NCBI GenBank assembly: GCA_963662465.1
Contig: OY759599.1
Span: forward strand, 576,001-640,000
Direction of reading: 5' to 3'
Source: Desulfatiglandales bacterium
GTDB lineage: Bacteria > Desulfobacterota > DSM-4660 > Desulfatiglandales > Desulfatiglandaceae
Length of the DNA stretch: 64,000 nt
Numbering within the stretch: the stretch's first letter is position 1; the number at the start of each line of letters is the position of its first letter. Positions 1-64,000 of the stretch are shown in pieces. The position numbers and the translations under genes were made by a program. The notes beneath the pieces are model-generated. The model was given only the letters and a program-made list of their open reading frames with translations, was not told the origin of the DNA and made no database searches.

Positions 1-709
1 GTTTGGCCGCTCCCACCAAGCTGTTTTTCCCCTTTTGGGGGGTGCTGGCATGACACTGTCGCCCCTTAACGGTAAATTTCAGCCAGAGCATGGATTTTTC
101 GGAGATTTCGATCATGGTGCCGTCTTCGTTGCCCGCATCGGGCACAATGATTAAATCTTCGGGCTTAAAGATGCTTGCATGGTGTTTCAACATGTAATCG
201 AGACCGAATTCGCTGCCCGTTTCTTCATCCGCCACAATGATTAGACCCACTGAATTTTTTAAAGGTTCACCCGAATCCAGTATGGCTTTAAGCCCCAGAA
301 AGGCGCTGACAAACCCATGTTGATTGTCTTCGACGCCTCTGCCGATAATGCGATCGCCATCTACCCTGACCTGGTACGGATCAGTTTCCCAAAGGGACAG
401 GTTCCCCGGAGGGACGACGTCCGCGTGGGCCAGAACCCAGACGACCTGCTTATTTTGTTTGCCTTCCCACCGGCCGATCAGGTTTGGCCGGTAACCATTC
501 TCCGCCTTTTCATCGGGTGCGTTGATTTCCTGGATGGCATCCGCGTTCATGTTCTCGAACAGTGCTTTAATGAACGTTACCTTTTCATGTTCACCGGTTC
601 CCCCGTTCAAGGGGCCCAGGGCTACCCGTGACGACAGTTCTTTCTGAAGTTCAATGACGTTTTCTCTGTAACCCTCGATCTGTTCATAGATGTTGGTGGG
701 TGCGTTCAT
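1..709 (-). CDS. M20 family metallo-hydrolase (DapE/ArgE-like), runs off the left edge of the window
   Basis: Not in the ORF track. Translated by hand from ATG at 709: MNAPTNIYEQIEGYRENVIELQKELSSRVALGP...RPNLIGRWEG...AHADVVPPG...GRGVEDNQ...ADEETGS...GRQCHAS, which are M20 metal-binding motifs. Confidence 0.88.
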   Translation of the reverse strand, partial: MNAPTNIYEQIEGYRENVIELQKELSSRVALGPLNGGTGEHEKVTFIKALFENMNADAIQEINAPDEKAENGYRPNLIGRWEGKQNKQVVWVLAHADVVPPGNLSLWETDPYQVRVDGDRIIGRGVEDNQHGFVSAFLGLKAILDSGEPLKNSVGLIIVADEETGSEFGLDYMLKHHASIFKPEDLIIVPDAGNEDGTMIEISEKSMLWLKFTVKGRQCHASTPQKGKNSLVGAAK

Positions 710-722
710 GGGGATGTTCCTT

Positions 723-1358
723 TCATGATAGACCGGAAAGGTCTTGAATGGTTTTCATGACCCGGTTGAGTGTTTCTTCACCGGATATCTGTTTGGTGGG
801 ATAAATTGGATTGCCGAAAGCAATCTTTACATACGTTTTGGGTGCTCTTTTGTGATAGCTTATGCCCACGGGAACCAACGGCAGGGCTAACCGGGAGATA
901 ATCAGTTTCAGGATGCCCCCTTTGCCGGGCCCCATGCGATTGGGATAATAGGCGCCCTCGGGAAAAACCACCACGCCCTCTCCCTCATTTAGGAAGCGAA
1001 TCATGGCCCTGATGGCATCTCTGCTTCTGAGCGGTTGCCGGCGATTTAGCGGAATCCCCCCCTGTAATTTCAAAAGCCGGTCCGCAAGAGGGTTCAGAAA
1101 GAGTTCATGTTTGGCCATGTAGTACAGGGGTCGGGGTGTGGCGACGGCAATCAGGGGGATGTCCTGCCAGCATTGGTGTTTGGGGAGCAGCAGAAAGGCG
1201 CGGTTCCTGGGAAGCCCCTCCGTCCCTTCTGTTTCCATGCGATAGAAAGGAAAAAAGCCGGCTCGAATCAGAGCCTTTGTGGCATCGCATACCCATCTAT
1301 TTCTTTTGGAACCCAGTCCATAAGAAACTTCGTGTTTTGGTTGGAAACCGGTTACCAT
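723..1358 (-). CDS. Lysophospholipid acyltransferase (PlsC family)
   Basis: HQCWQD (HxxxxD), YMAKHELF and VVVFPEG motifs. Confidence 0.88.
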   Translation of the reverse strand: MVTGFQPKHEVSYGLGSKRNRWVCDATKALIRAGFFPFYRMETEGTEGLPRNRAFLLLPKHQCWQDIPLIAVATPRPLYYMAKHELFLNPLADRLLKLQGGIPLNRRQPLRSRDAIRAMIRFLNEGEGVVVFPEGAYYPNRMGPGKGGILKLIISRLALPLVPVGISYHKRAPKTYVKIAFGNPIYPTKQISGEETLNRVMKTIQDLSGLS

Positions 1359-1702
1359 CGCCGCTCGTTTTCCTCGGTGTGATGGGTGTGTTCAAAAAAG
1401 GGTCCATTGGTTTCCCCTGTTTGTTCCTCTTCCAGGCGAACAATCTGATTGATTTTTCTGTAAGACCGAAATCCCTGTATCAGCAGCAGTGCGCTGATCG
1501 GCAAAAGGGTCCAGCCTAAACAGACCACAAGGGGGTGATCCCAGAACCTGATAAATACTAATGCCCCCGCAACCAGGGCCACGACGGTGCGAATGTAGGC
1601 CAGCAGGGTCCTCCTATTGGCCAGTTCCGTGCGATATCCCGCCAGGTGGTCGCGAATGAACAACTCCGGATTGAAAGATGTATTGCCCTTTTTAGGGTCC
1701 AA
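1352..1702 (-). CDS. DUF202/YidH-like small membrane protein
   Basis: RDHLAGYRTELANRRTLLAYIRT followed by two hydrophobic helices. Confidence 0.85.
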   Translation of the reverse strand: MDPKKGNTSFNPELFIRDHLAGYRTELANRRTLLAYIRTVVALVAGALVFIRFWDHPLVVCLGWTLLPISALLLIQGFRSYRKINQIVRLEEEQTGETNGPFFEHTHHTEENERRW

Positions 1703-1996
1703 ATGTTTTTCCCTTCAAGAGGCCAAGGTTTATCTTGTTGTGTCTTCATTTTTTTGATTGACTGAAACCTAAGAAAAAAGAGACGCTGTGTCAAGCGGAT
1801 ATGAACCTTGACAGATGGCGAGTTGTTCTTCTACAGTCTGGTATTGTCGATACTTACCATGAAAATACAGCCATTAGCTGTTAGCCATTGGTCACCAGCG
1901 GGGCGGCGCTTCTGGCGTTGAAGGATTTTGGGTATCCAAGATGAAGGAATGATATTCTGTATTTATTCCGGGAAAACAGGAGAGAAATCTAACCAT

Positions 1997-2962
1997 ATGG
2001 ATGCGGACATGGTATACATCCTGGATTTGATTGAGCAGGGGGAGGGTCCCTCCGTTGAATTCAAGTCCGAACGGGTCAGGCCGGAGAGTATGGCCAGGGA
2101 GATGGTGGCCTTGGCCAACACCCGGGGCGGCGTCATTGTTACGGATGGTAAATATTATGTGAGGGTCGGTTCAACGAATCGGTTTGCCACTCAGTCTGAA
2201 CTTTTGAGGCTTTTTCAGGCGGGTGGAACGTTTCACTATGATCTTACCCCGGTTCCGGGTACGGGAATCAGAGATCTTAATTTTCCCAAACTGGACAGTT
2301 ATTTTTCGGCCTATCATTTCAGTTTTTCCAGGGAAAACGATGAGCAGAAGCAAATCCTTCTCCATAACACGGATATCCTTCACGACACTTTAGAAACAAC
2401 CATTGCGGGATTATTGCTTTTCGGCGGAAACCCTTCCAGACATTTACCCCAGAACGGCATTTCCTTTGCCCGTTTTCGAGGGATAAGCATCAATGAAGAA
2501 TTGTTGGATAAGCAGAACATCGATGGGAATCTCGATTACCAGGTGGATACCGGTGTGGCGGTGATTAAAAACCATCTGGTCGTACCGTCCAGGATTATCG
2601 GCGTTAAACGGGTGGATACCACTTACCGGTATCCGGACAAGGTGTTTCGCGAATTATTGACCAATGCCGTTGTGCATCGAAACTACGCGATCACTGGATC
2701 AAAAATCAGGGTATTTATCTTTGAAGATCGGATTGAGGTCATTAGTCCGGGGCGTTTGCCCAATACCGTCACCATTGAAAAACTCCCTTTCGGGGTGTCT
2801 TTTGCGAGCAATCCCGTAATCGTCAAGTTCATGGAGAACATGCGCTATATTGATCAGCTTGGCAGAGGGCTTCCAATGGTTTGCCGAGAAGCTGCGGATC
2901 ATGGTAAAAAAGTGGTTTTTGAGGAAATTGGGGAATCATTCAAAGTAACGCTGATGTTTTGA
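1997..2962 (+). pseudogene. Schlafen/AlbA_2 + HATPase_c_4 (RecG-C-like) protein with an apparent in-frame internal deletion
   Basis: GEGPSVEFK...VALANTRGG runs almost directly into DGKYYVRVGS; C-terminal RELLTNAVVHRNY, IEVISPG and IDQLGRG motifs present. Confidence 0.7.
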
Positions 2963-3006
2963 TAAAATATATTCAATATTCAATCAGATCTTCAGGAGGT
3001 TTTGCA

Positions 3007-4197
3007 GTGCAAAGCGAAGATAAACACGAAATAGAGGATGTGGCTGTGGCGGCGCTGCGTCCTTTTGGAACATCAATTTTTACTGAAATGAGCGTCTTGG
3101 CCAATGCTCATGGCGCCGTCAATCTTTCTCAGGGGTTTCCCGATTTTGACGGGCCGGAGGCCATTCGCGCCAAGGCGGCCGAAGCCATTAAACGGGGTCC
3201 TAACCAGTATATCCTTTCATATGGCATGTCGGCCCTTCGTGAGGCCGTGGCACGAAAGATGGAGCGGTTTTATGGGGTGAGGGTGGATGCCGACAGAGAA
3301 GTCACCGTGACCAGTGGGGCCACGGAAGGGTTGTGCGCTACCCTTTTAGGCATTTTGGAAACGGGAGATGAAGTGATTCTGCTGGAACCCAGCTATGAGA
3401 CCTATGCGCCGGTGTCGGCTATGGCGAAGGCAAAAATCCGCTATGTCTCGCTGGAAGGTCCGGAGTTTTCGCTGCCCAGGGAGAAACTGGCGGAGGCCTT
3501 TAACCCCAAGACCAAGGCCATCATCATCAACAACCCGCAGAATCCCTGCTGCAAGACTTTTTCGCGGGAAGAACTTTCCTTTATCGGTGGTTTGTGCGTT
3601 CAGTACGGGGCCTATGCCATCGGGGACGAGGTCTATGAACATCTGGTGTATGATGACCGGGAGCATGTCACCCTTTTGACCATCCCCGAACTCAAGGACC
3701 GCTGCTTTGTTATTTCCTCTACGGCCAAAACCTTTTCCATGACCGGATGGAAGATCGGCTATGTGATCGCGGCGCCTGCTTTGTCCCGGGCTGTGCGCAT
3801 GAGCCACCAGTTTATCACATTTTGCGGCCAGGGGCCTCTTCAGGAGGCCATGGCCTTTGCCATCGATTTTCCGGATTCCTACTACGACGCGCTTCTGGCC
3901 GACTACACGAAAAAGCGGGACAGGCTGTCCGATGCCCTGGCAATCCTGGGGTTTCAGCTTTTCCCCACGGCCGGGACCTATTATCTCCTGGTGGACATTC
4001 GAAGCCTCGGGTTTGAAGATGATGTGGCGTTTTGCCGGATGCTGACGGAAAAGGCGGGGGTGGCTGCCATCCCCTGTTCCTGTTTCTGGAATAACCGCGG
4101 TCGGGGGCGAGAGCTGGTGCGGTTCTGTTTTTGCAAGAAGGATGAAACCCTGGATGAAGCCATCAAACGACTCACGGAATTTTTGGGGAAGCGTTAA
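3007..4197 (+). CDS. Class I/II PLP-dependent aminotransferase (YbdL-like)
   Basis: NLSQGFPDF, NNPQNP, DEVYEHL, STAKTFSMTGWKIG, RFCFCK; AGGAGG RBS before GTG at 3007. Confidence 0.9.
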   Translation: MQSEDKHEIEDVAVAALRPFGTSIFTEMSVLANAHGAVNLSQGFPDFDGPEAIRAKAAEAIKRGPNQYILSYGMSALREAVARKMERFYGVRVDADREVTVTSGATEGLCATLLGILETGDEVILLEPSYETYAPVSAMAKAKIRYVSLEGPEFSLPREKLAEAFNPKTKAIIINNPQNPCCKTFSREELSFIGGLCVQYGAYAIGDEVYEHLVYDDREHVTLLTIPELKDRCFVISSTAKTFSMTGWKIGYVIAAPALSRAVRMSHQFITFCGQGPLQEAMAFAIDFPDSYYDALLADYTKKRDRLSDALAILGFQLFPTAGTYYLLVDIRSLGFEDDVAFCRMLTEKAGVAAIPCSCFWNNRGRGRELVRFCFCKKDETLDEAIKRLTEFLGKR

Positions 4198-4289
4198 ACG
4201 TCGGAGAAATTCCTTGCCTCTGCTTTCCTAACGTCCTATAATCATTTGAGATGCTTTTTTAAAATAATATTTGTTTCAAAGGAAAAAAG

Positions 4290-4730
4290 ATGACAACCAA
4301 GGATAAAGACCGAACGCCTGTGGCCCAGATTTTGGTGACCCAGTGTACAAGATGCAAGCTGCCCCTGACCCATATGGTGGTTTTACACAACAGTGAAGGC
4401 ATTGTGGAACGGGTTCAGTGCCGTACCTGCGGCAGCGAACACAAATACCACCCGGAGAAGGAAAAGAAGGAAAAGAAGGCCAAGAAACCCGCAAAAAAGA
4501 GCCGGGCGGGCGTGAAGAGCAAAAAACCGGATGCCGCGGCCATTTTCGAGCAGCTGCAGAAAAAATTCCAGGAAAAAGAACCTGTGACTTATACCATGGA
4601 CGGATCTTATCAAACCGACGATGTGATCGACCATAAGACCTTTGGCATGGGGGTTGTGACAGGGGTTTCCTATCAAAAAATGGAAGTGGCTTTTGCCGAC
4701 GCGTCCCGCATTATGGTTTGCGATCGGTGA
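4290..4730 (+). CDS. Hypothetical protein with two CxxC motifs (zinc-ribbon-like) and a basic linker
   Basis: CTRCK...CRTCGSEH and C-terminal DVIDHKTFGMGVV; RBS upstream. Confidence 0.75.
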   Translation: MTTKDKDRTPVAQILVTQCTRCKLPLTHMVVLHNSEGIVERVQCRTCGSEHKYHPEKEKKEKKAKKPAKKSRAGVKSKKPDAAAIFEQLQKKFQEKEPVTYTMDGSYQTDDVIDHKTFGMGVVTGVSYQKMEVAFADASRIMVCDR

Positions 4731-4879
4731 TCAATTATTTTCAGGCGCTGTTTCCGAAGTTGCGTGAAGGTGAACATCCCTTTGCGGAAATGAAATGACA
4801 ATGCCGGCTCCATTCAGGCCATGGTAGATTTCCCTGTTCAGTGAATGAATGAGCCGGCTTTTTTCTTCTTTTTACCCGA

Positions 4880-6730
4880 TTACTTTTCCGCTGTTTCCTT
4901 TTTTAGCTTGCTAGACCGCAAGAGATGCCTTTTCTGGTAGGACAATACGACCTTTCGCATGCGTATGGACAGGGGGGTGACCTCTACCAGTTCGTCCTCG
5001 CGGATGAAACTGATGGTTTGTTCCAGGGTCATGGGTTTGATGGGGGAGAGGAGTACGTTATCGTCCTTCCCGGAGGCTCGCATGTTGGTGAGCTTTTTTT
5101 CCTTGGTGGCGTTGACGTCGATATCCTGACTTCGGTTGTGTTCCCCGATGATCATTCCTTCATAGACCGGTTCTCCGGGGATGACGAAGAGTCGGCCCCG
5201 GGGTTCCAGGTTGAAGAGGGCGTAGGGGACGGCGTGTCCTGAACGGTCCGATACGATGGATCCGGTAAATCGGCTGGGGCAGTCCCCCCGGAACGGCTCG
5301 TAACCGTCGAACAGGGAGTTCATGATGCCGGTGCCCCGCGTGTCGGTAAGGAATTCGTCCCGGTATCCGATCAGGCTTCGGGTGGGTATGGAAAATTCAA
5401 TGTGAACGCGCCCCATGCCGTTGTTGACCAGATTGGTCATCCGTCCCTTGCGCATGGAGAGCTTCTCTGTTACCAGTCCCATGAATTGCTCTTCGCAGTC
5501 CACCATGAGCCGTTCTATGGGTTCGGTTTTTCGGTCGTTTTCATAACGGAAAATCACTTCCGGCCTGCCCACGGAGAATTCATACCCTTCGCGCCGCATG
5601 GTTTCCACCAGGATTGCCAGTTGAAATTCCCCCCGGCCCTTGACCAGGATGCTGTCCCGGTTTCCTTTTTCTTCCACCTGAATGGCCACGTTGAGCAGGG
5701 TTTCTTTCAGTAGACGTTCTCGAATACGGCTCAACTGAACATATTTTCCTTCTTTTCCGCCCAGGGGGGAATCATTGATCACGAATTTCATGCTCACGGT
5801 AGGCTTGTCCACGCTGATCCGCGGCAGCGCGCGGGGGGCTTCCCGATTGCAGATGGTGTCGCCGATTTTCACGTTTTCAATGCCGGCCAGCACCACGATA
5901 TCCCCGGCATTGACCCCGCTTGCATCTATGAGACTGATGCCGTCATAGGTCTGGAGTTTGCTCACTTTGAGGTCCATGGTTTTTCCGTTTTCACCGATAC
6001 AGACCAGGCTGTCCCTGTCCCTGGCGGCGCCGTTAAAGATTTTTCCGATGGCCAGGCGGCCCATGTAATCCGAGTATCCGAGATCCGAGACCAGCATCTG
6101 GAATGGGGCATCCTCCGTGTAGGAAGGTCCGGGGACTTCAAGGAGGATGGTATCCAGAAGGATGTGAAGGTTTTCGCCCTTCTCCTCCAGGGTCTTTTGG
6201 GCGATGCCGTCCCGGCCCACGGCATAAAGCAGGGGAAACTCCAGTTGTTCGTCATTGGCGCCCAGATCGATCAACAGATCGTAGATTTCATCCAGCACTT
6301 CATAAGGCCTGGCATCCTTCCGATCGATTTTGTTGATGACCACGAGGATCTTGAGCCCCGCCGCCAGGGCCTTTTTCAGAACAAAGCGGGTTTGGGGCAG
6401 GGGTCCTTCCGAGGCATCCACCAGAAGGATGGCGCCATCGGCCATGCTGAGGGCGCGTTCCACTTCACCTCCAAAATCCGCGTGTCCGGGTGTATCGATA
6501 ATGTTGATTCTGACCCCCTTCCATTTGACCGAACAGTTTTTGGCCGCGATGGTGATGCCGCGTTCTTTTTCAAGCTCCATGGTGTCCATGAGTCGTTCCT
6601 CTACCTTCTGATCGGACCGGAACAGGCCGCTCTGGCGGAACAGACCGTCTACAAGGGTTGTTTTTCCGTGGTCTACGTGGGCGATGATGGCAACATTTCT
6701 CAGGGTTTCATTTTTTAATATTTGCGACAT
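4880..6730 (-). CDS. typA: Translational GTPase TypA/BipA
   Basis: [51 protein letters not shown]. Confidence 0.97.
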
Positions 6731-6883
6731 GGGTTTGTTGGCTCCATTTTAGATGACGAAGGTTCAAATTGAACAATCAATTAACATAAGCATCCTGGAT
6801 GGTTTTACAAGGCTTGCACCAGGGCCGTTAATGCCGTTTAACTTCCTTGACCTTCGACCCGGAGGTGGGTATCTTTTAAAAGC

Positions 6884-6911
6884 AGTTTTAAGTTTTAAGT
6901 TTTAAGTTTTT
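6884..6911. repeat. Heptamer tandem repeat (AGTTTTA)x3 + AGTTTTT
   Basis: Read directly from the sequence. Confidence 0.9.
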
Positions 6912-6917
6912 CCGTCA

Positions 6918-7713
6918 ATGGGTTTCTGGGTTTTTGATCCTGACGAAAGGAAACAGATCATGTGTTGCAGGGATAAGGACTTTCCATATAAAAGCGTTCT
7001 CAGTTTTTCCGGTCTGATTGATTTTTGGCGCGGGCTTTTGTCTAAGGGCGCCGGCGCTGAGACCGCCATTTTTAAAACCGTTGAAGCGGCGCTGAAGGAT
7101 GCACCGGAAATGCTGGCGCCCATAGAGGATTTGGGGGTTCTGGAAAAACATGGGCGCCTGGTGGAGATGCTCATGAGCCTGGTCATTCCACCGGCTTTCA
7201 TGGATCGGGATTATGCGGCGGCCTTCGTTCCCTTTCAGGTGGCAGTTGATGGTCATGTGCGGTGTGGCGTGGCGGGTGGAAGAATTGAAGGCGACGTCCA
7301 GGATGCCCCTTGAAGTTGCCCATCTGATCCTGGCTCAGGATACGCCCCTTGCCATCCGCTTTCGTCCCGATGAAAGACGGTTTGATGTGGACGGGGCCTA
7401 TGACATCCGCCATGAAATCATCAAGAAACGCATCGACAAGGCCAAGATCAAGGGTGGCGACGAACGCTTAACCCAGCCCGGGAAAATCGCCATCGTTTAT
7501 TCCCATGGGCGTGAAATGCGAGAATACTTTAAATATATTGATTACTTGCAGGATGAAAGCTATTTGGAAAAAGGCGTGGAGAAATTGGAACTCCAGGATC
7601 TTCAAGGGGTGTATGAACTGCGTGCGTTGCGGGTAATGGTCAACATGGCCGCGGCCCGGAAGCGGCCTTTTGTGCCCCCTGAATCTGTTAAGAACGCGGT
7701 CAAGAGGTTGTAA
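6918..7713 (+). pseudogene. Remnant of a large GAF-domain-type conserved protein; N- and C-terminal pieces joined out of frame
   Basis: Frame 1 gives DFPYKSVLSFSGLIDFW...AAAFVPFQ; a second frame continues RWQLMVMC...FDVDGAYDIRHEIIKKRIDKA...ERLTQPGKIAIVY...LELQDLQGVYELRALRV, recognised from memory as the C-terminus of a much longer family. Confidence 0.65.
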
Positions 7714-7745
7714 ATTTTCTATTCTTCCTACTGGATTGTTGTGCT

Positions 7746-9494
7746 ATGCCCGAAATAAAAGCCATTTCCCCAAACCGGCCGTTTATTCCAACCACCCCGA
7801 AAGAGGTTTCCGACCTGGGTTGGGACGGGTTGGATGTGATTCTGGTCACCGGCGATACTTACGTTGATTCCCCTTACATGGGAGTGGCCGTCATTGGTCG
7901 GGTGCTGATGGATGAAGGTTACCGGGTGGGCATTATTGCCCAACCGGATGTTGACGGCGATCGGGATATCAGTCGCCTGGGAGAACCGGCTTTGTTCTGG
8001 GGGGTGACGTCCGGCGCCGTGGATTCCATGATTGCCAATTACACGGCTTCGGGCAAACGGCGCAAACGGGACGATCTGACGCCGGGGGGCCTGAACACCA
8101 AACGGCCGGACCGGGCGGTCATCATTTACAGCAACCTTATCAGAAGGTATTTCAAGAACCATCCTTATATCGTCCTCGGGGGGATCGAGGCCAGCCTGAG
8201 GCGCATCTCCCATTACGACGCATGGGCCAATGCCGTGAGACGATCGATCCTGTTTGATGCCAAGGCAAATGTTTTGGTGTATGGCATGGCGGAAAGCAGC
8301 GTGGTGGAACTCGCCGGAAAACGTCGGTCGGGTGCAGCCATCACGGGGATACGGGGCATCTGCTACATCAGCCGGGACATTCCAACCGCTGATTCCCGGT
8401 TCCCGGGTTCGGATGTGGAACTGCCGGCGCACCATGAGGTCGTAAAGGACAAGCATGAGTTTACCCGCATGTTCAAGGTTTTTTATGAGAATGCGGACCC
8501 TGTAACGGCAAAACGGCTCTACCAGCGCCAGGATACCCGATATCTGATCCAGAATCCCCCGTCCTTGCCCCTTTCCTCAAAAGCCCTTGACCGAATTTAT
8601 GAACTGCCCTATTCGAGGGAGGTCCACCCTTTCTATCAGAAAATGGGAAGGGTCATCGCCATGGATACCATCAAGTTCTCCCTGACTACCCACCGGGGGT
8701 GTTATGGGGAATGCCGTTTTTGCGCCATTACGGTTCATCAGGGCAGGCATGTCTCGTCCCGTAGCGAAGCCTCCCTTTTGCGGGAAGCGGGTGCATTTTC
8801 AATGCACCCGGATTTCAAGGGGATTATTTCGGATGTGGGAGGCCCCACGGCCAACATGTACGGCATCGAATGCGAGCGGAAAAAGGCCCACGGCGCTTGT
8901 AAGGACAAGGGGTGTCTCTTCCCCGAACCCTGTAAGCATCTGCCGGTGCATCACGGTCGACAGATTCATTTGTTGAGCGCTTTGGCGCAACTGCCCGGCG
9001 TGAGAAAGGTCTTTGTGGGGTCCGGCATCCGATATGACTTGATTCTTCGGGACCGTAAAATGGGCAGGGTCTATCTGGAAGCGATCATGCGGCGACACGT
9101 GTCGGGGCAACTCAAAATCGCTCCCGAACATTCGGAGGATGCTGTCTTGAATCTCATGGGAAAACCAGGGGGAAAGGGGTTGGAAACCTTTGTTGAACTT
9201 TTTAATGGACTGAAACGAAAAATCGGCAACAAAATTTTTCTGACCTATTACCTGATGGCCGCTCATCCCGGATGCACCCATACCCACATGGAGGCCCTTC
9301 GACAGTTTGCCATGAAAACATTGCGTCTGCTGCCTGAGCAGGTGCAGATTTTCACCCCCTCTCCCGCCACATATGCGACCCTCATGTATTATACGGAGCG
9401 GGATCCCTTTTCCGGCCGGAAGGTTTTCGTGGAAAAAAACGTGAAGCGGAAAGAGGCGCAGAAGGAGATGGTGACCGGCAAGAGATGCCGTTAG
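7746..9494 (+). CDS. ygiQ: YgiQ family (UPF0313) radical SAM protein
   Basis: DVILVTGDTYVD, GGIEASLRR, HRGCYGECRFC, DVGGPTANMY, LKIAPEH. Confidence 0.92.
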   Translation: MPEIKAISPNRPFIPTTPKEVSDLGWDGLDVILVTGDTYVDSPYMGVAVIGRVLMDEGYRVGIIAQPDVDGDRDISRLGEPALFWGVTSGAVDSMIANYTASGKRRKRDDLTPGGLNTKRPDRAVIIYSNLIRRYFKNHPYIVLGGIEASLRRISHYDAWANAVRRSILFDAKANVLVYGMAESSVVELAGKRRSGAAITGIRGICYISRDIPTADSRFPGSDVELPAHHEVVKDKHEFTRMFKVFYENADPVTAKRLYQRQDTRYLIQNPPSLPLSSKALDRIYELPYSREVHPFYQKMGRVIAMDTIKFSLTTHRGCYGECRFCAITVHQGRHVSSRSEASLLREAGAFSMHPDFKGIISDVGGPTANMYGIECERKKAHGACKDKGCLFPEPCKHLPVHHGRQIHLLSALAQLPGVRKVFVGSGIRYDLILRDRKMGRVYLEAIMRRHVSGQLKIAPEHSEDAVLNLMGKPGGKGLETFVELFNGLKRKIGNKIFLTYYLMAAHPGCTHTHMEALRQFAMKTLRLLPEQVQIFTPSPATYATLMYYTERDPFSGRKVFVEKNVKRKEAQKEMVTGKRCR

Positions 9495-9524
9495 GACGGT
9501 CAATGAGAATAGGGAGGTTGTATA

Positions 9525-11111
9525 ATGACGTGTGCAACGCCGAAAAAGTTCTTTGAGGACAGTGGGGTGGTGGACCCTGTCCATTCCTATCATGTGACGC
9601 TTGAAAATGTAACCAACACCAAGGGGCAGGATCTCAAGATCATGGTGGATTGGGGTCGCTACTTTTCCATATTTGCGCCTCGTCAGAGCGGCAAGACCAC
9701 TTTTTTCAGAGATTTTTGTTTCAGGCTGGCGGAAGATCCAACCTATGTCCCCATTCTCCTGAGTTTCCAGGATTACAAAAGTCTTTCAGCCAAACGGTTT
9801 TACAGCCAGATTCAGGAAGCCCTGCATGAACAGCTTATCAACCGCTTGACCCTTATCGCCTGTCCTCAAATGGACGCGGTAAAGTCCTGCCTGGCGTCAT
9901 GTCCCCTGTCTGACCATGTTTCTTTTCGAGGGTTGTTTGAGGCGTTGAACCGTCAGGTGAAGCAGAAGAAGATTGTTATTTTCATTGATGAATTTGACGG
10001 CATCCCCCGATCCGAGCTGGAAAATTTTCTGACCACCCTGCGTGAGCTGTACCAAAAATATAAAATGCGCAAGGACAAGGCACTCTACGCCGTGGGTCTG
10101 GTGGGCATTCGAAATATCACCAAGCTGATCGTGGGGGGCGTATCGCCCTTCAACATTGCAGACCAGGTAAGGCTTCCGCCCTTCAGTCTCAAAAATGTCC
10201 GGGACCTTTATGGGCAATACACGGATGAAACCCATCAGCCCTTTACGGAAGGAGCGGTTTTAAAGATTTATGAAGAGACTGCAGGTCAACCCTGGCTGGT
10301 CAACCGGCTGGGAACCCTTTTGACCATCGACATCAAGCCGGAAACCGTTGATCCCATCACAGAAGAAGATGTGGGAGCGGCCATAAAACGCTTGTTGAAA
10401 GAAAGGAATAGTCATTTTGACAATCTGCTTGAAAAGGCCAAGCAGCACAAAGAGACCTTTGTTGAGATCGTGTTCGATGGTGTGGATTACAATCCGGACA
10501 ACGAAGATCAATCCTGGTTGGAGCAATATGGCCTGATCAGGGATGAGAATGAGAAAGCACAGGTTTCAAACCCCATATACCAGCAACGGTTTCTAAATGC
10601 CTTTTTCCAGGAATCTCATGCTGTAGCGGACGTTGTAGACAAGGGCTATCATACGCCTGACGGTTTCCTGAACATGGCGGTTATCCTTTCCGATTTTGAA
10701 GAATACATCGTTCAGATCGGCGTCAATGCCTTTTACGCGGGGGGGAAGCCCTATGAAAAAACAGGTCAGTTTTTGCTGACGGCCTGGTTGTATCAGTTCG
10801 TGGAAGGCGGGAAGGGGGACCTGCGTTACGAGGTGCCTTCCGGGTTGGGTCGAATGGACATTTTGCTTACTTACGGGGGACGGAAAACCATTATCGAAAC
10901 AAAGATAAACCGAACCCTGATCCACAAGACCATCGACAAAGCCGTCGATCAGGTCTGCGACAAGTACCTTTTGACGGAAAGGGCGAACGAGGGATATGTG
11001 ATTGTCTTTGACGTCAAGAAAAAGGTTGGGGAGATCGAAGGCCCTCACAGTCGGGAAAAAGACGGCCATAGGGTGCTGGTTTTTGATATGGGAATCGGGA
11101 AGGGGAAATGA
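9525..11111 (+). CDS. AAA-like P-loop ATPase fused to a C-terminal PD-(D/E)XK nuclease-like domain (copy 1)
   Basis: Walker A APRQSGKTT, Walker B IFIDEFD, SPFNI, TAGQPWLVN, C-terminal YE...GRMDILL...IIETK. Confidence 0.85.
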   Translation: MTCATPKKFFEDSGVVDPVHSYHVTLENVTNTKGQDLKIMVDWGRYFSIFAPRQSGKTTFFRDFCFRLAEDPTYVPILLSFQDYKSLSAKRFYSQIQEALHEQLINRLTLIACPQMDAVKSCLASCPLSDHVSFRGLFEALNRQVKQKKIVIFIDEFDGIPRSELENFLTTLRELYQKYKMRKDKALYAVGLVGIRNITKLIVGGVSPFNIADQVRLPPFSLKNVRDLYGQYTDETHQPFTEGAVLKIYEETAGQPWLVNRLGTLLTIDIKPETVDPITEEDVGAAIKRLLKERNSHFDNLLEKAKQHKETFVEIVFDGVDYNPDNEDQSWLEQYGLIRDENEKAQVSNPIYQQRFLNAFFQESHAVADVVDKGYHTPDGFLNMAVILSDFEEYIVQIGVNAFYAGGKPYEKTGQFLLTAWLYQFVEGGKGDLRYEVPSGLGRMDILLTYGGRKTIIETKINRTLIHKTIDKAVDQVCDKYLLTERANEGYVIVFDVKKKVGEIEGPHSREKDGHRVLVFDMGIGKGK

Positions 11112-12709
11112 GAGGAAATAAGACCATGACGTACATGAAGCCGAAAAAGTTTTTTGAGGACAGTGGTCTGGTGGACCCTGCTCATTCCTACCATGTGAAT
11201 CTGGAGAATGTGATTAACACCAGGGGGCAGGACATGCGGACCATGGTGGATCTGGGTCGCTATTTTTCCATATTTGCGCCCCGACAGAGCGGCAAGACCA
11301 CTTTTTTCAGAGATTTTTGTTTCAGGCTGGCGGAAGATCCAACCTATGTCCCCATTCTCCTGAGTTTTCAGTACATGAAGAATCTCGATGCAACAGCCTT
11401 TTACGAACGTGTTCAGAAGGATCTGTTTCAACAGTTGACAAAACGGCTTGAATCCGTGAACTGCGCCGGGAAAGACGCTGTCAAAGACTTCCTGACCTCC
11501 ACGTCCGTTTCAACCCATGCCGGCATATATGATCTATTCGAAACGCTGAACCAACTGATTCAGTCAAAAAAGATCGTCATTTTCATCGACGAATTCGACG
11601 GCATTCCCCGATCCGAATTGGAAAATTTTCTGACCACCCTGCGTGAACTGTATCAGAAATACAAAGGACAAACGGACAAGGCCTTGTACTCGGTGGGGCT
11701 TGTGGGCATTCGAAATATCACCAAACTGATCGTGGGGGGCGTATCGCCCTTCAACATCGCCGACCAAGTGAAGCTTCCGCCCTTCAGTCTTAAAAATGTT
11801 TGGGACCTTTATGGGCAATACACGGATGAAACCCATCAGCTTTTTACGGAAGGAGCGGTTCTAAAGGTTTATGAAGAGACTGCGGGCCAACCTTGGCTGG
11901 TCAACCGGCTGGGGACCCTTTTGACCATCGATATCAAGCCGGAAACCACGGATCCGGTCAATGAGAAAGACGTGGAAAAGGCGGTGGAGCTACTCCTTTA
12001 CGAAGAAAATAATCATTTTGACAATATCACCGAGAAGGCCCGACAGTTCAAGGAAACCTTTGTGGATGTGGTCTTTGACGGGGTGAACTATGTTCCCGGC
12101 GATGAGGCGCAATCACTTCTTTTGACCCATGGACTGATTAAAGCCGAGGGGAAAAAGCTGACCGTGGCCAATCCCATCTATAGAAAACGATTTGCAAAGA
12201 CCTTTTTCCGGGAATCCCATGCCACAACGGACGTTGTAGACAAGGGGTATTACACGCCTGACGGTTTTCTAAACATGGCGGCCATTCTTTCCGATTTTGA
12301 AGAATACATCGTTCAGATCGGCGTCAATGCTTTTTATGCGGGGGGGAAGCCCTATGAAAAAACAGGTCAGTTTTTGCTGACGGCCTGGTTGTATCAGTTC
12401 GTGGAAGGCGGGAAGGGGGACCTTCGTTACGAGGTGCCCTCCGGGTTGGGCCGAATGGACATTTTGCTCACTTACGGGGGACAAAAAACCATTATCGAAA
12501 CAAAGATAAACCGAACCCTGATCCACAAGACCATCGACAAAGCTGTAGATCAGGTCTGCGACAAGTACCTTTTGACGGAAAGGGCGAACGAGGGGTATGT
12601 GATTCTCTTTGACGTCAAGAAAAAGGTCGGGGAGATCGAAGGCCCCCATACTCGGGAAAAAGACGGCCATAGGGTGCTGGTTTTTGATATGGGAATCGGG
12701 AGGGGGTAA
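11108..12709 (+). CDS. AAA-like ATPase + PD-(D/E)XK nuclease-like domain (copy 2, tandem paralog)
   Basis: Same motifs as copy 1, long near-identical DNA blocks, ATGA overlap with copy 1. Confidence 0.85.
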   Translation: MRGNKTMTYMKPKKFFEDSGLVDPAHSYHVNLENVINTRGQDMRTMVDLGRYFSIFAPRQSGKTTFFRDFCFRLAEDPTYVPILLSFQYMKNLDATAFYERVQKDLFQQLTKRLESVNCAGKDAVKDFLTSTSVSTHAGIYDLFETLNQLIQSKKIVIFIDEFDGIPRSELENFLTTLRELYQKYKGQTDKALYSVGLVGIRNITKLIVGGVSPFNIADQVKLPPFSLKNVWDLYGQYTDETHQLFTEGAVLKVYEETAGQPWLVNRLGTLLTIDIKPETTDPVNEKDVEKAVELLLYEENNHFDNITEKARQFKETFVDVVFDGVNYVPGDEAQSLLLTHGLIKAEGKKLTVANPIYRKRFAKTFFRESHATTDVVDKGYYTPDGFLNMAAILSDFEEYIVQIGVNAFYAGGKPYEKTGQFLLTAWLYQFVEGGKGDLRYEVPSGLGRMDILLTYGGQKTIIETKINRTLIHKTIDKAVDQVCDKYLLTERANEGYVILFDVKKKVGEIEGPHTREKDGHRVLVFDMGIGRG

Positions 12710-12712
12710 GCT

Positions 12713-12759
12713 GCTACCGAGGTAAGGCGGGACAGTTTCTCATTTGCGTGAACCTTGAT
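12713..12759 (+). repeat. 47-bp direct repeat, copy A
   Basis: GCTACCGAGGTAAGGCGGGACAGTTTCTCATTTGCGTGAACCTTGAT; 43/47 identical to 14540-14586. Confidence 0.9.
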
Positions 12760-12909
12760 CATCGTTCCGGCCATTTGCAGGGGTGAAAGACCCTTTTTTA
12801 AACTGTGCACCCCGATGAACCTTGTCATCATCAAGTAATCCTACCATCCTTTTTAATCGTGGTTCAAGACGATGTTGCCAACGCCGAATTGCAAGGGAAC
12901 GAGCCCTTC

Positions 12910-13201
12910 CTAAATTGTCCCGGCTTGTGGCTGTAGCCCAGGAACGGCTACGGCCACAAGCCGGGACAAAATGTTTGAACACGATTTAAAAGATTACCAT
13001 TGGCCGATAAAATGCAGACGAAATGGTGTAAAGGGGGGGAAGGAATTTGTCCGGACGCCGTCTTTTAATCCTGTCCATCTAAGAAATCCTGTTCATTGTG
13101 TTCAAGACAATGAGGATGCCCACAGTGACGGATAACCCTTTGCCTGTTCTTGAAAACTATAAAAATCACATCATCTACGATCACAAGCCGGGACAATTTA
13201 G
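12910..13201. mobile_element. MITE-like element with 27-bp terminal inverted repeats and an internal third arm forming a 24-bp hairpin
   Basis: CTAAATTGTCCCGGCTTGTGGCTGTAG (12910-12936) against CTACGATCACAAGCCGGGACAATTTAG (13175-13201); hairpin 12915-12969. Confidence 0.7.
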
Positions 13202-13209
13202 AAAATCAC

Positions 13210-13232
13210 GTTCCCACGCTCCGCGTGGGAAC
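13210..13232. repeat. REP-like palindrome GTTCCCACGCTCCGCGTGGGAAC
   Basis: Perfect stem read directly; resembles RAYT-associated REP elements. Confidence 0.75.
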
Positions 13233-13411
13233 CAGCGGGAGAAGCCGTGCAATCAATTCACAAATATTTGGAGTAGTTTATGTGCCAAAAATATTTGATA
13301 TTTTAAGAGAAAATATGATACCGTTTAGGTTCTAACTAGCTCACAATTAAAAAATGAATAGTTTTCATTTTGAGTTGTTCGTAAAAACAATTACCAAAAA
13401 TGAGGTTTATC

Positions 13412-13687
13412 ATGGAAGCAATTATTAGAGAATCTGGGGGAGGGGTAAGCATTATAATCCCCGAAGATTTTAAAAAAGAATATCCTTTTAAAGAACATAT
13501 GATTTTTGAAATATTCGCTGAAAAAGAAAGAATAATTCTTAAACCGCAAGAAAAAACAAAGCGTCAAAAACTCACAGATGAATTCAATTCTATAAATCTG
13601 GATGACTTTGAAAAGTATAAACAAGAAACGCTTGCTCCTTTTCTAAATATGTCTGCTGAGGGAATGGAGTTGTTTGATGAAGAATGA
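13412..13687 (+). CDS. AbrB/MazE-like antitoxin
   Basis: IRESGGGVSIIIPEDF...ERIILKP swapped-hairpin pattern; overlaps the downstream toxin start. Confidence 0.75.
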   Translation: MEAIIRESGGGVSIIIPEDFKKEYPFKEHMIFEIFAEKERIILKPQEKTKRQKLTDEFNSINLDDFEKYKQETLAPFLNMSAEGMELFDEE

Positions 13688-14021
13688 AGTGTCGCAACTG
13701 GGTTCAGCAGATATCATTTTTGTAAACCTTGATCCGAGAAAAGGTCATGAACAAGGTGGGGAAAGACCTGTTGTTGTGATTACTCCGGATTTTATGAATC
13801 GTTTAGGAATTGTCGGTGTTTTACCTATTACAAAAAGGAGAAAAGGTTTTCCATTTGAAATCCCGATCCCTTCGGAAATGAGAACAAAAGGTGTGATATT
13901 AGGTATACATTTCAGAAGTCTTGATCTAAAAGAACGTAACTGGAGATATCTTGAAACGATTCCTGAAAATAAGTATGAAACAGTGCGCGATTTTTTAAAA
14001 GCAATTCTAATTGATAAATAA
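13674..14021 (+). CDS. mazF: MazF/PemK family endoribonuclease toxin
   Basis: DIIFVNLDPRKGHEQGGERPVVVIT...LPIT...GFPFEI...RSLD. Confidence 0.9.
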   Translation: MMKNEVSQLGSADIIFVNLDPRKGHEQGGERPVVVITPDFMNRLGIVGVLPITKRRKGFPFEIPIPSEMRTKGVILGIHFRSLDLKERNWRYLETIPENKYETVRDFLKAILIDK

Positions 14022-14164
14022 TCAGACTTTTCCAGGCTAGTTTGAGAGCCACTAAAAGGCAATTCACAGCCGCTAAAATAAAATACTGTATCAGAACCCA
14101 TCCCAATTAAAATCGAAAAAGCCATTGTTTTAATTGGAAATATAAGAAATGAAATTTTAAATTT

Positions 14165-14345
14165 GGCTCATGTTGGATTCCGGGGTCGTAAACATGCTAA
14201 ATCGGAATAAAGTATTGATTTAATACGGATTTTGCTTAGGACACGGAAATGTGCGACCGAGCAATAAATGTTTAATATTTTTAGCATGTTACAATATGTC
14301 TTGGGCCTTTTTTGGAACAAAAGACCCTGGAACCCAACATGAGCC
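14165..14345. mobile_element. 181-bp MITE-like element with 23-bp terminal inverted repeats
   Basis: GGCTCATGTTGGATTCCGGGGTC (14165-14187) against GACCCTGGAACCCAACATGAGCC (14323-14345), 2 mismatches; internal IR AACATGCTAAA/TTTAGCATGTT. Confidence 0.75.
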
Positions 14346-14442
14346 ATAATGAAATTATAAAATTTGTAATCGTTCACAGGAGTACAGAGGACATCGGAAA
14401 AAATTGGGGTGCAGTCCAAATGTAACTTTCCTATTTCATCGA

Positions 14443-14527
14443 GTCAGGAACATTGCCCCGCTTCGAGGGGATTGAGACCTTGTTTCGGAGGCGTAAACCC
14501 AAAGGACCTTATTGCGTCAGGAACATT
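14443..14527 (+). CRISPR. Orphan mini CRISPR unit: one 36-nt repeat, a 37-nt spacer and a 12-nt truncated second repeat
   Basis: Repeat GTCAGGAACATTGCCCCGCTTCGAGGGGATTGAGAC (14443-14478) with a CCCC/GGGG hairpin followed by the 8-nt ATTGAGAC; spacer 14479-14515; GTCAGGAACATT again at 14516-14527. Confidence 0.82.
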
Positions 14528-14539
14528 ATTTTCTTGTTG

Positions 14540-14586
14540 GCTACCGACGTAAGGCGGGACAGTTTCTCATTTGTCTGAATCTTGAT
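14540..14586 (+). repeat. 47-bp direct repeat, copy B
   Basis: GCTACCGACGTAAGGCGGGACAGTTTCTCATTTGTCTGAATCTTGAT. Confidence 0.9.
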
Positions 14587-14715
14587 TGCCTTGATCCCTT
14601 GATTTTTTCTGATTAAACTGATGACCTGGCGCCACGAAGGCTCTCTCCCCCATTTTTTTGTAGGAAGCATCATAACGCTTGACCCATATATCGTATAAAT
14701 GTTATATTTTGTGCC

Positions 14716-15084
14716 ATGGAATGGGAATTACTGATCAGTCAAGAATATGAAGAGTGGTTTAACAATTTGCCTCAAAAGCACAAAATGGCAATAGCAACTG
14801 ATTTGAACGTGCTGAAAGATATCGGCCCAACGCTTGGGCGCCCGTACGTGGATCAAATAAAAGGTTCAAAATTCAACAATTTGAAAGAACTGAGGACCAA
14901 AGCCTCCGGGCATATTTATCGCAGCCTTTTTGCCTTTGACCCCCAACGGTGTGCCGTAATTTTATGTGGTGGAGATAAAAGAGGGAAAGATCAGGAAAAA
15001 TTTTACAAAAACCTAGTTTCCCAGGCAGAAACTGTTTTTGAAAAGCACCTCAAGAACATTCAAAAGAAAGAAGAGGTGAGATGA
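14716..15084 (+). CDS. RelE/ParE superfamily toxin (HigB/Gp49-like)
   Basis: GPTLGRPYVDQIKGSKFNNLKELR...RSLFAFDPQRCAVILCGGDKRG; TTGACC-N17-TATATT promoter-like motif upstream. Confidence 0.9.
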   Translation: MEWELLISQEYEEWFNNLPQKHKMAIATDLNVLKDIGPTLGRPYVDQIKGSKFNNLKELRTKASGHIYRSLFAFDPQRCAVILCGGDKRGKDQEKFYKNLVSQAETVFEKHLKNIQKKEEVR

Positions 15085-15380
15085 TGAAAACCTTGGAAAA
15101 ATTAATTGAAGAGAATTTTTCTTCCGAAGAAAAGGCTGAAATTCGGAGAAAATCAAAAGAGAAAGTAGCCATAATTCGCTTGCAACAGATTCGAAAATCA
15201 CACCATAAAACCCAAAAAGAACTTGCTCAGGCCATGGGTTTATCCCAATCTGCCTTATCGGAGTTCGAAAGAAGGCCAAATATTACTGTTACTGCAATGC
15301 AACGTTATATCGAAGCATTGGGGGGGGAACTGGTTATAAAGGCGGTGTTTCAGGGAGAAAGTGAGGAACTTCTCGCCTAA
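15081..15380 (+). CDS. XRE-family HTH antitoxin (HigA-like)
   Basis: LQQIRKSHHKTQKELAQAMGLSQSALSEFER...YIEALGGEL; overlaps the toxin stop. Confidence 0.9.
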   Translation: MMKTLEKLIEENFSSEEKAEIRRKSKEKVAIIRLQQIRKSHHKTQKELAQAMGLSQSALSEFERRPNITVTAMQRYIEALGGELVIKAVFQGESEELLA

Positions 15381-15519
15381 AAGGGATACGATCATGATTG
15401 ATGCTTCCGGACAGTGAGAAGTGCCTGGTTATGACGGTGATCGATCCGGGTTACATGGGTGGTGGAATCTACTTTGGATCGCAGAGGGGTACGTATAAGT
15501 ACGTTCTGAAACGTCTGAC

Positions 15520-16131
15520 ATGATGGTAACTTGGGAACTTGCCAGTGTTACCCAGGCGACAGCGACAGTCAATTCATGCACGAGCAACTGTTTATGGGAG
15601 CCCGGAGAAGTGGTAACCTTAAAGAAGTTTTATGGGGATATGAGCGCCACAAGCTTACCCAAGACCGGACAAACGCAAAGCTATTATTACTATGATGACG
15701 GATACTACCAGATGGGCATTGAAGCCGCTGGTTCACGATTTACGGACAATGGCGATGGGACCGTGACCGATCACCAAACTGGACTAATCTGGCAAAAAGA
15801 AGGCAGCGGGAATGATGTGCATTGGTTTGCCGCGATTGCGTGGTGTCATGATCTGTGCAGTGGTTATTGCGGGTTTTCTGACGGTTCTAAATGCGGCGAC
15901 TGGCGCTTGCCCAATATTAACGAGCTGAAGTCCATTGTTGATTACAGTACGTCTAATCCCTCCATAAACACCGAGTATTTCCCCAATACGTTTTCGTCCC
16001 ATTACTGGTCGTCTACTACCTATGCCAGTAGTCCGTACGACGCCTGGGGCGTCTATTTCGGCTATGGCGGCGACAGCTGGGGCTATAAGTCCAGCTACCG
16101 TTACGTTCGGGCGGTTCGCGGCGGACAGTGA
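15520..16131 (+). CDS. DUF1566 (Lcl C-terminal, CLec-like fold) protein, possibly decayed at the 5' end
   Basis: LPKTGQT, RFTDNGDGTVTDHQTGLIWQK, DWRLPNINELKS, YWSST...AWGVYF...YVRAVRGGQ. Confidence 0.88.
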   Translation: MMVTWELASVTQATATVNSCTSNCLWEPGEVVTLKKFYGDMSATSLPKTGQTQSYYYYDDGYYQMGIEAAGSRFTDNGDGTVTDHQTGLIWQKEGSGNDVHWFAAIAWCHDLCSGYCGFSDGSKCGDWRLPNINELKSIVDYSTSNPSINTEYFPNTFSSHYWSSTTYASSPYDAWGVYFGYGGDSWGYKSSYRYVRAVRGGQ

Positions 16132-16909
16132 TCGATTATTGGGCAATTTGATCCTTTGGTTATTTTGAGATAAGTCGCGGTCTAGACATTATCGATGTAT
16201 GGTACGGTGCATAGTCCATAATCTCATGCGTTATGAGAAATAGGCCACCGGTCAGGAAGCTACTTACCGGGAAAATCATGAATCTTATGATTCCGAGCAA
16301 CGCGAACCGGGTTAAGAGCGATATTTGAATGGACTTTTGCGGAGGGGGGTACAAGGAGATATATCCCCCCAGACCCCTCGACCATCCCACCCCGCCACAA
16401 TGAAGCCCGTCATTTCGCATGCAGTCCGGGGCGCACGGCGCACAGTCCCTGCCAGGTTCAAACTCAACCAGCCGAGCGCCCCCGTAGAGCGGGGTTTCCG
16501 GTCTGGTCATTCCATAGCAGGGTCCGGAAGTTACTGAAAAGTGTCCCTGGCATTGTAAGTTCTGTCATAATGTCATTGGACGAGCGGTTATCATTGAGGG
16601 GGCCAAACTGCTCTCATGGGGGACGGGGTCTTTCTGGGCAGCTGGGGCACTTATGGCACTGGGTGCATCCACAGCCGGTGTTCAAACCTGCATTATCGGG
16701 AGACTGGCCATCGAGATCGGAAAAAATGATGGCCGGCCTTTGAACGGCAGTACGGGGCATCGGATCATAAAGGAGGCGAAGTCGGATTATGACGCATTTG
16801 TTTCCGACTGGAAGTCGAAAAAGTGAGCATGGCAAGCCGGCATAGTTCGGCGTCGGGCATGCGGCAAAAGCAGACAGATACCGAAGAAAGATTGATGGTG
16901 AAGGCGCAC

Positions 16910-17482
16910 ATGAAAACCAGGCAAGCGAAACTGAGGGAATTGAGAAAATATACAAATTATACAGCAGGTCTTTCAGCGTGCGTCAAATCGCTTGATCAAG
17001 CAGAAGGGAACATGGGCAAAGCAACACTTTTTCTTCTGGAAAACGGTTTTGCGGAAAATAGAAATCCTCATCCCAAATGCCGCGTTCCAGAATCCATGCC
17101 CTCAATATCGGCATATATCGTAACAAAAGCCCTTTTGTTCCTAAGCATGGGCCCCGAAATCTACCGCAGACAGGATGCTTTCAGAATGCCGGACGCAAAA
17201 TGGGATGAAGAAACCCTTGAGGAGATTGAATCCTGTTACAGACAGTTAGCTGACGGAAAGGGTTTCAAAAGTGAATATCCAATAGAAAGCGTCAGCGTGG
17301 AAGGCTTTTATGCCGCCATGAGTACCCTTCATTTTCAAGTGGTTTCTCATGCCGCATTTTTGATCGATGGGGGTGAAGGGATGATCGATGAAATGCTTTT
17401 TGAGCATCTGGTGGACAAACGGCAGATCACGTTGTTCAACAAAGCGGATTTTCTTGAGGATCCTTTTCTTTCTTCGCTGTAA
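16910..17482 (+). CDS. Hypothetical protein with an EF-Ts N-terminal (UBA-like) motif
   Basis: KLRELRKYTNYTAGLSACVKSLDQAEGNMGKATLFLLENG resembles the EF-Ts N-domain pattern; the remainder is unrecognised. Confidence 0.55.
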   Translation: MKTRQAKLRELRKYTNYTAGLSACVKSLDQAEGNMGKATLFLLENGFAENRNPHPKCRVPESMPSISAYIVTKALLFLSMGPEIYRRQDAFRMPDAKWDEETLEEIESCYRQLADGKGFKSEYPIESVSVEGFYAAMSTLHFQVVSHAAFLIDGGEGMIDEMLFEHLVDKRQITLFNKADFLEDPFLSSL

Positions 17483-17720
17483 ACGCCAAAATTTTCACGA
17501 AAGCGAACGAATGAAATTGCCGGCGGCAGTTTGAGAGATAAGAAAATGCGGTACTGGTATATGAGTTATATTTGCGCAAAACCTGTTGATTCTCTTGCAG
17601 TATCTAGTTCTTTCCTGTATAATTTTTTTTATTGTAGTAGTCTAAAACGGTTGAAACGGGGAAAGGGCGGGAGCCAAAACCAAAAATCGGATGAGTGACA
17701 CCGTCGTATTTGCATTTTAA

Positions 17721-18086
17721 ACGGACAATTTCATCTTTGAAATTGATGATTACAGGGGTATTCCAGTAAGGCTTTCCCGGTCTGTGTGGCAGGATAAAAT
17801 TCTTTCCGATAGCCCTGTCGGACATCCCGAAGTCGTACCTCATGCGGACATACTCCCCGAAGCAATTCGGCGGCCTGACGTCGTCTTTTGCAGTACGCGA
17901 CGACCGGACACCCATTTGTTTTACAAACTTCATGTTGATGAAAGTAAACATTATATCGTCATTGTCGTAAAATACGTTCTTGAAGACAAATGCAGGGTCG
18001 GATACGTCACCACGGTCTATTTGACCGGCAAGCTTTATTCCAAAGGAGATATTTTATGGACGCTGCAACCCAAGAAGACCCATTGA
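17721..18086 (+). CDS. Putative RelE/barnase-fold (PBECR2/DUF4258-like) toxin; start codon uncertain
   Basis: Open frame from 17721: TDNFIFEIDDYRGIPVRLSRSVWQDKI...HPEV...PDVV...LFYK...YIVIVVK...GYVTTVY; directly upstream of a DUF2283-like gene. Confidence 0.55.
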   Translation, partial: TDNFIFEIDDYRGIPVRLSRSVWQDKILSDSPVGHPEVVPHADILPEAIRRPDVVFCSTRRPDTHLFYKLHVDESKHYIVIVVKYVLEDKCRVGYVTTVYLTGKLYSKGDILWTLQPKKTH

Positions 18087-18337
18087 CAGTTCAATATGAT
18101 GCCGAGCAGAATATCCTGTATCTCCTCTTTTCCTCAAAGGCCCAAAAGGCTATTGCAGAAGAGATGGACGACGAAGTTTTTGTGCGTTACGATCCGGAAA
18201 CCCGTAAGGTGATCAGTCTGGAATTCTTGAATTTCCAGGAACGGATTGCAAACATCTTCGGCCCGGACGTCAAATACCTGGGGTCCGAAAAACCGGAACG
18301 CGTATTGTTTACAGTGTCGGGCCGGAACGAAAAGTAG
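18056..18337 (+). CDS. DUF2283 family protein (putative antitoxin)
   Basis: VQYDAEQNILYLLF...EEMDDEVFVRYDPETRKVISLEFLNF. Confidence 0.8.
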   Translation: MDAATQEDPLTVQYDAEQNILYLLFSSKAQKAIAEEMDDEVFVRYDPETRKVISLEFLNFQERIANIFGPDVKYLGSEKPERVLFTVSGRNEK

Positions 18338-18432
18338 TCCTGGACTGGGAATGTCATGGAGACCTGAAGAAATACAGGCTCATCCTGGATTAATGTGAAA
18401 ACTTCCCCGTCGACGGGGGTCTGATGTATCTC

Positions 18433-18500
18433 AGGCCTGAAGGGCCGTGACATACCAGCTCAGGGCAACGCCCTGGGAAACAGATAGCCCTTTCAGGGTT
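18433..18500. repeat. REP-like nested palindrome
   Basis: CCTGAAGGGC...CAGGGCAACGCCCTG...GCCCTTTCAGG between convergent genes. Confidence 0.6.
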
Positions 18501-18515
18501 TTCCGAATGCCTCTA

Positions 18516-19151
18516 TTACTGGCCCGTCAGATGGAAAGCGCCCTTAATGCCCACCACCAGGAACTCAATGGAAAGGGCCAGGAGAATGAGCCCCATCACC
18601 CGGGTGAGGACCTGCTGGCCCGTGTGCCCCAGAAATCGCCCGATCTGTTCCGCCAGGGCCATGGCCACCCACAAAACGACGCTCAGTCCGGCGATAATTC
18701 CCACGAGAATCAACCGCGAGGCAAAAGCACTGCACAGCTCCGCATCGATAATGGAGACGCTGATGGCCGCCGGCCCCGCCATCAGGGGGATGGCTAGGGG
18801 CACCACAGCGATGTTGGCATCCTTGGTTTGGGCTTCCTCATGTTCCTTGCCGCTGTACCGCATTCCTTCTTTTTCGGCACGGGCCATGGAAATGGCCATG
18901 AGGAAAATCAGCAGGCCCCCGGCGATACGGAAATCATTGATGGTGATGCCGAAAAAAGAGAGAACATGCTGACCGCCGAAAACGGAGATCATCATGATGA
19001 TGAAAACCGCGATGGACGTGGTGAAAGCCACCTTCATCTTTTGCCCCTTATCCATCCCTCCCGTGAGTCCCAGAAACACGGGGATGAGGACAAAAGGGTT
19101 CAGCATGATGAACAAACCGGTGGTTATTTTGATGTAATTGGGATCGTGCAT
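18516..19151 (-). CDS. MarC family membrane protein
   Basis: LFIMLNPF, FRIAGGLL, AVVPLAIPLMAGPAAI, TRVMGLILLAL. Confidence 0.92.
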   Translation of the reverse strand: MHDPNYIKITTGLFIMLNPFVLIPVFLGLTGGMDKGQKMKVAFTTSIAVFIIMMISVFGGQHVLSFFGITINDFRIAGGLLIFLMAISMARAEKEGMRYSGKEHEEAQTKDANIAVVPLAIPLMAGPAAISVSIIDAELCSAFASRLILVGIIAGLSVVLWVAMALAEQIGRFLGHTGQQVLTRVMGLILLALSIEFLVVGIKGAFHLTGQ

Positions 19152-19211
19152 ACGCCTGTCATCTCCTCTCTGTTTCGGGTATCTCCTGAATCCATCGCTT
19201 GCCGGCCCCCA

Positions 19212-21008
19212 TCAATAGTAATACCAGATGGTTCGATACAGCGACATGTTTTCTCCCACGGCTTTCAACCGCTGGAGATATTGATAAATGGATACGTCCG
19301 TGTAAAGGTAGGTATTTGCCAGTTGCAGTTTCTTTTCCCAGGGGTGAAATTCGTAAACCCGTCGACCATCGGGCAACAGCGATATGACGTCCCGGTGCTG
19401 GACGGCTCTCAGGTAGTTTTTTCCCAGACCCGGCACGTTGAAAACGATTTCATCGGTGCGGGCTGATCCCGGCAGCAGTCGGGCTTCTTCCTGTTGTTCC
19501 TGCAGGAGCCGCGGGATGGGGACACGGTAGTCATCGGTTTCTTCTTTGCCTTTGGTGTTAAAGGTATAATAGGGCGTAACGCCGATGAGTCTTAATTTGA
19601 GCCGAAGGGCCGCAGCCTCGAATTTGCGGGAATTGTAACGGGTGTATACCAGCTGGTTGTAGACTTTGATGCCGTTTCGAATGAATTTCTGGACGGCGGT
19701 CATGCATTGGGGCGTAATTTCATAGGTGTGTTCAAAATGGGTGACGATGAGGATTTCCCTTTTGCCGGGGGCATGAAACCGACTGATGACGCGGAGCAGT
19801 GAATCGGTCATGCGCTGGGGCAGGGTGACCGGCGTGCGGGTACCGATCCGGATGCGTTTGACATGGTCGATATTCGACAGCTTGCGCAGCAGGTATTCAA
19901 TTTTTGTGTTGCTCAACAGCAAAGGGTCGCCCCCCGTGATCAACACCTCCATGATTTCAGGCCTGTCGGCGATCCATTTTATGGCGGCATCCGTCTTCTC
20001 GCGGGAGAGCGCGGCGTTTGGGGAATAGACATCCTCAATTTCCCAGTTTCTTTGACAGTAAACACATATCTGGGGACAGGTCAGGATCGGTTTCAGGATG
20101 ACGATCATGGGGTATCGTCGGGTAATTCCTTCAATGGGGGAGGTGTCCCGCTCCAGCATGAAATCCATGGAGGCCTCATGTTTTTCCCTCAGCGCCTTCA
20201 ATTTATGGACATAATTTAAGGGGGGGATCACCTGGGCGCGGACGGCATAGTCCATTTTGCGATCCGCCTGGTGGTCCATGAGCGAAAGGTAATAGGGGGT
20301 GATGCCGAATGGGATACGATTTTCCCTGGCCAGGCGAACGGCTTCGTATTCATCGTCGGAGAGTTTCACCAGTGCTTTCAAGGTTTCCGCATTTCGAATA
20401 ATATGCCGGGTTTGCCATTTCCAGTCGTTCCATTCCTGTTCCGTTGCCTGGAAATATTTCAGGATGCGTGATGTGTTGGTGCTTCGCTTGCGGATAATGG
20501 CGTTGTCGAGACCGCAGGGATACCGATCAATCTGCTGTTGCGCCGCCCTGCCCATTCTGGCAAGATCCACGGATCTCAGTTTGGCGGCCTTTTGGCCCTC
20601 ATGTTTGGAAAATATCGGGGGTTTATCGGGATAAATGCCGGATTTTCCCATGAGTCCCTTGAGCAGATGTTCCAGTTCCGCAAAAAAATCGGGGGTCGGT
20701 TTTTCAATGTCCGAGATGTCTTCTTTGTAAAGCAGGTCATTGACATATTGGAGAAAACTGTATTCCGCAAGCCTTTCACTTCTGGGCGATAAAATGGTGC
20801 GAAACACGCGAATGGCGTCGCGGACCAGAATCCACTCAAGGGGCGAAAGGGTTTCATCGTCATGAGTTGTCTCAAGCAAACTGGAAAGGAACTCCCGCAA
20901 TTTCTCCCTTTGGGCATCTATCGAAGGGGTTGAAAGGAACGCTTCCTTCAAAGGCGGCGCTATATCAAATATTCGCAGCAGTTTATTTCGAATTTTTGCT
21001 TTTTCCAT
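19212..21008 (-). CDS. KamA family radical SAM protein (lysine 2,3-aminomutase-like) with long N-terminal extension
   Basis: WNDWKWQ, PFGITPYY, RRYP, CPQICVYCQRNW, LITGGDPL, RIGTRTPVTLPQR. Confidence 0.88.
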   Translation of the reverse strand: MEKAKIRNKLLRIFDIAPPLKEAFLSTPSIDAQREKLREFLSSLLETTHDDETLSPLEWILVRDAIRVFRTILSPRSERLAEYSFLQYVNDLLYKEDISDIEKPTPDFFAELEHLLKGLMGKSGIYPDKPPIFSKHEGQKAAKLRSVDLARMGRAAQQQIDRYPCGLDNAIIRKRSTNTSRILKYFQATEQEWNDWKWQTRHIIRNAETLKALVKLSDDEYEAVRLARENRIPFGITPYYLSLMDHQADRKMDYAVRAQVIPPLNYVHKLKALREKHEASMDFMLERDTSPIEGITRRYPMIVILKPILTCPQICVYCQRNWEIEDVYSPNAALSREKTDAAIKWIADRPEIMEVLITGGDPLLLSNTKIEYLLRKLSNIDHVKRIRIGTRTPVTLPQRMTDSLLRVISRFHAPGKREILIVTHFEHTYEITPQCMTAVQKFIRNGIKVYNQLVYTRYNSRKFEAAALRLKLRLIGVTPYYTFNTKGKEETDDYRVPIPRLLQEQQEEARLLPGSARTDEIVFNVPGLGKNYLRAVQHRDVISLLPDGRRVYEFHPWEKKLQLANTYLYTDVSIYQYLQRLKAVGENMSLYRTIWYYY

Positions 21009-21344
21009 GTTGTCCTCCCTGTTTGGTTGATATCCGACCACCGAGCCCCCGGGTCTACCACAGCTTCTACCAGGCGCCGGTTGATGAACAATCGCGAAGT
21101 GGTTTTATAAGCAACCGTGCGGCTGTATAGATTCTCTGAAAAAAGGTTCTTTTACCGAATTCATTCGGCTGTTGTATTCTGAACCACTGAATGGAATTGG
21201 GACGGAAATTCTATTTGTAAAAATTCCTACTCCTGTTATATTAGGAAAAAGAAAAAATAAAAGCAACGATCTTCTTCCAATTTTGGCCGAAGACCGGTAT
21301 TGATTTTTCCTCTTTTAACATCGTTTCCAAAGGGAATACACATC

Positions 21345-22403
21345 ATGCTGACCAAAAGACTCAAAAGGCTGACGCCTTATGTTCCGGGAGAACAGCCCCA
21401 GGACAGAACATATATTAAACTGAACACCAATGAAAATCCCTATCCTCCCACGCCTGAAATCAGCCCCTTTTTGAAGGCATTTGAGATTGAACGGTTGCGA
21501 CTTTATCCTGACCCCCTGTTCGGTCCCCTCAGGGAGGCGATTTCAAAACGCTACCATGTCGATAAGACCCAGGTTTTTGTGGGAAATGGTTCCGACGAGG
21601 TTCTGGCCTTTGCTTTTTATGCGTTTTTTGACAGTGCCGGGGGAAAGCTGCTGTTCCCTGAATTCAGTTACAGTTTCTATCCGGTTTATTGCGATTTTTA
21701 TGGCATTGAATATCGGAAGATGCCATTGACCGAGGCGTTTGCCATCGAGATCAATGACTATCTCGGGGTAGATTTTTCCTGCGGCATTGTTTTCCCGAAT
21801 CCCAATGCCCCTACCGGGATAGTGCTGCCCCTGGCAAAAATTGTGGAACTACTGGAACGATACCCCGAAGATCGGGTTGTCGTTATTGACGAGGCCTATA
21901 TTGATTTCGGGGGGGAGAGCGCTGTTTCCCTTATTAACCGCTTCAAGAATCTTTTGGTCATCAGAACCTTTTCTAAAAGCATGTCCCTTGCGGCCTTGAG
22001 ACTGGGGTTTGCCATGGGGGATGAAAAGCTTGTAAATGCGCTTTTCGCGGTAAAGGATTCATTTAATTCCTACCCCGCCGATCTTCTGGCGCAGAAAATC
22101 GGCGAGATTGCCATCAAGGATACGCCATACTATACGGCCATCACAAAGAAAATCATTGAGAGCAGAAAATTCCTTTCGGAACAGCTTAAGGTCCTTGGCT
22201 GGAATGTTCTGCCCTCCGGGGCCAATTTTATATTTGCGGGAAAAACGGGTTTGACCGGCGAAACCATCTATACCCGGCTGAAACAGGAAGGGATACTGGT
22301 GCGGTATTTCAACATCGAGGGCATTAAGAATTTTGTTCGGATTACCGTCGGCACGGAAAAGGAGATCGAATCCCTCATGACGTCCATCAGGACGCTTTTT
22401 TGA
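21345..22403 (+). CDS. hisC: Histidinol-phosphate aminotransferase
   Basis: PYVPGEQP, KLNTNENPYPP, GNGSDE, NPNAPTG, DEAYIDF, RTFSKSMSLAALRLG. Confidence 0.95.
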   Translation: MLTKRLKRLTPYVPGEQPQDRTYIKLNTNENPYPPTPEISPFLKAFEIERLRLYPDPLFGPLREAISKRYHVDKTQVFVGNGSDEVLAFAFYAFFDSAGGKLLFPEFSYSFYPVYCDFYGIEYRKMPLTEAFAIEINDYLGVDFSCGIVFPNPNAPTGIVLPLAKIVELLERYPEDRVVVIDEAYIDFGGESAVSLINRFKNLLVIRTFSKSMSLAALRLGFAMGDEKLVNALFAVKDSFNSYPADLLAQKIGEIAIKDTPYYTAITKKIIESRKFLSEQLKVLGWNVLPSGANFIFAGKTGLTGETIYTRLKQEGILVRYFNIEGIKNFVRITVGTEKEIESLMTSIRTLF

Positions 22404-22513
22404 TGGCCGGTTGTTTCGTATCGTCGGCTGAAAAGCCTTGCGCCGTCTATATCGCTGGGATATAATCTTCCAATAAACAATGTGAAACACTTAAGAAACA
22501 GAGGGCTTTTCTC

Positions 22514-23710
22514 ATGCCGGAAACGGTTTTTATCGTAGACGACAACATGGTAAACCGGAAATTGCTGGCCGCTATCTTGAAAAAAGAGGGTTATGCGCTT
22601 CTGGAGGCTGAAGATGGGGAACAGGCGGTGGCAATGACCTTTCGGGAGATGCCGGATTTGATTCTGCTTGACATCATGATGCCCAAGAAGGATGGCTACG
22701 AAGTTTGTCTCGAACTCAAGAAAGACAGCCGGACCGCCAATATTCCCATCATATTTTTGTCCGCCAAAAGCCAGACGGAAGACAAGATAAAGGGACTTGA
22801 TCTCGGGGGCGCCGATTATGTCACCAAGCCCTTTGACCGGGGGGAGGTACTTGCCCGGGTGCGGGCCCAGTTGAAAATCGCAAGGCTTACCCGGGAACTG
22901 ATCGGCGCCAATGAGGAACTGGTCAGTAAACAGGATAAACTGGATGAAGATTTAAAGGCTGCCGCGGGGATACAACGGAGTCTACTGCCCCAAAGCATTC
23001 CCCAGGTGGCCGCCCTCGATATGGCCTGGCGGTTTATGCCCTGCGACAGGATCGGAGGGGATATCTTCAACGTGGTGCGATTGGACGAGGACCATTGGGG
23101 CATTTATATGCTGGATGTCAGCGGCCATGGCGTGCCGTCGGCTCTGGTTTCGGTTTCGGTGTCTCAGATGCTCCATGCCCAACATGACCGTCTGCTCAAA
23201 AAGAACACAAAAGAGGCGCCATACTACGAGATTGTTCCCCCTTCCCAGGTGCTGAACGCCCTCGACCGGGAATACCCCATTGATCGCTTCGATAAGTATT
23301 TTACCATGAGCTATATTATCATCGATACGCAATCGAACCGCATTACTTACAGCAATGCCGCCCATCCCCCGCCGGTATTGCTCCACAGGGATGGAGCATT
23401 GGAGTTGCTTGAGAAAGGGGGAACGATTATCGGTATGGGCGGCGTGCTGCCTTTCGAAGAGGGAACCGTCCGGGTCCGGCCCGGGGATCGTCTGTTTGTC
23501 TATACCGATGGCATTGTAGAGTATCGGAATGAGACAGGAGAATTGTATGGGGAAGAAAGGTTTTATGCCGAATTGTCCGCATTGAGGGACCGATCCATTG
23601 CCGGTCTTATCAATGGGGTTATCGATGCTATTATGAGATTCGGCAATCATCAACATCCTCAGGATGATATAACGCTGCTCGGGGTTGAATTCAGGATGGA
23701 TTCCGAATGA
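22514..23710 (+). CDS. Response regulator receiver + PP2C/SpoIIE phosphatase (RsbU/RsbP-like)
   Basis: VDD...LLDIMMP...KPF receiver; GGDIF, DVSGHG, YTDGIVE, DDITLL. Confidence 0.92.
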   Translation: MPETVFIVDDNMVNRKLLAAILKKEGYALLEAEDGEQAVAMTFREMPDLILLDIMMPKKDGYEVCLELKKDSRTANIPIIFLSAKSQTEDKIKGLDLGGADYVTKPFDRGEVLARVRAQLKIARLTRELIGANEELVSKQDKLDEDLKAAAGIQRSLLPQSIPQVAALDMAWRFMPCDRIGGDIFNVVRLDEDHWGIYMLDVSGHGVPSALVSVSVSQMLHAQHDRLLKKNTKEAPYYEIVPPSQVLNALDREYPIDRFDKYFTMSYIIIDTQSNRITYSNAAHPPPVLLHRDGALELLEKGGTIIGMGGVLPFEEGTVRVRPGDRLFVYTDGIVEYRNETGELYGEERFYAELSALRDRSIAGLINGVIDAIMRFGNHQHPQDDITLLGVEFRMDSE

Positions 23711-23744
23711 GGAATCCATAGGAACCTTAGAAGGGACGGTTGAC

Positions 23745-24182
23745 ATGGGATTAAGGAAAGTGAAAATCATCATTGAAAGCGATCTGGATGATATTCCCCT
23801 GGTGGGAATCGCCGTAAACAGGTTTTGCTCCTATGCCGCTTTCTCCGAAACCGATGCTTTCAATATTGAGTTGTGCGTCATTGAAGCCGTTACCAACAGC
23901 ATTAAACATGCTTACGGGGAAAAAACGGGGGAGGAAGTGGTGGTCATTTTCACGTTTTCAGATAGCGAAGCTGTCTTTGAGATTTGCGACAAGGGGAAGC
24001 CCATGGATCCGGAAAGACTGAAAAAAGCGGATCTGACCACCGCTCATTGTGAAACTCAGAGTATTGAGACTCTGGCGGAATGCGGTAGGGGGTTGGGGAT
24101 CATGAAAGAGATTATGGACGGTGTTGACTATCGTTCGGAAAATGGTATTAACTGTTTAATTTTAAAAAAAAATATTTTATGA
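23745..24182 (+). CDS. Anti-sigma factor Ser/Thr kinase (RsbW-like)
   Basis: EAVTNSIKHAY, DKGKPMDP, GRGLGIM. Confidence 0.9.
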   Translation: MGLRKVKIIIESDLDDIPLVGIAVNRFCSYAAFSETDAFNIELCVIEAVTNSIKHAYGEKTGEEVVVIFTFSDSEAVFEICDKGKPMDPERLKKADLTTAHCETQSIETLAECGRGLGIMKEIMDGVDYRSENGINCLILKKNIL

Positions 24183-24247
24183 CGACGTCATTGGATTGAT
24201 TTAAATAATGAGCGGGTTGCATGTATCCCGATCAAGGAGAGTTGAGC

Positions 24248-24580
24248 ATGGAGATTGCGGAAAAGAGGATAGAGAATGTTGATGTGCTGAAGTTGACGGG
24301 CCGATTGGATGCCTCTTCATCCAAAAACCTGAAGGGGCGGGTGGATGCCCTGGTTAAGGAAAATCGAATTCGGTTGGTTGTCGATATGGCGGGGGTGGAT
24401 TTTATCGACAGTTCAGGTTTGGGCAGCCTGGTCTCATCCCTTCGGGTGGTGAATCGGGTGAATGGCGACATTAAAGTGGCCGCATTGCAGAAACAGGTTC
24501 GCAGTATTTTTGAATTGACGCGGTTGCACCGTATTTTCGGTATTTTTGATGATGCCGAAGCGGCCGCAAAGAGTTTTTAG
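24248..24580 (+). CDS. STAS anti-anti-sigma factor (RsbV-like)
   Basis: GRLDA, VDFIDSSGLGSL, IFELTRL. Confidence 0.92.
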   Translation: MEIAEKRIENVDVLKLTGRLDASSSKNLKGRVDALVKENRIRLVVDMAGVDFIDSSGLGSLVSSLRVVNRVNGDIKVAALQKQVRSIFELTRLHRIFGIFDDAEAAAKSF

Positions 24581-24608
24581 AGATTCCAGGAACAAACCTG
24601 AACCGGAT

Positions 24609-24634
24609 GTAGGGGCGAAAAATCTTTCGCCCTA
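24609..24634. repeat. GTAG-type REP palindrome
   Basis: GTAGGGGCGAAAAATCTTTCGCCCTA; related copy at 27285-27309. Confidence 0.7.
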
Positions 24635-24658
24635 ATGGCCGAAACGATGATCAAGGTC

Positions 24659-26158
24659 CTATGGGGTTTTAATTTTTCTGGAAACGGTTGAAAGCCCCAG
24701 GAAAAACCCCACGGCCAGCAACGTGATGGTGCCGATGACGCCGATCATTCGGGGATGCCATGCGCATTCAAGCCAGGCCCAACGCTGGGGCAGGTTCCGG
24801 GCGAATGTCGCCCATACGATGCTCGCGATGCTGGTGGACACGGCGACGCCGGCTTGCCATGGTTTGACAAAACGACACAGAAATCCCAGCAGAAACAGCC
24901 CCACAACCCCGCCGCCGGCGATGCCCGCCAGTTGCCAGCCTGTTTCAAGGGCCGTTCGGACCTGGATCATGGCAAGGCCCGTCATGGTTCCCAATGCGCC
25001 CCAGATAACCGTATACGCCCTTAACATTTTCATGCTTTTTCGGTCATCGGCGTTCGGGTTGACATATCGTTTGTAAAAATCAAGCAACGTCAATGTGGAA
25101 ACACAATTCAGCGATGAGTCGATGCTGCTCATGGCCGCGGCAAAGATGGCGGCAATCAGCAGTCCCCTGAGGCCTGCCGGAAATTGGGTTGCAATGAAGT
25201 AGGGATAGATTTTATCTCCCGCGAGCGTTCCTTCCAGTGAGGGGGGAAGCAGGTGGGCGTTGGCGGTATAGAAGGAAAACAGGGCCGTACCGATGAATAG
25301 AAAAAGCGCCGAAATGGGAATATAGGCGATGGCGGCCAGCCACACGGAACGGGATGCGGCCTTGACGGATTTTGTGGTTTGGTACCGTTGGACATAATTC
25401 TGATCCACGCCGAAATTCCGCAGGTTTTCAAAAATGCCGTAAATGAGGACCACCCATGCCGTGGGGCCGATGAGATCCGGGGACCAGCTTCCCAGGGAAA
25501 ATTTTTCGTGTTGTCCGGCAATGGTGAAGACCTGTGCCGGTCCTTCGGGCATGCCGGTGAGCAGGATAACGGCGGAGACGATGGCGCCCCCGAAAAGGAT
25601 AATGACCTGAATCACATCGGTCCAGACCACGGCTTCAATTCCCCCCAGAACCGTATAAAAGGTTACGCCGATGCCGGTGATGATGATGATGGTTTCGTAG
25701 GACCATCCCGTGAGATGGCGCAATACGAGGGAAACCAGAAATAGAATCATGCCGATTCGGGCCAGGGAGCCCAGCATGAAGCTGATGCTGCCGTAAATAC
25801 GGGCCCAGGGGCCGAAACGCTGTTCCAGATATTCATAGGCCGATACTTTGACCTTTGTTCGATAGAGGGGAATAAAATAAATTGTGGCCACCAGGGCTGC
25901 CGGCGGCAAGGTGAGGGAAAATATAAAAACATCCCAGTTGGTGTTGTAGGCCTGCCCGGGGTAGGCCAGAAAAGTGATGCTGCTGACGAAAGTTCCCAGT
26001 ATGGAAAGGCCGACGGCCCAACTGGGAAGTTTTCCGTCCGCGATCATGAATCCCAAAGTCGTGTTGCTTTTTTTGCGGAAATAGGCGCCAAAGAGTATAA
26101 CGGCGATGAAATAAAAAATCAGGATCAATTTATCCGCTGCAAGAAATTGTGGTTGCAT
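24659..26158 (-). CDS. Sodium:solute symporter (SSS, SiaT/YidK-like)
   Basis: SAYEYLEQRFG, GGIEAVVWTDVIQ, DQNYVQRY, AAAMSSIDSSLN; many transmembrane segments. Confidence 0.92.
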   Translation of the reverse strand: MQPQFLAADKLILIFYFIAVILFGAYFRKKSNTTLGFMIADGKLPSWAVGLSILGTFVSSITFLAYPGQAYNTNWDVFIFSLTLPPAALVATIYFIPLYRTKVKVSAYEYLEQRFGPWARIYGSISFMLGSLARIGMILFLVSLVLRHLTGWSYETIIIITGIGVTFYTVLGGIEAVVWTDVIQVIILFGGAIVSAVILLTGMPEGPAQVFTIAGQHEKFSLGSWSPDLIGPTAWVVLIYGIFENLRNFGVDQNYVQRYQTTKSVKAASRSVWLAAIAYIPISALFLFIGTALFSFYTANAHLLPPSLEGTLAGDKIYPYFIATQFPAGLRGLLIAAIFAAAMSSIDSSLNCVSTLTLLDFYKRYVNPNADDRKSMKMLRAYTVIWGALGTMTGLAMIQVRTALETGWQLAGIAGGGVVGLFLLGFLCRFVKPWQAGVAVSTSIASIVWATFARNLPQRWAWLECAWHPRMIGVIGTITLLAVGFFLGLSTVSRKIKTP

Positions 26159-26377
26159 GGGCTTTCCTCGTTGTTGTTTTGGGCGCGAGATTAACCGAAA
26201 ACGTTGTGTAGCGTCAATGCCCCCGGATGGGGGGATTGAATATTTTCCGGATGTTCCATGTTTATGCTTGTACTCCTTTTTGTTTCAATGTAAGTTTCTT
26301 CCCTATGGGTCGATGGAAATTTCATCCGGTTGACCGATCTTTAGTTTATCTTATCAAAAAAAAGAAAGAAAAGGAGA

Positions 26378-27232
26378 ATGGATATGGCAATTAATGTGTT
26401 GGGCGTTGTCGGCTCCGGACAGATGGGCTCGGGAATCGCCCAGGTGGCCGCGGCCTGCGGTTTGTCCGTTGTGATGAATGATATCAAGGACGAATTTGTG
26501 GAGCGAGGTTTTGCAACCATTGAAAAGAGTCTTGGGCGGTTGGTGAAAAAAGAAAAGATGACCGAGGCTGACCAGGCGTCTATTTTGGGGAGAATCGAAG
26601 CGTCCACATCATTGGAGGATATGGTCCGGGCGGACTATGTGGTGGAAGCCGCCACTGAAAACGAGGCCCTTAAATTGAAAATTTTTGAGGATTTGGATAG
26701 GCACTGCAAGGCGGATGCAATCCTTTCTTCCAATACCTCCTCCATTTCCATTACCAAGATTGCCGCTGTTACGAGCCGACCGGAAAAGGTCATCGGCATG
26801 CATTTTATGAACCCCGTGCCCATGATGAAGCTGGTGGAGATCATTAACGGTCTGGCCACGAGCGAGGCAACCACCCAGGCGACCCAGGACCTGGCGTTGC
26901 AAATGGGAAAAACGCCGGTGCCGGCCAACGATTTTCCGGGGTTTGTGGCCAACCGCATCCTGATGCCCATGATCAATGAGGCGGTATATGCTCTGTATGA
27001 GGGTGTCGGCGAAGCCAAGGATATTGACCAGATCATGAAGTTGGGCATGAATCACCCCATGGGTCCCCTTGCTCTGGCGGACTTGATCGGGTTGGATACC
27101 TGTCTGGCGATTTTGGAAGTACTTCACAAGGGGTTGGGCGACAGTAAATATCGTGCGTGCCCCCTGTTGCGGAAATATGTGGATGCGGGATGGCTGGGAC
27201 GGAAAACAGGCCGGGGATTTTACGTTTACTGA
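26378..27232 (+). CDS. hbd: 3-hydroxybutyryl-CoA dehydrogenase
   Basis: [60 protein letters not shown]. Confidence 0.93.
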
Positions 27233-27284
27233 GAATTCGGCAGTAGGCCGGCAATTCTCATTTTAAAATGATAGCATTGTGGAA

Positions 27285-27309
27285 GTAGGGGCGACATATT
27301 CGCCCCTAC
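27285..27309. repeat. GTAG-type REP palindrome inside an imperfect larger inverted repeat (about 27253-27365)
   Basis: GTAGGGGCGACATATTCGCCCCTAC. Confidence 0.7.
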
Positions 27310-27500
27310 GGCCGCGAAAAGCCGTCACCACCATGATACGGTTCTGTCATTTTCAAATATGAGTTCGATGAGGCGGTCATAGTCGGTTTCTTTCTCATAA
27401 AGCGGGAATGTGATCGCATTCTCCCCTTCGGTCAGTATATCCAGGAACATCCGGGTATTTTCGTCCGGTTCCGATTTTAATATGTGAAGCGTCTTCATAA

Positions 27501-27800
27501 TCAACCCCCGAAAGGTATGATAAGGTCCATTTCTTTGAGCTTTTTGCCGATGTTCTCAAGGTCCATGTATTTAAAACCATATTTTTCCACATTGGTGGTG
27601 TTGTTGGAGTAATATTCGCATTCCATATCCTCCAGCCACTCCAGATTTTCCTTGTAGGCATCGGTCAATTCCACTTCAACGTCCAAGACGAACATATAAG
27701 AATAGAAATTTTCAACGGCCAGTCCAAGGGTGGAGCGTGAGCCTTCCCAAAGATCTTCTTTTCCGCGGATCAAAAAGGCTACATGCTTGATGTTTTCCAT
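27501..27800 (-). CDS. DsrE/F-like small protein
   Basis: [12 protein letters not shown]...[10 protein letters not shown]...[10 protein letters not shown]; downstream of tusA and a dsrE-like gene. Confidence 0.65.
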
Positions 27801-27817
27801 AAGGGTCTGTTCCTCTC

Positions 27818-28123
27818 CTACAACACGACATACCTGTCGCAATCTTCGATCAGTTCGCCGTTTCGCGCCTGGGTGGCGTAATCCGTTTCTTTAACCCCCG
27901 GAACAGGCGGTTTGAGGCCGTGACTTTCAAAGCCCACATTGCACAGGGACAGATTCGCCAGACCCGATAGTTCCGCGAATCGGGGATGCTGGGTCAGAAG
28001 CGTTCCCGTATGGCTGAAAAAAACGGTTGTTTCAACCCCTTTGTTTTTAGCGGCTGTACATAGGGCAATAACTTTTTCCAGATGCCGGTCGGAAGTGACA
28101 AACACCCCCAATGATTTGGCCAT
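27818..28123 (-). CDS. DsrE-like sulfur relay protein
   Basis: SLGVFVTS...VFFSHTGT...SLC...DRYVVL. Confidence 0.75.
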
Positions 28124-28192
28124 ACTCAGCTCTCCTTAAAAATAAAGGCCTTTCATTTTTTTTGTTTTACAAAAAGTGAAACGTGAAAAAAA

Positions 28193-28432
28193 CTATTTGA
28201 TTTTCAAGTAAAGTTTGCTGCGGCCTTCTTCTTCTTTTATGCCCAGGAATTCATGCCCTGTTCTTTTGGCAAATGAAGGGAGATCATTTTTGGTTCCCGG
28301 GTCCGTACTGATGACCTCGAGAATCTGCCCCGATTTCATGTTGCCGATATGTTTTTTGGTTTTGAGAAGGGGCATGGGACAGCTCAGGCCGCTGCAATCC
28401 AGGGTTTCATCCGCTGTGATATTTTCCACCAT
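28193..28432 (-). CDS. tusA: Sulfurtransferase TusA family
   Basis: LDCSGLSCPMPLLKTKK...GQILEVISTDPG. Confidence 0.93.
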   Translation of the reverse strand: MVENITADETLDCSGLSCPMPLLKTKKHIGNMKSGQILEVISTDPGTKNDLPSFAKRTGHEFLGIKEEEGRSKLYLKIK

Positions 28433-28514
28433 GATTTTTCCTCCAACATTGGAATTTAAATGATACAGGATGAATCGCCAAACGATTCATCCTAAAGGAT
28501 ACACAATCTATAAA

Positions 28515-28931
28515 TCAGCAGCCTTCATCTTCAATGATGACAAAGGCGGGCTTTTTTTTGGCTTTCGGTGGCTGTGGCGCCTGGACCGTGGATGTTGCGG
28601 GTGACTGTTCAGATCGCGTGGAGGTATCCGGCATAACGAGATTCGCATTTTTTTCCACTTTTTCGGCCAACGCAAAAATGACAGCCTGATCATAGTAAGC
28701 CCAGGCTGCGATGGATGATGGATCTGCCTGAATCGCTTTTCGAAAGAATTCCTTGGCGTCCAGGTATTTCCCTCTCTGATAAGCTTCCTGACCATGTCGC
28801 ACCAATTTTATGCAGGTGGCTTTGTCGTTACTTTTTTGGGATGGGTCTTCCGCCGGGGCAACTTGCGGAAATAGGAAAAGCAGTGTTAAGAATAGGCCTG
28901 TAAGAGCTTTTAAGAGGACTTTTCTTTGCAT
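28515..28931 (-). CDS. Exported TPR-like protein
   Basis: N-terminal signal peptide; GQEAYQRGKYLDAKEFFRKAIQADP. Confidence 0.7.
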   Translation of the reverse strand: MQRKVLLKALTGLFLTLLFLFPQVAPAEDPSQKSNDKATCIKLVRHGQEAYQRGKYLDAKEFFRKAIQADPSSIAAWAYYDQAVIFALAEKVEKNANLVMPDTSTRSEQSPATSTVQAPQPPKAKKKPAFVIIEDEGC

Positions 28932-29131
28932 AGAGATCTCCTTAATGGTTGATTTTAACCCGGCAAATTTTTCAAGAGATAGAAAAATTACTAAAAACAG
29001 TTGGTTTTGTCAATACCGGAAGCGCGTTTGAGATAGGCGTTTGCGGTCTCTTTTCTGCTTGAAGTCGAGGCTGTTTTTCATTATGTCTGAGTTTTTCAAA
29101 TGGTATCGCTTCCAACAGGAGGTTATTATAA

Positions 29132-30592
29132 ATGTCTTTTCAATCGGAAAGGGCGGATGTGGATTCCACGCTGAAGCTTAAGTTGAACCGCCGGCCTGAA
29201 AATCTATCTCATATTCATCTGATGGGGATTTGTGGAACGGGAATGGCGTCTCTGGCCGGAATGCTCAAAGAGCAGGGATATGGGATTACCGGTTCGGATG
29301 CAAATGTTTATCCCCCCATGAGTCTTTTCCTGGAATCTCTCGGGATTCCGGTATTCAACGGCTATGGTCCCTGTAACCTGGAACCGCGTCCGGATTTGGT
29401 GATTGTAGGCAACGTAATTACCAGGGTTAACCCTGAAGCCGTTGAACTTTCTCGGCTCGGGTTGCTATATCTTTCTTTTCCCCAAGCGCTCAGAGAGTTT
29501 GCCATTCAGGATAAAAAATCCATTGTTATTGCTGGGACCCATGGAAAAACAACCACTTCTTCATTAATCGCCTGGATACTGGAGACTGCCGGCCTGGATC
29601 CGGGGTTTATGATTGGCGGCATCCCCCGCAATTTTGAAAAGAATTTCAAGCTGGGAAAAGGCGAATATTTCGTCATAGAAGGGGATGAATATGATTCCGC
29701 TTTTTTTGACAAGGGTCCGAAATTTCTGCACTATAACCCCTGGACGGCGATCCTGACCAGTATTGAATTCGATCATGCCGATATCTACCGGGATTTGGAT
29801 CATGTGATCGACAGCTTTCAAAGATTCATTGACCTGATTCCGGCCGGTGGACATCTTATTGCCAATGGAGATGATAAAATCATCCTCCGCGAAATCAACC
29901 GGGCCGTATGTGAAGTTGAAACTTACGGTTTTTCTAAAAACAACCATTGGCAGGTTGGGGGTATGGTTGTTTCGGAAAAGGATACCATCGTCAATATTGT
30001 GCGGGAGGGCAAGACGCAGATGCCTTTTGAAACGCCGCTTTTTGGTCGGCACAATATATCCAATTGTTTGTCCGCCGTGGTTCTGGCACATTTTTTGGGG
30101 ATATCCCCTGATATCCTGGCAAGGGCCTTATTGACTTTCAAGGGCGTCAAGCGACGGCAGGAGATCCTTGGAGAAAAAAATGGCATTATGGTCATGGACG
30201 ATTTTGCCCATCATCCCACGGCCGTAAAAGAAACGGTTCGGGCCGTGAAACAAAAATTCCCCTACAGGCGTTTGATTGTCGTGTTTGAGCCGAGGTCCAA
30301 TTCCAGCCGGCGGAATATTTTTCAGGATCGATACGCCGAATCATTCGATGCCGGGGATATTATAATGATCCGTGAGCCTCCCATGATGGAGAAAATTCCT
30401 TTGGTGGAACGTTTTTCCGCTGAGAAATTGGTTTCCGATTTGGGGGAAAGGGGGCTTGAGGCATATTCTTATGAGGATACGGATTTATTGCTGTCATCTT
30501 TGTTGAGCAGGGTCAAGGCAGGCGATATGGTGCTGATCATGTCTAACGGCGGTTTCGACAACCTGCATCACAGGCTGCTGAAAGCCATATGA
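29132..30592 (+). CDS. mpl: Murein peptide ligase (Mpl/MurC family)
   Basis: GICGTGMASLA, GSDANVYPPMS, AGTHGKTTT, EGDEYDSAFFDK, DDFAHHPTA, EPRSN, MSNGGF. Confidence 0.92.
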   Translation: MSFQSERADVDSTLKLKLNRRPENLSHIHLMGICGTGMASLAGMLKEQGYGITGSDANVYPPMSLFLESLGIPVFNGYGPCNLEPRPDLVIVGNVITRVNPEAVELSRLGLLYLSFPQALREFAIQDKKSIVIAGTHGKTTTSSLIAWILETAGLDPGFMIGGIPRNFEKNFKLGKGEYFVIEGDEYDSAFFDKGPKFLHYNPWTAILTSIEFDHADIYRDLDHVIDSFQRFIDLIPAGGHLIANGDDKIILREINRAVCEVETYGFSKNNHWQVGGMVVSEKDTIVNIVREGKTQMPFETPLFGRHNISNCLSAVVLAHFLGISPDILARALLTFKGVKRRQEILGEKNGIMVMDDFAHHPTAVKETVRAVKQKFPYRRLIVVFEPRSNSSRRNIFQDRYAESFDAGDIIMIREPPMMEKIPLVERFSAEKLVSDLGERGLEAYSYEDTDLLLSSLLSRVKAGDMVLIMSNGGFDNLHHRLLKAI

Positions 30593-30618
30593 ATAACAGC
30601 TTGGTTTCGAAAAAATAG

Positions 30619-30654
30619 AAAGGCCTTTGGCTGGATTGAGCCAAAGGCCTTTCA
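30619..30654. terminator. Hairpin between convergent mpl and tRNA-Leu, probable intrinsic terminator
   Basis: AAAGGCCTTTGGCT-loop-AGCCAAAGGCCTTT. Confidence 0.65.
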
Positions 30655-30691
30655 GAGGACATCCAAGGGGGGCGTTGAGGGGTGTCTTTGC

Positions 30692-30779
30692 TGGTGCCGG
30701 AGGTCGGAATCGAACCGACACGAACGCAAGGTTCACTGGATTTTGAGTCCAGCGCGTCTACCAGTTTCACCACTCCGGC
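30692..30779 (-). tRNA. tRNA-Leu(CAA)
   Basis: Reverse complement GCCGGAGTGGTGAAACTGGTAGACGCGCTGGACTCAAAATCCAG...GTTCGATTCCGACCTCCGGCACCA with long variable arm. Confidence 0.97.
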
Positions 30780-30927
30780 ACAAGATCAAGAGGGGCAAAG
30801 GAGGATTAAAAAAAGCACTCTCAGATGCCCGAAACTCATAACTCAGGATTATACAAAAATTATGAAAAGAATGTCAATATCATATTGACACGAGCAAATA
30901 CTTTCTGGTATTAAAGATCACGTTTGC

Positions 30928-31003
30928 GGGGCTGTAGCTCAGATGGGAGAGCGCATGACTGGCAGTCATGAGGTCAGGGGTTCGATCCCCCTCAGCTCCA
31001 CCA
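30928..31003 (+). tRNA. tRNA-Ala(GGC)
   Basis: GGGGCTGTAGCTCAGATGGGAGAGCGCATGACTGGCAGTCATGAGGTCAGGGGTTCGATCCCCCTCAGCTCCACCA. Confidence 0.97.
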
Positions 31004-31459
31004 GTAAATACAAGCACTTACGGGTTTTAACCCTAAGTGCTTTTTTTATTTTAGGCCGGTTTTGTCCACTCCTTGTACACCTTTTTTGATTCTAATGGAC
31101 TTTCAAGGCATAAAAAAACCGGCCCCAGGAAAGGGAATCGGCTCTTTTTCCATCAAGAGAGATTTTTTTATTTCTCACCCCTTAAAGCAAAAGCCGCAAA
31201 AGTAGCAAAACCTCAAAAGGATCTCTGAATCTTCCTAAAACCGGCATTCATTCTACGGCTGGATAGGGTATCCCTATCCTCTTTCAAAAACACCTTTTTT
31301 CTCTCTGTAATCACTCCACATCCCTGTTTTCCTTAAAAACTGCTTGAAATTTTGAAGTGGTAAGGACTATCATCGTTTTCACTAATAAATCTGGCAAGAG
31401 TAGCGTGTACTTACTGGCTCAAAGGGATTTCATAATAAACACGGACATCTGAGAAAAAA

Positions 31460-34400
31460 ATGCCATTTCTCCTGGATAACAAAGGCCAGGGCAAAGTCGG
31501 TGATGCCCTCCGCGAAAACATACAACGTAACGCACACCTGTCGGTTGTTTCAAACGTTTTTTCCGTCTACGCCTATGACTCCCTTGGTTCGGTACTGGCA
31601 AGCATCAAAAAGCTGCGTCTTCTTATTCCGTCAAGCCCCACCGAAACATTTCAAGTTCATGGTCTAATCGGTGGCAACGGGGACCGCGTGTTCCGAAATT
31701 CCCTAAACCTGCCAAAGGTAGCCCATGATTGCGCAAGATGGCTTGAACAGAAGGCGGAGATCAGAACCGTAGCCTTACCCGTCCTCCAGAATCTATTCCA
31801 CATCAAAAATGTGGACGGGTCCACCGTTGCCATTCACGGCAGCTCTCCCTTTACCTCTTCCGGTCTTGGGTTTACCCCGGCGACGGGATACCCCATGAAT
31901 ACGCTCTTTACAAGTGACCAGGAGACAACGGGACTTCTGGATTGGTTTGATTCCATCTGGGCGAATACCGATGCAGCTCAGGATGCTAAATCCCTCATGC
32001 CGGCACAACTTTTAGAAATATTCACGCCCAAATCTCCTGAACGGGTTTATTTCTTTACTCTCCATAATCTGTTTCAGGAATCCATTGAAGACCTGGATGA
32101 AGAAAAGATCATCAAAACCCGCACGGGAATCAAGGAAACCGAAGTTTGGAAAAGACTCTACCGATTTCAACGGGACGGTGTTCTGGGCGCCATTGACAAA
32201 ATCGAAAAATATAATGGTTGTGTTCTGGCCGACAGCGTGGGACTCGGAAAAACGTTTGAGGCCCTGGCCATCATCAAATACTACGAATTGCGCAATGATC
32301 GTGTTCTGGTACTTTGCCCCAAGAAAATTCGGGAAAACTGGACCATTTTTACGGTTAACGACAAGCGCAATCTTTTCGCGGATGACCGGTTTAACTACGA
32401 TGTCCTCAACCACACTGACCTAACACGGCTGAAAGGGTACTCCGGTGAGTTGAACCTGGAAACACTTAACTTGGGCAACTACGATCTGGTGGTCATTGAC
32501 GAATCCCACAATTTTCGTAACAACCCGCCTCGGAAAGACGGAATGACACGCTACTCCCGATTGATGCGGGATATCATCAAAACCGGTGTTAAAACAAAGG
32601 TTCTCATGCTGTCAGCCACCCCGGTGAACAGCCGAATGAACGATTTAAAAAACCAGGTTGCCTTCATTACCGAAGGCATTGATGATGCCCTGGCGGGTTC
32701 GGGACTCATCAGCATTGAGCAAACCCTCAAGAAGGCCCAGACCCGTTTCAATCGGTGGCTGAATCTTTCTGAGGCCAGGCGAACCACGGAATCTTTGCTT
32801 GAAAGCCTCAATTTTGATTATTTTAAGCTCCTGGACCTCCTCACCATTGCCCGTTCACGGAAACACATCCAGAAATATTACGACATGGCTGAAATCGGAG
32901 ACTTCCCGGAACGGGCCAGGCCCATCAACATCAAGGCGGACATCGATACTGAAAACCTTTTTCCACCGCTTAAGGAAATCAACCGGGACATTCGGCGGTT
33001 GAACCTCAGTGCGTATGCGCCGCTTAAGTATGTGCTTGCGGAAAAACTGACGGAATACAGCAGAAAATACGACATGCAGGTGGCGGGAGGTTCTGTTTTC
33101 AAACAGATTGACCGTGAAGAAAGCCTCATCCACCTCATACGCGTCAACCTCCTCAAGCGAATGGAAAGTTCCATCAGCAGTTTTGCCCGGACCCTGGAAA
33201 AATTGCTTCAGGGTGTGCAACACATCATCACCCGAATTGATTCCCATGAGGACATGGACCTTGAGGAATTGAACATCGAAGAGATAGAAATCGATTCCGA
33301 AGAATTTGAGCCCTTCCTCATCGGAAATAAAATCAAGGTGCTGATTCAGGATGTGGATTGTATCCGGTGGAAACAGGAACTGAAAGAGGATGAGGAACGG
33401 CTGGTTAAGATGCTGTGCCAGGCCCGTGAAGTAACGCCTGTAAGAGATGAGAAGCTCCGCAGGCTTCAGGAAATCATTTCCGAAAAAGCGACATCTCCCC
33501 GCAATCCCGGCAACCTGAAGGTAATGATATTTACGGCCTTCGCACATACCGCGGAATACTTATACTCCCATCTGGCCCAGTGGGCGCAACAGGACCTTGG
33601 AGTGCATTCCGCCATGGTCACCGGCGGTTCGGGAGGGAATAAAACCAACCTGCCGGGCATTCGAAAGGATATGGCATCCATAATCACGTCTTTTTCACCC
33701 ATATCCAAGGATCGAAAAAAAGTCGATCCCTCCCTTGAGGAAGAAATCGATATCCTGATTGCGACGGACTGCATTTCCGAAGGCCAGAATCTTCAGGACT
33801 GCGATTACCTGGTCAATTATGATATCCACTGGAACCCGGTCAGGATCATCCAGCGCTTCGGCCGAATCGACCGGCTGGGATCGATCAACACCACCATTCA
33901 ACTGGTCAATTTCTGGCCCAACATGGAACTTGACGAATACATCAATTTGGAAGCCAGGGTTTCAGGGCGAATGGTTCTGTTGGATATTTCCGCCACAGGT
34001 GAGGAAAACATCATTGAATTTTCCGATGCGGGGAAAATGAACGATCTGGAATACCGCCGCAGGCAACTGGAGCGGCTCCAAAATGAAGTGGTGGACATTG
34101 AAGACCTTGGTGGCGGTATCTCCATTACCGATCTGACGCTCAATGACTTTCGTATGGATTTATCCAATTACATTAAGGAGTCCCAGAAACGGTTTGATCA
34201 AACGGCGCTGGGCGCTTTTTCGGTAACCGACGGAGACAGTTTGCTGAACAATGAAATCGATCCAAGCGTACTCTTTTGCCTCAAGAGCGTCAATCCGAAA
34301 GTCCAGACCGAAGACAGCTATGCCCTTTCACCCCACTATCTGGTACATGTGTCTGAAAACGGAGAAATCCTCTTGAATATTTCCCAGGCAAAAAAAGCCA

Positions 34401-34708
34401 TGGACCTTTGGAAAAAGCTTTCCCTTGGCTGGGAAAACCCCGACCCGAAAGCCTTCCAGCGCTTCAACGTCGCCACTAGAAACGGTGCCGATATGAGCCT
34501 GTACCAGGATTTGCTGTCCCGAGCGGTGTCGGCTATCACCGGCAAAGCCGAAGAAAAAGGGGTTGAAAGCCTGTTTCATCGTGGGGGGACAGCATTGACC
34601 AAAGGCACTTTCAGGGGCATGAATGACTTTGAAGTGATCTCCTATCTGGCGATTCAATCCAAAGGAAGCTTCGTGGTGAAAAAAATCTGGGCTATCAGGT
34701 TCAACTGA
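31460..34708 (+). CDS. SNF2-family helicase with a degenerate N-terminal PLD-like domain
   Basis: HGSSPFTSSGLG (PLD-like, no HxK), ADSVGLGKT, IDESHNFRN, LSATP, SEGQNLQ, WNPVRIIQRFGRIDR. Confidence 0.88.
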   Translation: MPFLLDNKGQGKVGDALRENIQRNAHLSVVSNVFSVYAYDSLGSVLASIKKLRLLIPSSPTETFQVHGLIGGNGDRVFRNSLNLPKVAHDCARWLEQKAEIRTVALPVLQNLFHIKNVDGSTVAIHGSSPFTSSGLGFTPATGYPMNTLFTSDQETTGLLDWFDSIWANTDAAQDAKSLMPAQLLEIFTPKSPERVYFFTLHNLFQESIEDLDEEKIIKTRTGIKETEVWKRLYRFQRDGVLGAIDKIEKYNGCVLADSVGLGKTFEALAIIKYYELRNDRVLVLCPKKIRENWTIFTVNDKRNLFADDRFNYDVLNHTDLTRLKGYSGELNLETLNLGNYDLVVIDESHNFRNNPPRKDGMTRYSRLMRDIIKTGVKTKVLMLSATPVNSRMNDLKNQVAFITEGIDDALAGSGLISIEQTLKKAQTRFNRWLNLSEARRTTESLLESLNFDYFKLLDLLTIARSRKHIQKYYDMAEIGDFPERARPINIKADIDTENLFPPLKEINRDIRRLNLSAYAPLKYVLAEKLTEYSRKYDMQVAGGSVFKQIDREESLIHLIRVNLLKRMESSISSFARTLEKLLQGVQHIITRIDSHEDMDLEELNIEEIEIDSEEFEPFLIGNKIKVLIQDVDCIRWKQELKEDEERLVKMLCQAREVTPVRDEKLRRLQEIISEKATSPRNPGNLKVMIFTAFAHTAEYLYSHLAQWAQQDLGVHSAMVTGGSGGNKTNLPGIRKDMASIITSFSPISKDRKKVDPSLEEEIDILIATDCISEGQNLQDCDYLVNYDIHWNPVRIIQRFGRIDRLGSINTTIQLVNFWPNMELDEYINLEARVSGRMVLLDISATGEENIIEFSDAGKMNDLEYRRRQLERLQNEVVDIEDLGGGISITDLTLNDFRMDLSNYIKESQKRFDQTALGAFSVTDGDSLLNNEIDPSVLFCLKSVNPKVQTEDSYALSPHYLVHVSENGEILLNISQAKKAMDLWKKLSLGWENPDPKAFQRFNVATRNGADMSLYQDLLSRAVSAITGKAEEKGVESLFHRGGTALTKGTFRGMNDFEVISYLAIQSKGSFVVKKIWAIRFN

Positions 34709-34764
34709 ACACCCAGAGAAAACACGCACGGGACCGCATTGAGGTCCTTAAAAGCCGGTTGTGA
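34663..34764 (+). pseudogene. C-terminal remnant of a DUF4391-like gene
   Basis: Alternate frame reads RKLRGEKNLGYQVQLNTQRKHARDRIEVLKSRL*, resembling the DUF4391 coiled-coil end, at the position where that gene normally lies. Confidence 0.6.
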
Positions 34765-34788
34765 TGGAAAACCAAATAGAGGGTTGGA

Positions 34789-36423
34789 ATGACGATTGAG
34801 GAATTAGAAAAAATTATGGCTTCCAAAGAAGGGGAACATCTGGAATTCAAGGAAGCCAAAACCAGATTCCACTTTGAAGACCTTGGGAAATACTGCACAG
34901 CCCTAGCCAACGAAGGCGGGGGGGAAATGGTTTTCGGGGTTACTGACAAACGGCCCCGGCGCGTTGTCGGTTCCAAGGCTTTCCAGCAGCCGGAACGGAC
35001 TCGTGCGAGCCTCATGGAGCAGTTGCATCTTCGCGTCGACTTCAGCATTGTCCATCACCCCAATGGCCGGGTGTTGATTTTTCATGTCCCCACACGACCC
35101 ATCGGCAATCCGGTAAAATACAAGGGCGTTTACTGGGAACGGTCCGGCGACAGCCTGGTCCCCATGGCAGATGACAGGCTTCGTACTGTTTTTGCGGAGG
35201 CGGGGCATGATTTTTCGGCGGATATCTGTACCCCCGCAACGCTGGATGATCTGGACCCGTTGGCCATAGCGGATTTTCGCGCCCGGTGGATTCGCAAATC
35301 CGGCAATCAGAGTCTCGAAACCCTTACCCCGGAACAGCTTCTGACCGATGCCGAAGCCCTGATGGATGGCAAAGTCACCTATGCGGCCTTTGTTTTGTTC
35401 GGCACCCGCAAGGCCCTTGGGCGACATCTGGCTCAAGCCGAGGTGATCTTTGAATACCGTTCATCCGACGTATCGGGTCCGCCCCAGAAGAGAGTCGAAT
35501 TTCGACAGGGGTTTTTCAGTTTTTATGATGAGTTGTGGGAGTTGATCAATCTCAGAAATGATACCCAGCATTTTCAGTCCGGCCTGTTTGTCCTGGATAT
35601 TTTTACCTTCTCGGAGCGGGTTGTCCGTGAAGCCATTTTGAATGCCATCAGCCATCGGGATTATCTGCATGGCGGCAATATCTTCATTCGGCAGTATCCT
35701 CGAAGGCTAACCATCGAAAGCCCCGGGGGATTTCCCCTGGGCATTACCCCGGGTAATATCCTGGATCGACAGTTGCCCCGCAACCGGCGCATTGCTGATA
35801 TTTTTGCCAAATGCGGCCTGGTGGAGCGCTCCGGCCAGGGCATGAACCTGATGTTTGAATTGAGCATTAAGGAAAGCAAACAGACCCCTGATTTCACCGG
35901 GACTGACCCCTACCAGGTGTTTCTTCACCTGAATGGTGAAGTGCAGGACCCCCACTTTCTCCAATTTCTTGAAAAGGTAGGTCAGGAGACCATAGCGCTT
36001 TTCAGCACCGCTGATTTCCTGCTGCTGGACCATATCAATCGGGAACAGAAGGTGCCGGATCACCTGAAGCACAGGCTGCCGTCCCTGGTAGACAAGGGGG
36101 TCATTGAGCGACATGGCCGGGGTCGGGGCGTCAAGTATATTCTCAGTCGCCGGTATTACGAAATGGTTGGCGAGGAAGGGGTTTACACCCGGCGAAAAGG
36201 GTTGGATCGTGAAGCCAACAAGACCCTGCTGCTGAAACATATCGTCCGAAACAGGAACAAAGGGAGTGGTTTAAAAGAATTTGTTCAGGTGCTTCCCTTT
36301 CTGTCGAAAAATCAGATTCAAAAGCTGGTTGCCGAACTAAAAAAAGAAGGGGAAATCTATAAAACCGGAGTGACAAAGAGCGCCCGTTGGTATCCCGCGG
36401 AGACCGAAATTATTACGCCGTAA
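34789..36423 (+). CDS. Schlafen/AlbA_2 + HATPase_c_4 + winged-HTH protein
   Basis: EGEHLEFKEA, ALANEGGG..FGVTD, REAILNAISHRDY, ESPGGF, PRNRRIA, VERSGQG, C-terminal HTH segments. Confidence 0.88.
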   Translation: MTIEELEKIMASKEGEHLEFKEAKTRFHFEDLGKYCTALANEGGGEMVFGVTDKRPRRVVGSKAFQQPERTRASLMEQLHLRVDFSIVHHPNGRVLIFHVPTRPIGNPVKYKGVYWERSGDSLVPMADDRLRTVFAEAGHDFSADICTPATLDDLDPLAIADFRARWIRKSGNQSLETLTPEQLLTDAEALMDGKVTYAAFVLFGTRKALGRHLAQAEVIFEYRSSDVSGPPQKRVEFRQGFFSFYDELWELINLRNDTQHFQSGLFVLDIFTFSERVVREAILNAISHRDYLHGGNIFIRQYPRRLTIESPGGFPLGITPGNILDRQLPRNRRIADIFAKCGLVERSGQGMNLMFELSIKESKQTPDFTGTDPYQVFLHLNGEVQDPHFLQFLEKVGQETIALFSTADFLLLDHINREQKVPDHLKHRLPSLVDKGVIERHGRGRGVKYILSRRYYEMVGEEGVYTRRKGLDREANKTLLLKHIVRNRNKGSGLKEFVQVLPFLSKNQIQKLVAELKKEGEIYKTGVTKSARWYPAETEIITP

Positions 36424-36573
36424 AAAGGCATTTGGCGCAATCATGGCGCAATTGAATTCACATAACCATATGATAACAAAACAAGTAATTACGCGCCCAT
36501 TACAGTGGCAATGCCTAATTGCGCAATAAAATGATGTAATAGGAAATGCAATAGCCCTAAACCGGAGACTGAA

Positions 36574-38442
36574 ATGAAGGAAATAACGGAACAGGACGGA
36601 AAAAGTCTCGACCTGATCGAAGAAAACCTGAAAGTCCTCAAAACCTTTTTCCCTGAAGCCTTTACCGAAGACGGGATCGATTTTGAAATACTCAAACAAC
36701 TGCTGGGGGATTCTGTGGCTGAAGGTGATGAAAAGTATGGACTTACCTGGTACGGCAAGAAGAAGGCCCGCCAGATTGCCCTAACCCCTTCACTGGGAAC
36801 ACTCCGCCCCTGCCCGGAAGAAAGCGTGGACTGGGATACCACTCAAAACCTGTTTATCGAAGGCGACAACCTGGAAGCGCTGAAACTCCTGCAAAAAAGC
36901 TACGCCAACAAGGTCAAGATGATCTATATCGATCCGCCTTACAACACGGGAAAGGAGTTTATTTATCCGGATAGATTTCAAGACAATTTAGATACTTATC
37001 TTCGATATACCGGACAAAAGGGAGATGAAGATTTAAAAACATCCTCTAATGCTGAAAGTTCAGGACGGTATCATACCAACTGGCTAAATATGATGTATCC
37101 GAGATTGAAATTGGCGAGGAACCTTCTTCGGGATGATGGTGTTATCTTTGTGACAATTGACGATTGTGAGGTAGCTAATCTGCGAAGGATCTGCGATGAA
37201 ATTTTCGGTCAGGAAAACTTTGTTACAAGTGTTGTATGGCAAAAAAAGGTATCCCCATCTAATGATGCCACTTGGTTTAGTAGTGATCATGATCATATCT
37301 TAACTTATGCGAAAAACAAAATGATTTGGCGACCAAATCGACTTCCAATGAATAAAAGGCAAAAGGGTTACTATACGAATCCAGATAACGATCATCGCGG
37401 ACCGTGGAATTCTGCAACATACACATGCAACAAAAACAAAGAAGAACGTCCAAATCTTTATTATCCATTAATTAATCCAAATACTGGATCTGAAGTTTGG
37501 CCAAAAGAAACAGCAGTTTGGGCATATTCTAGAGATATGAGTAAATTACATGCAGAGGAAGGTATTATATATTGGGGTAAAGATGGAAAAAGTAATTCAC
37601 CACGTATGAAAAATTTTCTAACCGAGGCAAAAGGAGTAGTGCCTCGTACGGTCTGGCTTTACACGGATGTAGGTCATACACAGGAAGCAACAAAGATTCT
37701 TAAGGAGTTGGTCAATGATATAAAATTTGAGACCCCAAAGCCTCTTAGGCTTATTCAGCATATGTTAAAAATCGTTTCTAAGGTAGGTGAAAATGACATC
37801 ATTTTGGACTTTTTTGCCGGTTCATGTTCGACTGCGCACGCAATAATGGAATTGAATGTAATATCGGGTGCGAATCGACGTTATATTATGGTGCAACTTC
37901 CTGAACCAGTTGTACACACGAATTACAATAGCATCGCCGATATTGGCAAAGAACGTATTCGCCGGGCCGCAGCAAAGATCAAAGAGAAAAACCCAGATTA
38001 CAAAGGGGACCTCGGTTTTAAGGTCTTCAAACTGGACAGCAGCAACATTCGCGCATGGAACCCGGACCGAAGCGACATCCATCAAACGCTTATCGACCAT
38101 ATGGAGCATCTGGTGGAAGGCCGGAGCGAACAGGATGTGCTGTACGAACTCCTGTTGAAACGGGGGGTTGATCTGACGGTCCCCATCGAAGAGAAAACCA
38201 TAATAGGGAAAACCGTTTACAGTATCGCTTACGGGGTTTTGTTTACCTGTCTGGATAAGGCCATCCACCGGAATGAAATCGAGAAGCTGGCCCAGGGGAT
38301 TATCGACTGGCACAGGGCGCTTGAGCCCGCCGGGGATACCCAGGTGGTGTTTCGGGACAGCGCTTTTGAAAATGATGTTGCCAAGACGAACATGACAGCC
38401 ATTTTGGAGCAGTACGGTATTGCCCACGTGCGAAGCCTTTAG
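36574..38442 (+). CDS. mod: Type III restriction-modification methyltransferase
   Basis: NLFIEGDNLEALK, IYIDPPYNTG, WLNMMYPRLKLAR, FETPKP, LDFFAGS, GFKVFKL. Confidence 0.95.
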   Translation: MKEITEQDGKSLDLIEENLKVLKTFFPEAFTEDGIDFEILKQLLGDSVAEGDEKYGLTWYGKKKARQIALTPSLGTLRPCPEESVDWDTTQNLFIEGDNLEALKLLQKSYANKVKMIYIDPPYNTGKEFIYPDRFQDNLDTYLRYTGQKGDEDLKTSSNAESSGRYHTNWLNMMYPRLKLARNLLRDDGVIFVTIDDCEVANLRRICDEIFGQENFVTSVVWQKKVSPSNDATWFSSDHDHILTYAKNKMIWRPNRLPMNKRQKGYYTNPDNDHRGPWNSATYTCNKNKEERPNLYYPLINPNTGSEVWPKETAVWAYSRDMSKLHAEEGIIYWGKDGKSNSPRMKNFLTEAKGVVPRTVWLYTDVGHTQEATKILKELVNDIKFETPKPLRLIQHMLKIVSKVGENDIILDFFAGSCSTAHAIMELNVISGANRRYIMVQLPEPVVHTNYNSIADIGKERIRRAAAKIKEKNPDYKGDLGFKVFKLDSSNIRAWNPDRSDIHQTLIDHMEHLVEGRSEQDVLYELLLKRGVDLTVPIEEKTIIGKTVYSIAYGVLFTCLDKAIHRNEIEKLAQGIIDWHRALEPAGDTQVVFRDSAFENDVAKTNMTAILEQYGIAHVRSL

Positions 38443-38454
38443 GAAAAATCAAAA

Positions 38455-41445
38455 ATGAAACTTCACTTTGAGGACAATCTCGAATACCAGAAGACAGCCG
38501 TTCTGGCCGTGGCCGATCTCTTCTCCGGCCAAGACATCAACCGCACGGAATTTACCGTATCCAAGGCATCGGACTCGACGGGGCAGATCAAGATACCGGG
38601 CATGGAAGAATCAGACCTGGGCATCGGCAACCGTCTGCAACTGCTGGATGATGAAATTCTGGAAAACCTTCAGGACATCCAGCTCAAAAATGGACTGAGT
38701 CCTTCAAATGCGTTGGCCAGTGGGGATTTTACCATTGAAATGGAAACCGGGACCGGTAAAACCTATGTTTATCTGCGTACCATCTTTGAGTTGAACAAGC
38801 GGTACGGTTTTACCAAGTTCATGATCGTGGTCCCCTCCATCGCCATCAAGGAAGGGGTTTACAAGACCCTTCAAATTACCCAGGAGCATTTTGAAAACCT
38901 TTATCCCAACGCCAAAGGGTATGAATATTTCCTATATGATTCCAGCAAACTCGGTCAGGTGAGAAACTATGCCACCAGTCCGAATATCCAGATCATGGTG
39001 GTGACCGTAGGCGCCATCAACAAAAAGGATGTAAACAACCTGTACAAGGACAGCGAAAAGACCGGCGGAGAAAAACCCATTGATCTGGTGCGGGCTACCC
39101 GACCCTTTATTATTGTGGATGAACCTCAAAGCGTGGATGGCGGCCTCAAAGGCCAGGGCAAAAAGGCCCTGGAAAAAATGAATCCCCTCTGCACCTTGCG
39201 GTATTCGGCCACCCATGCGGACAAACACCACATGCTTTACCGCCTGGATGCCGTGGACGCTTATGAACGGGAGCTGGTGAAACAGATTGAAGTGGCTTCC
39301 CTTGAAGTCGAAGGCGCCCACAACAAGGCATATGTAAAGCTTATTTCCACCCACAATAAGCGGGGGTCCATTACGGCAAAAGTTGAAATCGATGTGGCCC
39401 GGGGCGGTAAGGTCAGGCGTGAAGTGATGACCGTGGAAGACGGAGATGACCTGGAGCAGGAAACGGGCAGGGGAATTTATGAAAACTGCCGCATCGGCAC
39501 CATTACCTGCGGGAAGAACACCGAATCCGTGGAAATCAACGTGCCGGGGGGTGAGTATACCCTCCACCCCGGAGAAGAAGTGGGCGGTGTCAACCCGGAC
39601 GATATAAAACGCCTCATGATCCGCCGCACCATCAAAGAGCATCTGGACAAGGAAATGCGCTTCATGGCCCAGAAGCGCGAAGTCAAGGTGTTGAGCCTGT
39701 TTTTCATCGACAGCGTAAAATATTATCGCCAGTATGATGAAACGAGAAACGAGATCAAGGGAAAATATGCCCTGATGTTTGAAGAGGAATACAAAAAACT
39801 GGCCAAGCAACCGGACTACCAGACCCTTTTTCAACAGATCGATCTGGATATGGACGTGGGACAAATCCATAACGGGTACTTTTCCATTGACAAAAAGGGC
39901 GGCTGGACAGAGACCGCCGAAAACAACCAGGCCAACCGCGACAACGCGGAACGTGCCTACAATTTGATCATGAAGGAGAAGGAAACGCTTTTGAGCTTTG
40001 ATTCCAAGCTGAAGTTTATCTTCTCCCACTCCGCCCTGCGGGAAGGCTGGGACAATCCGAATGTCTTTCAAATATGCGCGCTTCGTAACATGGGAACCGA
40101 AAGGGAACGCCGCCAGACCATCGGCCGGGGCTTAAGGCTCTGTGTCAATCAGGAGGGACAGCGCCTGCGGGGATTTGATGTAAACACCCTGACAGTGATC
40201 GCCACCGAAAGCTACCAGCAGTTTGCGGACAACCTTCAAAAGGAGATTGAAAAAGATACGGGTATTCGGTTTGGCATTGTTGAAAAACACCAGTTCGCTT
40301 CTCTCGTCACGACAGATGATAAAGGTGACAAACAACTTCTGGGGGTCGAAAAATCGAAGCAAATCTGGGATTTCTTATGCAAAAACGGCTTTGTGGACAA
40401 AAACGGGAAGGTGCAGGACACACTCCGAACAGCCCTCAAGGAAGACAAATTGAAACTCCCTTGGGAATTTTCCAATGAGGCCAAAGGCATCAAAGAGATT
40501 CTGCGAAAGCTGGCCGGAAAACTGGACATCAAAAATGCAGATGAACGCATCCCCATCATAACCCGACAGGCGGTTCTCGAAAGCGAAGAATTTAAAGCGT
40601 TATGGGACCGCATCAAGCACAAGACCACTTATCGGTTGTATTTTAACAACGAAAAATTAATCGAGCAAAGCGCCAAAGCCATTCAGGGTGGTCCTTCCGT
40701 CGCTAAAACAAGGGCGCAGTTCCGAAAAGCCGATATCGCCATCGGCAAGGGCGGCGTAATGGCCAGTGAAACCGCCACATCCGGCTTTACGGCCCTTCAG
40801 GAGACGGATATCGAGCTGCCGGACCTGTTGACCGACCTTCAGGACAAAACCTACTTGACGCGAAAAAGTCTGGTAGAAATCCTTATCCAAAGCAGGAGAC
40901 TGAACGATTTTACCCGCAACCCCCAAGAGTTCATCGATCTGGCAGCCCAGGCCATCAACAAAGCCAAACGGCTTGTTCTGGTAGATGGGATACGTTACCA
41001 GCGTATTGGCGACGATTTCTTTTATGCCCAGGAGCTTTTTGAAAAAGAAGAACTGACCGGTTACCTCAAAAACACGCTGAAAACGCAAAAATCCGTTTAT
41101 CAGCATGTGGTGTATGATTCCGCCGGTGTAGAGCGAAGGTTTGCCGAAGACCTGGAGAAAAATGAAGCGGTCAAAGTCTATGCTAAACTGCCCCCATGGT
41201 TTACGATTCCCACACCCCTGGGCAACTACAATCCTGACTGGGCGGTACTGGTCTCAATGGATAGTCAGGAAAAGCTATACTTCGTTGTGGAAACCAAGGG
41301 GAGCATGTGGTGGGATGACCTTCGTCATGTTGAGGGCGCCAAAATAGAATGCGCCAAAAAGCATTTTTCGGAATTGGCGGTGGATGAGCATCCCGCGCAG
41401 TACGTCAAGGCGAAAAGCGTGGATGATATGATGGGATGTGGGTAA
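38455..41445 (+). CDS. res: Type III restriction endonuclease subunit
   Basis: METGTGKTYVY, DEPQ, LRYSATH, SHSALREGWDNPNVFQIC, QTIGRGLR, YNPDWA...VVETKG. Confidence 0.95.
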   Translation: MKLHFEDNLEYQKTAVLAVADLFSGQDINRTEFTVSKASDSTGQIKIPGMEESDLGIGNRLQLLDDEILENLQDIQLKNGLSPSNALASGDFTIEMETGTGKTYVYLRTIFELNKRYGFTKFMIVVPSIAIKEGVYKTLQITQEHFENLYPNAKGYEYFLYDSSKLGQVRNYATSPNIQIMVVTVGAINKKDVNNLYKDSEKTGGEKPIDLVRATRPFIIVDEPQSVDGGLKGQGKKALEKMNPLCTLRYSATHADKHHMLYRLDAVDAYERELVKQIEVASLEVEGAHNKAYVKLISTHNKRGSITAKVEIDVARGGKVRREVMTVEDGDDLEQETGRGIYENCRIGTITCGKNTESVEINVPGGEYTLHPGEEVGGVNPDDIKRLMIRRTIKEHLDKEMRFMAQKREVKVLSLFFIDSVKYYRQYDETRNEIKGKYALMFEEEYKKLAKQPDYQTLFQQIDLDMDVGQIHNGYFSIDKKGGWTETAENNQANRDNAERAYNLIMKEKETLLSFDSKLKFIFSHSALREGWDNPNVFQICALRNMGTERERRQTIGRGLRLCVNQEGQRLRGFDVNTLTVIATESYQQFADNLQKEIEKDTGIRFGIVEKHQFASLVTTDDKGDKQLLGVEKSKQIWDFLCKNGFVDKNGKVQDTLRTALKEDKLKLPWEFSNEAKGIKEILRKLAGKLDIKNADERIPIITRQAVLESEEFKALWDRIKHKTTYRLYFNNEKLIEQSAKAIQGGPSVAKTRAQFRKADIAIGKGGVMASETATSGFTALQETDIELPDLLTDLQDKTYLTRKSLVEILIQSRRLNDFTRNPQEFIDLAAQAINKAKRLVLVDGIRYQRIGDDFFYAQELFEKEELTGYLKNTLKTQKSVYQHVVYDSAGVERRFAEDLEKNEAVKVYAKLPPWFTIPTPLGNYNPDWAVLVSMDSQEKLYFVVETKGSMWWDDLRHVEGAKIECAKKHFSELAVDEHPAQYVKAKSVDDMMGCG

Positions 41446-41907
41446 TTAGGGGTAGGCGGAAGCCGTCCCAACATCCATTCACTGCAACCCTGTGGGATAG
41501 ATATTGCTTTGTTGGCATGAATTCATTAATCTCTTTGACCGAATTCTACTTTCATGCTATTTTTAAATTCCGGCTGCCAGTGCGGAAGCGTGTCGGAAGG
41601 CACGCCGGCGCCCTGAATGAGCGACCGTAATTTTTGCGGTGTCGGGTTTGCAGGACCGGTGGATAGGCGCCTACCCATTGGATCTTGATTGTCTCGCCCC
41701 TGCATTGCACGTGGATCAGGGAGACTTTCAGGGTCTCCCTATTACCGGCGCCGGTCTTGACCGTCGGTGATAGGGTTTTCCCACTTCCGTATCTCAGCAT
41801 CATAACAATGCTGACCGCATTTCCTGCGGAGACCCAGCAATATGGTCGGCCTTTTGGATTTCCACTTTTTCAGCAAAAACGCCTGAAATTGGTGGTAAAA
41901 CTTTTTT

Positions 41908-42915
41908 TCACGTGTAAGAAATTGAAATAACGTAAAGTTTACATAAAATATCACCTGGGTCTTTCCCGTTGACCGGCGGCCAGCGTTTCGAGTTTGGGTA
42001 ATTTTCAGCCCACCAATGCCATGCCTGTTTCGCCCCGGCTAAGTCTGCGTCCAAAGCAACGAGGACGATATCCGCCTGTTTGAGAATTACATTGGTATTC
42101 ACGTCTGGTCTGGCTTGGGCGCTCCCCAACGCAATAGTAGTGATAAAGTCTCCGGCCTCTTGTTCAAGCAGTACGGCATCAAGTTCAGATTCCACAATGA
42201 TCGAAGCCTTGTGGGTTTCATCCCTCCGCAGAATCATAGGTGCTGTGTTACCTCCTGCAACATGGATATATCGCTGGCTGTCCCCAGGGTCTGGTTTGCG
42301 AATTTTGATTTTTACCATTTTCTCCCCTTCTCGGTGGGGAATGACTAGGCCCTTAGGCAACTATATCTTCTTAATTGTTTTGGTATCCCCCTGTTTGTCT
42401 GGCAACCCCCACACCTTTCGCGAAGGGAAGTAGTCCTGCGGATTCCACCCCAAATCGGCATTCCTGATTGTTTTCTGTGTCAAACCCCTTTCATCCATCA
42501 GCCATTCCCGCGCTTGGGAGGACTCCTTTTTCCAAAGATTTTTGGCGGCCCAATCAACGAAAGACTTCCCTTTTGCCTGCCAAATATCTGAGGGTGCATC
42601 CGATGTTTGTGGCTCCCATTTTGGTGTCGCGGAGGCATTTCGGGCGGTGTTTAATGGTCGATAGCGGCACTTTACTTCTTTTGGTTTAATGTTCAGTACA
42701 TCACAGGCTTCAGGGTAAGACATTCCCTTGACGTCTCGAAGATATTGAATTGCGTCTCCTTTTTTTCCACACTGGCGGCACCAATACCGGCCAGTGGGTC
42801 CCTCTTCAGGCTTAATAATGAACCGGTCAATTCCCCCACAAAAAGGGCATGCAGATGAGTATTCATTGGCTGTCTTTCGAGTAGCTTGTTCGTTCAAAAC
42901 GTCTAAAATATTCAT
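41908..42915 (-). pseudogene. CHC2 zinc-finger + Toprim primase interrupted by an in-frame TAG and truncated at the 3' end
   Basis: CPFCGGIDRF...YWCRQCG..GDAI; KKI*LPKGLVIP (stop at 42361-42363); IVESELDA, ALDADLAG, KDPGD. Confidence 0.85.
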
Positions 42916-43075
42916 GACAAAACCGTATGTTCTTATATATGGCTAAATATGATTCGTTTTATGCGCTGTGCAGGAGGTGCAGGGTTTGCAAGGTTTTGCC
43001 TACAGTTTGCTATGGTGGAAAAATAAGCTTTCTCATAGGGTTTATCTGTGTAATAACCCTGCACACCCTGCATAT

Positions 43076-44661
43076 TCACCTTTCCTGTTCCAGCAATAGC
43101 CCCACTCCCTTATAGTACAGTCCATCCCGGTCCTTACCCTGCTCGAAAAGCTCTTTTGCATTTATTCCGAAGCGAGTACCGCTGAAAGCCGCGTGTCCCA
43201 TCTCGTTACACCAACTCTTGTAAGCCTCGTAAAACTTTCCCGCTTTGATCTTCGCGTGTGGCGCCAAAAGACATTTTTCATCGATGAATTGACTAATCAG
43301 ATCATTTTCCTTGCGATAGTCTGTCGTCGCTGTTTCAACCACTGCCGGAGGATTGAGGCCTTTTTCCTGCCATTCGAGGGTTCCCCGGACAAGCCACGCC
43401 AAGATGCCGGAAGCTTCGGCTTCCAGTCTGTCCTGGAGACCTTTGTCCGCTTTACGTTCATTTTTTTTGCTTGGGTTGTCGATGAACGAGAGTGTGAAAG
43501 GGATCAGCTTCACGCGTTTCCAAATCGCAAAATCATTGGCGTTTATCCTCGGCTTGGCATTCGTCAGTAGGAATAATAGATGCGTTGGCGTAAATTCAAC
43601 CGGTCTCCGACCATATGGCGCTCTGGCTGTCAGAGTGTCACCGCCCGCCAGTTCCTTGACCTTGCCCACATTTAGCTTATTACCCTCGTTGGTTTCGCTG
43701 GCCCACACGATCCTCTTTCCTTTGAGCGCTAGAGTGTCAGCGTCGCTACTTCCGCTCGGTCTCATTCTCCCGGAATCCAAAAGTATTTCCGCTCTTGCAC
43801 GGTGAGCGATCGGTCCAAGAACAAATTTTAGGGTTTCGAGCATCGTTCCTTTCCCGTTTCGGCCATTTCCCCACATTATCGGATACACATGTTCTTGCCG
43901 GAGTCCTGTGATCTGTAGCCGAAAAGGCGCTGCACAAAACGCATGAGCTCTTCCTCACCATCAAAGATTTCACAAACAAAATTTTGCCAATCCCGCGCTG
44001 GAACTTCCAACCCCTTCCATTCTGTCGGTGCAATAGTCTTCATGTAATCGTGTTGATCCCTTGGCCGAAAATTCCCAGTTTTCAGATCGATGACCCCATT
44101 TTTACAACCCAGTAACCACGGGTTGCTGTCCCACTCTCCGTCTGTGAGCCCATTTCCTGCGGTGGCGAGGTTTAATACGTTCCGTTTTCGATGCAGGGTT
44201 TGGAGCTTGTCAATGCGTCTTAGTAAGCGCGCCCTCAATTCCTCATGCTCGTTTGCTGGATCGTTTTTCTTAGCTTTGCGAGCCTTTGTTGCCAGCCAGG
44301 CTTGGCGGTCAGCCTCTTTTCCGTAAATGTCTATCACCCCATCGAGGGTTCGCATAACCTCATGGCGTGCGTCTTGGATCCATTGGTGCCCCTCCCATTG
44401 AAACCACTCCGCAGCGGCATGGTCATAAACGAATTTGTTGCAAGTGATTTGGTTGAACATCCATGCGTCACCATCTTCGTTCGCGTCGAGGGCGGCCAAA
44501 ACTTTTTTGCTAGTTAATTCAATATCTTGTTTATGTTCTTGCGCGAAGCTTATTTTTTCATCCGCAACCTGCCGCTCCACTAATCTCTGCATCTCCTGGA
44601 TGTCTTGGATTGCAGCCTTTTCACGAACTGTCTGTTGTTTCTGGGTAGCTGCCGCCATCAC
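43076..44661 (-). pseudogene. Phage/plasmid P4-family D5-like primase-helicase, frameshifted near 43913
   Basis: WDSNPWLLGCKNGVIDLKTG; adding 1 nt restores RLFGY-x-ITGLRQEHVYPIMWGNGRNGKGT; ASETNEG, VKELAGGD, IWKRVKLIPF. Confidence 0.88.
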
Positions 44662-44671
44662 TTATCCACCC

Positions 44672-44956
44672 TCAGCTTTTCGCGCCAGTATTCCAAGAAG
44701 ATTTGTTGACATCTCGCACAACTAAGAGTTTGCGGCCCCCCTGCCGAATGAACATCCCATCAGGTGTTTCTCGCACAACTAAGAGTTTGCGGCCCCCCTG
44801 CCGAATGAACATCCCATCAGGTGTTTCTCCTCTCGATTTTTCATTCTGTACTGTCCGCCAGCGGATACCGTTCCCAGTAAGAGCATCCACGGATGTTCCT
44901 GCGAAAACCGGCGGCATCGCTTCCCTCATTTGTTTAAGGATGTCATCAATCTGCAT
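44672..44956 (-). CDS. Small excisionase/AlpA-position DNA-binding-like protein, probably damaged
   Basis: RBS (AGGAGG) upstream, first gene of the replication operon, contains a 57-bp tandem duplication. Confidence 0.5.
   Translation of the reverse strand: MQIDDILKQMREAMPPVFAGTSVDALTGNGIRWRTVQNEKSRGETPDGMFIRQGGRKLLVVRETPDGMFIRQGGRKLLVVRDVNKSSWNTGAKS
44712..44829. repeat. Perfect 57-bp tandem duplication
   Basis: Unit starts at 44712 and 44769; duplicates ETPDGMFIRQGGRKLLVVR in frame. Confidence 0.95.
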
Positions 44957-45727
44957 AATTTCCTCCTATGTTTAATTGTTTTCACGAGTGAGAGAATGAT
45001 ACGAAACCGCTCTGGGGAAAGGCTGGGGGAGTAGATGGGGTTTTTTCCGGGGGGTGTCGTTTTTTTTAATTTCAGGCAAAAAAATCCCCGCGCAAAGCCA
45101 CATTGTGTGACTTTGTGCGGGGAATTAAGGAGGCAGGGTAGGGACTGCTATAAATTGAGTTTTACCAGACCTTTTCGGCTTCCTGTTGCAATGAGGGCGC
45201 GCAGTGCCGCTTCATCCCCTTTGAAAACATCCTTCAGTCTCGGATTATCGGATGAGGAACCAGCCTCCTCATCTCTTTTCGCTGATTCAAGGGAATATGG
45301 AGACATTGTTTCTCTGCTATCGGGGTAGATATCCCGATTTCTATTTGGATTAGTTAGCCCAACACTTTTGTTTTACCTACATACATCCCGTTAAGGAGGA
45401 CATCCAATGATCACCCCGTTGGCATATTAACGATCGAACAAATCCCCTATCATATTTCATCCTCCTTTGGAAAGGCAGTTTCCAGCTTTTGGATGCTGCC
45501 TTTTTCTTTTTTTGGCAATTGACGTTAAGGCGCCAATCCAATATATTCCAGAAATGTTTCCAACGCCGCCGATGTTCTGATGATTCCTATGGCTTGTTCT
45601 ATGAAAGAGATTTCTTATATCTCCCCATGAGGGAAGAAAACCTTAAGAAATCTGTATATTTATGGTAAACCCTCATGGCAAGGGGGTTTGCCACCCCCTC
45701 GCATGAAAATGACATCTACCGCTTTTA

Positions 45728-45755
45728 AGCTAACAGCTAATAGCTAACAGCTAAC
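45728..45755. repeat. Heptamer tandem repeat (AGCTAAY)x4
   Basis: AGCTAAC AGCTAAT AGCTAAC AGCTAAC. Confidence 0.9.
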
Positions 45756-45818
45756 TGCTGCATTTTCATGGTAAAGAATGGATGGATCAACAATATGAAA
45801 TTTTTGAGAAAATAAAAC

Positions 45819-46256
45819 ATGTCTAAAAAGAAGCGGAAGAAAACCCAAAAAGGGACCCATAAACAGCAACCAAACCCTACGCAGTCAGGCGGCATAAAAA
45901 TCTCTGAAGCCATTTTAAGCATAAGCGAGCCGCTAAGGAATCGATATCAAGAACCCCATAAGATTGAAACCATCATATTTCTAACAGTGATGGCATGGAA
46001 CATTTCTCTTTTTGAGGGAGAAGAACGAACCAAATTGCAAGAGAAGATTATCGAAAAGTTTCCACCGGACTTTGGTGGGGAGGATGTGGCTATAATATTT
46101 GACAATCTTGAAACGCTGATTGAGCGTAAGGAGAAAGCGTTCCCGGATATTCGGGAACATATTATTGACCATCGAGTTTCATTTTCAGGAAATTCTTTTA
46201 CTTTGAATGTGACCGCAGCACCAATAAAGGAGAGAAAGAAACAAGCCTTATCATGA
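45819..46256 (+). CDS. Hypothetical protein
   Basis: 145-aa ORF with protein-like composition (KISEAILSISEPL...AWNISL...LIERK..FPD); no function recognised. Confidence 0.65.
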   Translation: MSKKKRKKTQKGTHKQQPNPTQSGGIKISEAILSISEPLRNRYQEPHKIETIIFLTVMAWNISLFEGEERTKLQEKIIEKFPPDFGGEDVAIIFDNLETLIERKEKAFPDIREHIIDHRVSFSGNSFTLNVTAAPIKERKKQALS

Positions 46257-46281
46257 CGACTCTTTCTGTCTTTGAATTAGA

Positions 46282-46680
46282 ATGCGTCCCAGCGAACACC
46301 TAAATAAAATCAATCGAAAATACTCCAAAGGGTATCATCTAATTAATGAATTCCGGCGGGATAAGGGAAAAGGTATTCCCAAATGGCCTAAATGGTGTTT
46401 CCTGCCGATGTCTGGTTTCTATGCTGTTATTTCTAAGGCTGCAGGGTATGACCAAATCCCGCCTCAATTGATTTCAGATGTCAGCAGACTGGCGGCAATC
46501 GCTACCTGGAGGTATTCCCAAGGTGTTTATCGTTTTGATCGACCTGTATTTGACGCATTATGGAAGACAAAACTGTCCGGAGACTTGCCCGCAGATGTAC
46601 TGTTGCGGTTGCTGGAATGGAGTATTTATGTCGAAACCCCTGACAAGAAATTCGGTGAATCTGATTTGTTCGGTTATTAA
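46282..46680 (+). pseudogene. N-terminal fragment of an AcrVA2/FinQ-like protein
   Basis: WPKWCFLPM...LAAIATWRYSQGVYRFD...LSGDLPADVLLRLLEWSIYVET matches my recollection of the AcrVA2 N-terminal half; the C-terminal PHxRRGHW region is absent. Confidence 0.65.
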
Positions 46681-47057
46681 TCTCCGTAGGCCCGTTGCTT
46701 GTAATCGACGCTTAAAGACATTCAATTAATTTCACCATATCATCCGACCCTGGCCCTTAACCGGGGAGGATTCCCGGAGGGGTTCTCCTGTCAACATTTG
46801 AACCCACTTCGGTACATTGTCCGCAGGGCTTCGCACCCCATCATCAGCGCAATGGTAACACGCCTGCGTAGGGTCCGGCAGGAACATGCCGGGTACTACA
46901 TGTAACTACATGAATACACTAAAACTATGCGACTTCGTGTCGCAAGCCAACCAGTGATTGTGCGGTTTTTTTTGTTATCAAGTATCCAAATCTACATGTT
47001 AGCTGATTTCCCGTCTTTAACTTCGCTAACAAATAAGTTAAGGAAAACGTGTTACCT

Positions 47058-47330
47058 TTAATTTAAGAAGCGTTTGAGGTAACGTTCAAAGGCATATGTT
47101 CGCCTACGCTGCTGACCGGTAGTTTCAACCAGAATGCCCAATTCAACCAATACCTTGATCAGTGCATTGGAGGTGGGCGTGGTCGCCTGTTCTACATCTC
47201 CGGCTTTGATGATGGGCCTACGGTATACCAGGTTCAGGGCCAACCGGGCCGAGTGGGCACGTTTACCAAGACCCAACACCGCCTGTTTCACCTCGGTTCG
47301 CAGAACAAGAATTTGGCGAAATACCTCTCC
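47058..47330 (-). pseudogene. C-terminal HTH remnant of a Fic-family protein
   Basis: PIIKAGDV...TPTSNALIKVLVELGILVETTGQQRRRTYAFERYL; no start, abuts the stop of the efflux outer-membrane gene. Confidence 0.7.
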
Positions 47331-47334
47331 TCCC

Positions 47335-48774
47335 TTATGATCCGTTTTGGCTGTTTTCCCCGGACGGACCCCCGCCGCCTCCCAATACGGCGTAAAGCCT
47401 CACCCGGCTGGCAAGCCTGATCAGTCGGAGTTCGATCAGCACCTGCTGCTGCCCGTAGAGGGATCGTTGGGCAACCAGGACGGCCAGGTAGTTGTCAATC
47501 CCTTTTTCATAGCGAATATTTGAGAGTCGATATGTTTCAGCAGTTGCATCCACCAGAGATTGTTGCGCGGATACCTGCTGATTTATGGTCCCCTGCACCG
47601 CCAGAGAATCAGCAACTTCCCTGAAGGCCGTCTGGATGGCCTTCTCATACTGGGTCAGGGCAATTTTCCGATCGGCTTTGCTGACCCGCAGCGCAGCCCA
47701 GACGCGGGCATCAAAAATCGGCATAACGATCTGCGGCGCAAAGTTCCAGGCGCCCGAGCCGGCGCTGAACAGGCCGGACAGATCGGCGCTTGCGGTTCCG
47801 AAGGCAGCGGTCAGGGAAATGCGAGGGAAGAAGGCGGCTCGGGCCGCGCCGATATAGGCGTAGGCTCCCTTGAGCCGATGTTCCGCCGCCATAATGTCGG
47901 GCCGGTTCAGGAGTACCTGGGAGGAAAGGCCCGGAGAAAGTTCTTCGGGCGGGGTAACGCTGCTTAAATCCGCCGGCAGGAGATTTTTCGGTACCGGAGA
48001 CCCGGCCAGAAGGTTCAATGCGTTGTGGTCCTGGGCTGCCAGTTGCGTAAACCGGGGGATATCTCTTAACGCCGCATCCACCCGGGTTTGCGCTTCAGCC
48101 AGGTCCAACTCGGTGGCGAGTCCAAGTTCGAGACGCCGTTTAACAAAACGATAGCTGGCCTGTTGGGTTTCATGGGTGGATCGGGCCAGCTTGAGGTTTT
48201 CCCTGTCCGCGGCAAGGGTCAGATAAGCCCTGGCAACCTCAGCCACCAGCGCGATCTGTACACTGCGACGGGCCTGCTCCGTGGCCAGGTATTCCTCCAA
48301 AGCCCGCTCTTCCAGGCTGCGAATGCGGCCGAAGAAATCGATCTCCCAGGAAGCAATGCCCAGGCCCACGTCATATTGTGTCGCTGTCATGGATTGGCCG
48401 GTGGTGGAGAGGTCGGCCGGCACCCGTTGCCTGCTTCCGCCGGCCCCGGCATTGACCACCGGGAACAGTTCCGCCCGTTGAATGCCGTAGAGCGCTCGGG
48501 CCCTTTCCACATTCAGGGCCGCAAGCCGCAGATCAAGGTTGTTGTTAAGGGCCATTTCAATAATCTTCTGGAGCGGTTTGTCGGCAAAGAAATCCTCCCA
48601 CTTAAGATCCGGAACCGTTGGTACTCCGGGCATGGCCTGCGTGTCTTTGTAAGCGGCGCCCTTCGGCCATTCAGCCGGAATCGGCGCCTCGGGCTGTGTG
48701 TATTTCGGCGCCAGGGTGCAGCCGCTCAGAAGAAGGACGATTCCGACCAGTAGAAATAACGGTTGTTTATTCAT
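47335..48774 (-). CDS. RND efflux outer-membrane lipoprotein (OprM/NodT family)
   Basis: Lipobox LSGC, ALNNNLDLRLA, WEIDFFGRIRS, RPDIMAAEHRL, AARAAFFPRISLT. Confidence 0.95.
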   Translation of the reverse strand: MNKQPLFLLVGIVLLLSGCTLAPKYTQPEAPIPAEWPKGAAYKDTQAMPGVPTVPDLKWEDFFADKPLQKIIEMALNNNLDLRLAALNVERARALYGIQRAELFPVVNAGAGGSRQRVPADLSTTGQSMTATQYDVGLGIASWEIDFFGRIRSLEERALEEYLATEQARRSVQIALVAEVARAYLTLAADRENLKLARSTHETQQASYRFVKRRLELGLATELDLAEAQTRVDAALRDIPRFTQLAAQDHNALNLLAGSPVPKNLLPADLSSVTPPEELSPGLSSQVLLNRPDIMAAEHRLKGAYAYIGAARAAFFPRISLTAAFGTASADLSGLFSAGSGAWNFAPQIVMPIFDARVWAALRVSKADRKIALTQYEKAIQTAFREVADSLAVQGTINQQVSAQQSLVDATAETYRLSNIRYEKGIDNYLAVLVAQRSLYGQQQVLIELRLIRLASRVRLYAVLGGGGGPSGENSQNGS

Positions 48775-51700
48775 GGGTTTGTCCCCCTGACGTCCTTTCA
48801 TCAGCGTGTTTTAGGGTGACGCGCTTCCGGTGTTTGCCCAATGCCTTATAAATGACCACATAAAAAAGCGGCGCAAACAGGGTGACCAGGAAGGTAGAGG
48901 TCACCATGCCTCCCAGCACCCCGGTGCCGATGGCATTTTGCGCCCCTGCCCCTGCTCCCATGGCGATGGCGAGGGGCAGGACGCCGAATCCGAAGGCCAG
49001 GGATGTCATGACAATGGGGCGCAGTCTTAATTTCGCCGCTTCCAGCGTTGCCGCGATCAGCTCCTCCCCTTCATCGACCCTGGCCTTGGCGAACTGGACG
49101 ATCAGGATGGCGTTTTTGGTGGTCAGCCCCAGGATGGTTAAGAGTCCTATCTGGAAATAGACGTCATTGGGGAACCCCCGCATGCTCGAGCTGATAACGC
49201 CGCCGATGACGCCTAAGGGCAGGGTCAGCAGGATGGCGATGGGGATGGGCCAGCTCTCATAGAGGGCTGCAAGAACCAGAAAAACCACAAAAATGGAGAA
49301 GGCATACAGAATCGGCCCCTGGGCCGTTGCCATCCGCTCCTGATAGGAAAGTCCGGTCCAGTCAAAACCGATCCCCTGGGGCAGCTTCGAGACCATTTCT
49401 TCCATTGCGGCCATGGCCTCGCCGGAACTCTTCCCCGGCGCCGGCTCACCCCAGATGTTGATGGACGGAAAGGCATTGTAGCGCTCCAGTTTGGGAGAAC
49501 CGAGGGTCCACCGTCCGGTGGCAAAGGAAGAGAACGGGACCATCTTGCCCACGCTGTTGCGCACATAGAGTTTTTTCAAATCCTTGGGCAGCATGCGGTA
49601 GGGGGCATCGGCCTGGACAAAGACCCGTTTGACCCGTCCGGCCTGGATAAAGTCGTTGACATAGGCGCTGCCGAAAGCCGATGCAATGGTGTTGTGAATG
49701 GAGGTGATGGGAACCCCCAGGGCTCCGGCCTTATCCCAATCCACGTCAATCCGGTATTCGGGCACATCCTCCATGCCGTTGGGCCGGACCCGGACCAATC
49801 GCGAATCCTGCGCCGCCATGCCCAGGAGCTGATTGCGAGCTGCCATGAGTTTTTCGTGGCCCAGGCCCCCACGATCCTGCAACTGAAAATCAAAGCCCGT
49901 GGCATTGCCCAGTTCAAGAACCGCCGGGGGCGCAAAGGCGAACACCATGGCCTCTTTTATTTGTGAGAAGGCGCCCATGGCCCTGCCGGCGATGGCCCGG
50001 GCTTTCAGGTCCGCCCGCTTACGCAGCTTCCAGTCCTTGAGCTGGACAAACCCCAGGGCCATATTCTGTCCCTGGCCGGAAAAGCTGTGACCTGAAATGG
50101 ACATGATGGAGTTCACCCCGTCTTTTTCCCTGATCAGGAAATGATCCCTGACCCGGTTCATGACTTTCTCGGTCTGTTCCAGGGTGGAACCCGACGGAAG
50201 CATGGCCTGGACCATCAGTAGCCCCTGGTCTTCATTGGGGAGATAGGCGGTGGGCATGCGCTGGAACAGATAGCCCATGGCCCCCGCAATGAGCAGAAAC
50301 AGGAAGAGATAGCGGAGTTTTTGGGCCAGAACGCGTCCCACCAGTCTGACATACAGGTCCCTGGCGCGAAAAAAGAAGCGGTCAAACCACTTGAAAAAAG
50401 GGCGCAGAAAAAAAACGGCATTGTCCGCCGGTTCATGTCCTTTGGCGACCGGTTTAAGAAGCGACACGCAGAGTACCGGGGTCAGGATCAGGGCCACGAG
50501 AACCGAAAGCAGCATGGAAGCGATGACGGTTACGGAAAACTGGCGGTAGATGACCCCGGTGGAGCCTGGGAAGAACGCCATGGGGCCGAATACCGCCGAA
50601 AGTACCAGACCGATGCCGACCAGGGCGCTGGTGATCTGCTCCATGGACTTGGCCGTGGCCTCCTTGGGAGAAAGGCCCTCTTCGCTCATGATCCGTTCCA
50701 CGTTTTCCACCACCACGATGGCGTCATCCACCAGCAGCCCGATGGCCAGCACCATGGCGAACATGGTCAGCATGTTGATGGAGAATCCGAACAGCCCCAG
50801 AACCCCGAAGGTTCCCAACAGCACCACCGGCACTGCGATGGTCGGAATCAGGGTGGCCCGGAAGGTCCCCATAAAAAGATACATGATGACAAAGACCAGC
50901 AACATCGCTTCCAAAAGGGTTTTGACCACCTCCTCAATGGCGACTTGGGTAAAGGGGGTAGTGTCGTAGGGATAAATCACCTTCATGCCGTGGGGGAAAT
51001 ACCGGCTCATCTCCGCCAGCTTCTGTTTGACTGCATCGGCCGTATCCAGCGCATTGGCGCCGGCGACCTGCCGGATGCCCATGGCGGCGGCGGGCATGCC
51101 ATTGTACTCAGCGATGACATCGTAACGCTCGGTGCCCAGTTCCGTCCGTCCGATGTCCTTGATACGGATTACGCTTCCATCCGGATTAGTGCGGACGGGG
51201 ATGGCGGCGAACTCCTCCGGGGTCTGGAGCAGATGCTGGACGATGATGGCGGCATTCAGGCGCTGGTTTTTTGTTGCGGGTATTCCGCCGAACTGACCGG
51301 CGGAAACCTCAACATTGTAGGCCCGCAGTGCCATGACGACGTCTTCCATGGTCAGGTTGTAATTGGTCAACTTGTCGGGATTGACCCAGACCCGCATGGC
51401 ATACTGGGAACCGAAATTCTCCACTTCGCCGACACCCGGCACCCGGGACAGGATCTTCTCCAGATTGGACTGAGCATAGTCCCGCAAGTCATCGCCGTCC
51501 ATGCTGCCGTCTTCCGAGATGAGCCCCACGATGATCAGGTAGTTCCGGGTGGATTTACTGACTTTAACTCCCTGGCGCTGCACCACGTCGGGCAGGCTGG
51601 CCATGGCGAGCTGAAGCTTGTTTTGCACTTTGGACCAGGCAAGATCCGGATCGGTCCCGGGGGTAAAGGTTAGTTCGATGCGGGATGCGCCGGATGAAGA

Positions 51701-51952
51701 ACTGGTGCCCGTGAGGTAAAGCATTTCGTCTAAGCCCGTCATCTTCTGCTCGATGATCTGGGTTACGGTGTTCTCAACGGTTTCCCCCGATGCCCCGGGG
51801 AAAAAGGCATCGATGGCGATGGAAGGCGGCGCGATGGGGGGATACTGCGATATGGGCAGTTTGTGGATAGCCAGCCCGCCGGCCGCCATCATGACGATGG
51901 CGATGACCCAGGCGAAGACCGGCCGGGCCAGGAAAAATTTTGATAACATCAC
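48767..51952 (-). CDS. HAE1 RND efflux permease (AcrB/MexB family)
   Basis: RPVFAWVIAI, LPISQYP, GLLVDDAIVVVENVER, TKNAILIV, RLRPIVMTSLAF. Confidence 0.96.
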   Translation of the reverse strand: MMLSKFFLARPVFAWVIAIVMMAAGGLAIHKLPISQYPPIAPPSIAIDAFFPGASGETVENTVTQIIEQKMTGLDEMLYLTGTSSSSGASRIELTFTPGTDPDLAWSKVQNKLQLAMASLPDVVQRQGVKVSKSTRNYLIIVGLISEDGSMDGDDLRDYAQSNLEKILSRVPGVGEVENFGSQYAMRVWVNPDKLTNYNLTMEDVVMALRAYNVEVSAGQFGGIPATKNQRLNAAIIVQHLLQTPEEFAAIPVRTNPDGSVIRIKDIGRTELGTERYDVIAEYNGMPAAAMGIRQVAGANALDTADAVKQKLAEMSRYFPHGMKVIYPYDTTPFTQVAIEEVVKTLLEAMLLVFVIMYLFMGTFRATLIPTIAVPVVLLGTFGVLGLFGFSINMLTMFAMVLAIGLLVDDAIVVVENVERIMSEEGLSPKEATAKSMEQITSALVGIGLVLSAVFGPMAFFPGSTGVIYRQFSVTVIASMLLSVLVALILTPVLCVSLLKPVAKGHEPADNAVFFLRPFFKWFDRFFFRARDLYVRLVGRVLAQKLRYLFLFLLIAGAMGYLFQRMPTAYLPNEDQGLLMVQAMLPSGSTLEQTEKVMNRVRDHFLIREKDGVNSIMSISGHSFSGQGQNMALGFVQLKDWKLRKRADLKARAIAGRAMGAFSQIKEAMVFAFAPPAVLELGNATGFDFQLQDRGGLGHEKLMAARNQLLGMAAQDSRLVRVRPNGMEDVPEYRIDVDWDKAGALGVPITSIHNTIASAFGSAYVNDFIQAGRVKRVFVQADAPYRMLPKDLKKLYVRNSVGKMVPFSSFATGRWTLGSPKLERYNAFPSINIWGEPAPGKSSGEAMAAMEEMVSKLPQGIGFDWTGLSYQERMATAQGPILYAFSIFVVFLVLAALYESWPIPIAILLTLPLGVIGGVISSSMRGFPNDVYFQIGLLTILGLTTKNAILIVQFAKARVDEGEELIAATLEAAKLRLRPIVMTSLAFGFGVLPLAIAMGAGAGAQNAIGTGVLGGMVTSTFLVTLFAPLFYVVIYKALGKHRKRVTLKHADERTSGGQTHE

Positions 51953-51974
51953 ACGCCTCCGTTGTGGGCGGACA

Positions 51975-53312
51975 CTACTTCGATTCAGCCGGTGCCCGGG
52001 GTGTATTTGCCGGTGTATTCCCGCTATCTTTAAAAGGAACCGCCTTCACGGCCGTCCCCGGTCGTAACATTTGCGTTCCCTCGACGATCACCCGATCACC
52101 GGGAGCAAGCCCCGCCGATACGAGCCATTGGTTGCCGATGGCACGGTCAAGGGTGAGCATGCGCAGTTCGACTTTGCCTGTGGTATCCACGATCATCGCG
52201 AAGGGATTCCCCTTGTGATCGCGGGCAACCCCCTGCTGGGGGACAAAAATGGCCTGCTCATTGAAGCCCTCCTTAATCTCCGCCCGGACGAACATCCCCG
52301 GTAGAAGAACGCCTTTCGGATTTGGAAGGACAACCCGCAGGATCACGGATCCCGTGCTTGGGTCCACGGTCACATCGCTGAATTGCAGTATCCCTTCGAG
52401 AGGGTAGGGGATGCCGTCTTCCAGGATGAGCTTGACCTTGTTCTGTTCGGTTCCGTTTTGATTGAGACGGCCCTCCTCCAGGCGCCGTTTCAATCGCAGC
52501 AGTTCGGCGGTGGATTGGGGCACGTCCACGTAAATGGGGTCCAGTTGCTGGATGGTGGCGAGAGGGGTGGGCTGATAGGCCGTCACAATGGCGCCCTCCG
52601 TCACGTTGGATTTACCGATACGGCCCATGACGGGTGCGGTGACCCTGCAGTATCTCAGATTGATACGGGCCGTCTCCACCATCGCTTCCGCCTGATGGAT
52701 GGTTGCCTCGGCGACTGCCACTGCTGCCCGGTCGCTTTCCAGCTGCGCCTCGACGGCCCGCAGGGTCGCCTCGGCGACATCGGCGTCGGTTTCGGCCTGG
52801 TCGCGCTGACTGGTGGAAACAACTTTGTCCTTAAACGCGTCCTCGAATCGCCGACGATTTGTCCGGGCAAGGGCCAGGGTGGCCCGCTGCTGCGTCACGC
52901 GTGCGATGCTCGCTTTCAGTGCGGCCCGCGCCTGGTCGGCCGACTTCCGTGTGACGGAAAGATTCGCGCTTGCATTGTCCAGGGCCGCCTGAAAGGGGGC
53001 CGGATCGATCTGATAAAGTATTTGGCCTGCCTTGACATCGGAACCTTCCGTAAACAGACGTTTCTGCACAAGGCCGCTGACTTGGGGCCGGATCTCGGCG
53101 ATACAAAAGGCGGCGGTGCGGCCCGGCAGTTCAGTGGTCAGCATGATCTTTTGGGGTTGGACCGTCACAGTGGCCATTTCCGGGGCAGTGGGCGGCTGGC
53201 GGGATTGCGTCGCCCGGTCGCACCCGGCGAGAAAAAAACCGCCCAACAGTACCGCCAGAATCACGGTATATCCAATGGGTTTGTAAATTATTCCGTTTTG
53301 TTGCATAAACAA
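51975..53312 (-). CDS. RND periplasmic adaptor (AcrA/MexA family)
   Basis: Lipobox LAGC, ELPGRT, EIRPQVSG, QLDPIYVD, LLPGMFVRA. Confidence 0.94.
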   Translation of the reverse strand: MFMQQNGIIYKPIGYTVILAVLLGGFFLAGCDRATQSRQPPTAPEMATVTVQPQKIMLTTELPGRTAAFCIAEIRPQVSGLVQKRLFTEGSDVKAGQILYQIDPAPFQAALDNASANLSVTRKSADQARAALKASIARVTQQRATLALARTNRRRFEDAFKDKVVSTSQRDQAETDADVAEATLRAVEAQLESDRAAVAVAEATIHQAEAMVETARINLRYCRVTAPVMGRIGKSNVTEGAIVTAYQPTPLATIQQLDPIYVDVPQSTAELLRLKRRLEEGRLNQNGTEQNKVKLILEDGIPYPLEGILQFSDVTVDPSTGSVILRVVLPNPKGVLLPGMFVRAEIKEGFNEQAIFVPQQGVARDHKGNPFAMIVDTTGKVELRMLTLDRAIGNQWLVSAGLAPGDRVIVEGTQMLRPGTAVKAVPFKDSGNTPANTPRAPAESK

Positions 53313-53337
53313 TCCTCCAAAACCCCAGTTTATCTAA

Positions 53338-53353
53338 GAGTGATCAGTCACTC
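53338..53353. promoter_or_regulatory. Putative TetR operator upstream of the adaptor gene
   Basis: GAGTGA-TCAG-TCACTC palindrome, same arms as 54026-54047. Confidence 0.75.
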
Positions 53354-53413
53354 CGCGCTTGCGCAAAAAATAGGCTTGCGTTTAAATTCAACCCCGAAAT
53401 CATATTGAACCAG

Positions 53414-54007
53414 CTATCGCTTTAGCGCATCCCAGCATGCCTCAACGGTTTTTTGAACCGTCCGGGAATCCAGATCAAACAACCCGAAAGATACGTCCCG
53501 AACCAAAAACACGATGGGGCCAAAGGCCAATGACATTAACACCGGCAAGGGCAGATCCTTAAGAATCTGCTGCGCCCTGGCCGATTCGAGCAGGGCGTGT
53601 ACCGGATTGAAATTATTTGTGCCCTTTTGGGTCCGGTCGACCACCAGCATATCCCGCTTGTGGGAAATGCCAAAGGGAGAATTGAAATACTGTTCGTTAA
53701 ACCTTTGGAATTTCGGATTTTCCAGCAAAAAATGAAAGAGATTGAACCCCAGCCGAAGGTATCGTTCTCGAATGGGCGCTTTGGGATCATGATCCCTTAG
53801 AATCGCCTTGCTTATTTCGTCCGCCACATATCGAAACACCTGATGAATCAGGGCCTCCTTGTCCTTAAAATGGCGATAGATGGAACCTTCTCCCACGCCG
53901 GCTTTTGATGCGATCATGGAAGTGGGGGCGCCATGAAATCCATTTTCGGCGATGAGCTCAAGCGCCGCTTCCACGATCACACGCGATTTATTCGGTTTCT
54001 CCGCCAT
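53414..54007 (-). CDS. TetR/AcrR family regulator
   Basis: IVEAALELIAENGFHGAPTSMIASKAGVGEGSIYRHFKDKEAL. Confidence 0.95.
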   Translation of the reverse strand: MAEKPNKSRVIVEAALELIAENGFHGAPTSMIASKAGVGEGSIYRHFKDKEALIHQVFRYVADEISKAILRDHDPKAPIRERYLRLGFNLFHFLLENPKFQRFNEQYFNSPFGISHKRDMLVVDRTQKGTNNFNPVHALLESARAQQILKDLPLPVLMSLAFGPIVFLVRDVSFGLFDLDSRTVQKTVEACWDALKR

Positions 54008-54025
54008 TTTATTCTCCTTCCAGCT

Positions 54026-54047
54026 ACGGAGTGACTAATCACTCCGT
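54026..54047. promoter_or_regulatory. Putative TetR autoregulatory operator
   Basis: ACGGAGTGA-CTAA-TCACTCCGT perfect 9-bp arms between the promoter region and the tetR RBS. Confidence 0.78.
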
Positions 54048-54148
54048 TTTTATGCCTTAAATAAACCGTTGTCAAGAAAAAATGAAAAGATTCAACCTTG
54101 CCAACCTAAATCGGGGTAGGCGTTCACGGGTTTATCGCTTCCCTGTTA

Positions 54149-55927
54149 TCAGTCCGGTTTTGTAAAGCATACCCTTTCAAATCCCAGGGCCACGACAACA
54201 AATTTCTGCAAACGCAGGTTTCCATGTCTTTGCGCAAGCTGGTTTCCGTATTCCCGCACCTGCTTTTCGCCATCTTTTATCAGCCTTGCAATTTCGGGAA
54301 GTTGTTTTAACGCATTTTCGGAAAGCTTCTTTGCCTGGTCAGCGCTCATCCCGGCATTTTTGAGCTTTACAAACTTGAACTCAATCAAGACATCAAATAT
54401 CTTGCCATATCTCTTATCCGGTCTGATGATCATGGTCAAATCGGCATATCTGCGGCTGATCTCGGTTTCGGAGTCCATGATATAGATAATATCATTGTAA
54501 AGCAGGGTCAAAAACGCGGTCTTTAATGTCAGCTCATTTGCCCATCTGTAATCTCGGTTATGAAAGACCTTGAAATATCTCTCTTCCATGAATTTGCACA
54601 GCGGCGCCATATCTCCTTTTCCGTATACTTTTTCCGCGGCAAGCTTTCCATCATCCCTGTCTTCAGGCTCCGGCAGAAGCATTTTTTGAACCCGCTCCAC
54701 ATAAAGACTCTGCATCACCAAATTGGGAACTTTTAAAATAACCTTAAGGTCTTCAGTATCGCCTGCAATCGTCAGCACCCCAAAATAATAGAGAAAAGAT
54801 GCCAGAAATGTATTGTCCTTTGATTTGTCCGTCAGCATCTCCCGGATGCCAAAGCGCTTACTGATTCTGGATGCAATTACCTGCCGATCTTTTTCCATCA
54901 ATCTCATCAGAAGATCTCTTCCACTGGGAATTTGAGCAATATATTCAAGCTTTGATTCATCCACCGCAAGATTGTCATCCAGCATTTCCCTCGGATAGCC
55001 GCATGTTTTTTTGAATTGTTCAAAAAAATATAAGCAAAGCGTCGGATTATAAATATGCTCATCTGCTGCATGGGAAAAAACATAGCCGTTGTAATAAGTT
55101 TGCATCAAATTTACGGCTTCCCGGATCTTCTCCTTTTCAAAGCCGCATTTATCGACAATCTGCTTAAGTACATCTTCAATTTCATCCTGCTTAAACCCGC
55201 ACAGATCATTAAATTCAGGCTCAAAATAGATATTTTTTGCAATATTATATCCGCTGGTAATATCGCTCATCACAACAGGCGAAACCCCTGTTATGAAAAC
55301 GCGGTCCAACATGGAACCTGAAGTGGAAGATTTTACAGCCTTAAAAAAAGTTCTTAAAATGCCTTCGTCATACACAAGCGCTTCATATCTGTTTCCGGCA
55401 CTCTGTACCCCCATCATCACGGTATTGGCAAAATTGTCATATTCATCTATGAGTAAATAAACAGGGTGCGGACTCATGCGAACTGCGCCGGCAAGGGATT
55501 TAAGGGAACTTATGGCATTATTTCCGTTCACTTCAATATCAGGAAGATGATACCTTCCGTAATAGAGAATAAATTCTTTGATGCAGTCATTAATATGATC
55601 GAACAGAACCTGTTTCACCTCTTCAGCGCTCCCGGTAGGATCAACGCAGGAAAAGTCAAATTTCAAAATAAAATATGAATTGTGCAATTCCGTAGGATTC
55701 TTACCGATTTTTAGCCCGCCAAAAATCGTTTCAAACTCATCCTTTTTTGCCACGTCATAATAGTTTTCCAGCATTGAAAGCACAAGACTCTTGCCGAAAC
55801 GCCTGGGACGGATGAACAGTTGAGATTTTGTATTCTCAAGCAGCGGTATTTTATCTGTCCTGTCACAATAAAAATACCCTTCCGTGACAAGACTTTTAAA
55901 ATCAGAGATACCATATGGATATTTCAT
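54149..55927 (-). CDS. AAA-ATPase-like + PD-(D/E)XK nuclease (PDDEXK_9-type) protein
   Basis: PYGISDF, RPRRFGKSL, LIDEYD, FITGVSP, YYNGY, YNP, SE...YADL...LIEFK. Confidence 0.9.
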   Translation of the reverse strand: MKYPYGISDFKSLVTEGYFYCDRTDKIPLLENTKSQLFIRPRRFGKSLVLSMLENYYDVAKKDEFETIFGGLKIGKNPTELHNSYFILKFDFSCVDPTGSAEEVKQVLFDHINDCIKEFILYYGRYHLPDIEVNGNNAISSLKSLAGAVRMSPHPVYLLIDEYDNFANTVMMGVQSAGNRYEALVYDEGILRTFFKAVKSSTSGSMLDRVFITGVSPVVMSDITSGYNIAKNIYFEPEFNDLCGFKQDEIEDVLKQIVDKCGFEKEKIREAVNLMQTYYNGYVFSHAADEHIYNPTLCLYFFEQFKKTCGYPREMLDDNLAVDESKLEYIAQIPSGRDLLMRLMEKDRQVIASRISKRFGIREMLTDKSKDNTFLASFLYYFGVLTIAGDTEDLKVILKVPNLVMQSLYVERVQKMLLPEPEDRDDGKLAAEKVYGKGDMAPLCKFMEERYFKVFHNRDYRWANELTLKTAFLTLLYNDIIYIMDSETEISRRYADLTMIIRPDKRYGKIFDVLIEFKFVKLKNAGMSADQAKKLSENALKQLPEIARLIKDGEKQVREYGNQLAQRHGNLRLQKFVVVALGFERVCFTKPD

Positions 55928-56049
55928 TATTCAATCCTCCTCCCATTATGCAGCGTCTTTGAGACAATGGAGTGATATGCCTTTTTATTTGTAAGCTTAT
56001 CAGATTCCTGTAGTTTTTCAATCGTATTTATGCCTATTGCGCATAAATC

Positions 56050-56400
56050 TAAATGTTGTGGGGTTGTATAATCTATCAAAATCCAGATCTTTTTCCCGAA
56101 CATCTTGCATCGGATGAAAAACATTCCCATTTAAAGGAAAAGAAAGTATATGTGGCTACAACGGTCGGCATTAAGGGTTTCTTTAACTGAAGATGCCGGA
56201 GAGAATGGCTTGACGGAAGTTTATGGTAAATTAAAGGACGAAGCTCTCAACTTAAATCTGGAATATGCACCGAAATCCGTCAACACCGATGCATGGAAGG
56301 CTACGATAAAATCCTGGAAATTATTATTTCCGAATATCTTTGTTATTTGCTGTTTTATGCATGAGTTCATCTACATTCGCGGTCGAGGGTCAATGAGGCG
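56050..56400 (+). pseudogene. Degraded DDE transposase fragment
   Basis: Frameshifted pieces PDLFPEHLASDEKH / KVYVATTVG / YAPKSVNTDAWKAT...LFP...CCFMH; TDxW...CxxH resembles Mutator/IS256-like cores. Confidence 0.6.
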
Positions 56401-56414
56401 ATTGGAGAAATAGA

Positions 56415-59036
56415 ATGGAAGAATTGCAGCAAAATCCATTATCTCAAAACAATTTCAAAAAAGTTCCCGGGATAACGCCCCTACTGAACACCATTCATCC
56501 GTTCATCCTGGGGCAAACCAGGATGAACCGGTTAAAAAGACTCTTTGAAATGGCGCCGGCATATGCTTGCCTGGATCTATTTGATGCCGCAGTTTGTGAT
56601 TTGCGCGAGAAAATTTTTGCCGTCGGGTTTGATAATGCCCGAAAAAAGGCTGAGGAAGCAGCACTTCTCCGAATCGATCATCCCATGGCGTTGGAACACT
56701 ACCCGATCCAGGGGTTGGTGGATCTGGCCTATGCCAGTGGGATTCTGATCCAAACCCATTGGGAAAACCTCTGCCGATGCAGGGGAATCGTTCAAAGCAT
56801 GGGGCTGCAAGATTGCGATTGTAAAATAGGGGAAGACGACGCTTTTTTTCTCTGCAAAACATGCGTTGAGACCCTCTTGATCCGGGAAGCGGCTCCATCC
56901 GGTGTGTTGGATCATGAAAAAAGAGATCCGACGCCCATTTCATGGGCGTCTTCTCTTGGAAAAAACAGGGACGAAAGATGGGCGTCATCGACTGCCGACA
57001 CTGTTCTGGAGCATAAAACAGGGGAATGCGAAGCCAACCTTTTGGAATCGATCCTTGATGCCATGCAGGAAATGATTGTCTATTATGATGGCGAACTGAA
57101 TGTCATATGGGCGAATCGGGCCGCCGCGGAATTTGCCGGGCTCAATCGAGAAGAGATGTTCGGGAAGAATTTTTACAGTGTGGCCTGCCAACAAGAGGAA
57201 CCCTGCGAAGGATGCCCGGTCGTCAGGGGCCTTTCATCTGATTATGTCGAGGCCATCGATAACAACCTGTTTATAGGGCGGTTGTTTTTTACCCGATCTT
57301 TACCGGTTTTTTGCGGCAATAAAAAATTGCCGGGCAGGCTTCTGGTGGCCCAGGATATATCGGGGCTGAGAAATCGATTTGGCGTGACCGACATCCTAAA
57401 TGATATTTCGGAGATTTTTCATTCGCCTAAGCGTCTTCCGGAAATGTGTGAAGAAGTGGTTAAAACGATCGTTTCAAAATTCGATTTTCCCGCCGGTTAC
57501 ATCACGCTATACGACGAGACGGCTCAGGAGATCGTGAATTTGGGAGAAATTGACTTGACGGGAAAATTGCTTCCCCTGCCGAAGCGCTTGCCGCCTTTTA
57601 GAAGTTTTTCGGCAAAGGTCATGGAAGATGGGTTTCCCCTCAATGTGACCGGACTGAGCAAGATGGCGGATTTTTCGGGATATGCTTTGAAAGAGGCCGG
57701 GGCTGAAACCGTCCTTGCCGTCCCCTTGAATGTTGAAACAAATACCATCGGGGCCATTGTCCTGGTTGATCTTGTCGAGCGGCTGGAAACCGATCTGATG
57801 ATTGACGGATTTCAGGCCGTCGCAAACCGTCTCGGCGCCGAGATCAACAAAAAGCAGACCGAAGAAAAATTAAGGGAAGAACGCAATTTCACCATGGCCG
57901 TTCTGAATAGCGCCGGCCCGTTCATCCTGATCCTGGATACGGAAGGACGGATTGTCCGCTTCAATAAGGCCGGAGAGAAATTAACCGGTTATGCCTTTGA
58001 GGAGGCGGCGGGGAGACCCATCTGGGACTTTTTTCAGGATCCGAAGGAAAGTGGCTTTATCCGAAAGATGTTCCCGCTGAAAGGCGAAACGACGGCAGGA
58101 TCTTCTTTCGAGAATTGGGTGATTGCCAAAGATGGGAAAAGACGTTTGGTATCCTGGTCAAACAGCATCATGGGAGACCCGAAGGATAAGAAGGTGCATG
58201 TTGTTTGCATCGGCGTTGATATCACGGATAAACGAAAGGCCGAAGAGGAAGCCGAACTTAGGCGCCGACAGCTTCTGGATGCGGACAAGATGGCTTCCCT
58301 TGGCATGCTGGCGTCAGGGGTCGCCCACGAGATCAACAATCCGAACAATTTTATCATGATGAATGCGCCGATCCTTAGAGCCGTATGGGAAGACGTCTCT
58401 CCGATTCTGAATGAATATTATGCCAAATGCGGGGACTTCATGTTGGCCAACATCCCTTTTTCAGAAATGTGTGGAGAGGTCCCCAAACTTTTTGACGGCA
58501 TCGAGGACGGATCACGTCGCATCCGGCAGATTATCCTGAACATGAAAAATTATACCCGAAGAGACGCCTTGGATATGGGTCAAGAGGTCCATGTGAACGA
58601 TGCCATCATAGCCGCCCTGGGGCTGCTGTCCCATCTCATCAAAAAGTCCACCCAATCGGTTTTAAACTTCAACCCCAAGAGACTCCCCCCTGTCAGGGGA
58701 AATCAACAGCGGTTGGAGCAAGTGGTCGTTAACCTCGTTCAAAATGCCTGCCAGGCCCTGCCTGACCGAAAAAAAAAGATTTTCATTGTCGCCTCTCTTG
58801 ATGAAGAAAAAAATGAAGTCGTCGTATGTGTGGCGGATGAAGGCGTCGGCATCCGTCCTGAACATATGGCGCAGATCTTTGACCCATTTTTTACCACGAA
58901 ATTAGAAACGGGGGGAACGGGTCTCGGTCTCTCGGTCTGCCTCAGTATTGTGAAAGAACATAACGGAAGACTGGAATTCACTTCGGAAACCGGAAAGGGA
59001 ACTCGGGCATATCTCTCATTGCCGGTAATTCGGTAG
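56415..59036 (+). CDS. PAS-GAF-PAS sensor histidine kinase (NtrB-like); start uncertain
   Basis: PAS segments, GAF-like region, GVAHEINNP, EQVVVNLVQNA, DEGVGI, FDPFFTTK, GTGLGL. Confidence 0.92.
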   Translation: MEELQQNPLSQNNFKKVPGITPLLNTIHPFILGQTRMNRLKRLFEMAPAYACLDLFDAAVCDLREKIFAVGFDNARKKAEEAALLRIDHPMALEHYPIQGLVDLAYASGILIQTHWENLCRCRGIVQSMGLQDCDCKIGEDDAFFLCKTCVETLLIREAAPSGVLDHEKRDPTPISWASSLGKNRDERWASSTADTVLEHKTGECEANLLESILDAMQEMIVYYDGELNVIWANRAAAEFAGLNREEMFGKNFYSVACQQEEPCEGCPVVRGLSSDYVEAIDNNLFIGRLFFTRSLPVFCGNKKLPGRLLVAQDISGLRNRFGVTDILNDISEIFHSPKRLPEMCEEVVKTIVSKFDFPAGYITLYDETAQEIVNLGEIDLTGKLLPLPKRLPPFRSFSAKVMEDGFPLNVTGLSKMADFSGYALKEAGAETVLAVPLNVETNTIGAIVLVDLVERLETDLMIDGFQAVANRLGAEINKKQTEEKLREERNFTMAVLNSAGPFILILDTEGRIVRFNKAGEKLTGYAFEEAAGRPIWDFFQDPKESGFIRKMFPLKGETTAGSSFENWVIAKDGKRRLVSWSNSIMGDPKDKKVHVVCIGVDITDKRKAEEEAELRRRQLLDADKMASLGMLASGVAHEINNPNNFIMMNAPILRAVWEDVSPILNEYYAKCGDFMLANIPFSEMCGEVPKLFDGIEDGSRRIRQIILNMKNYTRRDALDMGQEVHVNDAIIAALGLLSHLIKKSTQSVLNFNPKRLPPVRGNQQRLEQVVVNLVQNACQALPDRKKKIFIVASLDEEKNEVVVCVADEGVGIRPEHMAQIFDPFFTTKLETGGTGLGLSVCLSIVKEHNGRLEFTSETGKGTRAYLSLPVIR

Positions 59037-59096
59037 GCATTGTTCCAGAACGACCCTTTCCATTTATTTACGATAAAACAGGAGATTCCCTCATTG

Positions 59097-60515
59097 ATGC
59101 ACAAGAAAGGTAAAAACCCTCAGCACCCCATCCTCATCGTTGATGATGAAGCGCATGCCATAAAGAGTTTTGAACTCACGCTGCGCTCAAGCGGATTCAA
59201 TCATATTAGACCCTGTTCCGAAAGCTTGAAAGTCTATGAAATTTTGGAACAGGGAGAGATCGAAGTGATCCTCCTCGATTTGATGATGCCGGATCTTTCA
59301 GGCGAGGAGATCCTGGCAAAAGTCGTCAAGGATTTTCCGGAAATTCCCGTCATCATGGCAACGGGCGTCAATGAGGTCGAGACGGCCGTGAGATGCATGC
59401 AGGGGGGGGCCTTTGACTATGTCTTGAAACCCGTTGACAGGGAACGGCTTATACCGAGTATTCAAAGAGCCATTGAGGTGCGCCGGCTCAGGAGCGAGAA
59501 TGCCAGACTGACCCGGTGTTTTTTCTCCGATTCTCTGGAACACCCTGGAAATTTTTTAAAGATTATCACCCGAAATCGCAAGATGAGGGCCATATTCCAA
59601 TATTGTGAAGCCATCGCCGGGGGAAGCTACCCCGTACTTATATTCGGCGAAACCGGCACGGGGAAAGAACTCATTGCAGAGGCGCTTCATACGGCAAGCG
59701 GCAGGGAAGGGCTTTTCGTGGCGGTTAACGCAGCGGGTCTGGACGACAATATGTTTTCGGACACCCTGTTCGGTCATATCAAAGGCGCCTTCACCAACGC
59801 CGCCCAGGTGCGGGCCGGCCAGATAGAACATGCCGCGGGAGGGACTCTCTTCCTGGATGAAATCGGCGATCTTAGTTTGAACTCGCAGGTAAAGCTCCTG
59901 CGGGTTCTCGACAAGCAGGAATACTTTCCTTTGGGGTCGGACATGGCAAGACCGGTGGATGCAAGATTCCTCTTCGCAACCCACAAAGACCTTTCCCAAT
60001 TGGTGAAAGAAGGGCGTTTTCGCGAAGACCTCTTCTACAGACTCCGCACTCACCGGATACAATTGCCGCCTCTGCGGGAGCGGATGGATGATATCCCGCT
60101 CTTTCTGGTGCATTTTATGGATGAGGCCGCCAAAGAGTTCAAAAAGAAAAAACCGACTTACCATCAGGGGCTGGTGGAACTCCTTCAAAGCTATCATTTT
60201 CCCGGCAATGTGAGAGAACTGCGCGCCATGATTTTCGACGCCGTGGGAAGACACAAGTCAAAGATGCTTTCCACAAAAACCTTCCGGAACGCCATAGCGG
60301 ACAGCATGAGTACCCGATCCGCTTCTTTCGTTCCCCTTGCCGCATCCAGTGCCTCCTGGTTGACGCATTTGGAACAGCTTCCTACCTTAAAAGAGGCTTC
60401 CGACGTCCTGATTCAGGAGGCATTGCGCCGCGCCAAGAATAACCAGCGGGTAGCCGCCTTGGCCCTCGGCATAACCCCCCAGGCTTTGAATCAGAGGCTC
60501 AAAAGACAATCATGA
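59097..60515 (+). CDS. Sigma-54-dependent response regulator (NtrC family)
   Basis: Receiver domain, GETGTGKE, GAFTNA, FLDEIG, FREDLFYRL, PGNVREL, Fis-type HTH. Confidence 0.95.
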   Translation: MHKKGKNPQHPILIVDDEAHAIKSFELTLRSSGFNHIRPCSESLKVYEILEQGEIEVILLDLMMPDLSGEEILAKVVKDFPEIPVIMATGVNEVETAVRCMQGGAFDYVLKPVDRERLIPSIQRAIEVRRLRSENARLTRCFFSDSLEHPGNFLKIITRNRKMRAIFQYCEAIAGGSYPVLIFGETGTGKELIAEALHTASGREGLFVAVNAAGLDDNMFSDTLFGHIKGAFTNAAQVRAGQIEHAAGGTLFLDEIGDLSLNSQVKLLRVLDKQEYFPLGSDMARPVDARFLFATHKDLSQLVKEGRFREDLFYRLRTHRIQLPPLRERMDDIPLFLVHFMDEAAKEFKKKKPTYHQGLVELLQSYHFPGNVRELRAMIFDAVGRHKSKMLSTKTFRNAIADSMSTRSASFVPLAASSASWLTHLEQLPTLKEASDVLIQEALRRAKNNQRVAALALGITPQALNQRLKRQS

Positions 60516-60574
60516 TAATGCAGGCCCTTTATAGACCATTGCCTTTCGGTGTTTCCCGATCCGCCAAAAACTGC

Positions 60575-60608
60575 ATCAAGATTTATTGATATATCAAGAA
60601 ATCTTGAT
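60575..60608. promoter_or_regulatory. Tandem enhancer-like (UAS) palindromes ATCAA-N6-TTGAT
   Basis: ATCAAGATTTATTGAT (60575-60590) and ATCAAGAAATCTTGAT (60593-60608). Confidence 0.65.
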
Positions 60609-60757
60609 GATCTCTCATCGTCTTTTTATTCCATTCGCACCCCTAAATTTTCAGTATCCCCATCAATATATATTGCCAGGGTTTCGCTGTGTCATCAGTG
60701 GCAAGAAAGCCCTGTAAACCATTAAATTAAAAATAAAAATGATCCTGTTTTGCTGTT

Positions 60758-60774
60758 TGGCACGCTTATTTCAT
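60758..60774 (+). promoter_or_regulatory. Sigma-54 (-24/-12) promoter with a variant -12 element
   Basis: TGGCACGCTTATTTCAT: consensus TGGCACG, with TC in place of GC at -12. Confidence 0.65.
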
Positions 60775-60833
60775 TAAGATCAGTGATATTTACATGAATC
60801 CCCCGCGGAATCATTTTTGAAAGGAGATGAGCG

Positions 60834-61193
60834 ATGCCCAAAACCATTATTCTTTACAATTTGAAAGAAGGCGTCAGTGATGAAGATTATAAAAAATGGT
60901 GTGAAACCTACAAAGGCCCCCTGCTGCTATCACTGAATGCTTCAAAATCTTTCACCCTGGTCAGAATGTTAGGGGGGATAAAAGGCGATGGCCGGAAAAA
61001 CGAGCCTCCCCAAGAAACGGCTTCTCCGTTCAATTATATCGGAATCCTGGATGTAGCGGACCTGGCGGAAGCCAAAAAGGACACTGAAACCAAAGCGTTC
61101 AGGGAGGATTTTTTTCCGCAATGGCTTTCCGACTGGGTTGCTGATTTCTATGTTTTGGTGGGTGATGAGGTTTACGAAAAACAAAGCGATTAA
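60834..61193 (+). CDS. Small dimeric alpha-beta barrel protein (EthD/REDY-HapK-like)
   Basis: IILYNLKEGVSDEDYKKW...P...F...PFNYIGILDV; AGGAG RBS. Confidence 0.6.
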   Translation: MPKTIILYNLKEGVSDEDYKKWCETYKGPLLLSLNASKSFTLVRMLGGIKGDGRKNEPPQETASPFNYIGILDVADLAEAKKDTETKAFREDFFPQWLSDWVADFYVLVGDEVYEKQSD

Positions 61194-61262
61194 TTCGGGA
61201 TCAGATTTCTGGAAGGGATGTCGTTTTATTTTAGGCGTTTAAAAAAAACAGGAGGATCAAGT

Positions 61263-62495
61263 ATGCCAAGACAGCATTTGGACATTTTTTTATCCAAAGA
61301 AGACTACATGATGAGGGATATGGTTCGCAGTTTCGTAGACAAAGAAATCATGCCGGTTCGTCAGAAACTAGACGACGACAAGGACCACGAGATTGTAAAC
61401 AAAATTCTTCAGGGCATTACCGATCTTGGGCTCCCGAAAGCTGCTTTCCCTCCGGAGTACGGTGGAATGGGCGCCAAATCGGTCTTACCGGTTTGCATAT
61501 TGCATGAAGAGCTTTCCCGGGGCGATAGCGGCATATGCACTGCCTTTGGTGTTACCGGATGGGCATGGATTCCGGCCCTTGCGGCAGAAAACAAGGCCGT
61601 GCTGGATTGTTTTGCACCGGAGTTCTGTGGAGATAAGCTCAGGCTGGGCTGTTTTTCCATGACGGAGCCCGGCGGTTCCCATGGAGGCGGCGGCTGCGAC
61701 ATTGAAAACTTGGATCTTGAAGGCCGAAAGATCAAAACCAGAGCCGTACTTGATGGAGATGAATGGGTGATCAACGGCCAGAAAATGTGGCCATCCAACA
61801 GCGGCATCGCCGACCTTTACTGTGTGGTCTGCACAACCGATCCTGAGCTGGGAGACGACGGCGTCGCCTTGATTTATGTGCCCAAGGGAACTCCGGGTGT
61901 TTCCTTTGGCAAGAACGAAGCTAAGGCCGGCATGAGGTCGGATAAGAATCATCCCATGTTTCTGGAAAATGTGAGAGTGCCGAAGGAATGGCGGGCCGCC
62001 GGACCGGGCGTGGATGCCGAACTGCTGCATAATAATCTGGTTGTCGGACGGATTGTTTCTGCTGCATCGGCGATCGGCCAGGCCCAGGGCGCCTTTGAGA
62101 CCGTTTTGAAGTATACGGGAGAGCGGATTGTGGCGAATAAACCCATCCGGCAACATTCCATGGCCGCCGGTATTCTGGCGGATATGGCCATCGGCATAGA
62201 GACGGCCCGCTGGTCTTATTTGGCAGTGGCTTATATGTACGATCACCCGGACATCTATGGCGCGCCTACGTCGAATTTCATGCTTTCCAGAGGAAGCGCC
62301 GCGAAAGTGTACGCCTGCGACATAGCCGTGTCGGTTTGCAATAAGGCCATGGAACTGATGGGCGCCTTCGGTTACGTCCGGGATTACGATGTAGAGAAAT
62401 ACTGGCGGGATTGTAAAATGATCCAATTATGGGAGGGTGGCGCTCAAATGGGACGTCTTGACGTATGCCGAGCTTACTATGATTTAGATCTTTAG
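61263..62495 (+). CDS. Acyl-CoA dehydrogenase family protein
   Basis: PPEYGG, EELSRGD, FSMTEP, WVINGQKMW, GAFGY...VEKYWRD, QLWEG. Confidence 0.93.
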   Translation: MPRQHLDIFLSKEDYMMRDMVRSFVDKEIMPVRQKLDDDKDHEIVNKILQGITDLGLPKAAFPPEYGGMGAKSVLPVCILHEELSRGDSGICTAFGVTGWAWIPALAAENKAVLDCFAPEFCGDKLRLGCFSMTEPGGSHGGGGCDIENLDLEGRKIKTRAVLDGDEWVINGQKMWPSNSGIADLYCVVCTTDPELGDDGVALIYVPKGTPGVSFGKNEAKAGMRSDKNHPMFLENVRVPKEWRAAGPGVDAELLHNNLVVGRIVSAASAIGQAQGAFETVLKYTGERIVANKPIRQHSMAAGILADMAIGIETARWSYLAVAYMYDHPDIYGAPTSNFMLSRGSAAKVYACDIAVSVCNKAMELMGAFGYVRDYDVEKYWRDCKMIQLWEGGAQMGRLDVCRAYYDLDL

Positions 62496-62618
62496 CAAAT
62501 GGACGCGAACCCGCAACCAGATCAAAATGGAAGAGATCCATATCCGGAAATCGTCGTGGTTCGCGCGTATCATGGCGGAAAGCATATCTGCGGCAATTGG
62601 ATTGAATGGAGGGAATGA

Positions 62619-64000
62619 ATGAAAAAAGTTTCACTGAAAATAAACGGGAGAAGTTACCAGTTTGTAGTGGATTCGGAGCGGGTTCTTCTGGATCTCCTGC
62701 GGGAGGATCTGCACCTTATCGGTACCAAACAATCCTGTGACCGAAAAGGGCAATGCGGGGCCTGTACCGTTCTCGTCAATAAAAAAGCGACGCTGTCCTG
62801 TCTGACCAAGGTGGCCGATCTGGAAGGCGCCGATGTGATCACGGTGGAGGGCCTGGGCACACCGGATAATCCGCATCTGATTCAGGAGGCCTTTGTGCTG
62901 TCTGGGGCCGTCCAGTGCGGATTCTGCACGCCGGGCATGATCATGGCGACCAAGGCGCTTCTGGATCGGAATCCGGACCCGGATGCGGAGGCGATCAAGA
63001 AGGCCCTGGCGCATAATTTATGCCGCTGCACCGGATACACGAAGATTATTGACGCTGTGAAGCTGTCCGGTCGATTTTTACGCGGCGAGACGACGCCCGA
63101 TCAGGTGAGACCCGACCCAAAGAGCGGCGTGCTGGGCGTCTCCCACCCGAGACCTTCGGCCATGATCAAGGCCTGCGGACTGGCGGAATTCTCGGCCGAT
63201 ATAAAACTTCAGGGCGCAGCCGAATTGGCGGTGGTTCGCAGCACGGAGCATCACGCCAAAATAAAATCAATCGATACCGCCGAGGCCGAAAAGATGCCCG
63301 GCGTCATCGGGGTCATGACCGCCAGGGACATCCTGGGGACCAACCGAATTCAGTTCATATTTAATGACCAGCCCGTGTTGTGCGATGAGAAGGTCCGGTG
63401 CCTGGGGGATCCCATCGCGGTGGTGGCGGCCGATACCCTGGACCAGGCTCTGGCCGCGGCGGCAGCCGTAAAGGTAGCCTATGATCCCCTGCCGGTTATG
63501 ATGAGCCCGCCGGAGGCCCTTGTGGAAGGCGCCGTACAGCTCCATGACGAGTTTCCCAACCTTTGCTATCAACAACCCCAGATCAAGGGGGATGCCAAAA
63601 AAGCCTTTGCGGAATCCGCGAAGATGGTTGAGGCTGAGTTCATCACCCAGCTCAATCATCAGGCGCCCCTGGAGCCCGAAGCCTGCGTTTCCTATCTCGA
63701 AGGGGAAGGAGAAGAGGCCCTGCTCGTGGTGATTGGACGAAGCATCATGATTCACTCCCATATGGCCATGCTCCAGGGGGCCCTGGGATGGGAAAACATG
63801 CGCTATGAGGAGGCCTATACCGGAGGGCAGTTCGGGATCAAGGTGGGCATTACCTCAGAGGGCATTGCCGGGGCCGCGGCCCTTCATTTTAAAAGGCCTG
63901 TCCGGTATATCCCCGGCATCCATGAGTCCATGCTCATGACGAGCAAGCGGCATCCCTTCACCATGAAGGTCAAACTGGCGGCCGACAAGGACGGACATTT
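62619..64000 (+). CDS. Mop-type aldehyde oxidoreductase (xanthine oxidase family, fused 2x[2Fe-2S] + molybdopterin domains), runs off the right edge
   Basis: Not in the ORF track. MKKVSLKINGR...GTKQSCDRKGQCGACTV...QCGFCTPGM...NLCRCTGY...HQAPLEPE...GGQFG. Confidence 0.92.
   Translation, partial: MKKVSLKINGRSYQFVVDSERVLLDLLREDLHLIGTKQSCDRKGQCGACTVLVNKKATLSCLTKVADLEGADVITVEGLGTPDNPHLIQEAFVLSGAVQCGFCTPGMIMATKALLDRNPDPDAEAIKKALAHNLCRCTGYTKIIDAVKLSGRFLRGETTPDQVRPDPKSGVLGVSHPRPSAMIKACGLAEFSADIKLQGAAELAVVRSTEHHAKIKSIDTAEAEKMPGVIGVMTARDILGTNRIQFIFNDQPVLCDEKVRCLGDPIAVVAADTLDQALAAAAAVKVAYDPLPVMMSPPEALVEGAVQLHDEFPNLCYQQPQIKGDAKKAFAESAKMVEAEFITQLNHQAPLEPEACVSYLEGEGEEALLVVIGRSIMIHSHMAMLQGALGWENMRYEEAYTGGQFGIKVGITSEGIAGAAALHFKRPVRYIPGIHESMLMTSKRHPFTMKVKLAADKDGH

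What the first reader, a model, noticed from the sequence alone, without database searches (positions are those of the whole stretch)
14346..14539. Orphan one-spacer CRISPR unit with exact Cas6 geometry, lying between two toxin-antitoxin loci
Seen: a 36-nt repeat whose CCCC-GCTTCGA-GGGG hairpin is followed by exactly 8 nt (ATTGAGAC), then a 37-nt spacer and the first 12 nt of a second repeat. AT-rich sequence lies upstream, there are no cas genes in the 64 kb, and MazEF-like and HigBA-like pairs flank it. Known: class 1 (type I/III) Cas6 cuts at the hairpin base and leaves an 8-nt handle; solitary or mini repeat units can act as regulatory crRNA-like RNAs (CreA) or RNA anti-CRISPRs (Racr). Inference: this is either the leader-end stub of a deleted array or a functional mini-array processed in trans. 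I found no match to the spacer in the window by eye.
Basis: partly seen in the sequence, partly recalled or inferred. Interest (0 to 1): 0.75.

Follow-up and report, generated by a model that had tools for sequence, protein, structure and literature searches.

The report
Stranded one-spacer type III CRISPR stub
This is a real but stranded scrap of a CRISPR array (a worn leader, one intact repeat, one spacer and a broken second repeat) far from the matching CRISPR genes of the same chromosome, and it is most likely a leftover and not a regulatory RNA.

Summary
In detail: repeat 14443-14478, 37-nt spacer, 12-nt repeat stub; the best-matching run supports the junctions at single-copy depth. The repeat matches 34 of 36 bases of a 51-repeat array beside a complete type III-A locus 677 kb away, so processing in trans is possible. 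A second lone copy with the same two-base variant lies upstream of another Gp49-HTH toxin-antitoxin pair. Against function: no spacer target in the genome, phage, plasmid or viral collections; the unit was in none of 40 relatives; the downstream toxin-antitoxin cassette occurs at 98% identity without it; one other sample carries the same upstream DNA without the repeat. The upstream 97 bases resemble the family's leader only weakly (46-53%, p 0.001-0.03; 100, 101), and related genomes hold similar one-spacer stubs. Best reading: collapsed, displaced type III-A mini-array in a repeat- and toxin-antitoxin-rich island (0.6). This scan has reported similar type III stubs on other DNA. Open oddities: intact repeat beside a worn leader, both lone copies ahead of Gp49 genes, and a repeat piece patched into a gene deletion in a relative.

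The parts
14346..14442 (+). Truncated, strongly diverged leader-like stretch (weak evidence)
   Evidence: 46-53% identity to six real leaders of this repeat family, which are 76-98% alike among the five close ones and 54-57% to a more distant one; anchored alignment p 0.004 (mean of 5) and 0.0007 (best of 5) against 3000 dinucleotide shuffles, p 0.006-0.035 against 1500 GC-matched genome pieces; a leader HMM and blastn do not find it
14443..14478 (+). Intact type III-A CRISPR repeat; C/G hairpin 14456-14470, 8-nt handle 14471-14478
   Evidence: 34/36 to the resident 51-repeat array, 35/36 to the G010 array, 36/36 to the first repeat of the G001 array and to metagenome copies; fold
14479..14515 (+). 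37-nt spacer, target unknown
   Evidence: length within the 36-42 nt of array spacers; no target found; shared with none of the G000 or G010 array spacers
14516..14527 (+). First 12 nt of a second repeat; hairpin and handle lost
14528..14536 (+). Possible remnant of the array trailer
   Evidence: 8 of 9 match to the sequence that follows the terminal repeat of the G000 and G010 arrays; 0.4-0.55% of control 9-mers do as well; post hoc
14537..14608 (+). Dispersed non-coding element, left edge of the mobile higBA-like cassette
   Evidence: at least 11 other copies in G000; the 98% match to G010 starts exactly here
14716..15380 (+). Gp49 (RelE/HigB-like) toxin and HTH antitoxin pair; promoter-like site 14679-14708
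   Evidence: Pfam PF05973, PF01381; promoter scan; same cassette in G010 in another context without the repeat
14165..14345 (.). MITE-like element with terminal inverted repeats; cuts off the leader-like stretch on its left
   Evidence: inverted arms 14156-14187/14323-14354; 86% copy with the same ends at an unrelated place in G010
14022..14164 (.). Second dispersed element
   Evidence: 92% copy at G000:C1:5439814, 81% in G005; absent from a related mazEF contig in run X6
13400..14021 (+). Putative antitoxin plus MazF/PemK toxin
   Evidence: PF02452 for 13674-14021; upstream ORF has no family hit

Best explanation
A collapsed, one-spacer CRISPR mini-array of the type III-A repeat family, stranded in an accessory island 677 kb from the cognate cas genes. 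Shown: repeat identity, cognate III-A locus, assembly support, mosaic flanks, lack of conservation and of a target. Inferred: a second array of this family (with the repeat variant seen today in G001 and metagenome relatives, not in the resident array) shrank by deletions to leader-repeat-spacer-broken terminal repeat; MITE-like insertions then cut the leader to 97 nt and a mobile toxin-antitoxin cassette replaced what followed. If read-through from mazEF or a leader promoter reaches it, the resident Cas6 could cut it and Csm could load an old guide, but nothing indicates that this is selected for or that it controls the neighbouring toxins.
For: Cognate III-A locus with cas1, cas2, CAPP, cas6, cas10, csm2-5. 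Repeat variant differs from the resident array at 2 nt but equals G001 and metagenome copies, and the leader-like stretch scores best with the G001 and L048 leaders that carry this variant (41 and 44 against 16-23). Leader-repeat-spacer-broken-repeat stubs recur in this family: L047/L050 (second repeat ends at nt 19), G194, leader plus 32-nt repeat in L048. Unit found in 0 of 40 relatives; no lone copy of the repeat in G010, G066 or G178. Downstream cassette present without it in G010, which has the same III-A-type array and CAPP; 0 of 9 related higB loci carry a repeat. A contig of run X3 is identical over 14273-14444 and then continues with other sequence. Spacer's best genomic match 21 of 30, equal to 21-22 for 14 ordinary array spacers. 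Shmakov et al. (bioRxiv 10.1101/2023.03.03.530964, section 22 read) judge type III mini-arrays to be degraded, non-functional repeats.
Against: The 36-nt repeat and 12-nt stub are unchanged while the leader is only about half identical, which plain neutral decay does not predict (it needs a leader from a diverged lineage, or selection on the repeat). The leader likeness is weak and not seen by HMM. Both lone repeats of the genome lie in sense orientation 127-237 nt upstream of Gp49 genes (2 of 11 Gp49 hits). No close strain of the same species was available as an assembly, so absence in other species says little about conservation within the species. No RNA evidence either way.
Confidence: 0.6

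Rival explanations
1. Ectopic patch: a piece of array beginning at nt 1 of a repeat was joined to unrelated host DNA at a break, either by Cas1-Cas2 attacking the leader-repeat junction with a chromosome end followed by CAPP strand displacement, or by microhomology joining; the unit is a scar of the acquisition machinery, also without function.
For: In metagenome locus L050 repeat nt 1-30 replace 286 bp inside a TPR gene, and homology to the intact gene runs up to the base before nt 1. L048 has leader-repeat(1-32)-1.5-kb gene-full repeat. Both lone copies in G000 start at nt 1 in an unbiased 13-mer scan. The X3 contig leaves the window sequence at nt 2 of the repeat. The resident locus encodes CAPP type A1; CAPPs dismantle half-site intermediates by strand displacement in vitro (PMC8211822, passages read).
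Against: The upstream DNA here is leader-like, unlike the L050, L048 and second-site flanks (p 0.3-0.8). The lone copies carry a variant absent from the resident array. The metagenome pattern required an intact 5' end, so those cases are biased; L046 shows a 5'-truncated copy. No lone copies in three other CAPP genomes tested with their own repeat (G010, G066, G178). At the second site 24 nt of unknown origin precede the repeat and could be a spacer remnant.
Confidence: 0.17
2. Selected regulatory unit: the repeat is kept as a Cas6 site or guide source that couples the neighbouring toxin-antitoxin operons to the presence of the III-A system (a type III analogue of CreTA/crlRNA).
For: Intact hairpin and handle beside a worn leader; both lone repeats are co-oriented with and just upstream of Gp49-HTH pairs; no terminator-like site between mazF and the repeat.
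Against: No partial target above shuffles in the III-A locus, the second cas locus or 6 kb around either lone repeat (8 comparisons, each scored two ways; lowest fractions 0.06 and 0.04). The higBA-like operon has its own promoter-like site downstream of the unit and moves without it. The second lone copy has a changed first handle base and no second repeat. 9 of 11 Gp49 hits in the genome have no repeat.
Confidence: 0.1
3. Working distant mini-array or decoy: the unit is transcribed and processed in trans, giving one extra antiviral guide against an unsampled element, or titrating Cas6/Csm like an RNA anti-CRISPR brought in with the island.
For: Repeat compatible with the resident system (differences lie 5' of the hairpin). 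Distant arrays usually match the resident subtype (PMC7145637, passages). A viral contig carries a lone repeat of this family (L131), so mobile elements do carry it.
Against: No protospacer found. None of 10 island proteins scanned is a phage structural or replication protein. Second repeat lacks the hairpin, so the 3' end would depend on trimming alone. In 98-nt context the lowest-energy fold pairs the G-run with the spacer, though the centroid keeps the hairpin.
Confidence: 0.1
4. Assembly artefact: a longer array collapsed or mis-joined.
For: Short arrays at contig ends are common in the relatives.
Against: Overlapping contigs of run X1 cross both junctions with 0 differences at single-copy depth; the repeat variant and spacer differ from the main array.
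Confidence: 0.02

Closest known systems
Degraded mini-arrays and standalone repeats of type III CRISPR-Cas systems (Shmakov et al., bioRxiv 10.1101/2023.03.03.530964; abstract and sections 20, 22, 24 read)
   Same: Intact first repeat, spacer-sized gap, degraded second repeat; type III; no conservation of position; no target found
   Different: Theirs lie close to the CRISPR-cas locus; this one is 677 kb away, in a toxin-antitoxin island, and carries a repeat variant not in the resident array
Distant CRISPR arrays (Bernheim et al., PMC7145637; passages read)
   Same: More than 20 kb from a cas cluster of matching subtype; could be processed in trans or be a remnant
   Different: Reduced to one and a third repeats (their distant arrays average 13)
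CreA/CreR and crlRNA regulators of toxins and defence genes (as described in Shmakov et al. sections 22, 24 and Shu et al., bioRxiv 10.1101/2024.12.27.630466, abstract and outline only)
   Same: Repeat-spacer-degenerate-repeat anatomy next to toxin genes
   Different: Those are type I/V-A, DNA-binding, cas-linked, with a partial match to a promoter; none of that is met here
Solitary repeat units and RNA anti-CRISPRs (Camara-Wilpert et al., PMC10651486; passages read)
   Same: Repeat without cas genes nearby that matches the host's subtype
   Different: Chromosomal island without phage genes among those scanned; spacer and second repeat present; no promoter shown

Membership tests
Type III-A CRISPR repeat family of this genome | Repeat matches an array linked to cas10/csm genes | tested here: met
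   34/36 to the array beside cas6, cas10/Csm1, csm2-5
Type III-A CRISPR repeat family of this genome | Hairpin followed by an 8-nt handle | tested here: met
   cleavage by Cas6 itself not tested
Degraded type III mini-array (Shmakov et al.) | Intact proximal repeat, 20-60-nt spacer, degraded distal repeat | tested here: met
Degraded type III mini-array (Shmakov et al.) | No positional conservation, no target | tested here: met
   0 of 40 relatives
Degraded type III mini-array (Shmakov et al.) | Close to the CRISPR-cas locus | tested here: not met
   677 kb away
Distant CRISPR array (Bernheim et al.) | Over 20 kb from a cas cluster whose repeat is at least 74% identical | tested here: met
   94% identity, 677 kb
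Distant CRISPR array (Bernheim et al.) | Own leader | tested here: inconclusive
   weak anchored likeness, no HMM hit
CreA / crlRNA | Spacer partly complementary to a toxin, defence or cas promoter | tested here: not met
   no match above shuffles in four regions or genome-wide
CreA / crlRNA | Within or next to a type I or V-A cas locus | tested here: not met
   cognate system is III-A and distant
CreA / crlRNA | Conserved in related loci | tested here: not met
   no same-species assembly available
CreA / crlRNA | Expressed, processed RNA that represses its target | not testable with these tools
   only contigs were available; the RNA run laid held relatives' pieces
Racr / viral SRU | Encoded on a virus or plasmid | tested here: not met
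   single chromosome contig; PHROG hits only to toxin, HTH and unknown families among 10 island proteins; the rest of the window was not scanned
Racr / viral SRU | Directly downstream of a promoter | tested here: inconclusive
   none predicted at 14023-14678, but the scan also finds none in the real leader
Racr / viral SRU | acr genes nearby; inhibits immunity | not tested
   no acr search run; inhibition needs an experiment

The most novel reading that the evidence does not exclude
Both lone repeats of this genome are kept intact just upstream of Gp49-type toxin-antitoxin operons because the distant type III-A Cas6/Csm machinery cuts or loads these transcripts, tying toxin expression to the presence of the CRISPR system: a type III, RNA-level, in-trans counterpart of CreTA, seeded by repeat pieces that the Cas1-Cas2-CAPP module drops at DNA breaks.
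Probability: 0.08. Interest if true: 0.75.

Novelty: new member of a known kind. Interest (0 to 1): 0.25.

Why it matters
As a remnant it matters little: it adds one more degraded type III mini-array, and shows that lone-repeat screens in toxin-antitoxin-rich genomes will return such stubs. Two side results have some value. The repeat variant records an array that the genome no longer holds. And the L050 case, where nt 1-30 of the repeat fill a deletion inside a gene, hints that the acquisition module can leave repeat pieces at breaks, which would explain how distant arrays and lone repeats arise and is testable by a genome survey. If the regulatory reading were true it would extend CRISPR-coupled toxin control to type III systems; my searches for that listed no such case, but they cover only the held library.

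Tried and rejected
Spacer targets: whole genome up to 13 mismatches, 5 hits all at 13; local partial matches against 100 shuffles in four regions; best-of-30 against 14 of the array's spacers; exact 27- and 19-nt pieces in viral contigs, 0; phages, 3 records at E 0.1-2, none over 80% of the query, taken as chance; plasmids, none. The spacer was not searched in metagenome or genome contigs, whose single scans went to the repeat. Rfam: nothing at the site. Upstream 97 nt in 209 genomes: only short hits at E above 5e-4. Synteny: flanking core genes lie on different contigs in G010, so no empty site could be aligned. The sequence that follows 14444 in the X3 contig was not found in G000. My first reading that the upstream DNA is unrelated to the leader (blastn) was revised after the alignment. 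Generality of lone repeats: of the nine CAPP genomes whose loci were fetched, arrays were found near CAPP in four; G066 and G178 were searched with their own repeat (none outside the array), G026 only with a related repeat (weak test), G053 not searched. Singletons of the 3' 17-mer in 209 genomes were array starts (G001, G156), a leader stub (G194) and a chance match in coding DNA (G158). Of 18 viral loci with the 5' 17-mer, 14 are chance matches, 3 are one array, 1 is a lone repeat. RNA run X10 and other small-share runs give no evidence on expression. Promoter scans are uninformative here. Paper searches gave nothing on repeat pieces at DNA breaks or type III regulatory mini-arrays; supplements of the bioRxiv papers (lists of mini-arrays) could not be seen and might include this locus.

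Full report
Observation. The sequence is as described: a 36-nt repeat at 14443-14478, a 37-nt spacer at 14479-14515 and 12 nt of a second repeat at 14516-14527. The repeat folds into a 4-bp stem with 8 free 3' bases. Contigs of the best-matching run X1 cross both junctions without differences at single-copy depth, so it is not an assembly collapse (X1 may be the source sample).

Cognate system. The window lies at G000:C1:576001-640000. A 51-repeat array at C1:1267239-1270960 differs from the lone repeat at nt 6 and 8 only. Next to it is a type III-A locus: cas1, cas2, CRISPR-associated primase-polymerase type A1, cas6, cas10/Csm1, csm2-5. It is the only place where these proteins, RAMPs or this Cas6 family match. 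A second array at C1:7638423-7639838 has an unrelated repeat; I read it as type I-F from recalled repeat and gene patterns, not from a family scan. The two differences lie 5' of the hairpin, so by established Cas6 behaviour (recalled) the resident enzyme could cut the lone repeat if it is transcribed.

A second lone copy. C1:7688520-7688555 (minus strand) holds the same two-base variant plus a change at the first handle base, with no second repeat. It lies 127 nt upstream of another Gp49-HTH pair, in the same orientation. An unanchored scan for 13-nt exact pieces of the repeat variants found no other credible copy. The variant is that of the first repeats of the G001 array and of three metagenome contigs; G010 has an intermediate form. 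So the lone copies did not come from the resident array in its present form: they predate two changes in it or came from another array (inference).

Flanks. The unit sits in an accessory island between core genes built from dispersed pieces: an element at 14022-14164 with a second copy in the genome, a MITE-like element at 14165-14345 with a copy elsewhere in G010, and an element at 14537-14608 with at least 11 other copies. The stretch 14537-15410 with the higBA-like pair is 98% identical in G010 in another context and without the repeat, although G010 has the same kind of array and CAPP. In run X6 a related mazEF contig joins 14020 to 14357, lacking both inserted elements; whether it goes on into a repeat is not shown. 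In run X3 a contig at depth 157 is identical over 14273-14444 and then continues with other sequence; X3 is a mixed sample (array spacers at depth 19-30, higBA pieces at 6-8), so the allele cannot be assigned to a strain. Toxin-antitoxin genes are dense in this genome: 28 PemK and 11 Gp49 hits, some doubled by an apparent overlap of the contig ends.

Leader and trailer. Blastn does not link the upstream DNA to the leader, nor does a leader HMM. Aligned from the repeat start, however, 14346-14442 shares motifs with it: 46-53% identity, against 76-98% among five close leaders and 54-57% for the real leader of G194; p 0.004 and 0.0007 against dinucleotide shuffles, 0.006-0.035 against GC-matched genome pieces; the best scores are with the G001 and L048 leaders, which carry the same repeat variant. 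Against four distant leaders it is not significant, and four other lone-repeat flanks show no likeness. Real leaders are conserved over about 290 nt, so at most a third remains. The 9 nt after the stub match the array trailer 8 of 9, which 0.4-0.55% of control 9-mers do (post hoc). Together these read as a whole array shrunk to one spacer. The same anatomy with a clear leader occurs in L047/L050 and G194, though those are short-read assemblies.

Target. None. The spacer has no genomic match better than 13 mismatches, its best 30-nt match (21) equals that of 14 ordinary spacers (21-22), partial matches in the two cas loci and around both lone repeats do not exceed shuffles, and viral, phage and plasmid collections gave nothing credible.

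Conservation. The unit is in 0 of 40 relatives; the repeat's 28-nt core occurs in 3 of 105 family genomes, and outside G000 only in arrays. 0 of 9 related higB loci and 0 of 18 viral Gp49 loci carry a repeat-like stretch. No assembly of the same species was available, so within-species conservation is untested apart from the X3 contig.

Mechanism. Most likely (0.6) an inert, collapsed and displaced III-A mini-array; processing in trans is possible but unselected. Shmakov et al. reached the same view for type III mini-arrays (section 22), and Bernheim et al. describe distant arrays of matching subtype as either usable in trans or remnants (passages). The main rival (0.17) is an ectopic patch: in L050 repeat nt 1-30 replace 286 bp of a TPR gene with homology to the intact gene running to the base before nt 1, L048 has a 1.5-kb gene between a leader-repeat stub and a full repeat, and CAPP can displace half-site intermediates in vitro (passages). 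Against it: the leader likeness here, a 5'-truncated case (L046), the 5' bias of my metagenome pattern, and no lone copies in G010, G066 or G178. A selected regulatory role (0.1) rests on the intact repeat beside a worn leader and on both copies lying ahead of Gp49 genes (2 of 11 hits); it lacks a target, conservation and any RNA evidence, and higBA has its own promoter-like site behind the unit. A working extra guide or decoy (0.1) is not excluded; a viral contig does carry a lone repeat of this family.

Verdict. Real feature, known kind, probably without function; interest 0.25. Earlier notes of this scan describe similar type III stubs in other genomes; none covers this place.

Noticed in passing
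G000:C1:7688520-7688555 (L003 8521-8556, minus strand): Second lone repeat of the same variant, between a transposase-like fragment (RAYT-type motif recalled; no Pfam hit) and a Gp49-HTH pair.
   Followed up: yes
L050 (reverse strand 1668-1697): Repeat nt 1-30 fill a 286-bp deletion inside a TPR gene next to a CRISPR stub; junction exactly at nt 1.
   Followed up: partly
L047-L049, one 8.3-kb metagenome contig: Three repeat stubs on one contig: leader-repeat-spacer-broken repeat, leader plus 32-nt repeat, and a leaderless full repeat, separated by whole genes.
   Followed up: partly
L131 975-1017: Lone repeat of this family with a 9-nt internal duplication in a viral contig, pointing against the neighbouring genes.
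   Followed up: partly
L121/L125/L129: A 13-repeat array of a related repeat, with a different leader, on contigs of the viral collection.
   Followed up: no
G000:C1:1289496-1291595: The III-A locus ends with a gene joining a Cas_NE0113 domain to an adenosine deaminase domain; a PemK toxin lies between the TPR gene and cas1 and an MNT-like antitoxin gene follows the array.
   Followed up: no
G000:C1 start and end: Identical hits recur at a fixed offset of about 8.06 Mb (96994/8156660, 98082/8157748, 101467/8161133), which suggests an untrimmed overlap of the contig ends.
   Followed up: no
window 14165-14345: MITE-like element with 23-32-nt inverted ends, also in G010.
   Followed up: partly
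window 12500-13250 and 14537-14608: Families of dispersed non-coding repeats with tens of copies in the genome, stacked after genes.
   Followed up: partly
window 9525-12709: Two tandem, similar AAA-ATPase genes (AAA_35) in the island.
   Followed up: no
G000:C1:7642180-7645159: Three ORFs of the same lengths as the IS21-type trio near the III-A array sit inside the second cas operon; not aligned.
   Followed up: no
window 46753-46893 and 30695-31000: Group II intron domain match and two tRNA genes.
   Followed up: no
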